DNA from: a virus
Lineage: Duplodnaviria; Heunggongvirae; Uroviricota; Caudoviricetes
IMG/VR virus record: IMGVR_UViG_2706794689_000016
Length of the DNA stretch: 14,260 bases
Strand: one strand, 5' to 3'
Shown: positions 1-14,260 of the stretch, piece after piece
Layout of the letters: each line of letters opens with the position of its first letter
How positions within the stretch are numbered: the stretch's first letter is position 1
The notes under the pieces: generated by a model
What the model was told of the DNA's origin: nothing
The model's database searches: none
Seen by the model: the letters and a program-made list of their open reading frames with translations, nothing else
Translations under genes and position numbers: made by a program

Positions 1-1250
1 CTACGATAACCGCGCATTCAACATGGCTACCTGTTCGTCGTTCATGTCATCAATCCACATACCGTAAATTTCATACACCATCTGCGCAGTTTCATGCCCC
101 ATCTGGCTGGCTATAAACGCCGGGTTCGCTCCTGCCGTCAACAGCCAGCAGGCAAAAGTATGCCGCGTATGGTACGGATTACGGCGGCGAATACCAGCAC
201 GTTTTACTGCTGCATTCCATCTCGCACCCAAACTGCTTACCGAGTAATAAGGTTTCTGTTTTCCGTTACACACTCTGGGCATGAAAACAAAATGCAGTTT
301 TTGCTTTTCGGTTCTGCCGTACTCCCGATGATAAAAAGTGATTTCGCTTTTGCGATGATGCCCGGTCAGTTTGTATTGCTCCTTCAGTGCTTCAAGAGCA
401 GGCTGCAGTAGTGTTACCGTCCGGATCCCCGCATTTGTTTTTGGGGGACCGAACATATCCAGTATCGTCAGGTTTCTTCTGACATTCACAACTCCCTTCT
501 CGAAATCCACATCCTCCCACGCCAGAGCAGCCAGTTCCCCGTGACGAAGCCCGGAGTATACGGCAAATTTCCACAAGTTCTGGCTCTGTCCTTTTTCACT
601 TTCCATTAATGCATTGAATTCTGTTTTAGATAACGGGTCAGGCTTTATTCTGTTTCTCTGTAATTTCTTTACTCCTTCAAATGGTTTGGTTGATATAAAT
701 CCCGACTGATACGCAAAACGTAACAACGAACAGAGCAGGGCGATATAGTTATCAACTGTGCGCACGGTTCTTCCTTTTTTGTTGGATCTTGGATTATCCA
801 GGTAAAGCGTTTCTCCATGCAGCAGTTCATTCCGGTAGTTTAAGATATCGCTATAACGAATATGCGATATCGGAGTACTCTCACAAATTATTATCCTGAG
901 TGTTTTTAATTGTGATTTCGTTTTCTTCATTGTGTTTGTTGTTAACTCTGTTTCTTTAATTTTTGTCCAGATATCACAAAGCTCCCCGAACGTTTTTATG
1001 ACCCTCGTTGTCACCATTTTTGNNNNNNNNNNNNNNNNNNNNNNNNNNNNNNNNNNNNNNNNNNNNNNNNNNNNNNNNNNNNNNNNNNNNNNNNNNNNNN
1101 NNNNNNNNNNNNNNNNNNNNNNNNNNNNNNNNNNNNNNNNNNNNNNNNNNNNNNNNNNNNNNNNNNNNNNNNNNNNNNNNNNNNNNNNNNNNNNNNNNNN
1201 NNNNNNNNNNNNNNNNNNNNNNNNNNNNNNNNNNNNNNNNNNNNNNNNNN
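1..1250 (-). CDS. intR: Tyrosine recombinase/integrase IntR, 3' end beyond the window start, 5' end inside masked run 1023-1276
   Basis: Minus-strand ORF reaching coordinate 1 without a stop; translation (…HTRHTFACWLLTAGANPAFIASQMGHETAQMVYEIY…) carries the phage-integrase catalytic region with the R..H..Y-type C-terminal motif. Start position is estimated, not seen. Confidence 0.8.
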
Positions 1251-1461
1251 NNNNNNNNNNNNNNNNNNNNNNNNNNGGATAGTTATACCAGATAATCCCT
1301 CGCTTACTGTCTGGCTTCCCTAAAGGAGATACTCGTTTGAAGTGGAAGCCTTCCACCCAACAGTTCTGGCGGTATGCTTCAATTTGTCTGGCCCCCAGAC
1401 CAGTGCGAAGCATCAGGCCGTATTCAACCATCCACTCTTCATTAAAGATTACTTGTGCCAT
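1246..1461 (-). CDS. xisR: Excisionase XisR (YdaQ-like); 3' end masked
   Basis: ATG at 1461..1459 preceded by GAGGTG 7 nt upstream; visible N-terminus [61 protein letters not shown] matches my recollection of Rac excisionase. The ORF track joins it to the integrase frame only because of the mask. Confidence 0.65.
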
Positions 1462-1607
1462 CGCATCACCTCTGGCAGGCGCCAATGTTAGACTTAAATT
1501 GACGCCCGATGTTGATTATTAATNNNNNNNNNNNNNNNNNNNNNNNNNNNNNNNNNNNNNNNNNNNNNNNNNNNNNNNNNNNNNNNNNNNNNNNNNNNNN
1601 NNNNNNN

Positions 1608-1802
1608 NNNNNNNNNNNNNNNNNNNNNNNNNNNNNNNNNNNNNNNNNNNNNNNNNNNNNNNNNNNNNNNNNNNNNNNNNNNNNNNNNNNNNNNNNNNNN
1701 NNNNNNNNNNNNNNNNNNNNNNNNNNNNNNNNNNNNNNNNNNNNNNNNNNNNNNNNNNNNNNNNNNNNNNNNNNNNNNNNNNTTAACATTGTCATATCTC
1801 AT
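1608..1802 (-). CDS. ralR: RalR (Lar) toxin / restriction-alleviation protein; only the first 6 codons visible, remainder in masked run 1524-1782
   Basis: Minus-strand ATG at 1802..1800 giving MRYDNV…, 55 nt downstream of the recT stop, as in the Rac arrangement recT-ralR. End coordinate is an estimate from the expected length of about 64 aa. Confidence 0.5.
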
Positions 1803-1828
1803 AATTTTTCTCATAAAAATATTTCAAG

Positions 1829-1851
1829 TTGGCGGTGCATTACACCGCCAG
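1829..1851. other. Stem-loop between recT stop and ralR start
   Basis: GGCGGTG-CATTA-CACCGCC (7-bp GC-rich stem, extendable by T-A and G-U pairs), located between the recT stop codon (1858) and the ralR start (1802). Confidence 0.4.
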
Positions 1852-1857
1852 GCTGAA

Positions 1858-2692
1858 TTATTCCTCTGAATTATCGATTACACTGTATTCCCCGGTTAAT
1901 ACAGAGGAATCTGCAGGATCGATTGTCAGTGGTTCCTTTTCATCCATTGATACTGCACGCTGGATCTCAATTGATACGGGCAGATATTTGAACAGGCGAC
2001 GAATAGCCGTTTTCTTTGCCATTTCTTCCCAGTGAGTTACCCACGGCCCGTTATTACCAGCTTTACTCTGGCTGCGCACCAGCTCAATCTGTTTGCGCGT
2101 CATAACTTCAAACTGAGTACCTCCGTCTTTCAGTCTTGCGACAGCATAGACGTGGGTAACAGGGGCATCTTCGTTTTCTCCTGGGCGGTGTATTAACTTT
2201 TCATCAAGGCCAAATTCGAAATTAAACTCGTCACCTTCACGGACAACACGGGCTGACAGGCTGGCGATTTGACCTGAACGGCGAGCCAGATCAATCATGC
2301 CGCGATAGCNNNNNNNNNNNNNNNNNNNNNNNNNNNNNNNNNNNNNNNNNNNNNNNNNNNNNNNNNNNNNNNNNNNNNNNNNNNNNNNNNNNNNNNNNNN
2401 NNNNNNNNNNNNNNNNNNNNNNNNNNNNNNNNNNNNNNNNNNNNNNNNNNNNNNNNNNNNNNNNNNNNNNNNNNNNNNNNNNNNNNNNNNNNNNNNNNNN
2501 NNNNNNNNNNNNNNNNNNNNNNNNNNNNNNNNNNNNNNNNNNNNNNNNNNNNNNNNNNNNNNNNNNNNNNNNNNNNNTCATTGATGGCTGGTTAATAAAA
2601 CTAATCACGTCGTTATTTTTAATTGCTGCTGGTGCACGGTTTCCCTGAGTTTTTTGCAGATCGGCTTTTGCGATTGGTGGTTGCTTAGTCAT
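1858..2692 (-). CDS. recT: RecT single-strand annealing protein (interrupted by masked run 2310-2577)
   Basis: N-terminus [38 protein letters not shown] and C-terminus …[29 protein letters not shown]…VIDNSEE* both recognisable as RecT; stop TAA at 1858-1860; start ATG at 2692..2690 with AAGGAA SD 8 nt upstream. Frame does not match across the mask (835 nt span), attributed to the mask. Confidence 0.93.
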
Positions 2693-5173
2693 TTGCATAT
2701 TCCTTAGCCCAGCGGGGCAGTGATAACGTCTTAATAGCTGGCCATTCATCGGTATTGAGGCAGTCAGCCAGGGTTCGCAGATTGCGGTGATATTCCAGCT
2801 GACCTGCCAGTTTTGCTTCTTCGCCCATCATGAAAATTNNNNNNNNNNNNNNNNNNNNNNNNNNNNNNNNNNNNNNNNNNNNNNNNNNNNNNNNNNNNNN
2901 NNNNNNNNNNNNNNNNNNNNNNNNNNNNNNNNNNNNNNNNNNNNNNNNNNNNNNNNNNNNNNNNNNNNNNNNNNNNNNNNNNNNNNNNNNNNNNNNNNNN
3001 NNNNNNNNNNNNNNNNNNNNNNNNNNNNNNNNNNNNNNNNNNNNNNNNNNNNNNNNNNNNNNNNNNNNNNNNNNNNNNNNNNNNNNNNNNNNNNNNNNNN
3101 NNNNNNNNGTAAATTGATGATTCAGCGTGTCCGGCGCTTTCAACAAGCCATTGCCCCAGCGGCAAAGCCATAACGCTCTGATACATGAGTTCAATTTTCC
3201 GGCCTTCTTCGGCAGTGATAACCGTTTTTCCTGTGCTTGCGCATTCCCTCAGAAACGCTTTCTCTTCTTCTTTTCCGGAGTTTGTCCGGCGGTTAAATTC
3301 AGGTGCTACGATAAAGCGGTTACTGAATTCTTCCGGCTCAAGTACCCGGCNNNNNNNNNNNNNNNNNNNNNNNNNNNNNNNNNNNNNNNNNNNNNNNNNN
3401 NNNNNNNNNNNNNNNNNNNNNNNNNNNNNNNNNNNNNNNNNNNNNNNNNNNNNNNNNNNNNNNNNNNNNNNNNNNNNNNNNNNNNNNNNNNNNNNNNNNN
3501 NNNNNNNNNNNNNNNNNNNNNNNNNNNNNNNNNNNNNNNNNNNNNNNNNNNNNNNNNNNNNNNNNNNNNNNNNNNNNNNNNNNNNNNNNNNNNNNNNNNN
3601 NNNNNNNNNNCCGCCAGTCTGGCCGCAGGCATTGCAGGCTATTTCCGGTTCCTGTTGCACTACTGGCTCAGGTTGATTCATATCCGGGCTGGTTTTTTCC
3701 GTTTCTGGCTGGTTCTGGTACACACAATCGCGAGTCTGGATCCCCTTTACCCATTTCGGATCGTTCGGGTCGCTAATTCCGTCAACAAATTCACCACGTG
3801 ATGCAGCAAGCAATTTATCGGCATCGACAGGATTTTTTGATGGAATGTTTTTCCGGGCTTCATGGAGTTCTGCCCGCAGTTCCTGATATTTCGCATCAAC
3901 AGAATTTACCTGTGACTGAGCATCCAGCGGCTGCGTGTCCTGATGATGTTCAGTTGCGTCCGGTTCCATTGTTTCAGCCTCTCCCTGTTCAACTGCCGTT
4001 GTTCCAGATGGTTGCGGTTTTTCTTCATCATCCTGTTTTCCTTCTTCTGTTACTCGCTGCGGCATCGGGGCAGAGGAGCGACCGCAGGCAATATCCACGA
4101 TTTCCGGATCAGGGTTGGCATGATCGGTTTCAGTCAGTACTTTGTTCAGATATTCAGTGACGTGCGCGGGGATGACCTCGATCCCAATTGGTGCTTCTTT
4201 TACGGACGCAACCACGATGGCGCGGGAATAATCCAGCCCGCCAGGCATGGTGATGAATTTGTCGCGGAAAACAGAAAAGGGCGGTTTATTTTCAGCGATA
4301 ATTTCCTCAATGCGTTTAGCGTGTGCCGGATGAAGGTTATAGATGTCCAGATCCATTGAACGGGCCAGTACGCCAGTGGCTACGTCCCGCGCCAGTGACG
4401 TCAGATCGTGTACGAAACCTTCGCCGCGATCGGTGAGGTTTCCGCCGCCAGCATTAGCACCGGAAGCCGTGCGAGTGATGTGTGAAACACGATTACCCTT
4501 CATCCACTCTTTTGTCAGCAGTCCTCGATCGGTGTAGTCAGCGTTCAGGTATGCTTCGAAAAAAGCAGTTATCAGTCCCAGGTTTGAATTACCAGGATTA
4601 GGGAAAACTTTGTCNNNNNNNNNNNNNNNNNNNNNNNNNNNNNNNNNNNNNNNNNNNNNNNNNNNNNNNNNNNNNNNNNNNNNNNNNNNNNNNNNNNNNN
4701 NNNNNNNNNNNNNNNNNNNNNNNNNNNNNNNNNNNNNNNNNNNNNNNNNNNNNNNNNNNNNNNNNNNNNNNNNNNNNNNNNNNNNNNNNNNNNNNNNNNN
4801 NNNNNNNNNNNNNNNNNNNNNNNNNNNNNNNNNNNNNNNNNNNNNNNNNNNNNNNNNNNNNNNNNNNNNNTTGATAGTGAGCGTTGTCTGGTGCTGCTCC
4901 CGGTTTTAGTTCCCATGTCATGGAGTCTTTGCTGAGTTGATAGCGTTCACTCCAGGTAAAATCGATCTCACCTTCAGCGGGCAGGTCATTAACGACAGGA
5001 AAATTCGTGGCAACAGCTTTAAAATAGCTGCTCAGTTTTTTACCTGACTTAACGATCAGGTAGTCCAGAGTGGCACAGGTCGATTCAAAATCGTTGCTTG
5101 CCCACAGGACGACGTCAGGTTCACCGGATGATTTTTTCGCTTTCCGTAACAGGAAGAGTGGTTTTGTGCTCAT
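2685..5173 (-). CDS. recE: RecE exonuclease VIII (interrupted by masked runs 2839-3108, 3351-3610, 4615-4870)
   Basis: N-terminus [46 protein letters not shown]…, middle block …[33 protein letters not shown]… and C-terminus …[51 protein letters not shown] recognisable as RecE. The stop TAA 2685-2687 overlaps the recT start in the arrangement AATGACTAA (coupled genes). Confidence 0.93.
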
Positions 5174-5244
5174 TGTTTTTTAACCTCAACTCAGATTAAA
5201 ATTCGTTTTGTTCAGTGAATGATCTTGCCGGATACACACTGTTC

Positions 5245-5269
5245 ATAGCCTGCGCCATACGCAGGCTAT
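5245..5269. other. Perfect 10-bp stem / 5-nt loop hairpin in the racC-recE intergenic region
   Basis: ATAGCCTGCG-CCATA-CGCAGGCTAT, 5 nt downstream of the racC stop; a T-rich run (TTCTTTC) follows on the plus strand only. Confidence 0.5.
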
Positions 5270-5274
5270 TTCTT

Positions 5275-5550
5275 TCAGATTTCACCTTTTAATTTCATTG
5301 CAATTAGAGTTGCCAGAAATTCGGCTTTTTTTTCTGCGGGCAGATTCTTTCCGATATGCACCAGGCACATTTTTTTGACACCTTCATCAAGTGTTTTTAC
5401 GTTGCCTGATGGACCATCGATATCAACCACAGTGAATGGGGTTTCTTTATTTTCTGTTTTAATTACGTAGCCAATGCGCTTTCCTTCCAGATTCACCTCG
5501 TGAACAATGTCATCGGTAGTTACAACAGTGGCTTCATAATTGGTAATCAT
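5275..5550 (-). CDS. racC: RacC, small Rac prophage protein of unknown function
   Basis: ATG at 5550..5548 with GGAG SD 8 nt upstream; 91-aa product MITNYEATVVTTDDIVHEVNLEGKRIGYVIKTENKETPFTVVDIDGPSGNVKTLDEGVKKMCLVHIGKNLPAEKKAEFLATLIAMKLKGEI; stop TGA 5275-5277. Confidence 0.85.
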   Translation of the reverse strand: MITNYEATVVTTDDIVHEVNLEGKRIGYVIKTENKETPFTVVDIDGPSGNVKTLDEGVKKMCLVHIGKNLPAEKKAEFLATLIAMKLKGEI

Positions 5551-5624
5551 GTTTTTCTCCTTAATTAAGGTTGAGCGAATACCTGCCATTTCTGGCATAA
5601 ATTCAGTTTCGAATAGTCAATTAA

Positions 5625-5795
5625 TTAAAGTTCATGTGCCATCTGGTCTTTTTCGGCACAAGCTTCACTGCAATATTTTCTCGGTTCGTCTTTTGATAAA
5701 ATCCCGTGCATGAAGTGAAGCATTCTTTCAATAGCTTTGCTTTCTTCAACGTCTTTTTTGCAAAGGTGGTAAGCACATTTTATTTTCTTAGTCAT
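5625..5795 (-). CDS. ydaE: YdaE, small Cys/His-rich (putative zinc-binding) Rac protein, 56 aa; below the ORF-track length cut-off
   Basis: Hand translation of the minus strand from ATG 5795..5793: [12 protein letters not shown]… ending …EKDQMAHEL followed by TAA at 5627..5625. The start overlaps the kilR stop (TGATG). Confidence 0.8.
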   Translation of the reverse strand: MTKKIKCAYHLCKKDVEESKAIERMLHFMHGILSKDEPRKYCSEACAEKDQMAHEL

Positions 5796-6016
5796 CACCA
5801 TGACTCCGCCTTTACAGGTAAACCATCACGACCGAGGAAGACTTTAATCATGCGGTCAGTAATGCATGTTTTTGTGGTCAGGTTACGAATATATAGTTTT
5901 CGCTTTTTAATATTGTTTGCCGAGGCAATATATGTCCGGCCTTCATGAAGAACATAATCGCCAGGAGTCACACACTGACGTGGTATTTCATCAGTTCCGA
6001 AGTGATGTGCAATCAT
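5795..6016 (-). CDS. kilR: KilR, prophage-encoded killing protein/cell-division inhibitor
   Basis: ATG at 6016..6014 with GGAG 7 nt upstream; 73-aa product [73 protein letters not shown]; the ORF-track start at 6028 is a 4-codon upstream extension. Confidence 0.85.
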
Positions 6017-6190
6017 AATTATCTCCATTTTTACAAATGAACTTTGTTGATGCGGTGCCTGGTGCCTCCAGGTGACTGCAACCAGTTAACAATTACAGTC
6101 GGCTTTCCCACCCAAACCAATAAGGACTAACATGACTTTTAACTGTGCCACGTGCGCTTAGCCGCATTCACCGCATCACAAAATTCACTT

Positions 6191-6239
6191 TAAAAAGGGC
6201 GGACATCAGCCGAACTTCAAGAAAAAAACTGATGCCGCC
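6191..6239 (-). terminator. Candidate intrinsic terminator for leftward transcription, between the immunity-proximal genes and kilR
   Basis: Minus-strand RNA GGCGGCAUCAG - 19-nt loop - CUGAUGUCCGCC (11 bp with one bulged U) followed by CUUUUUA; the U-tract is present only in the minus orientation. Confidence 0.5.
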
Positions 6240-6457
6240 AGGACTACACACAGCAATGTCGTTATTTACAACCGGAGGCGCACTCCCACCATTTAAATTT
6301 AACAGACAAGACCGACTCTTTATGGATATCGGAAATGCGCCTTCGTGTTGTGCCCGGTTTTATTTCACCACCTCCGGGCTTCGGTGGTCTCGGCTATACC
6401 CCTACAGCGAGAGCTTGTGTTAACATTTCAATACCCTTACAGTTGAGAGTTATTGAT

Positions 6458-6946
6458 ATGTTGGATGTATTTACTCCATTGTTGAAACTTTTTGCTAACG
6501 AGCCACTCGAAATACTTATGTATACGATTATCATTTTTGGTCTCACTCTCTGGCTGATACCGAAAGAGTTTACTGTCGCATTCAATGCTTATACTGAAAT
6601 ACCTTGGCTCTTTCAGATTATCGTTTTTGCCTTTTCTTTCGTGGTCGCCATTTCCTTCTCAAGATTGCGAGCACATATTCAAAAGCATTATTCATTACTA
6701 CCAGAGCAACGAGTATTGCTTCGTTTATCTGAGAAAGAAATCGCTGTATTTAAAGATTTCCTTAAAACAGGAAATCTTATTATCACTTCTCCTTGCCGTA
6801 ACCCGGTTATGAAAAAATTAGAACGGAAGGGCATCATTCAACATCAGAGTGATAGCGCAAACTGTTCTTATTATCTCGTCACCGAAAAATACTCCCATTT
6901 TATGAAGTTATTCTGGAACAGCAGGAGTAGACGTTTTAATCGTTAG
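6458..6946 (+). CDS. sieB: SieB superinfection-exclusion membrane protein
   Basis: ATG 6458-6460 with GAGAG SD; 162-aa hydrophobic product MLDVFTPLLKLFANEPLEILMYTIIIFGLTLWLIPKEF…; an in-frame upstream ATG at 6335 would give 203 aa but has a weaker SD. Confidence 0.85.
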   Translation: MLDVFTPLLKLFANEPLEILMYTIIIFGLTLWLIPKEFTVAFNAYTEIPWLFQIIVFAFSFVVAISFSRLRAHIQKHYSLLPEQRVLLRLSEKEIAVFKDFLKTGNLIITSPCRNPVMKKLERKGIIQHQSDSANCSYYLVTEKYSHFMKLFWNSRSRRFNR

Positions 6947-7098
6947 CTTACTGTGTGCTTCTCCAACCATCGGCGCGCACCAGTTTCGGTTTTAAATGTT
7001 TTGCTTTTGGTATACGTCATGGCAGTGAACGTTCCATCCTGGTTGGGGAACACGCCGCACACCAGGGATTCGTTGTTGCCGAGGTCGATTTTTTGCAT
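6943..7098 (-). CDS. ydaF: YdaF, small Rac protein of unknown function, 51 aa; below the ORF-track cut-off
   Basis: Hand translation of the minus strand from ATG 7098..7096: MQKIDLGNNESLVCGVFPNQDGTFTAMTYTKSKTFKTETGARRWLEKHTVS, stop TAA 6945..6943; its 3' end overlaps the sieB 3' end by 4 nt. Confidence 0.75.
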   Translation of the reverse strand: MQKIDLGNNESLVCGVFPNQDGTFTAMTYTKSKTFKTETGARRWLEKHTVS

Positions 7099-7108
7099 TT
7101 TGCGAATC

Positions 7109-7243
7109 TCACATCTTGTTGCTGTGTATAGCGACTTCTGCCTGCCAGAGATCCCAGTCGTTGCTGCGTAAAGCCTGCACAGCCTGGTTGTAAGTGATAC
7201 CGCAACAATCCATCAAATACTGAACTACTTCGTAATGCACCAT
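7109..7243 (-). CDS. ydaG: YdaG, small Rac protein of unknown function, 44 aa
   Basis: ATG 7243..7241 preceded by GGGGAGAG SD; product MVHYEVVQYLMDCCGITYNQAVQALRSNDWDLWQAEVAIHSNKM; the 60-aa track ORF starting at 7291 is an upstream extension without an SD. Confidence 0.8.
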   Translation of the reverse strand: MVHYEVVQYLMDCCGITYNQAVQALRSNDWDLWQAEVAIHSNKM

Positions 7244-7410
7244 CTTATCTCTCCCCTTAACGCCGGGTGGCGGAACTGAAACCTGCTGCACTGCAAAATC
7301 TGAACCCTGCCGTCATGTTCATACGCCTCGGGCTGGCTACTTAACCCCTGACCACTGCCTGGTAACTCGAAGTATTGCCCTGCGTTCTGTGGGGCGGGGT
7401 GGGTTGGTAG

Positions 7411-7465
7411 GTATATAATGTACTTTGTGTTCATTGATGTAAAGTACTATAAGTACATTTTGTGT
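7411..7465 (-). promoter_or_regulatory. Candidate leftward (pL-like) promoter with an inverted pair of the ATGTACT motif
   Basis: Minus strand TTTACA (7443..7438) - 17 nt - CATTAT (7420..7415); 9-bp inverted repeat AATGTACTT (7417-7425) / AAGTACATT (7451-7459) brackets the promoter; a perfect TATAAT also reads on the plus strand at 7414-7419. Confidence 0.4.
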
Positions 7466-7533
7466 GTAAAAAAATGAGATGGGATAAAGTGAAGCACAAA
7501 CCCGGAGGGGGACGCTACCGGATTTATGCTGGT

Positions 7534-7953
7534 TTAAGAGGCTTTTTGTTTTTTCTTTCGTGCTAGCTCTTCGTAAATTGCATTGTACTTCTGTTTTTTC
7601 TCCTCAAGAGTTTTTAAAAGTTCATCTGTCTCACTGTCAGGGAGCTCGTCCAGAAGGTCAATGATGATTTTTTGTCTTGGATTTAACTCCTGATAGAAAC
7701 GTACCTGTCCACTTTCTTCTGTATCCTCTCCCAAAAGATAGGTTGGTGTTGTTCCAATGAGTGTTGCTAATTCCCTTAATTTCTCTCGGCGAGGAATTGT
7801 TTCGCCATTAAACCATTTGCTAACCGCTTTTGGTGTTAATTTCATTCGACGGGCAATTTCTGCCTGCCTTCCATGTTGTTCATAACCAGCGTTTTCACAG
7901 GCTAGCGCAAGCCTACTGGCGAACTCTTTACGCGCTTTATCTTCATGAACCAT
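7534..7953 (-). CDS. racR: RacR, cI-like HTH_XRE prophage repressor
   Basis: Product MVHEDKARKEFASRLALACENAGYEQHGRQAEIARRMKLTPKAVSKWFNGETIPRREKLRELATLIGTTPTYLLGED… has a clear helix-turn-helix; divergent from ydaS. Start is ATG 7953 (139 aa) or GTG 7971 (145 aa); neither has an SD. Confidence 0.8.
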   Translation of the reverse strand: MVHEDKARKEFASRLALACENAGYEQHGRQAEIARRMKLTPKAVSKWFNGETIPRREKLRELATLIGTTPTYLLGEDTEESGQVRFYQELNPRQKIIIDLLDELPDSETDELLKTLEEKKQKYNAIYEELARKKKQKAS

Positions 7954-7971
7954 AAGTTCAATGATATTCAC

Positions 7972-8032
7972 TCTTGAATGTACTGTCAGTTCTGTTATAG
8001 CATGTACTCAAAGTTCACATTGTGAGGGTGAT
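7972..8032 (+). promoter_or_regulatory. racR-ydaS divergent control region: candidate rightward promoter for ydaS with two direct ATGTACT operator-like motifs
   Basis: TTGAAT (7974-7979) - 16 nt - TATAGC (7996-8001); ATGTACT at 7978-7984 overlaps the -35 and at 8002-8008 overlaps the -10/start region; followed by the ydaS SD. Confidence 0.5.
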
Positions 8033-8287
8033 ATGAACCAGAAAACACTTGAAGATGTAATCAAAACTGTTCGCGTTTCTGTTGTGGCCGACGTTTGTGG
8101 TGTCAGCCAAAGAGCAATCTACAAATGGATGGATAACGGAAAATTGCCTCGCACAGAATATACCGGCGAAACAAATTACGCTGAAAAAATCGCTCATGCA
8201 TCAAACGGATTATTTTCTGCTGATGTAATTTTAACTATTGGCAGAAATAAAACTACTACGAAAAAGCTGATGGGAGTTGATTCATGA
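8033..8287 (+). CDS. ydaS: YdaS, Cro-like small DNA-binding protein
   Basis: ATG 8033-8035 with GAGGGTG SD; product MNQKTLEDVIKTVRVSVVADVCGVSQRAIYKWMDNGKLPRTEYTGETNYAEKIAHASNGLF…; stop TGA overlaps the ydaT ATG (ATGA). Confidence 0.8.
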   Translation: MNQKTLEDVIKTVRVSVVADVCGVSQRAIYKWMDNGKLPRTEYTGETNYAEKIAHASNGLFSADVILTIGRNKTTTKKLMGVDS

Positions 8288-8710
8288 AAATCAAGCATGA
8301 GCACATCGAGTCAGTGTTGTTAGCCCTGGCAGCCGAAAAAGGGCAGGCATGGGTAGCCAATGCCATTACTGAAGAATATCTGCGCCAGGGGGGCGGCGAA
8401 TTGCCCCTGGTACCAGGCAAGGACTGGAATAATCAGCAGAATATCTATCACCGTTGGTTGAAAGGTGAAACGAAAACGCAAAGAGAAANNNNNNNNNNNN
8501 NNNNNNNNNNNNNNNNNNNNNNNNNNNNNNNNNNNNNNNNNNNNNNNNNNNNNNNNNNNNNNNNNNNNNNNNNNNNNNNNNNNNNNNNNNNNNNNNNNNN
8601 NNNNNNNNNNNNNNNNNNNNNNNNNNNNNNNNNNNNNNNNNNNNNNNNNNNNNNNNNNNNNNNNNNNNNNNNNNNNNNNNNNNNNNNNNNNNNNNNNNNN
8701 NNNNNNNNNN
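8284..8710 (+). CDS. ydaT: YdaT; 3' end lies in masked run 8489-8760, end coordinate estimated
   Basis: ATG 8284 with GGGAG SD 8 nt upstream, overlapping the ydaS stop; N-terminus MKIKHEHIESVLLALAAEKGQAWVANAITEEYLRQGGGELPLVPGKDWNNQQNIYHRWLKGETKTQRE recognisable as Rac YdaT. Confidence 0.7.
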
Positions 8711-8788
8711 NNNNNNNNNNNNNNNNNNNNNNNNNNNNNNNNNNNNNNNNNNNNNNNNNNCCACCGGGCAGCATCATACGGGGCAATT

Positions 8789-9595
8789 ATGGCCGCATTA
8801 CCATACATGCAACTGTACATAGCTGATTACCTGGCTGACACCATGCATTTGTCAGCAGAGGAGCATGGTGCGTATTTGTTGCTGATGTTCAATTACTGGC
8901 AAACAGGAAAGCCAATACCTAAAAACAGGCTGGCAAAAATTGCCCGTCTGACTAACGAGCGATGGGCTGATGTTGAACCATCCTTGCAGGAGTTTTTTTG
9001 CGATAACGGCGAGGAATGGGTGCATCTTCGGATTGAGGAAGATCTGGCATCAGTCAGGGAAAAATTAACCAAAAAATCAGCCGCAGGAAAAGCATCTGTT
9101 CAGGCCAGAAGAAGCAGAAAGGAAGCAGATGTTCAAACAAAACAAGAGAGAAATTTAACAGGTGTTCAAACAGATGTTGAAGTGGTGTTTGAACATGATG
9201 TCAACACAAAGGCAACTAATAAAGATACAGNNNNNNNNNNNNNNNNNNNNNNNNNNNNNNNNNNNNNNNNNNNNNNNNNNNNNNNNNNNNNNNNNNNNNN
9301 NNNNNNNNNNNNNNNNNNNNNNNNNNNNNNNNNNNNNNNNNNNNNNNNNNNNNNNNNNNNNNNNNNNNNNNNNNNNNNNNNNNNNNNNNNNNNNNNNNNN
9401 NNNNNNNNNNNNNNNNNNNNNNNNNNNNNNNNNNNNNNNNNNNNNNNNNNNNNNNNNNNNNNNNNNNNNNNNNNNNNNNNNNNNGAATACCAGGGCTTGT
9501 TCGCGCCGAAAGGTGTTCGACCTGAGACGTTACTCCGACAGGTTAACACCGTCTCGTTACCGGATAGTGCGATCCCGCCAGGCTTCAGGGGGTAA
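8789..9595 (+). CDS. ydaU: YdaU, DUF1376-family phage replication-associated protein (masked run 9231-9484 inside)
   Basis: ATG 8789 (MAALPYMQLYIADYLADTMHLSAEEHGAYLLLMFNYWQTGKPIPKNRLAKIARLTNERWADVEPSLQEFF…), C-terminus …EYQGLFAPKGVRPETLLRQVNTVSLPDSAIPPGFRG*, stop TAA 9593-9595. Start could lie further upstream inside the mask. Confidence 0.75.
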   Translation: MAALPYMQLYIADYLADTMHLSAEEHGAYLLLMFNYWQTGKPIPKNRLAKIARLTNERWADVEPSLQEFFCDNGEEWVHLRIEEDLASVREKLTKKSAAGKASVQARRSRKEADVQTKQERNLTGVQTDVEVVFEHDVNTKATNKDTXXXXXXXXXXXXXXXXXXXXXXXXXXXXXXXXXXXXXXXXXXXXXXXXXXXXXXXXXXXXXXXXXXXXXXXXXXXXXXXXXXXXXEYQGLFAPKGVRPETLLRQVNTVSLPDSAIPPGFRG

Positions 9596-9890
9596 CTGAC
9601 CATGAAAAATATTGCGACAGGCGACGTTCTTGAACGTATCCGCAGACTGGCCCCGTCACATGTAACCGCGCCATTCAAGACGGTAGCGGAGTGGCGCGAG
9701 TGGCAACTTTCCGAAGGCCAGAAACGTTGTGAGGAGATCAACCGTCAGAATCGTCAGTTGCGGGTGGAAAAAATTCTGAATCGCTCTGGCATCCAGCCAT
9801 TGCACCGCAAATGCTCGTTTTCGAATTACCAGGTGCAGAACGAAGCGCAGCGATACGCGTTGAGTCAGGCGAAATCCATCGCTGATGAAC
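9485..9890 (+). repeat. Direct repeat, copy 1 (ydaU 3' end + ydaV 5' part)
   Basis: Aligns to 10363-10445 and 10705-10757 in copy 2 with offsets of 878 and 867 nt; 5 of 83 positions differ in the ydaU-tail block and 6 of 53 in the ydaV block. Confidence 0.8.
9602..9890 (+). CDS. ydaV: DnaC/IstB-like replication protein YdaV, first copy: N-terminal 96 codons visible; possibly truncated or chimeric downstream
   Basis: ATG 9602, 6 nt after the ydaU stop; MKNIATGDVLERIRRLAPSHVTAPFKTVAEWREWQLSEGQKRCEEINRQNRQLRVEKILNRSGIQPLHRKCSFSNYQVQNEAQRYALSQAKSIADE then mask; sequence after the mask is a ydaU-like C-terminal segment, not the ydaV continuation. Confidence 0.5.
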
Positions 9891-10142
9891 NNNNNNNNNN
9901 NNNNNNNNNNNNNNNNNNNNNNNNNNNNNNNNNNNNNNNNNNNNNNNNNNNNNNNNNNNNNNNNNNNNNNNNNNNNNNNNNNNNNNNNNNNNNNNNNNNN
10001 NNNNNNNNNNNNNNNNNNNNNNNNNNNNNNNNNNNNNNNNNNNNNNNNNNNNNNNNNNNNNNNNNNNNNNNNNNNNNNNNNNNNNNNNNNNNNNNNNNNN
10101 NNNNNNNNNNNNNNNNNNNNNNNNNNNNNNNNNNNNNNNNNN

Positions 10143-10480
10143 TCGCCAAAAACGAGCGTCTAAAAAATTCGAGCCGGAGGCTATTGAGCTGCCCGATTGG
10201 TTGCCGGAAACACTCTGGCATGAGTGGGTCCGGTTCAGACAGGCATTGCGAAAACCGATTCGAACGGAGCAGGGCGCTAACGGGGCGATACGGGAACTGG
10301 AAAAATTCCGTCAGCAGGGTTTTACACCTGAGCAGGTGATTCGACACAGCATCGCCAATGAATACCAGGGCCTGTTCGCGCCGAAAGGTGTTCGGCCTGA
10401 GACGTTGCTCCGACAGGTTAACACCGTCTCGTTGCCGGACAGTGCNNNNNNNNNNNNNNNNNNNNNNNNNNNNNNNNNNN
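10143..10480 (+). CDS. Second copy of the YdaU C-terminal region (DUF1376 C-terminal segment); both ends masked, may be a gene fragment or part of a fusion
   Basis: Frame beginning at 10143 reads …RPKRASKKFEPEAIELPDWLPETLWHEWVRFRQALRKPIRTEQGANGAIRELEKFRQQGFTPEQVIRHSIANEYQGLFAPKGVRPETLLRQVNTVSLPDS…; its tail is identical in protein to the ydaU tail at 9485-9568. Confidence 0.5.
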
Positions 10481-10765
10481 NNNNNNNNNNNNNNNNNNNN
10501 NNNNNNNNNNNNNNNNNNNNNNNNNNNNNNNNNNNNNNNNNNNNNNNNNNNNNNNNNNNNNNNNNNNNNNNNNNNNNNNNNNNNNNNNNNNNNNNNNNNN
10601 NNNNNNNNNNNNNNNNNNNNNNNNNNNNNNNNNNNNNNNNNNNNNNNNNNNNNNNNNNNNNNNNNNNNNNNNNNNNNNNNNNNNNNNNNNNNNNNNNNNN
10701 NNNNGAACGACGGCCAGCGATACGCGTTAAGCCAGGCGAAATCCATCGCCGATGAACTGATGACC
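10363..10765 (+). repeat. Direct repeat, copy 2 (ydaU-like tail + ydaV-like segment)
   Basis: See copy 1; visible parts 10363-10445 and 10705-10757, interior masked by run 10446-10704. Confidence 0.8.
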
Positions 10766-11200
10766 GGGTGTACAAATTTTGCGTTCAGCGGAAAACCTGG
10801 TACCGGGAAGAATCACTTAGCGGCAGCTATCGGGAATCGCCTGCTGAAAGACGGTCAGACAGTGATTGTGGTTACCGTGGCTGATGTTATGAGCGCCCTG
10901 CACGCCAGCTATGACGACGGGCAGTCAGGCGAAAAATTTTTGCGGGAGCTGTGCGAAGTGGATCTGCTGGTTCTTGATGAAATTGGCATTCAGCGCGAGA
11001 CGAAAAACGAGCAGGTGGTGCTGCACCAGATTGTTGATCGCCGGACAGCGTCGATGCGCAGCGTGGGGATGCTGACAAACCTGAACTATGAGGCCATGAA
11101 AACNNNNNNNNNNNNNNNNNNNNNNNNNNNNNNNNNNNNNNNNNNNNNNNNNNNNNNNNNNNNNNNNNNNNNNNNNNNNNNNNNNNNNNNNNNNNNNNNN
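10470..11200 (+). CDS. ydaV: DnaC/IstB-like AAA+ helicase-loader (YdaV-like), second copy; Walker A and B present; both ends masked
   Basis: Visible 10705-11103: …NDGQRYALSQAKSIADELMTGCTNFAFSGKPGTGKNHLAAAIGNRLLKDGQTVIVVTVADVMSALHASYDDGQSGEKFLRELCEVDLLVLDEIGIQRETKNEQVVLHQIVDRRTASMRSVGMLTNLNYEAMKT; Walker A GKPGTGKN, Walker B LLVLDE. Start and end positions estimated. Confidence 0.6.
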
Positions 11201-11358
11201 NNNNNNNNNNNNNNNNNNNNNNNNNNNNNNNNNNNNNNNNNNNNNNNNNNNNNNNNNNNNNNNNNNNNNNNNNNNNNNNNNNNNNNNNNNNNNNNNNNNN
11301 NNNNNNNNNNNNNNNNNNNNNNNNNNNNNNNNNNNNNNNNNNNNNNNNNNNNNNNNNN

Positions 11359-11711
11359 ACGGTCGGGTCACGATTCGGCAGTTGTCAGATGAAACAGGTA
11401 TCAGTCGTGCGTCTGTCGGTCGCTTATGCATAGAACTGGTCGCAAGTGGTGATGTATATAATTCTGGCTACGGCTTATTCCCGTCTGAACAGGCTCGCAA
11501 GGACTGGCAAAGCGCCCGCAAAAAACTCTCGAGAGTAAAGGTGAGGAAACCGGTTGTTGTTGATCCGGACCTTATCTGGTCATTACCTGACGGAGAAATA
11601 CGCCGCTACGACAGGCGCCTGAATATAATCTGTCGCGAGTGCCGGAAGAGCGAAGCTATGCAGCGTGTACTGGCTTTCTATCAGGGTAATTTTCAGGAGG
11701 CGATACTGTGA
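11359..11711 (+). CDS. Putative helix-turn-helix DNA-binding protein of unknown function (5' end masked)
   Basis: Open frame from the mask edge: …GRVTIRQLSDETGISRASVGRLCIELVASGDVYNSGYGLFPSEQARKDWQSARKKLSRVKVRKPVVVDPDLIWSLPDGEIRRYDRRLNIICRECRKSEAMQRVLAFYQGNFQEAIL*, stop TGA 11709-11711; HTH-like stretch TIRQLSDETGISRASVGRL. Confidence 0.55.
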
Positions 11712-11768
11712 ATGAAATTAGCTATCAGGCTTCAATTACCGCTGGCATTCGCATCAAAGGAGAGGAGC

Positions 11769-12125
11769 ATGGAAATAAAACCAGAAGATGAGTTAAGCAA
11801 TATCGTTTTATTTCCGGTAAAAGAGGATGACCCTCGTAATCAGGTTAATTTTCTTTATGAGCCATCGGAAAGACCATATTGCCATCACGCCTCTGTACGG
11901 GTTGACGAAAAAGAGCGTCAGGTCCGCTGTAAAATCTGCGGTGCGGTTGTGGAGCCGTTTGACTGGATGCTCTCTGTGGCAAAAAGAGAAACCAGACTGG
12001 CAGATGATGTAAGGCTATTGCGCCAGGAGGAACAGGAAAGGCGGAGAAATATAGAAAAGCTGATACAGATTGAGCGTAACGCGAAAGCGCGGATACGCAG
12101 GGCGACAAAATCCAGAACTGAATAA
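11769..12125 (+). CDS. Hypothetical protein with C-H-H…CxxC zinc-ribbon-like motif and basic coiled-coil C-terminus
   Basis: ATG 11769 preceded by strong SD AAGGAGAGGAG; 118 aa MEIKPEDELSNIVLFPVKEDDPRNQVNFLYEPSERPYCHHASVRVDEKERQVRCKICGAVVEPFDWMLSVAKRETRLADDVRLLRQEEQERRRNIEKLIQIERNAKARIRRATKSRTE; the longer track ORF from 11712 lacks an SD. Confidence 0.6.
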   Translation: MEIKPEDELSNIVLFPVKEDDPRNQVNFLYEPSERPYCHHASVRVDEKERQVRCKICGAVVEPFDWMLSVAKRETRLADDVRLLRQEEQERRRNIEKLIQIERNAKARIRRATKSRTE

Positions 12126-12272
12126 TTAAATTTAGCACTGTTAAAAATTTAATCCTTAACCGGAGGGATTTCTGCACCCTCAAATCATCAGGAGACCACC
12201 CGAAAGGGCGGGGAGCAGTCACACATCTGTTTCCGATAGCCCCGTTCTAATGCTACACTCTTTGATATTTTT

Positions 12273-12959
12273 ATGACCCCAATAAACATATTTATGACAG
12301 TTGCTGATTTCAAACGGCCCAAATTGGAGCTCCCAAACGGGGCAAACAAACTACTACTGCACTCTTGCTGTGCTCCATGTTCCGGTGAGGTGATGGAGGC
12401 GCTTCAGGCCTCGGGAATCGACTACACCATCTTTTTCTACAACCCGAACATTCATCCTCAGAAAGAGTATTTAATTCGTAAGGATGAGAATATTCGCTTT
12501 GCTGAACAACACGGCGTGCCGTTTATTGATGCTGATTACGACACAGACAACTGGTTTGAACGAGCCAAAGGAATGGAATGGGAGCCCGAACGAGGGATCC
12601 GTTGCACCATGTGTTTTGACATGCGTTTTGAGCGGACAGCGCTGTACGCCGCTGAAAATGGTTTCAGTGTGATCAGCAGTTCACTGGGCATTTCACGCTG
12701 GAAAAATATGCAGCAGGTTAACGACTGTGGGCGGCGAGCCGTCGCGCATTATCCGGGCATGGTGTACTGGGATTATAACTGGCGCAAGCAGGGCGGCTCG
12801 TCCCGTATGATTGAAATCAGCAAGCGCGAAAAATTCTATCAGCAGGAATATTGTGGCTGTGTGTATTCTCTGCGCGATACCAATCTACACCGCAAATCTC
12901 AGGGACGCCCTCTTATCAAAATTGGTCAACTCCACTACGGTAAAGAAGAGAAGGAGTGA
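12273..12959 (+). CDS. queH: QueH-like (DUF208) epoxyqueuosine reductase homologue, prophage cargo gene
   Basis: 228-aa ORF with motifs I associate with DUF208/QueH: [11 protein letters not shown] near the N-terminus, [12 protein letters not shown] in the middle and [11 protein letters not shown] near the C-terminus. Start is ATG 12273 or 12294; neither has an SD. Assignment is from motif memory, not a search. Confidence 0.7.
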
Positions 12960-12963
12960 TTTT

Positions 12964-13236
12964 ATGGGGCACCTTTCTGATNNNNNNNNNNNNNNNNNNN
13001 NNNNNNNNNNNNNNNNNNNNNNNNNNNNNNNNNNNNNNNNNNNNNNNNNNNNNNNNNNNNNNNNNNNNNNNNNNNNNNNNNNNNNNNNNNNNNNNNNNNN
13101 NNNNNNNNNNNNNNNNNNNNNNNNNNNNNNNNNNNNNNNNNNNNNNNNNNNNNNNNNNNNNNNNNNNNNNNNNNNNNNNNNNNNNNNNNNNNNNNNNNNN
13201 NNNNNNNNNNNNNNNNNNNNNNNNNNNNNNNAGTGA
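12964..13236 (+). CDS. Hypothetical protein, almost entirely inside masked run 12982-13231
   Basis: ATG 12964 (MGHLSD…) placed 7 nt after AAGGAG and 5 nt after the queH stop, so probably co-transcribed with queH; end is estimated from the first in-frame stop after the mask. Confidence 0.4.
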   Translation: MGHLSDXXXXXXXXXXXXXXXXXXXXXXXXXXXXXXXXXXXXXXXXXXXXXXXXXXXXXXXXXXXXXXXXXXXXXXXXXXXXXXXXXXXX

Positions 13237-13339
13237 CGGCACTGGTAACGAGGAAAGACCTCTGTGAGGTACGAATCCGAACCGGCCAGACGGAGGTCGC
13301 TGTCTTCGTAGACTACGAATCCAGGAAGTAAGAGTGACC

Positions 13340-13367
13340 GGGCGGGGAGCTGATCCCATCCCCGCCC
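13340..13367. other. GC-rich 9-bp stem-loop in non-coding DNA
   Basis: GGGCGGGGA - GCTGATCCCA - TCCCCGCCC; no adjoining U-tract on either strand. Confidence 0.5.
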
Positions 13368-13406
13368 ACCTCTGATGTGTCAGGCATCCTCAACGCACCC
13401 GCACTT

Positions 13407-13460
13407 AACCCGCCCATCGCTGTGATCTCTCAGCGTTTCGGCGGGTTTTTTGTTGTTTAT
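13407..13460 (+). terminator. Candidate rho-independent terminator (plus strand) in the nin-like region
   Basis: AACCCGCC (13407-13414) pairs with GGCGGGTT (13440-13447); 25-nt loop contains an inner CGCTG/CAGCG stem; followed directly by TTTTTTGTTGTTTATTT. Confidence 0.5.
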
Positions 13461-13471
13461 TTCCGGTGAAT

Positions 13472-13499
13472 TTGATTCGCGCACCTTCGCAGATAGAAT
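13472..13499 (+). promoter_or_regulatory. Candidate sigma70 promoter for the 95-aa ORF and the DUF1367 gene
   Basis: TTGATT (13472-13477) - 16 nt - TAGAAT (13494-13499), immediately downstream of the terminator-like hairpin. Confidence 0.45.
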
Positions 13500-13580
13500 C
13501 GACTCACTTAAGTAGCGCGCAGGGAGAAGAGGGATGGACCCCGAACAGGGGAGAGCTATTTATCTGGAAGGATTCTGAAG

Positions 13581-13868
13581 ATGAAAATCGAAGAATTGCG
13601 TGAAATTTTTAGTGAAAATGGCCTCTATGCTGTGCGCGTTGAGAATGGAGCGATTGTCAGCCATTGCCGCATTAGATGTTTGCAATCTCAACAAAGGAAG
13701 AGCGGTGCTGTGTTATTTTATTTTTGTAATGGACTTCTGACGGACGGTTTTATTTTGCGTGAGGACGAATTTGTCACATCATTACGGGTTTTGAAAGAGA
13801 TTGGTTTTAAGGCTGGTTTTCTGCTTTTGCTGAAGAATAAACTCATCTACAATCTTGAGCAGGATTGA
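13581..13868 (+). CDS. Hypothetical 95-aa protein
   Basis: ATG 13581 with GGAAGGA SD 8 nt upstream and a promoter-like TTGATT-N16-TAGAAT upstream; MKIEELREIFSENGLYAVRVENGAIVSHCRIRCLQSQQRKSGAVLFYFCNGLLTDGFILREDEFVTSLRVLKEIGFKAGFLLLLKNKLIYNLEQD; no family recognised. Confidence 0.5.
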   Translation: MKIEELREIFSENGLYAVRVENGAIVSHCRIRCLQSQQRKSGAVLFYFCNGLLTDGFILREDEFVTSLRVLKEIGFKAGFLLLLKNKLIYNLEQD

Positions 13869-13906
13869 ACTCCTGCTGTGTAACACCGTGCCACCGGAGA
13901 AAGCCG

Positions 13907-14260
13907 ATGGCACATATACAACTGGTCAAACAAACCTCTTCCGGATTACTTCTCCCGGCGACGCCGGAGAGTTGCGATTTTCTGCATCAAATCAAAATAG
14001 GTGAGTGGATACACGCAGACTTTAAGCGTGTGTGTAACTACGCATTCCACAAGCGTTTTTTCAAACTCCTGCAACTGGGTTTCGATTACTGGACTCCGGT
14101 CGGTGGGGCGATCACGCCTCGCGAACGAAAACTGGTGTCCGGTTTCGTTGATTACCTGTGTGAATCAGTAGGCCGGGAACATACGCCAGCTCTGAGCGAA
14201 GCCGCAGAGCAATTGAGGTGTACTGGCAATAGCGGACACTACCATTTGTTCTTTTTTTAA
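13907..14260 (+). CDS. DUF1367 (YbcN-like) nin-region protein, 3' end beyond the window
   Basis: ATG 13907 with GGAG 8 nt upstream; MAHIQLVKQTSSGLLLPATPESCDFLHQIKIGEWIHADFKRVCNYAFHKRFFKLLQLGFDYWTPVGGAITPRERKLVSGFVDYL… resembles my recollection of DLP12 YbcN; the track ORF start at 13865 is a TTG extension. Confidence 0.65.
   Translation: MAHIQLVKQTSSGLLLPATPESCDFLHQIKIGEWIHADFKRVCNYAFHKRFFKLLQLGFDYWTPVGGAITPRERKLVSGFVDYLCESVGREHTPALSEAAEQLRCTGNSGHYHLFFF

Follow-up and report, generated by a model that had tools for sequence, protein, structure and literature searches.

We find that the hairpin lying between kilR and sieB in a Rac-type prophage is, with a probability a little under nine in ten, the Rho-independent terminator of the leftward small RNA KilS, and probably also the Hfq-binding 3′ module of that RNA. 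The hairpin is thus already known, as the annotated terminator of a northern-verified sRNA.

The window, by which we mean the whole 14,260-nucleotide stretch of DNA that was analysed, is by its sequence a Rac-type prophage of Escherichia coli: the region 5700–6800, in which ydaE to kilR are minus-strand genes and sieB a plus-strand one, matches an E. coli chromosome at 100% identity and MG1655 at 99.7%. The gap between kilR and sieB measures 441 nt (6017–6457), as the first-pass annotation of this DNA had given it. According to the ORF map and RefSeq, kilR (5795..6016, minus strand), which encodes an FtsZ inhibitor of 73 codons plus stop, lies downstream of the terminator, and sieB (6458..6946, plus strand) lies on the strand opposite to KilS. 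Should the sieB promoter be situated to the left of about 6190, the 5′ UTR of sieB would run fully antisense to KilS (6191–6457, plus strand); the sole consensus promoter-like site nearby (6507–6534, plus strand) is inside sieB.

A known small RNA ends at the hairpin

In the RefSeq annotation of MG1655, the ncRNA kilS (b4833, “small RNA KilS”) lies between kilR and sieB at minus-strand coordinates 1418405..1418502. With the window position equal to the K-12 coordinate minus 1412213, this gene falls at 6192..6289 (minus strand), in the same intergenic gap, and all of its 98 nt are identical to MG1655 (100%). KilS was predicted from Hfq RIL-seq and verified by northern blot (Bar, Argaman, Altuvia and Margalit 2021, PMC8175672); its level builds up in stationary phase, and none is detected in an hfq mutant (PMC8175672). 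The same study places the start site at 1418502 (Table S6) and the 3′ end at 1418405, assigns KilS to the class “kilR 5′ UTR” and concludes that it can come from a promoter of its own (PMC8175672). In the window, this in vivo 3′ end is position 6192, the last U of the tract that follows the stem. The annotation of KilS, together with a 3′ end on the U-tract, identifies the hairpin as the intrinsic terminator of a known sRNA. The first-pass annotation, which had expected a Rho-independent-type terminator on the minus strand and leftward transcript 3′ ends near 6190, is borne out on both points by the stem, the five U and the mapped end. The Term-seq supplement of PMC7815308, which is possibly incomplete, has no entry for kilR or for this coordinate.

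In minus-strand RNA the structure reads CUGGCGGCAUCAG-UUUUUUUCUUGAAGUUCGG-CUGAUGUCCGCC-CUUUUUA. The stem-loop (6198..6239, minus strand) is made of a 5′ arm, GGCGGCAUCAG (6239–6229), a loop of 19 nt and a 3′ arm, CUGAUG-U-CCGCC (6209–6198), in which U6203 is bulged; C6197, the U5 tail (6196–6192) and A6191 follow. The 11-bp stem, the bulged U and the CUUUUUA tail described at first pass all match the sequence in position. Besides the sequence itself, the structure is drawn from RNAfold, from covariation among relatives and from the alignment of the Rfam DicF model to 6197–6252. In a 71-nt context the hairpin folds at −19.5 kcal/mol (RNAfold, z −2.55, 4 of 200 shuffled sequences equally good), and the hairpin and tail alone reach z −4.0, a fold equalled by none of 200 shuffles (RNAfold); the free-energy check proposed for this strand thus comes out better than shuffled sequence. 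The earlier statement that the hairpin exists only in minus-strand RNA holds for the tail and fails for the stem. Plus-strand RNA forms the same stem (−17.1 kcal/mol, z −3.8) and has no U-run after it, whereas the U-tail and two extra G–U pairs occur on the minus strand only, and therefore the terminator is strand-specific and the hairpin is not.

The stem comprises 11 Watson–Crick and two G–U pairs, and its foot, five base pairs that are all G–C, leads through a single C into the U-tract, as expected of a GC-rich intrinsic terminator stem, with a tract just five U long. The loop, at 19 nt, exceeds the 3–8 nt that are usual in intrinsic terminators, and it shrinks to 4 nt if a weak inner 4-bp helix forms within it. 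A simple consensus terminator scan of the window did not list the KilS hairpin, because the loop limit of that scan was 3–8 nt. The long loop argues for moderate terminator efficiency, not against the terminator class, and in combination with the five-U tail it suggests a terminator of moderate strength; strong terminators have smaller loops and longer U-tails. Binding of Hfq to the tail (6192..6196, minus strand) is probable, given what is generally known of sRNAs and the reported dependence of KilS on Hfq.

Upstream of the start at G6289, the sequence can be read as a promoter-like extended −10 element, TGtTAAATT (−15 to −7; 6296..6304, minus strand); the −35 region is poor, and TGtTAAATT is conserved across KilS-class loci. 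From one start-site data set and this motif, we infer that TGtTAAATT is the putative promoter for the start site at 6289. An internal RNase E site (K-12 1418471; window 6258, minus strand), given in Table S6 of Bar et al. 2021 with reference to Clarke et al. 2014, corresponds to KilS nt 32, with a possible offset of 1 nt arising from the position convention, and lies directly 5′ of the seed discussed below. When full-length KilS is folded, part of this seed pairs with the 5′ end.

Silencing of kilR and recET

The hairpin had been likened to the λ tL terminator, as an insulator that halts repressor-proximal leftward transcripts before kilR and recET and thereby explains why recET is silent without sbcA mutations. 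As an account of what the hairpin mainly does, we consider this unlikely. Its orientation and position are right for the task: a leftward polymerase meets the −19.5 kcal/mol hairpin and its U5 tail 176 nt before kilR, neither an N-like protein nor a boxA was found that would override it, and the roles of insulator and of KilS terminator are not mutually exclusive. Yet the start site is just 98 nt upstream, and the RNA that ends at the hairpin is a discrete sRNA; furthermore, the homologous DicF terminator sits within the dicB operon, upstream of dicB. What stands of the tL-like stop is a leftward terminator ahead of kilR, and what is not supported is its purpose, since the RNA that ends there is 98 nt long with a start site of its own, and no long transcript from the repressor-proximal promoter.

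Published silencing of kilR also speaks against insulation as the main role. Shashni et al. 2014 (PMC4150792) describe the block to kil expression as trac, a Rho-dependent and strongly NusG-dependent terminator inside racR; Rac genes rise with the Rho inhibitors Psu and bicyclomycin, and failure of trac is reported to be lethal through kil (PMC4150792). Barshishat et al. 2018 (PMC5793797) report that OxyS toxicity requires kilR and that the coexistence of nusG and kilR is toxic. Because the published silencing of kilR thus falls to a Rho/NusG terminator in racR, the insulator reading is only partly supported. Induction by Rho inhibitors, the lethality of trac failure and the link between OxyS and kilR together suggest that transcription passes the hairpin once Rho fails; with Rho or NusG out of action, the hairpin would thus be leaky. 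Leftward transcripts derived from racR must traverse sieB in antisense before they reach KilS. The proposed fit to sbcA fares no better: the accessible literature, in which the sbcA mechanism has no mapped account, yielded no link of sbcA to the hairpin site, and we found no evidence linking the hairpin to recET.

Regarding antitermination, neither an N-like gene nor upstream nut boxA/boxB elements, as would mark an N-controlled λ tL, were found. No boxA consensus occurs in the window, and the small leftward ORFs match only DUF1391, UBA-like and HTH families in Pfam, none of them N-like, although divergent N proteins or put-type RNAs would evade both tests. This agrees with the earlier remark that no N-like antiterminator is evident, yet it does not make the hairpin the insulator. 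The 44-aa ydaG-like ORF at 7112–7243 (minus strand) has a match to UBA_4, a UBA-like domain, that narrowly clears the Pfam cut-off (E 3e-5).

In sum, the hairpin resembles λ tL as an intrinsic-type leftward terminator that separates the immunity region from the kil and recombination genes. It differs in that no N or nut was found in Rac, in that transcription starts 98 nt upstream of the hairpin end, in that its product is a trans-acting, Hfq-dependent sRNA, and in that the documented Rac barrier is Rho-dependent and located in racR. Insulation of the tL kind is at best a secondary role. Elsewhere in the leftward operon, a perfect 10-bp hairpin lies between racC and recE (5245–5269). We rejected the idea that it terminates leftward transcription close to recE: only the plus strand has the T-run, so the hairpin would end rightward (antisense) transcripts and not leftward transcription into recE.

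Homology to DicF and the downstream leader

At gathering thresholds, Rfam reports nothing in the window, and the matches to DicF, STnc100 and RprA are visible only in E-value mode. The DicF model (RF00039) aligns over its full length to 6197–6252 (minus strand) with 39.1 bits against a gathering score of 48 (E 6e-7), and STnc100 aligns to 6009–6195 (minus strand) with 35.5 bits against 47 (E 5e-6). In pairwise alignment, Rac and the Qin dicF terminator with its dicF–dicB spacer are about 85–90% identical. Similarity begins at the terminator base (TGGCGG...CCGCCCTTTTTAAAGTGAATTTTGTGATG) and continues as far as the start codon of kilR; the 5′ parts, which hold the seeds, are unrelated. Homology between the two prophages covers the base of the terminator (GGCGG...CCGCCCUUUUUA) and all of the leader as far as the division inhibitor's start codon, and both have the same order of sRNA, structured leader and small FtsZ-pathway inhibitor; a homologous terminator in synteny upstream of a prophage division inhibitor is supported by the Qin alignment and by the comparison of cassettes below. 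The Bouché laboratory could probably see this homology in the 1990s, and papers of that decade may have noted it.

KilS differs from DicF in its 5′ seed and in its loop, as it has no counterpart of the DicF loop segment predicted to pair with the ftsZ translation start. Against ftsZ −80..+60, the KilS seed and loop gave duplex z values of +0.3 and −0.2, that is, no significant pairing (RNAduplex with shuffles), and antisense complementarity to the ftsZ start was not found in KilS. It differs further in that its start site is mapped 98 nt from its end, whereas DicF is excised from longer operon transcripts. A promoter-like motif, TGTC(TG/G)TTAAATTT followed by GTGCGCYTCCGGTTGTG, is conserved in the family (window 6296–6310, minus strand; locus L001 2219–2231, plus strand). 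In Qin, TGTC(TG/G)TTAAATTT precedes the 5′ end of processed DicF by about 150 nt, a position which suggests that a DicF precursor of about 200 nt may be made from a promoter of its own.

From the KilS terminator to the kilR start codon extends a leader of 175 nt (6017..6191, minus strand), which is STnc100-like, aligns with Qin and is strongly structured (fold z −4.6), with a long closing helix that starts right after the U-tract. The closing helix is a possible RNase III substrate.

A second alternative takes the KilS 3′ end at 6192 to come mainly from RNase III cleavage in this helix followed by 3′ trimming, which would make the hairpin an element for stability and Hfq binding and not the site of RNA release. 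The long helix does follow the U-tract directly, with AAGUGAAUUUUGUGAUGCGGUG paired to CACCGCAUCAACAAAGUUCAUUU, and its sequence is conserved with Qin; Faubladier et al. are also said to have described, in 1990, DicF 3′ ends arising from both termination and RNase III cleavage. We regard this origin of the end, and the corresponding role of the hairpin, as quite improbable: a GC-rich stem followed by five U, with the mapped end on the last of them, is the signature of intrinsic termination, and the family keeps the CCGCCCUUUUU junction nearly unchanged while the rest of the hairpin varies. The KilS 3′ end could nonetheless partly reflect processing or trimming rather than termination.

The leader also bears a likeness to the STnc100 / PasD family (RF02076; Zhu, Shabalina and Storz 2026 preprint), matched below threshold over 6009–6195. 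The difference is one of arrangement, as the Rac domain lies downstream of a terminator and enters the kilR ribosome-binding site rather than a seed and terminator of its own. At other loci from E. coli and Shigella prophages (L152, 566–787, minus strand; L157, L129 and L154), an STnc100-like domain stands before a KilS-type seed and terminator; this order is the reverse of that in Rac, and an alignment of the full STnc100 model extends over the two parts (29 bits).

Conservation and cassette shuffling across prophages

A scan of viral contigs with a conserved 29-mer returned 120 loci. At least four classes of head occur 5′ of the terminator: DicF (UUUUCUGGUGAC), KilS (AUUGCUGUGUGUAGUC and close variants), a third class (CCAUGUUGAUUACC) for which we know of no name, and one odd locus. 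Inner stems and loops differ, and each design folds, at −10 to −22 kcal/mol; for seven inner-stem and loop designs from related prophages, z ranges from −4 to −5.5.

More than 10 stem designs, taken from E. coli phage contigs and from other Enterobacterales, retain the hairpin through compensatory changes. At stem positions 6–11, three to six standard pair types occur with pairing kept, in a stem register that was set by hand from minimum free-energy folds and leans towards structure. An automatic alignment of 19 family hairpins (MAFFT with RNAalifold) recovered only the invariant GGCGG/CCGCC base and no covariation, because loop indels break the register and the search pattern had fixed the 3′ arm; the stems were therefore registered by hand. 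The hairpin is a conserved RNA structure. That the inverted repeat should instead act as DNA, as a protein-binding palindrome or a recombination site, is barely credible even though it pairs on the plus strand too, given that the stem carries a bulge, that its G–U pairs become A–C mismatches on the other strand, that relatives alter the sequence and keep the RNA pairing including G–U pairs, and that the stem leads into a U-tail and a mapped RNA 3′ end.

DicF heads are usually followed by DicB as cargo, and KilS heads by KilR. Recombinants also occur, with a DicF head before KilR, a KilS head before DicB, and the third class before either. Mosaic loci among L005–L124 (for example L032, L044, L051, L101 and L103) have several terminator designs in mixed combinations. 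On this comparative evidence, the Rac locus appears as a shuffled cassette of sRNA, leader and division inhibitor.

A scan for the seed plus GGCGG, with one genome per species, found KilS-type units in Citrobacter, Enterobacter, Raoultella and Klebsiella spallanzanii, and also in Erwinia, Mixta, Buttiauxella, Izhakiella and others. In these other genera the terminator ends in CCGCCCUUUUU or a close variant in all but two units, and no clear terminator was seen at Serratia grimesii locus L137 and Erwiniaceae locus L153. None of seven related loci run through Rfam reached the gathering score of any family. At loci L129–L157 (for example L130, L132, L139, L155 and L156), which lie in prophage regions, the terminator hairpin is often far longer (GGCGGUACCNGG...CCGCGGUACCGCC). 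In other genera, an ATG that follows the seed was considered as the start of an ORF at a locus without a terminator, and was rejected, as folding places it inside this longer hairpin. KilS-type matches in a Chryseobacterium assembly and in a Nanosynbacter MAG look like contamination.

A seed shared with RprA

Directly downstream of the RNase E site, KilS nt 33–48 (6242..6257, minus strand) are identical to RprA nt 60–75 at 16 of 16 positions, and with flanking sequence the match is 24 of 26. A 35-nt KilS segment was compared by blastn with 5426 complete E. coli genomes, and the median genome has one matching place. Among the matches listed, rprA is the only annotated locus besides the KilS-type sites (24/26); among the genomes listed that have no Rac-type site, the matching place is rprA in every one. 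By scaling arithmetic, the E-value of 3 for 28 Gb amounts to about 5e-4 for a single genome.

The shared block is just about 26 nt long. The Rfam RprA model aligns to 6218–6329 (minus strand) with 28.1 bits against a gathering score of 70 (E 0.48), KilS lacks any equivalent of the RprA 5′ domain that activates rpoS, and the promoters and terminators are unrelated. What is shared, 16 of 16 by sequence, is the RprA seed (nt 60–75) that pairs with csgD site Ib and with dgcM. Compensatory mutations showed that the GCUG in the RprA anti-site Ib (nt 60–97) pairs with csgD mRNA (Mika et al. 2012, PMC3465796), and the same paper has RprA nt 45–75 pairing with ydaM/dgcM and cites a processed form, RprA60-105 (PMC3465796). 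The RNase E site of KilS, at nt 32, is at the position equivalent to the 5′ end of that processed form.

Duplexes predicted with RNAduplex were close for the two RNAs, at −24.2 (KilS) and −24.6 kcal/mol (RprA) for csgD at about −99..−83, −15.4 and −15.8 kcal/mol for dgcM at about +2..+14, and −18.8 and −18.7 kcal/mol for the 3′ region of yncL; these values come from short-seed runs with shuffles, as full-length sRNAs gave inflated long-loop artefacts. The target listed for KilS is yncL (Bar et al. 2021, PMC8175672), which RIL-seq and TRIC-seq both find as a target of RprA too (bioRxiv 10.1101/2025.09.11.675593), with the caveat that chimeric reads from the shared 24–26 nt could be mis-assigned between KilS and RprA. 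Similarly, one of the two northern probes for KilS covers the block in common with RprA. The words DicF and RprA are absent from the main text of Bar et al. 2021 (PMC8175672), and we found no mention of the link between the RprA and KilS seeds in the searchable literature.

Taken together, these comparisons raise the idea, to which we give even odds, that KilS may be a chimeric prophage sRNA in which a DicF-family chassis carries the seed and RNase E site of processed host RprA, acts on part of the RprA regulon and represents one allele of a recombining cassette. The identity with the RprA seed and the shuffled cassette are the parts that are possibly new.

Discussion

In the mechanism that we propose, the stem-loop and its five U would release most transcripts begun at 6289 and would supply their Hfq-binding 3′ end. 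RNase E cleavage at nt 32 would produce a form of roughly 66 nt whose 5′ end is the seed AUUGCUGUGUGUAGUC, and would free that seed from its partial pairing with the 5′ end. The KilS terminator would be leaky, letting polymerases from the KilS promoter or from upstream read through into the 175-nt leader and kilR; a leaky terminator at this place would therefore also serve as an attenuator in the kilR 5′ UTR, in parallel to the homologous DicF terminator ahead of dicB in Qin. The main barrier that silences kilR would be Rho/NusG-dependent termination further upstream, in racR.

The hairpin as originally flagged matters little, as it is the terminator of a known sRNA and the silencing of kilR has a published Rho/NusG explanation. 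The toxicity of kilR is the reason why Rho and NusG are essential in Rac+ strains, and the leak of the KilS terminator would accordingly set the output of kilR once Rho fails.

More would follow from a shared seed function. If KilS does use this seed, csgD, dgcM and yncL, and with them curli and biofilm, would come under the influence of Rac and many related Enterobacterales prophages without Rcs signalling. Rac+ strains, including K-12, would then have a second, Rcs-independent source of RprA-like regulation, which could confound the phenotypes of rprA mutants, and KilS would be a clear case of a phage copying the seed of a host sRNA onto a mobile sRNA scaffold. Seen as cassettes, these loci would be places where prophages exchange seeds, terminators and a division-inhibitor cargo of KilR or DicB.

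Follow-up and report, generated by a model that had tools for sequence, protein, structure and literature searches.

What is the recurring unit behind four copies of ATGTACT that flank a small repressor gene in a Rac-like prophage, and which protein would read it? An earlier note on the window (the whole stretch of 14,260 bp that was analyzed) named the gene racR and its divergent neighbor ydaS and proposed that the copies mark operators in an OL/OR-like arrangement. The copies lie where they had been placed, at 7418-7424 (plus strand), 7452-7458 (minus strand), 7978-7984 (plus strand) and 8002-8008 (plus strand), and the heptamer occurs nowhere else in the window. The inverted 9-bp pair at 7417-7425 and 7451-7459 is also present and 100% complementary, and the gene between the two clusters is indeed 420 bp long (7534-7953, minus strand). 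The OL/OR-like arrangement around a small HTH repressor gene is therefore real, and it is conserved wherever the same DNA-binding domain occurs. The two gene names, in contrast, could not be kept. As set out below, the sites are very probably five operators of the form TGWAC-N5-GTWCA in an HK022-type lambdoid immunity region, which entered this Rac-like prophage as an 868-bp cassette in place of racR-ydaS.

Four copies of one heptamer in about 600 bp had been judged unlikely to arise by chance. This is so for ATGTACT itself, which is expected 0.76 times per window and reached four copies in 3 of 200 shuffles, but it is not so when any heptamer may count. We consider the latter to be the fairer null, and with strands pooled some heptamer had at least four copies in 235 of 2,000 dinucleotide-preserving shuffles of the 622-bp region; because of this result, the heptamer count alone is weak evidence. 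Alignment of the four copies shows that each ATGTACT is followed by four variable bases and then by GTTC or GTAC. The heptamer can be recognized as the extended, better-conserved half-site (A-TGTAC-T) of a 15-bp pseudo-palindrome, TGWAC-N5-GTWCA. With at most one mismatch allowed, this pattern has six matches in the window, five of them within 7419-8017. Six matches were found in none of 200 shuffles of the window and five in none of 2,000 shuffles of the 622-bp region (maximum, two); the pattern was derived from these very sites, and its independent support comes from the annotated operators of phage HK022 and from 11 further loci. The five sites within 7419-8017 are as follows.

7419-7433: OL1 operator, TGTACTTTGTGTTCA; in the -10/spacer of PL, holds the first ATGTACT; corresponds to HK022 oL 2201-2215
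7443-7457: OL2 operator, AGTACTATAAGTACA; overlaps the PL -35, holds the second ATGTACT (minus strand); corresponds to HK022 oL 2225-2239
7946-7960: OR3 operator, TGAACCATAAGTTCA; a perfect palindrome centered on the repressor ATG (7953..7951); corresponds to HK022 oR 3000-3014
7979-7993: OR2 operator, TGTACTGTCAGTTCT; in the PR spacer, overlaps the PRM -35, holds the third ATGTACT; corresponds to HK022 oR 3033-3047
8003-8017: OR1 operator, TGTACTCAAAGTTCA; over the predicted PR start, holds the fourth ATGTACT; corresponds to HK022 oR 3057-3071

Thus, the four heptamers are genuine half-sites, but the unit is the 15-bp pseudo-palindrome and not the 7-mer, and there are five sites in all, OR3 having been overlooked. 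The spacing is 24 bp between OL1 and OL2, 33 bp between OR3 and OR2, and 24 bp between OR2 and OR1. In phage lambda, the spacing of OR1 and OR2 is likewise 24 bp, center to center. The direct repeat on the right side had seemed unusual for a dimeric HTH repressor; with a 15-bp pseudo-palindrome as the unit, it resolves into a tandem of dimer sites at 24-bp spacing, with the stronger half-sites facing the same way round.

The suggestion that the sites overlap promoters was borne out on both sides of the gene: OR2 and OR1 overlap a rightward, PR-like promoter and OL1 and OL2 a leftward, PL-like one. The predicted promoters and the hairpin that follows the repressor gene are the following.

7415-7443, minus strand: PL-like promoter; -35 TTTACA (7443..7438), 17-bp spacer, -10 CATTAT (7420..7415), from a consensus scan
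7961-7989, minus strand: PRM-like promoter; -35 CTGACA (7989..7984), 17-bp spacer, -10 TATCAT (7966..7961), 10/12 matches in the scan
7974-8001, plus strand: PR-like promoter; -35 TTGAAT (7974-7979), 16-bp spacer, -10 TATAGC (7996-8001), TGT before the -10
7493-7530, minus strand: stable hairpin just past the repressor stop codon; RNA fold of -22.5 kcal/mol, z = -5.0, with 0 of 200 shuffles as stable

The hexamers of the PL-like promoter lie at the positions of the annotated HK022 pL -35 and -10, and TGTAAAGTAC within this promoter is invariant across 10 loci (see below); the first base of OL2, which coincides with the -35 TTTACA, is A in all 10. The PR-like promoter was read by eye from the sequence, and its hexamers are colinear with those annotated for HK022 pR (-35 TTGACT, -10 CATAAT). 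The consensus scan did not call it because its -10, TATAGC, a poor match to the consensus, ends in C. The position of the PRM-like -10 is conserved in the alignment of 12 loci. The repressor mRNA is probably leaderless, since the ATG lies 8 nt past this -10, from which the transcription start is deduced, and no Shine-Dalgarno sequence precedes it. The cI mRNA of phage lambda is leaderless, and leaderless repressor mRNAs have been reported for PaaR2 (PMC8630535) and RacR (PMC9638921). The hairpin at 7493-7530 is a possible terminator of the repressor transcript, with an imperfect U-tract; a consensus terminator scan gave nothing after the repressor gene, this hairpin included, and the search for known RNA families gave none across the window. 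An unannotated 69-aa open reading frame at 7225-7434 (minus strand) was set aside as spurious: it has no family match and begins with an ATG within OL1 that is upstream of where PL is predicted to start.

An independent indication of what these sites are comes from phage HK022. Its GenBank record X16093 annotates 15-bp potential repressor binding sites at 2201-2215 and 2225-2239 (oL) and at 3000-3014 (over the cI start), 3033-3047 and 3057-3071 (oR), along with the pL and pR hexamers. The number and spacing of these core sites are the same in the window, 24 bp at OL and 33 and 24 bp at OR: the OL sites start at 7419 and 7443 here and at 2201 and 2225 in HK022, both pairs overlapping the -10 and -35 of pL, and the OR sites start at 7946, 7979 and 8003 here and at 3000, 3033 and 3057 there. 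OR3 is identical in all 15 positions and lies over the repressor start codon in both phages. OL1 (TGTACTTAAAGTTCA in HK022 vs TGTACTTTGTGTTCA here) and OL2 (AGTACCAATAGTACA vs AGTACTATAAGTACA) differ mainly in the spacer; OR2 (TGTACTATCAGTTCC vs TGTACTGTCAGTTCT) differs mainly in the spacer and also in the last base, and in OR1 one half-site W base differs as well. By this correspondence, the region is recognizable as an HK022-type immunity region, a type for which the GenBank record of 1989 already lists the operators and for which biochemical studies followed.

The earlier note had suggested looking for the motif in related prophages. We compared 12 loci, from E. coli, the O157:H7 Rac-like prophage, phage Tritos, HK022, Salmonella, Raoultella, Klebsiella and Citrobacter phages, and a P22-like phage. 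The repressor homologues fall into three groups: 139-aa E. coli variants (88-89% identical), Salmonella short forms (62-65% identical), and proteins that share the N-terminal domain alone (62-72% identity) and have it fused to Peptidase_S24. Three OR sites with identical spacing, OR3 being centered on the repressor ATG, are present in 12 of 12 loci, and the OL pair, spaced by 24 bp across a TTTACA -35, in 10 of 12, that is, in all that extend far enough. The motif is thus conserved, with an HK022-type repressor and not with racR, and the OL/OR reading withstands the comparison that the note had set for it. Among 42 unique sites, G2, A4 and C5 never change, A or T occupies position 3 and T or C position 6, and the spacers and flanks vary. 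Since a pattern was used to find the sites, part of this invariance is to be expected; the fixed architecture of the sites across diverged flanks does not come from the search pattern. Several loci have cargo genes in the stretch from the repressor gene to OL, which in Salmonella encode a HigB/HigA-like pair and in Raoultella and Klebsiella an AAA ATPase of 480 aa. The OL pair stays at PL even where this cargo pushes OL 1.3-2.5 kb from OR; as a result, OL and OR are separated by anything from 560 bp to about 2.5 kb. Analogues of OL3, a further HK022 site described below, are present in the Klebsiella and Raoultella loci.

Two proteins are encoded next to the operators and could in principle read them.

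7534-7953, minus strand: repressor gene, 139 aa; HTH_3 domain at residues 1-75, flexible linker, short helical C-terminal domain
8033-8287, plus strand: Cro-like gene, 84 aa; GAGG ribosome-binding site, an annotated CDS in O157:H7

The Cro-like protein has 59% identity with HK022 Cro, 55-58% with the Cro of each related locus and 19% with YdaS of K-12; the name ydaS for the divergent gene is thus not tenable. Across the loci, the Cro proteins co-vary with the operators. The N-terminal part of the repressor belongs to the HTH_3 family (Pfam, 1.8e-9), with 47% identity to HK022 CI over residues 4-102 and 51% identity to the CI of 933W/phi24B over residues 1-73. Its recognition helix, TPKAVSKWFNGE, is conserved; the stretch TPKA(V/I)SKWFNGE is invariant apart from the V/I position, and T40, P41, K42, A43, S45, K46, W47, F48, N49, G50 and E51 are the same in eight homologues including HK022 CI. 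Biochemical work on the 933W repressor and its operators showed that positions 2, 4 and 5 are critical, that position 3 is A or T and position 6 T or C, and that K42 and K46 are the contact residues (PMC3317979); both lysines are conserved in the 139-aa repressor.

In lambdoid switches, Cro uses the same operators as CI. Here repressor and Cro-like protein alike co-vary with the sites, so that co-variation alone cannot separate the two. Conceivably, then, recognition of the sites falls mainly or entirely to the Cro-like protein or YdaT and not to the 139-aa repressor. We regard this as very unlikely, since the repressor has the recognition helix of HK022 CI, close to that of 933W CI, and both of these proteins bind the motif (PMC3317979, PMC8053113). 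Furthermore, loci L008-L010 keep the three OR sites and the repressor although no cro homologue was called there, their divergent neighbor being Q-like. YdaT of the prophage CP-933P is a CII analogue with the site TTGATT-N6-AATCAA at the end of the cro-like gene (PMC9986795); this site is present in the window, but it lies elsewhere, at 8277-8294. The 139-aa repressor thus appears to be the principal reader of the five operators.

What sets this repressor apart is its C-terminal part. No match to Peptidase_S24 was found in it, and in the alignment the S24 part and the SAGPG motif with the Ala-Gly cleavage site are missing. The AlphaFold2 model (mean pLDDT, 82) has a confident five-helix HTH domain at residues 1-75, a disordered linker at 77-87 and two C-terminal helices at 92-103 and 106-138. 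A Foldseek search of the PDB with this model returned only generic XRE-type HTH proteins (best E = 1e-3) and no informative match to the C-terminal helices, and phmmer against the PDB gave only weak matches, to the N-terminal domains of the P22 C2 and 434 repressors. Among 1.84 billion representative proteins, however, the C-terminal 62 residues have 40 matches at E <= 1e-3, nearly all of them at the C terminus of 120-185-aa proteins, and 4 of the 10 proteins checked carry HTH_3 domains that differ from the repressor's own. Because it is found on proteins with different HTH_3 domains, the tail looks like an exchangeable repressor module. The DNA homology to HK022 stops within the repressor gene, at about 7793, which is consistent with a domain swap.

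Defective Rac-like prophages are frequent, and a protein that is 96 residues short of HK022 CI might be the product of a decayed gene without a regulatory role, the operators then being relics. Several lines of evidence make this very unlikely. The sequenced Escherichia phage Tritos has an annotated "CI repressor" with 100% identity to the short form, which is intact; short-form homologues at 62-89% identity keep the conserved C-terminal module; the module occurs on about 40 other clusters of small proteins, with HTH_3 in 4 of 10 checked; and neither the promoter hexamers nor any of the five operators is damaged. In addition, a query spanning the cassette (7300-8300) was covered to at least 80% in 1,047 of 5,426 complete E. 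coli genomes (about 19%), with identities of about 97-99.8% among the listed genome matches, and the Rac-like prophage of E. coli O157:H7 carries the same cassette.

The backbone of the prophage is that of Rac, with intR, xisR, ralR, recET, kilR, sieB and ydaF to the left and ydaT, ydaU and ydaV to the right. In a blastn comparison with the Rac prophage of K-12, identity is 99.4% up to 7409 and again from 8278, and nothing in K-12 corresponds to the intervening 868 bp.

7410-8277: 868-bp immunity cassette; PL/OL, terminator-like hairpin, repressor, OR, cro-like gene

This cassette is 82% identical to HK022 DNA over 7414-7474 and about 70% identical over 7793-8203, and it takes the place of racR-ydaS in a Rac prophage that otherwise resembles that of K-12. 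Given this backbone and the position of the gene, which is that of racR, one could take the sites for operators of RacR, the repressor of the K-12 Rac prophage. That is extremely unlikely, and we rejected it on the sequence: K-12 homology is broken exactly over 7410-8277, and the similarity of the two repressors is limited to a 33-residue HTH stretch, in which 12 residues (36%) are shared, so that the name racR does not apply either. The RacR operators have been footprinted and are conserved as WTAGGC-n3-GCCTAW (PMC9638921), a motif with ten strand-hits and a visible 3+2 layout in K-12 Rac. In the window it is absent, the one match with two mismatches lying inside a coding region and falling below the chance expectation. 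Conversely, no TGWAC-N5-GTWCA site was found near racR in K-12 Rac; the motif therefore tracks the DNA-binding domain and not the Rac backbone. The least tenable reading, that the repeats are a functionless chance feature of an AT-rich, GTAC-rich region, can draw on the ease with which some heptamer reaches four copies in the shuffles of that region, but it is ruled out by the comparative data: the 15-bp pattern count was never reached in shuffles, the sites coincide with annotated HK022 operators, and 11 other loci, diverged in their spacers and flanks, have these sites again at 24/33/24-bp spacing.

From the layout of this HK022-type immunity region, we infer binding, cooperativity, looping and the promoter controlled by each site as follows. 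Dimers of the 139-aa repressor on OR1 and OR2, 24 bp apart from center to center, would block PR, and those on OL1 and OL2, with the same spacing, the leftward early promoter PL. Repressor at OR3, which covers its own start codon and the predicted leaderless start, would lead to negative autoregulation. During lytic development, the HK022-type Cro most likely occupies the same sites. Finally, repressor oligomers may span the 560 bp from the OL to the OR pair, as they do in HK022 and lambda; such looping is plausible by analogy with HK022 CI. In lambda-type CI proteins, the S24/LexA-like C-terminal domain is responsible for dimerization, pairwise cooperativity and looping. Because this domain is absent, cooperativity and looping cannot simply be transferred to the 139-aa repressor. 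HK022 CI itself binds cooperatively to adjacent operators and forms OL-OR loops in vivo, according to PMC8053113, which cites Carlson & Little 1993.

A more tentative proposal, which we put forward as possible rather than probable, starts from the full paired-operator (24-bp) and OL/OR geometry that accompanies this S24-less repressor: the helical module itself would give dimer-dimer contacts and possibly looping, and the switch would be RecA-blind. If this were true, induction would need an antirepressor or some other route, and Rac-like prophages with the cassette, whose spanning query is covered to at least 80% in about 19% of complete E. coli genomes, would cross-repress HK022-immunity phages. 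The natural domain swap, an HK022 DNA-binding domain joined to a non-S24 helical tail, could also be used to probe the role of the C terminus in cooperativity and looping.

For annotation, the consequences are more immediate. Many E. coli Rac-like prophages carry an HK022-type immunity cassette and not racR-ydaS, which corrects a habit of naming, and the results on RacR operators, essentiality and cross-talk are therefore not transferable to these prophages. Exact operator and promoter coordinates are now given for a cassette whose spanning query reaches at least 80% coverage in the 1,047 complete E. coli genomes mentioned above, O157:H7 among them.

The relation to other well-studied switches is graded. 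The RacR/YdaS/YdaT module of K-12 (PMC9638921, PMC5700373) shares with the present locus the position in the chromosome and in the prophage, a small, probably leaderless repressor and an operator over the ATG; however, its operator, TAGGC-n3-GCCTA, is unrelated, and its repressor and Cro-like protein are not orthologous. The PaaR2/YdaS/YdaT module of CP-933P in O157:H7 (PMC8630535, PMC9986795) is similar in having a small S24-less HTH repressor, a leaderless mRNA, and OR and OL operator sets that regulate PR, PRM and PL. As a difference, the window has no toxin-antitoxin pair downstream of the repressor, although the Salmonella relatives have a HigB/HigA-like pair at that place. The PaaR2/CP-933P operator consensus, GTTTAGTAA, was also tried and has no match in the window at up to one mismatch.

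Phage 933W/phi24B (EF517298) is closer. Its repressor has a related HTH domain (51% identity over 73 residues), and its operators, arranged 3+2 with OR3 over the start of cI as here, follow a related pattern, CGWAC-N5-GTWCG/A. On the other hand, the outermost operator base is C and not T, residue 41 is Ser where the present repressor has Pro, and the OR spacing is different. An S24 domain is present in the 933W repressor, whose binding to adjacent sites is reported to be non-cooperative, and absent from the repressor described here.

The closest relative is HK022, with which the window shares the repressor DNA-binding domain (47% identity, same recognition helix), the divergent Cro (59%) and colinear pL and pR hexamers, the DNA homology spanning OL, the N-terminal half of cI, OR and cro. 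The differences lie around this core. HK022 has the accessory sites OL3 (2278, 53 bp from OL2) and OFR (3324, after cro), for which no counterpart was found in the window at up to two mismatches; its OL-OR distance is about 830 bp, compared with 560 bp here; and the surrounding phage is Rac-like here (recET, kilR, ydaT) and not that of HK022 (nun). In place of the S24 peptidase domain of HK022 CI, whose Ala-Gly self-cleavage site permits RecA-dependent induction, the repressor ends in a helical module of about 50 residues. Apart from this S24-less repressor, the locus is a textbook, well-understood lambdoid switch.

The two-plus-three layout of operators is found also in the Rac prophage of E. 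coli K-12 (L002), where it is formed by the RacR motif TAGGY-N3-GCCTA and was seen in 0 of 200 shuffles:

L002 3120-3132 and 3145-3157: pair of TAGGY-N3-GCCTA sites, 25 bp apart, 3' of racR, in the OL-equivalent position
L002 3761-3773, 3786-3798 and 3812-3824: triplet of TAGGY-N3-GCCTA sites between racR and ydaS

The OL-like pair may not yet have been described for RacR, because a text search of the study that defined the RacR operator (PMC9638921) returned neither "looping" nor "downstream of racR".

Within the window, the following features lie in the immunity cassette, at its right edge or immediately beyond PL, the predicted leftward promoter:

7109-7291, minus strand: 60-aa ORF, the first 3' of PL, with a weak match to a UBA-like domain (PF14555, E = 7.8e-5)
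7493-7530, minus strand: strong hairpin that immediately follows the stop codon of the repressor gene and precedes OL2 (-22.5 kcal/mol, z = -5)
7537-7722, minus strand: helical C-terminal tail of the repressor (residues 78-139)
8277-8294: perfect palindrome TTGATTCATGAAAATCAA, covering the stop codon of the cro-like gene and the ATG of ydaT

In the O157:H7 prophage CP-933P, the footprint of YdaT was mapped to TTGATT-N6-AATCAA, site OM, where ydaS ends (PMC9986795). The palindrome of the window matches this consensus with no mismatches and lies exactly where the immunity cassette ends on the right; it is probably the operator of YdaT, the CII-analogue of this prophage.

The hairpin behind the repressor gene is kept in phage Tritos, whose CI is identical to the repressor. 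A consensus terminator scan did not report it, and its U-tract is imperfect. It may be a terminator, stopping the repressor transcript ahead of PL. The 60-aa ORF on the other side of PL has a shorter version in K-12, and in O157:H7 it is annotated only as hypothetical.

The helical tail of the repressor is likewise C-terminal in small proteins from approximately 40 representative clusters. HTH_3 domains unrelated to that of the repressor are present in several of these clusters, which suggests that the tail is an exchangeable, uncharacterised module for repressor oligomerisation or regulation. In the replication-gene region, the K-12 targets of window segments 9485-9890, 10213-10445 and 10705-11103 overlap within ydaU-ydaV (L002 5209-6107), the first segment overlapping both of the others by K-12 coordinates, and ORFs with repeated peptide stretches occur twice; this pattern suggests a tandem duplication, the structure of which is made uncertain by N-masked blocks.

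Among loci with relatives of the repressor, three metagenomic contigs (L008, L009 and L010; about 2440-3710) are unusually compact. Each combines an S24-type relative and all three OR sites with a divergent Q-like antiterminator and, directly after it, holin and endolysin genes; gene calling on these contigs gives neither cro nor replication genes. In other relatives, the interval between the repressor gene and OL holds cargo that differs from locus to locus:

L003 3553-4220: cargo insertion
L004 3588-4255: cargo insertion
L006 3808-5250: cargo insertion
L007 2301-3743: cargo insertion

The cargo is a HigB-toxin/HTH antitoxin-like pair in Salmonella prophages and a 480-aa AAA_15/AAA_21/AAA_23 ATPase in Raoultella loci, whose OL-OR distance is equaled in a Klebsiella phage locus (L013). 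In lambda, rexAB sits at the position of this cargo. The arrangement of the cargo-bearing loci recalls paaR2-paaA2-parE2 of CP-933P.

Follow-up and report, generated by a model that had tools for sequence, protein, structure and literature searches.

The replication module of the Rac prophage, described in E. coli K-12 and relatives, comprises a ydaT-like gene, ydaU (DUF1376) and, after a 6-nt spacer, ydaV, which encodes an IstB/DnaC-like ATPase; in complete genomes it occurs once per prophage and is then followed by DUF1627/ydaW. A related arrangement is found in the prophage that adjoins modABC in the finished genome CP000038 (locus L009), where an IS-disrupted ydaU-B, ydaV-B, DUF977 and QueH stand in this order and the immunity region is of the dicA type. 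The third system of relevance here is an assembly phenomenon, the false heterotype duplication (Ko et al., 2022, Genome Biol 23:205, PMC9516828), in which diverged versions of a sequence lie adjacent on a scaffold with a gap between them, inflating the apparent gene content; gaps between copies are a stated hallmark of such false duplications.

In the window, that is, the whole stretch of 14,260 nt analysed here, a first copy has the make-up of the Rac module, from the ydaT-like gene through ydaV, and is 99.5-100% identical to the E. coli loci L001 and L016. Unlike Rac, the window carries in the place of DUF1627 a second module, of another allele, which is reached only across N runs. This second copy and the sequence downstream match the CP000038 prophage (10143-10445 at 100%, 10705-11103 at 99.5% and 11359-14260 at 100%), but on its left side that prophage has an IS, a ydaT-like gene, cro and a dicA-type repressor rather than the Rac-type ydaU-A and ydaV-A, and at two marker sites it reads TG instead of CC. 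The layout resembles that of a false heterotype duplication, with the difference that the two versions are probably paralogous modules of two prophages in a haploid genome, not diploid haplotypes; the criteria of Ko et al. include read depth and pair discordance, and the likeness drawn here is one of sequence layout. Taken together, our analysis of the sequences points to a scaffolding origin for the apparent direct repeat, which is likely a false duplication in which the alleles of two prophages were laid end to end. The features concerned are the following, copy 1 being termed allele A and copy 2 allele B:

8761-9595, plus strand: ydaU allele A (DUF1376 family), visible at 8761-9230 and 9485-9595, with its start (about 8738) and middle in N runs
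9602-9890, plus strand: ydaV allele A, a DnaC/IstB-like gene of 747 nt represented by its first 289 nt (96 codons), 100% identical to L014 4256-4544
9891-10142, no strand: N run of 252 nt at the supposed ydaV'-'ydaU junction, present as the same N run in contig L015
10143-10445, plus strand: 3' fragment of ydaU allele B, nt 462-764 of a 789-nt gene, placed by alignments to annotated loci
10446-10704, no strand: N run of 259 nt covering the ydaU-B stop, the 6-nt spacer and ydaV-B nt 1-236 (corresponding distance in L005/L009, 267 nt)
10705-11103, plus strand: ydaV nt 237-635, with the allele B base at each of seven diagnostic SNPs; L004/L005 match it at 100% and L009 at 99.5%
11104-11358, no strand: N run of 255 nt that conceals the ydaV 3' end and whatever comes next
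11359-11711, plus strand: DUF977 gene from about nt 71 onward, of the allele that N-free contigs carry immediately behind B-type ydaV

Two long direct repeats link these pieces, and the repeat finder returned no others in the whole 14,260-nt window. The longer one, D2, relates 9485-9570 to 10360-10445 (86 nt, 94% identity), pairing the end of ydaU-A in copy 1 with the end of ydaU-B in copy 2, and none of its five differences alters an amino acid (Leu, Arg, Leu, Leu and Asp codons); it is the repeat already described in the first-pass annotation, except that its second copy starts at 10360 and not at 10363, a 3-nt offset. The shorter one, D5, relates 9838-9890, which is nt 237-289 of ydaV-A, to 10705-10757 in ydaV-B (53 nt, 89% identity), and we confirm its six base differences, which fall in five codons and include two amino-acid changes (NEAQ versus NDGQ). 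Also borne out is the ydaU-like C-terminal segment that had been noticed from 10143 onward: 10143-10445 is a ydaU 3' segment, 99.7% identical to L005 4001-4303 within the 789-nt ydaU-B. Other parts of that description have to be reduced. The repeat had been taken as continuous over 0.9 kb, and its visible overlap comes to only 86 plus 53 nt; the second DnaC-like gene had been called apparently complete, and only nt 237-635 of 747 are visible, with both ends inside N runs.

The visible pieces of the first copy are of allele A throughout. Those of ydaU-A are 100% identical to L014 3415-3884 and 4139-4249 and to the complete E. coli genome L016, and copy 1 is 100% identical to the allele A of L014; the sequence at 8761-9230 and 9485-9890 is 99.5-100% identical to the Rac-type ydaU (858 nt) and the first 289 nt of ydaV (747 nt) in the E. 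coli loci L001 and L002. The ydaV-A piece stops at the edge of the densely diverged zone between A and B, the last clustered A/B SNP lying 7 nt earlier. Copy 2 is of allele B. For the ydaU piece in it, 10143-10445, the identity is 100% to L009 3922-4224, in a separate prophage of the finished genome CP000038, as well as to L007, L008 and L013, and 99.7% to L004/L005; its first 70 nt are without an allele A counterpart, and only positions 71-303 align to A, at 92.7%. Its ydaV piece is 99.5% identical to CP000038 and 100% identical to the E. coli B-type loci L004/L005.

At the protein level, the full-length ydaU-A product from L014 matches PF07120 (DUF1376; E = 2.7e-26, residues 22-104) and the L014 YdaV matches PF01695 (IstB_IS21, the IstB-like AAA+ ATP-binding domain; E = 1.4e-20), as does the ydaV piece of the window at 10706-11101 (E = 1.9e-17). 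No Pfam match was obtained for the C-terminal YdaU fragment of allele B (10144-10443), for the intact 262-aa allele B YdaU protein from L005, or for the 96-residue N-terminus of the copy 1 YdaV, which lies upstream of the IstB domain. Downstream of the modules, the block from 11359 to the window end is 100% identical in L008-L015 through 12981, the part at 13232-14260 is 100% identical in L008, L009 and L012-L015, and a QueH protein is fully visible at 12273-12959. The 139-aa repressor of the window is very common (32,452 index blocks), and the contexts returned for it were from E. coli only.

The two alleles occur apart from each other, A alone in L016 and L001 and B alone in L005, L008 and L009. 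Across the 3' end of ydaU and the 5' end of ydaV they diverge by about 8%: in the 3' part of ydaU, 11 differing codons are synonymous and 3 nonsynonymous, and in ydaV 13 are synonymous and 10 nonsynonymous. These patterns support the view that the copies are two long-diverged, functional and selectively maintained alleles of one replication module. Along the sequence, in L014 coordinates, L014 and L009 differ at 44 sites within 3992-4537 (about 550 nt) and at one more at 4600, and are identical over 4601-8049. True A sequences (L012, L016 and L001) equal B sequences (L009 and L010) for 280 nt at 4601-4880, and diverge from them again at 4881-4882 and beyond. In N-free genomes this last position serves as a marker, 'CC' occurring with a downstream DUF1627 and 'TG' with DUF977 directly downstream.

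In this regard, the ydaV piece at 10705-11103, which crosses the 280-nt stretch identical in A and B, is of allele B at all seven of its left-hand markers (7/7), yet its right end reads 'CC', and the piece that comes after it is the DUF977 allele that follows in 'TG' genomes. L014 holds the reciprocal combination, A on the left and 'TG' on the right. At least one of the joins in the window and in L014 must reflect either crossing over or a mis-join within the 280 nt that A and B share. The true length behind 11104-11358 would be 196 nt with the L009 layout, or about 970 nt if the DUF1627 gene is present, as 'CC' suggests.

The N runs that separate all these pieces had been regarded in the first-pass annotation as masks that could be removed. 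Within 8400-11800 they lie at 9231-9484, 9891-10142, 10446-10704 and 11104-11358, and the whole window holds twelve, each of 250-272 nt. Every visible piece of the window matches, at 100% and with one constant offset, contig CWUI01000052.1 of the draft assembly GCA_001249935.1 (L015), and the record of this contig fetched from NCBI contains six N runs that are exactly the six window N runs within the overlap; since the same N runs stand in the source contig, they cannot be 'unmasked'. They are most likely part of the deposited scaffold, with a small chance that the data store imposed them. Contigs with similar accession prefixes (L010-L013) carry N runs of their own, of 250-284 nt plus one of 113 nt, while L014 and all finished genomes are N-free. 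The assembly accessions gave no hits in the literature.

We then compared the N runs with the true gap distances, taken from N-free relatives 99.9-100% identical on both sides of each run. Given as N run/true distance in nt, the pairs are 254/246, 259/393, 268/243, 270/248, 260/383, 256/267, 272/253, 254/254, 259/267, 255/196 and 250/261. The N-run lengths are nominal, being 250-272 nt whatever the true distance (196-393 nt). As a consequence, the spacings of the repeats (875 nt for D2 and 867 nt for D5), both of which take in N runs of unfaithful length, are uninformative, and reading frames and long ORFs followed across N runs are meaningless. A frameshifting deletion in copy 2, considered as the source of the 8-nt difference in spacing, was rejected on the same grounds.

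Sibling assemblies provide a direct comparison of the region. L012, L013, L014 and L015 share flanks that are 100% identical (left, 1.6-3.2 kb; right, 2.6 kb), and between ydaU and DUF977 these four siblings present four layouts. L014 has, without any N, a single ydaU-A/ydaV with DUF977, a 118-aa gene and QueH immediately downstream. In L012 ydaV-A runs N-free into the DUF1627 gene, over a sequence 99.6% identical to the complete E. coli genome L016 across 906 nt, and an N run and DUF977 come next. The layout of L013 is A, N, B (3694-4551), N and B again from 4327, with a perfect 225-nt duplicate astride the second N run (3848-4072 equals 4327-4551), so that this scaffolding process can write overlapping contig ends as if they were separated by a gap. 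The layout of L015, that of the window, is A, N, B (3922-4224), N, B (4492-4890), N and DUF977.

The points at which the pieces end are also telling. In L014 coordinates, the allele A pieces of the window and of L013 stop at the same base, 4544, and the allele B piece of L013 stops at 4551, 7 nt beyond; contigs that stop where the A and B paths merge appear to follow the pattern of a fork in an assembly graph. De Bruijn k-mer arithmetic was tried for the contig end at 4544, and no single k fits. After this same base, allele B begins in L013 228 nt further upstream than in the window, which is not expected from a shared real junction with faithful gap sizes.

The first-pass annotation had suggested a comparison with other Rac-like prophages, and we found no tandem in the IMG/VR loci or in the complete E. 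coli genomes examined. IMG/VR was scanned with YdaV and the best 80 loci were kept, 71 of which carry both markers. Within these 71, every A-type locus (52/52) has the DUF1627 spacing and a DUF977 allele at most 91% identical to that of the window, whereas all B-type loci with direct spacing (17/17) have DUF977 immediately downstream, 15 of the 17 at 99% or more; the DUF977 allele of the window, at a threshold of at least 99%, is thus found in 15/17 B-type loci versus 0/52 A-type loci with DUF1627. Two loci are exceptions: L026, identical to L014 over 7,744 nt, and L090, a scaffold with three alleles of one segment in series (99.6%, 91.2% and 95.7% identical to L009), separated by single Ns. 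An N-free A-to-B tandem is absent among the 71 loci. When 9485-10445 was compared with 5,426 complete E. coli genomes, the top hit had 97.6% identity and spanned 623 nt in a single-copy arrangement; a genuine tandem of A and B would have ranked first, with about 100% over 961 nt, so this result speaks against a tandem. Complete E. coli genomes queried for the structure of the window returned only single-copy layouts, and the allele combinations that flank each N run were not found in the N-free contigs examined.

These findings bear on the chimeric ydaV-ydaU' junction proposed in the first-pass annotation for 9891-10142. At these positions the short-read scaffold consists of unsequenced Ns, and siblings with identical flanks disagree on the layout. 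The same annotation had suggested that two homologous modules, rather than a decaying duplication, were joined by recombination; the copies are distinct old alleles, in agreement with that view, and it is their physical joining that is not supported. An assembly artefact, which it had named as the outcome that would overturn its reading, is now the likeliest one, given the conflicting siblings and the lack of an N-free tandem in the material surveyed. All three adjacencies (9891-10142, 10446-10704 and 11104-11358) rest on N runs, and every piece is separated from the next by a gap. A gap lies between the copies, the distinct alleles occupy separate loci in finished genomes, and false duplicates or inconsistent joins arise from the same process elsewhere (L013, the four sibling layouts and L090), whereas neither uninterrupted junction sequence nor the same arrangement in the relatives and finished genomes examined, as a genuine tandem would offer, was found.

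We propose that a false duplication would have arisen as follows. The source strain would carry two lambdoid prophages with homologous ydaU-ydaV modules, one of the Rac type (allele A), normally followed by DUF1627 in the N-free genomes examined, and one of the CP000038 type (allele B), normally followed directly by DUF977 and QueH. With short reads, the diverged parts of the modules would have fallen into separate small contigs, and the identical 280-nt part would have been collapsed or cross-joined. The scaffolder would then have tied both left-hand contigs to one downstream contig, placing them in series with nominal N runs between them, and the two visible repeats would be the overlap of the A and B contigs in homologous coordinates. 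Some observations count against a scaffolding artefact: two siblings (L013 and L015) both show A before B, and a real structure would also recur; L063 holds a genuine juxtaposition of two modules on N-free sequence, with an IS element between them; the N-run lengths cluster at 250-284 nt; and there is a small chance that the N runs were imposed by the data store and not by the submitters.

The recurrence in L013 and L015 also favours a real chimeric locus, in which two lambdoid prophages or phages would have recombined, illegitimately or through short homologies, to leave a truncated ydaV-A, a 5'-truncated ydaU-B and a full ydaV-B, and with them a true tandem repeat of about 0.9 kb with diverged copies. 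The replication modules of lambdoid phages are mosaics, and the exchange of modules is well known in these phages; L014/L026 represent an N-free hybrid with A on the left and B on the right, its crossover inside ydaV. The copies are also clearly distinct alleles. The junction, however, is without a single sequenced base, and L012 and L014, with flanks identical to those of the window, show ydaV-A intact past the supposed break. A shared chimera would moreover require three copies of the ydaV 5' part in L013, including the perfect 225-nt duplicate, and would have to accommodate starts of allele B that differ between L013 and the window after N runs of similar size, and neither the 71 IMG/VR loci nor the complete E. 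coli genomes provide an example. We consider such a recombinant locus unlikely, and it is a shade less likely still that the scaffold order is correct as it stands, that is, that a Rac prophage contains a truncated ydaV-A, a 5'-truncated ydaU-B and a second ydaV.

A variant of a real rearrangement places an IS within 9891-10142, through recombination between a copy in ydaV-A and the one by which ydaU-B is interrupted in finished genomes of the CP000038 type. In CP000038 a 1.26-kb IS does split ydaU-B, IS copies are places where contigs break, and in the N-free L063 the ydaV-DUF1627-DUF977 block of another prophage adjoins IS-'ydaU-B-ydaV-B. Nevertheless, allele B does not start at the IS boundary but 122 nt inside it in L013 and 350 nt inside it in the window, the siblings L012 and L014 are without an IS at that site, and the allele B contig of L013 also stops at the A/B merge point, for which an IS in ydaV-A gives no explanation; gaps of about 250 nt would not be expected either from read pairs spanning a 1.26-kb IS. 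We regard this variant as very improbable. A recent tandem duplication of one ydaU-ydaV unit, with copies that have since drifted, has in its favour only the head-to-tail order of homologous segments, and is refuted by the allele identities: unrelated genomes carry an allele B that matches copy 2 at 100% (ydaU) and 99.5-100% (ydaV), copy 1 matches A at 100%, the two alleles differ by 6-11%, and the first 70 nt of 10143-10445 are without any allele A homologue. Its probability is close to nil.

Together, our findings indicate that the tandem is probably not a real feature, and that counting it as a duplication or as a chimeric gene would probably amount to a false gene gain. They also call for caution with repeat spacings, reading frames and 'fusions' read across nominal scaffold gaps, which are unreliable. 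If the tandem were real, it would represent a frozen intermediate in the exchange of replication modules between two lambdoid prophages, with a direct repeat of 0.9 kb whose diverged copies could undergo deletion or amplification, and would add a modest case of module mosaicism in defective prophages, a process that is already well known in lambdoid phages.

The whole window may combine two prophages as a chimera, with one at positions 1-9890 and the other at 10143-14260. The left part shares 99.9-100% identity with the Rac-type prophage of a complete E. coli genome (L016), while the right part is 100% identical to the prophage adjoining modABC in the finished genome CP000038. The genes on each side are as follows:

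Window 1-9890, left part: intR, recT, recE, kilR, sieB, repressor and ydaU-A (allele A, Rac-type replication module).
Window 10143-14260, right part: DUF977, a 118-aa gene, QueH, hok, Rem and DUF1367.
Window 12273-12959, plus strand: QueH (epoxyqueuosine reductase, PF02677), intact, 228 aa, prophage-encoded.

The two sides are connected on two N-free contigs, the sibling draft L014 and the IMG/VR locus L026, with the crossover lying within a 280-nt identical stretch of ydaV; this join reflects either natural recombination or a chimeric contig. The exact QueH protein was found in 171 index blocks, mostly on contigs of 2-5 kb, which would fit IS copies or repeats usually flanking the segment.

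Across its full length (1-14260), the window carries 12 N runs, each of 250-272 nt, at sites where near-identical N-free relatives show true distances of 196 to 393 nt. The N runs of the sibling scaffolds span 250-284 nt, and since lengths appear to be grouped by assembly (e.g., 275-280 nt in sibling L011), they suggest a nominal gap size specific to the library or pipeline. recE is read as two ORFs within 2764-5173:

Window 2764-4503, minus strand: recE, one ORF.
Window 4598-5173, minus strand: recE, other ORF.

This split falls at the N run 4615-4870, whose 256 nt stand against a true 267 nt in L016. Given this coincidence with an N run of unfaithful length, the recE break is probably a gap artefact and not a pseudogene.

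In sibling scaffold L013, a 254-nt N run separates perfect 225-nt duplicates (3848-4072 and 4327-4551), which clearly shows contig ends that overlap but were recorded as a gap. As assembled, sibling contig L011 (CWUN01000140.1) lacks at 254-255 a 143-nt segment of ydaV-A corresponding to window 9704-9846; this loss would be expected to shift the frame, whether it reflects a genuine deletion or an assembly error. The independent scaffold L090 (IMGVR_UViG_2693429676_000010, 25-2968) bears three ydaV-DUF977 alleles in series with single Ns between them, at 99.6%, 91.2% and 95.7% identity to the CP000038 locus, and looks like the same artefact of serial scaffolding, produced by another pipeline.

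A genuine juxtaposition is found in the N-free IMG/VR locus L063 (IMGVR_UViG_2690316346_000006, 2-4722), where two replication modules are adjacent with an IS between them, in this order:

ydaV-DUF1627-DUF977 block of another prophage (about 80% identical), upstream.
IS of 1.26 kb.
'ydaU-B, then ydaV-B (allele B, CP000038-type module).

Therefore, two replication modules can become neighbours through IS-mediated rearrangement.

The immunity region of the window is of a third type, matching neither racR/ydaS of the Rac-type E. coli locus L001 nor the repressor pair of the allele B loci L004/L005:

Window 7534-8287: 139-aa HTH repressor (minus strand); divergent gene encoding 84 aa.

With 32,452 index blocks, the exact 139-aa repressor protein is very common; it accompanies several different replication modules, namely DUF1376+IstB, 356-aa, 320-aa and DnaT+lambda P. 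These varied partners illustrate the free reassortment of repressor and replication modules.

What the first reader, a model, noticed from the sequence alone, without database searches (positions are those of the whole stretch)
12126..13267. QueH-like epoxyqueuosine reductase homologue as prophage cargo, with a tightly coupled masked downstream ORF
A 228-aa ORF carries the motif set I associate with DUF208/QueH ([34 protein letters not shown]), a tRNA queuosine-maturation enzyme family, not a phage structural or replication function. It sits in the nin-like region, preceded by 147 nt of structured non-coding DNA (GAGGG-loop-CCCTC at 12163-12181; CCC-GAAA-GGG at 12199-12208). Neither candidate start codon (12273, 12294) has a Shine-Dalgarno sequence, whereas the ORF starting at 12964 has a strong one inside the queH 3' end. 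E. coli makes queuosine with the B12-dependent QueG, so a phage-borne QueH could be a B12-independent alternative or could act on another substrate. The partner ORF is almost entirely masked.
Basis: partly seen in the sequence, partly recalled or inferred. Interest (0 to 1): 0.6.

Follow-up and report, generated by a model that had tools for sequence, protein, structure and literature searches.

The report
Prophage queH gene beside hok/sok toxin locus
The ORF is a genuine, already-annotated QueH (vitamin-B12-independent tRNA queuosine-maturation enzyme) carried by a Rac-type prophage, but its supposed coupled partner ORF is a masking artefact: the hidden DNA is an ordinary hok/sok toxin-antitoxin locus.

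Summary
The QueH call holds. The ORF matches Pfam QueH over the full profile (220.6 bits). It keeps the family's CCxPC, CxxC and CGC cysteines. Its AlphaFold model matches the solved Thermotoga maritima QueH structures (TM 0.84).

It is 78-90% identical to chromosomal QueH proteins of other Enterobacterales. Prophage alleles show dN/dS of 0.02-0.08. The true start is ATG 12294 (221 aa), not 12273.

RefSeq already names this exact protein "epoxyqueuosine reductase QueH". The gene is in 995 of 5,426 complete E. coli genomes, including REL606 and O157:H7. All 5,426 also carry queG, so queH is an addition, not a replacement.

The "tightly coupled masked ORF" is not real. In the closest unmasked relative and in 80 of 80 viral contigs, ATG 12964 opens only six codons. 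The 250-base mask hides the promoter, sok/leader region and 5' end of a hokD type I toxin-antitoxin locus. The visible bases 13233-13328 encode the Hok C-terminus.

The 5' hairpins fold no better than shuffles (z = -1.06) and belong to the upstream phage module.

The most likely role is a B12-independent final step of queuosine synthesis, possibly expressed from a conserved extended -10-like promoter captured with the gene. This is a known kind and already annotated, but no experimental study of the prophage copy was found. Interest is low to moderate.

The parts
12126..12211 (+). Intergenic DNA belonging to the upstream phage module. It holds two short hairpins (12163-12181; 12196-12211 with a GAAA loop). 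It is not part of the queH unit.
   Evidence: Window 12100-12211 is 90-95% identical to phages that lack queH. Only 14 of 84 related queH loci have this upstream sequence. Fold z = -1.06. No Rfam family matches here.
12212..12222 (.). Mosaic joint: left edge of the queH cargo module.
   Evidence: Most E. coli and phage HannyBb matches to queH begin at window 12223, while matches to the upstream module end at 12211.
12251..12259 (+). TGcTACACT, an extended -10-like promoter element 34 nt upstream of the queH ATG. The transcription start near 12266 is inferred.
   Evidence: GATGCTACAC is invariant in all 9 upstream alleles of 84 loci, although the flanks diverge. TGCTACAAT and TGCTAAAAT sit at the same distance (33-35 nt) before chromosomal orthologues L098 and L097. 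The stringent sigma-70 scan did not score it, and no TSS data exist.
12294..12959 (+). queH coding sequence, 221 aa (epoxyqueuosine reductase QueH, PF02677). The in-frame ATG at 12273 is not the conserved start.
   Evidence: Pfam QueH 220.6 bits over profile 1-174 of 175. PDB 7LC5 E = 5e-22. Foldseek top five hits are all T. maritima QueH, TM 0.84. Cysteines are invariant. PGAP start is 12294. The GF47 allele has ATT plus an in-frame TAA, and L073 has a frameshift, at the upstream ATG. dN/dS is 0.02-0.08 and 85 of 85 copies are intact.
12952..12984 (+). SD-like AGGAG (12952-12956, formed by the Glu/Lys codons at the queH 3' end) plus a six-codon mini-ORF (ATG 12964; the stop TGA falls on the first masked bases).
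   Evidence: L001 reads ATGGGGCACCTTTCTGATTGA. 80 of 80 IMG/VR loci have six codons: MGHLSD, MDHLSD or MEHLSY, and the changes are non-synonymous. In E. coli genomes that have hok but not queH, homology starts at about window 12962, so SD and ATG lie on either side of a module joint.
12981..13231 (+). Masked stretch: hok promoter (-35 TTGATT starts at 12981), hok mRNA leader with the sok antisense target and upstream in-frame (mok-like) ATG, and the 5' end of hokD.
   Evidence: In L001 the equivalent 261 bases hold TTGATT-18-TAGAAT, a full-length Rfam sok RF01794 match at 117 bits against a gathering score of 59, and a 70-aa in-frame ORF that includes hokD. The window has 250 N here, so exact positions under the mask are uncertain by 11 nt.
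13176..13331 (+). hokD toxin coding sequence (51 aa). The start lies under the mask. The visible part, 13232-13331, encodes ...VTALVTRKDLCEVRIRTGQTEVAVFVDYESRK*.
   Evidence: PGAP annotates hokD in L001 at 14088-14243. Pfam HOK_GEF scores 81.1 bits for L001 and 56.5 bits for the visible window part 13233-13328. PHROG phrog_251 is 'MokW-like host killing'.
13410..13456 (+). Terminator-like element ending the hok transcript: CCGCCC ... GGCGGG stem followed by TTTTTTGTTGTTT.
   Evidence: Read directly from the sequence. The terminator scan did not report it because the loop exceeds the scan's 8-nt limit. Homology of the hok module across E. coli ends near here.

Best explanation
Window 12294-12959 is a functional queH gene. 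It encodes a [4Fe-4S]/Fe-dependent, cobalamin-independent epoxyqueuosine reductase that converts oQ34 to Q34 in tRNA-Asp, -Asn, -His and -Tyr.

It was captured from an enterobacterial chromosome together with about 70 nt of its own 5' region. It now travels as cargo in the nin-like region of lambdoid prophages; here the backbone is Rac-type. A hok/sok (hokD) type I toxin-antitoxin locus, an independent unit with its own promoter, follows it directly.

Every E. coli also has the B12-dependent QueG, and E. coli cannot make cobalamin de novo (established knowledge). The prophage gene would therefore make the last step of queuosine synthesis independent of external corrinoids, in the lysogen and/or during phage growth. 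There is no partner protein.

**Shown:** family membership, ligand conservation, fold, purifying selection, co-presence with queG, and the module boundaries.

**Inferred:** enzymatic activity in vivo, expression from the conserved extended -10-like element, and the physiological benefit.
For: **Family and structure**
- Pfam QueH scores 220.6 bits against a cut-off of 23.5, full length.
- T. maritima QueH structures match at E = 5e-22.
- The AF2 model (pLDDT 74) matches five QueH crystal structures at TM 0.83-0.87. The next hits, PP-loop/TtuA-type proteins, are far weaker.
- C25, C26, C104, C107, C187 and C189 (221-aa numbering) are invariant from T. maritima to this protein. The position of T. 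maritima Asp13 is Cys here, as in the Staphylococcus-, Listeria- and gut-type QueH sequences I aligned.

**Origin and selection**
- It is 78-90% identical to QueH proteins of a Providencia, a Photorhabdus and two unnamed relatives (Logan P0001, ENA P0002). Those genes sit in ordinary chromosomal neighbourhoods: tmcA and purC; BenE; LysR and acetyltransferase.
- dN/dS is 0.02-0.08 among 21 prophage alleles, and 85 of 85 copies are intact.

**Distribution**
- queH is in 995 of 5,426 complete E. coli genomes, and queG is in 5,426 of 5,426.
- It occurs on at least three prophage backbones: Rac-type at ttcA, a prophage at modC/ybhA, and the Qin-like prophage of REL606.
- It occurs in one isolated phage, HannyBb.

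**Promoter and neighbour**
- A conserved TGnTAnAnT element lies 33-35 nt before the ATG in prophage and chromosomal copies.
- The downstream locus is hok/sok.

**Literature**
- QueH is the cobamide-independent alternative to QueG (PMC5372724, PMC6461909).
Against: - No activity, transcript or tRNA-modification data exist for the prophage copy. None was found in the searched literature.
- The promoter element is only a conserved consensus-like motif. The stringent promoter scan did not call it.
- There is no Shine-Dalgarno sequence, so translation efficiency is unknown. Chromosomal orthologues L097, L098 and the Providencia copy also lack one.
- No NCBIfam HMM matched. The PGAP name must come from another evidence type.
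- Whether oQ versus Q matters physiologically in E. coli is not established.
Confidence: 0.8

Rival explanations
1. One reading: queH is translationally coupled to a roughly 100-aa partner ORF starting at 12964, and the two products work together.
For: A strong SD-like AGGAG lies 7 nt before ATG 12964, and the open frame appears to run through the mask.
Against: - The ORF is six codons in L001 and in 80 of 80 related loci, with non-synonymous variation.
- ATG 12964 and the stop at 13267 are in different frames.
- The masked DNA is the hok promoter and leader.
- The SD and the ATG lie on opposite sides of a module joint.
Confidence: 0.01
2. queH serves the phage rather than the lysogen. It is transcribed only as part of the delayed-early rightward operon after induction, and it tunes decoding of NAU/NAC codons during lytic growth.
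For: The gene lies in the same orientation as, and downstream of, the replication genes in the early-right region. No terminator is predicted upstream. It is retained in the viable phage HannyBb.
Against: A conserved promoter-like element inherited from chromosomal orthologues suggests autonomous transcription. The gene is also kept intact in defective prophages such as the Qin-like element of REL606. The two readings are not mutually exclusive.
Confidence: 0.25
3. The enzyme acts on a substrate other than tRNA-oQ, for example a 7-deazaguanine derivative in phage DNA or another epoxide.
For: Phages are known to modify DNA with 7-deazaguanines (my own knowledge). The T. maritima Asp13 position is Cys here.
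Against: - No DpdA/TGT, QueA or preQ0-pathway genes appear in the annotated prophages.
- Cys at that position is the common family state.
- The protein is 78-90% identical to housekeeping chromosomal QueH, and the N- and C-terminal extensions are shared with them.
Confidence: 0.04
4. queH is a selectively neutral passenger, retained only because it is linked to the hok/sok addiction module.
For: queH is followed directly by the hok leader in 80 of 80 loci.
Against: dN/dS of 0.02-0.08 with 10-22 synonymous against 1-6.5 non-synonymous differences for the diverged alleles shows selection on the protein itself. queH stays intact in about 15 loci where hok is truncated.
Confidence: 0.05

Closest known systems
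QueH of Thermotoga maritima (PDB 7LC5, 7LC7, 9DEU; Pfam PF02677 / former DUF208)
   Same: Same family and fold (33% identity in the MAFFT alignment; Foldseek TM 0.84). The CC, CxxC and CGC cysteines are conserved. The predicted reaction is the same: oQ to Q on tRNA without cobalamin.
   Different: Cys replaces Asp13. About 19 extra N-terminal and about 25 extra basic C-terminal residues are shared with gammaproteobacterial QueH. It is encoded on a prophage in a host that also has QueG.
Chromosomal QueH of Enterobacterales (Providencia, Photorhabdus, and two unnamed chromosomal relatives at 90%; by name also Erwinia and Enterobacter)
   Same: 78-90% amino-acid identity, the same length and termini, a -10-like hexamer 31-35 nt before the ATG, and usually no SD.
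   Different: Those checked sit in housekeeping neighbourhoods. This copy sits in mobile lambdoid prophage DNA next to hok/sok.
QueG (yjeS) of E. coli, the cobalamin-dependent epoxyqueuosine reductase
   Same: It catalyses the same pathway step and is present in the same cells (PMC5372724).
   Different: It is unrelated in sequence and fold, needs B12, and is a core gene (5,426 of 5,426). queH is accessory (995 of 5,426).
hok/sok of plasmid R1 and hokD (relF) of the K-12 Qin prophage
   Same: The DNA downstream of queH has a Hok/Gef toxin ORF and a full-length Rfam sok/leader match. PGAP annotates it as hokD.
   Different: In K-12, homology starts only 14 nt before the hokD ATG, and relBE occupies the place of queH plus the hok leader. 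Here the complete locus is present in close relatives but masked in the window.
Phage 'morons' / auxiliary metabolic genes
   Same: A host-derived metabolic gene inserted at a module boundary of a temperate phage, probably with its own promoter.
   Different: No terminator separates it from the next unit. Expression in lysogens is untested.

Membership tests
QueH (PF02677, epoxyqueuosine reductase) | Full-length match to the family profile above the curated cut-off | tested here: met
   220.6 bits against a cut-off of 23.5; residues 27-201 match profile 1-174 of 175.
QueH (PF02677, epoxyqueuosine reductase) | Conserved metal-ligand cysteines: CCxP[C/D] ... CxxC ... CGC | tested here: met
   C32, C33, C36, C111, C114, C194 and C196 (228-aa numbering). 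Six are invariant with T. maritima QueH. The seventh is Cys in five diverse QueH sequences and Asp in T. maritima.
QueH (PF02677, epoxyqueuosine reductase) | Fold of the solved QueH structures | tested here: met
   The AF2 model (mean pLDDT 74.1, pTM 0.77) hits 7LC7, 7LC5, 9DCO, 9D86 and 9DEU first, with target-normalised TM 0.83-0.87 and rmsd 2.3-3.0 A. Model confidence is only moderate.
QueH (PF02677, epoxyqueuosine reductase) | Reduces oQ34-tRNA to Q34-tRNA without cobalamin | not testable with these tools
   Needs LC-MS of tRNA nucleosides or an in vitro assay. No published test of the prophage copy was found.
QueH as non-orthologous replacement of QueG (the genomic pattern by which the family was found) | Present in genomes that lack queG | tested here: not met
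   queG is present in 5,426 of 5,426 complete E. coli genomes, including all 995 with queH. Here queH is an addition. This is a context feature, not a criterion of protein-family membership.
hok/sok type I toxin-antitoxin locus | Hok/Gef toxin ORF | tested here: met
   Window 13233-13328 scores 56.5 bits on HOK_GEF (profile 16-42 of 42). The full L001 HokD scores 81.1 bits.
hok/sok type I toxin-antitoxin locus | Structured hok mRNA leader / sok antisense region upstream of hok | tested here: met
   Rfam RF01794 scores 117 bits (gathering 59), model 1-157 of 157, in L001 at the position the window masks. The flanks are 99.8-99.9% identical, but the window's own bases are N, so this rests on relatives.
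   Six codons in L001 and in 80 of 80 loci.
cis-regulatory RNA (riboswitch or leader) in the queH 5' region | Match to a known RNA family, or folding beyond chance that is conserved with the gene | tested here: not met
   No Rfam match at E <= 1 other than sok. z = -1.06. The hairpin DNA is absent from 67-70 of 84 queH loci.
Phage moron (autonomous cargo transcription unit) | Own promoter and own terminator | tested here: inconclusive
   The conserved TGcTACACT element is shared with chromosomal orthologues. The consensus scan did not call it, no terminator lies between queH and hok, and there are no TSS data.

The most novel reading that the evidence does not exclude
Prophage queH is a lysogenic-conversion gene. 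It is expressed in lysogens from the promoter it brought from its chromosomal donor. It makes the last step of queuosine synthesis independent of corrinoids in roughly one in five E. coli strains, including the B/REL606 lineage and O157:H7 (the exact protein is also recorded in Shigella sonnei). The K-12 rule that oQ accumulates without B12 would then not hold for them.
Probability: 0.45. Interest if true: 0.45.

Novelty: already known. Interest (0 to 1): 0.25.

Why it matters
If the prophage QueH is active, tRNA queuosine status in B12-free conditions differs between common E. coli lineages. K-12 has no queH, while REL606 and many O157:H7 and clinical strains have it. That bears on translation-fidelity and tRNA-modification studies, and on how phages supply cofactor-independent back-ups of host enzymes.

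It also exposes an annotation gap. PHROGs (phrog_3217) and the HannyBb phage record call the protein 'unknown' or 'hypothetical', although its family is clear.

For this scan, the main practical lesson is that ORFs running through N-masks are artefacts.

Tried and rejected
1. **Regulatory RNA or riboswitch in the 5' region.** The Rfam E-value scan found only sok, and folding was not better than shuffles. Rejected.
2. **Start at 12273.** Rejected on homologue N-termini, the PGAP start, and two alleles that destroy or frameshift that ATG.
3. **Partner ORF.** Rejected.
4. **'Split DnaC' at 9602-11392, seen in Pfam/NCBIfam.** The ORF shapes are N-run artefacts, although a real partial duplication of the ydaU/ydaV region seems to lie there.
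5. **Literature on prophage or E. coli B QueH.** Five full-text searches found nothing specific. The founding QueH papers (PMC5495094, PMC8884141) and Frey 1988 (PMC211089) are not held. Statements about their content rest on my own knowledge.
6. **NCBIfam.** No model matched QueH.
7. **Exact source of the window.** No complete E. coli genome covers more than 70% of it. The exact protein is recorded for Shigella sonnei and Enterobacteriaceae. Source unresolved.
8. **QueH in isolated phages.** Only HannyBb is convincing. The other tblastn hits are 'UNVERIFIED' contigs or very large records that look bacterial.
9. **First structure job.** I repeated it without that sequence.
Full report
**1. What is in the sequence**

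Upstream lies a 137-aa ORF of unknown function (11712-12125; phrog_1621, with a weak zinc-ribbon match). Downstream, 250 N run from 12982 to 13231.

The window contains 12 such N-runs of 250-272 bases. ORFs that appear to run through them are open only because N is translated as X. Examples are 12811-13236, 12956-13267, 9602-10339 and 10358-11392.

**2. Identity of the protein**

- The protein matches Pfam PF02677 (QueH) at 220.6 bits over the whole profile, against a cut-off of 23.5.
- A sequence search of the PDB finds only T. maritima QueH (7LC5 and its mutants) at E = 5e-22.
- An AlphaFold2 model built on 18 homologues has mean pLDDT 74.1. Foldseek places five QueH crystal structures first, at target-normalised TM 0.83-0.87. 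PP-loop and TtuA-type proteins follow far behind.
- Alignments show the CC, CxxC and CGC cysteines invariant from T. maritima to this protein.
- The residue aligned with T. maritima Asp13, which has been crystallised as a D13N mutant, is Cys here. It is also Cys in the Staphylococcus-, Listeria- and gut-derived QueH sequences I aligned. CCAPC is therefore the common state of the family, not a loss.

**3. Start codon**

PGAP starts the gene at the second ATG (window 12294, 221 aa) in three different E. coli genomes. Homologues from other genera begin within three residues of that Met.

Among 84 related loci, one allele (GF47) has ATT followed by an in-frame TAA at the position of ATG 12273. Another (L073) carries a 1-nt insertion that puts that ATG out of frame. 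ATG 12294 is invariant.

The chromosomal orthologues in L097, L098 and Providencia lack one too, so this is a trait of the clade and not of the phage copy.

**4. Origin and selection**

The protein is 78-90% identical to QueH proteins of other Enterobacterales and Gammaproteobacteria, including Erwinia, Providencia, Proteus, Photorhabdus, Pantoea and Dickeya; Enterobacter QueH proteins share its 90% cluster. The four relatives whose contigs I examined lie in ordinary chromosomal neighbourhoods:

| Relative | Neighbouring genes |
|---|---|
| Providencia (P0038) | tmcA, purC |
| Photorhabdus (P0020) | BenE |
| P0001 (Logan contig, organism not named) | LysR regulator, acetyltransferases |
| P0002 (ENA metagenome contig, organism not named) | LysR regulator, acetyltransferase |

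The prophage gene is therefore a captured host gene.

Among 85 prophage copies (21 distinct alleles) all are intact. Pairwise dN/dS against the window allele is 0.02-0.08; for example, the commonest allele shows 19 synonymous and 2 non-synonymous differences. The protein is under strong purifying selection in its prophage setting.

**5. Prevalence and annotation**

- queH is present in 995 of 5,426 complete E. coli genomes (985 with at least 80% coverage). PGAP annotates it throughout as 'epoxyqueuosine reductase QueH'. Carriers include E. coli B REL606 and O157:H7.
- The exact 221-aa sequence is recorded as 'MULTISPECIES: epoxyqueuosine reductase QueH [Enterobacteriaceae]' and for Shigella sonnei, on at least 1,000 contigs.
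- queG is present in all 5,426 genomes. queH is always an addition and never a replacement.
- The gene sits on at least three prophage backbones: the Rac-type element of this window (intR, recET, ydaUV; integrated next to ttcA in the closest relative), a prophage at modC/ybhA, and the Qin-like prophage of REL606.
- It is in one isolated temperate phage, HannyBb, where it is labelled hypothetical.
- PHROGs lists the family (phrog_3217) as of unknown function.
- Five full-text searches found no paper dealing with a prophage-borne or E. coli B QueH.

**6. The 5' region**

The two hairpins exist, but the 171-nt region folds no better than shuffled sequence: z = -1.06, and 35 of 200 shuffles do as well. 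A permissive Rfam scan of the equivalent DNA in the closest relative found no riboswitch or leader.

Window 12100-12211 is shared with phages that lack queH, where small unrelated ORFs follow it. Most queH matches begin at 12223. Only 14 of the 84 queH loci carry both hairpins, and 3 more carry only the second. The hairpins belong to the upstream module, and the mosaic joint is at 12212-12222.

What is conserved with the gene is TGcTACACT at 12251-12259. It is invariant in all nine upstream alleles. TGCTACAAT and TGCTAAAAT sit at the same 33-35 nt distance before the chromosomal orthologues. TATACT and TATAAT sit at 31-32 nt in Providencia and Photorhabdus.

I read this as an extended -10 promoter captured with the gene. 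This is an inference. The stringent consensus scan did not score it, and no transcript data were available.

**7. The 'partner ORF' and the masked DNA**

The closest unmasked relative is L001 (E. coli FDAARGOS_944), 99.8% identical over 11359-12981 and 99.9% over 13232-14213. It reads ATG GGG CAC CTT TCT GAT TGA after the queH stop, which is six codons. All 80 IMG/VR loci have the same six-codon ORF, with non-synonymous variation: MGHLSD, MDHLSD or MEHLSY.

Its stop lies inside TTGATT, the -35 box of a TTGATT-18-TAGAAT promoter. Next comes a full-length match to Rfam sok RF01794 (117 bits; gathering score 59), which ends at the hok ATG. Then follows hokD, as annotated by PGAP (HOK_GEF 81.1 bits).

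The window's own visible bases 13233-13328 encode the Hok C-terminus (56.5 bits). A terminator-like hairpin with a T-run follows at 13410-13456.

In E. coli genomes that have hok but not queH, homology begins at about window 12962. The AGGAG at the queH 3' end and the ATG therefore lie on two sides of a module joint.

The mask is 250 bases where L001 has 261. Either the mask does not preserve length or the window has a small indel; indels are seen in this leader in other loci.

**8. Linkage of queH and hok**

In 80 of 80 loci the hok promoter and leader follow queH directly. About 15 are truncated after roughly 163 nt, one has an insertion of about 1.3 kb, and one has a partial duplication. 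In complete E. coli genomes, 741 have both elements contiguous over at least 80% of the 1,257-base query.

hok/sok occurs far more widely without queH: 4,732 genomes have some match to the query.

In K-12, homology starts only 14 nt before the hokD ATG, and relBE lies where queH and the hok leader sit in REL606. This fits what I recall of the published description of hokD (relF) as a rearranged locus; I could not check that paper here.

**9. How it most likely works**

QueH is the cobamide-independent alternative to QueG for the oQ to Q step (PMC5372724, PMC6461909). E. coli depends on imported corrinoids for QueG (established knowledge; Frey et al. 1988, not readable here).

A queH-carrying prophage would therefore make the last step of queuosine synthesis independent of B12. 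Whether the beneficiary is the lysogen (autonomous promoter) or the phage during early transcription is open. Both may apply.

A role on another substrate is unlikely. The annotated prophages carry no DpdA/TGT, QueA or preQ0-pathway genes, and the protein is nearly identical to housekeeping enzymes.

**10. Verdict**

The family assignment is correct and solid, and it is already in RefSeq. The physiological idea is reasonable and cheaply testable, but not shown. The 'structured leader' is not supported. The 'tightly coupled masked ORF' is an artefact that hides an ordinary hok/sok locus.

Novelty: already known. Interest: low to moderate.

Noticed in passing
window 1023-1276, 1524-1782, 2310-2577, 2839-3108, 3351-3610, 4615-4870, 8489-8760, 9231-9484, 9891-10142, 10446-10704, 11104-11358, 12982-13231: Twelve N-runs of 250-272 bases. 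Any ORF listed across them is open only because N translates as X. Mask lengths do not always equal the length in close relatives (e.g. 250 against 261 bases).
   Followed up: yes
window 9485-11103: The replication module looks partly duplicated or hybrid. 9485-9890 matches the Rac-type ydaU 3' end plus ydaV 5' end (L009, 99.5%). 10143-10445 matches the 3' end of the O-like gene of L001 (100%), followed by a second ydaV (10705-11103). The junction is hidden in the mask 9891-10142. It could be a recombinant of two prophages or an assembly chimera.
   Followed up: partly
L010 (E. coli B REL606) 5071-6972; L002 (K-12 Qin) 4652-5873: REL606 has queH-hokD-rem in its Qin-like prophage. K-12 Qin has relB-relE directly upstream of hokD instead, with hok-locus homology starting 14 nt before the hokD ATG. 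K-12 therefore lacks queH while the REL606 (E. coli B) genome has it.
   Followed up: partly
IMG/VR loci L042, L043, L045, L046, L048, L049, L057, L062, L078, L079, L081, L085, L086 (and L039, whose contig ends there); L052; L065: The hok locus downstream of queH decays in part of the population. It is truncated after about 163 nt in about 15 loci, interrupted by an insertion of about 1.3 kb between leader positions 42 and 56 in L052, and partly duplicated in L065. queH stays intact in all of them.
   Followed up: partly
window 12952-12984: A near-ideal SD (AGGAG, 7-nt spacer) precedes a six-codon ORF whose stop overlaps the -35 box of the hok promoter. It is conserved in length in 81 loci, but the residues vary. 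It is probably fortuitous; translation here from queH read-through transcripts was not assessed.
   Followed up: partly
window 13581-13868 and 13907-14260: Downstream of hok lie a 95-aa ORF (phrog_340, unknown function, no Pfam match; the ORF at the equivalent place in phage vB_EcoS-640R1 is labelled 'toxin to Rem') and the start of a DUF1367 gene (159.7 bits). This is the usual hok-rem-ydfU-type neighbourhood of Qin/Rac-like prophages.
   Followed up: no
window 12196-12211 vs L001 13097-13112: The GAAA-loop hairpin has an A.C mismatch in the window (CCACCC/GGGCGG) and is perfect in L001 (CCGCCC/GGGCGG). Among related loci 8 carry the A and 6 the G. It has no T-run and is not a canonical terminator.
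   Followed up: partly
phage collection hits H115-H138: Most other 'phage' records with QueH homologues are UNVERIFIED short metagenomic contigs or records of 280-380 kb (Acinetobacter phage MD-2021a, Staphylococcus phage SA 1306 Kay). They look like bacterial DNA filed as phage, so QueH in isolated phages is rare.
   Followed up: partly
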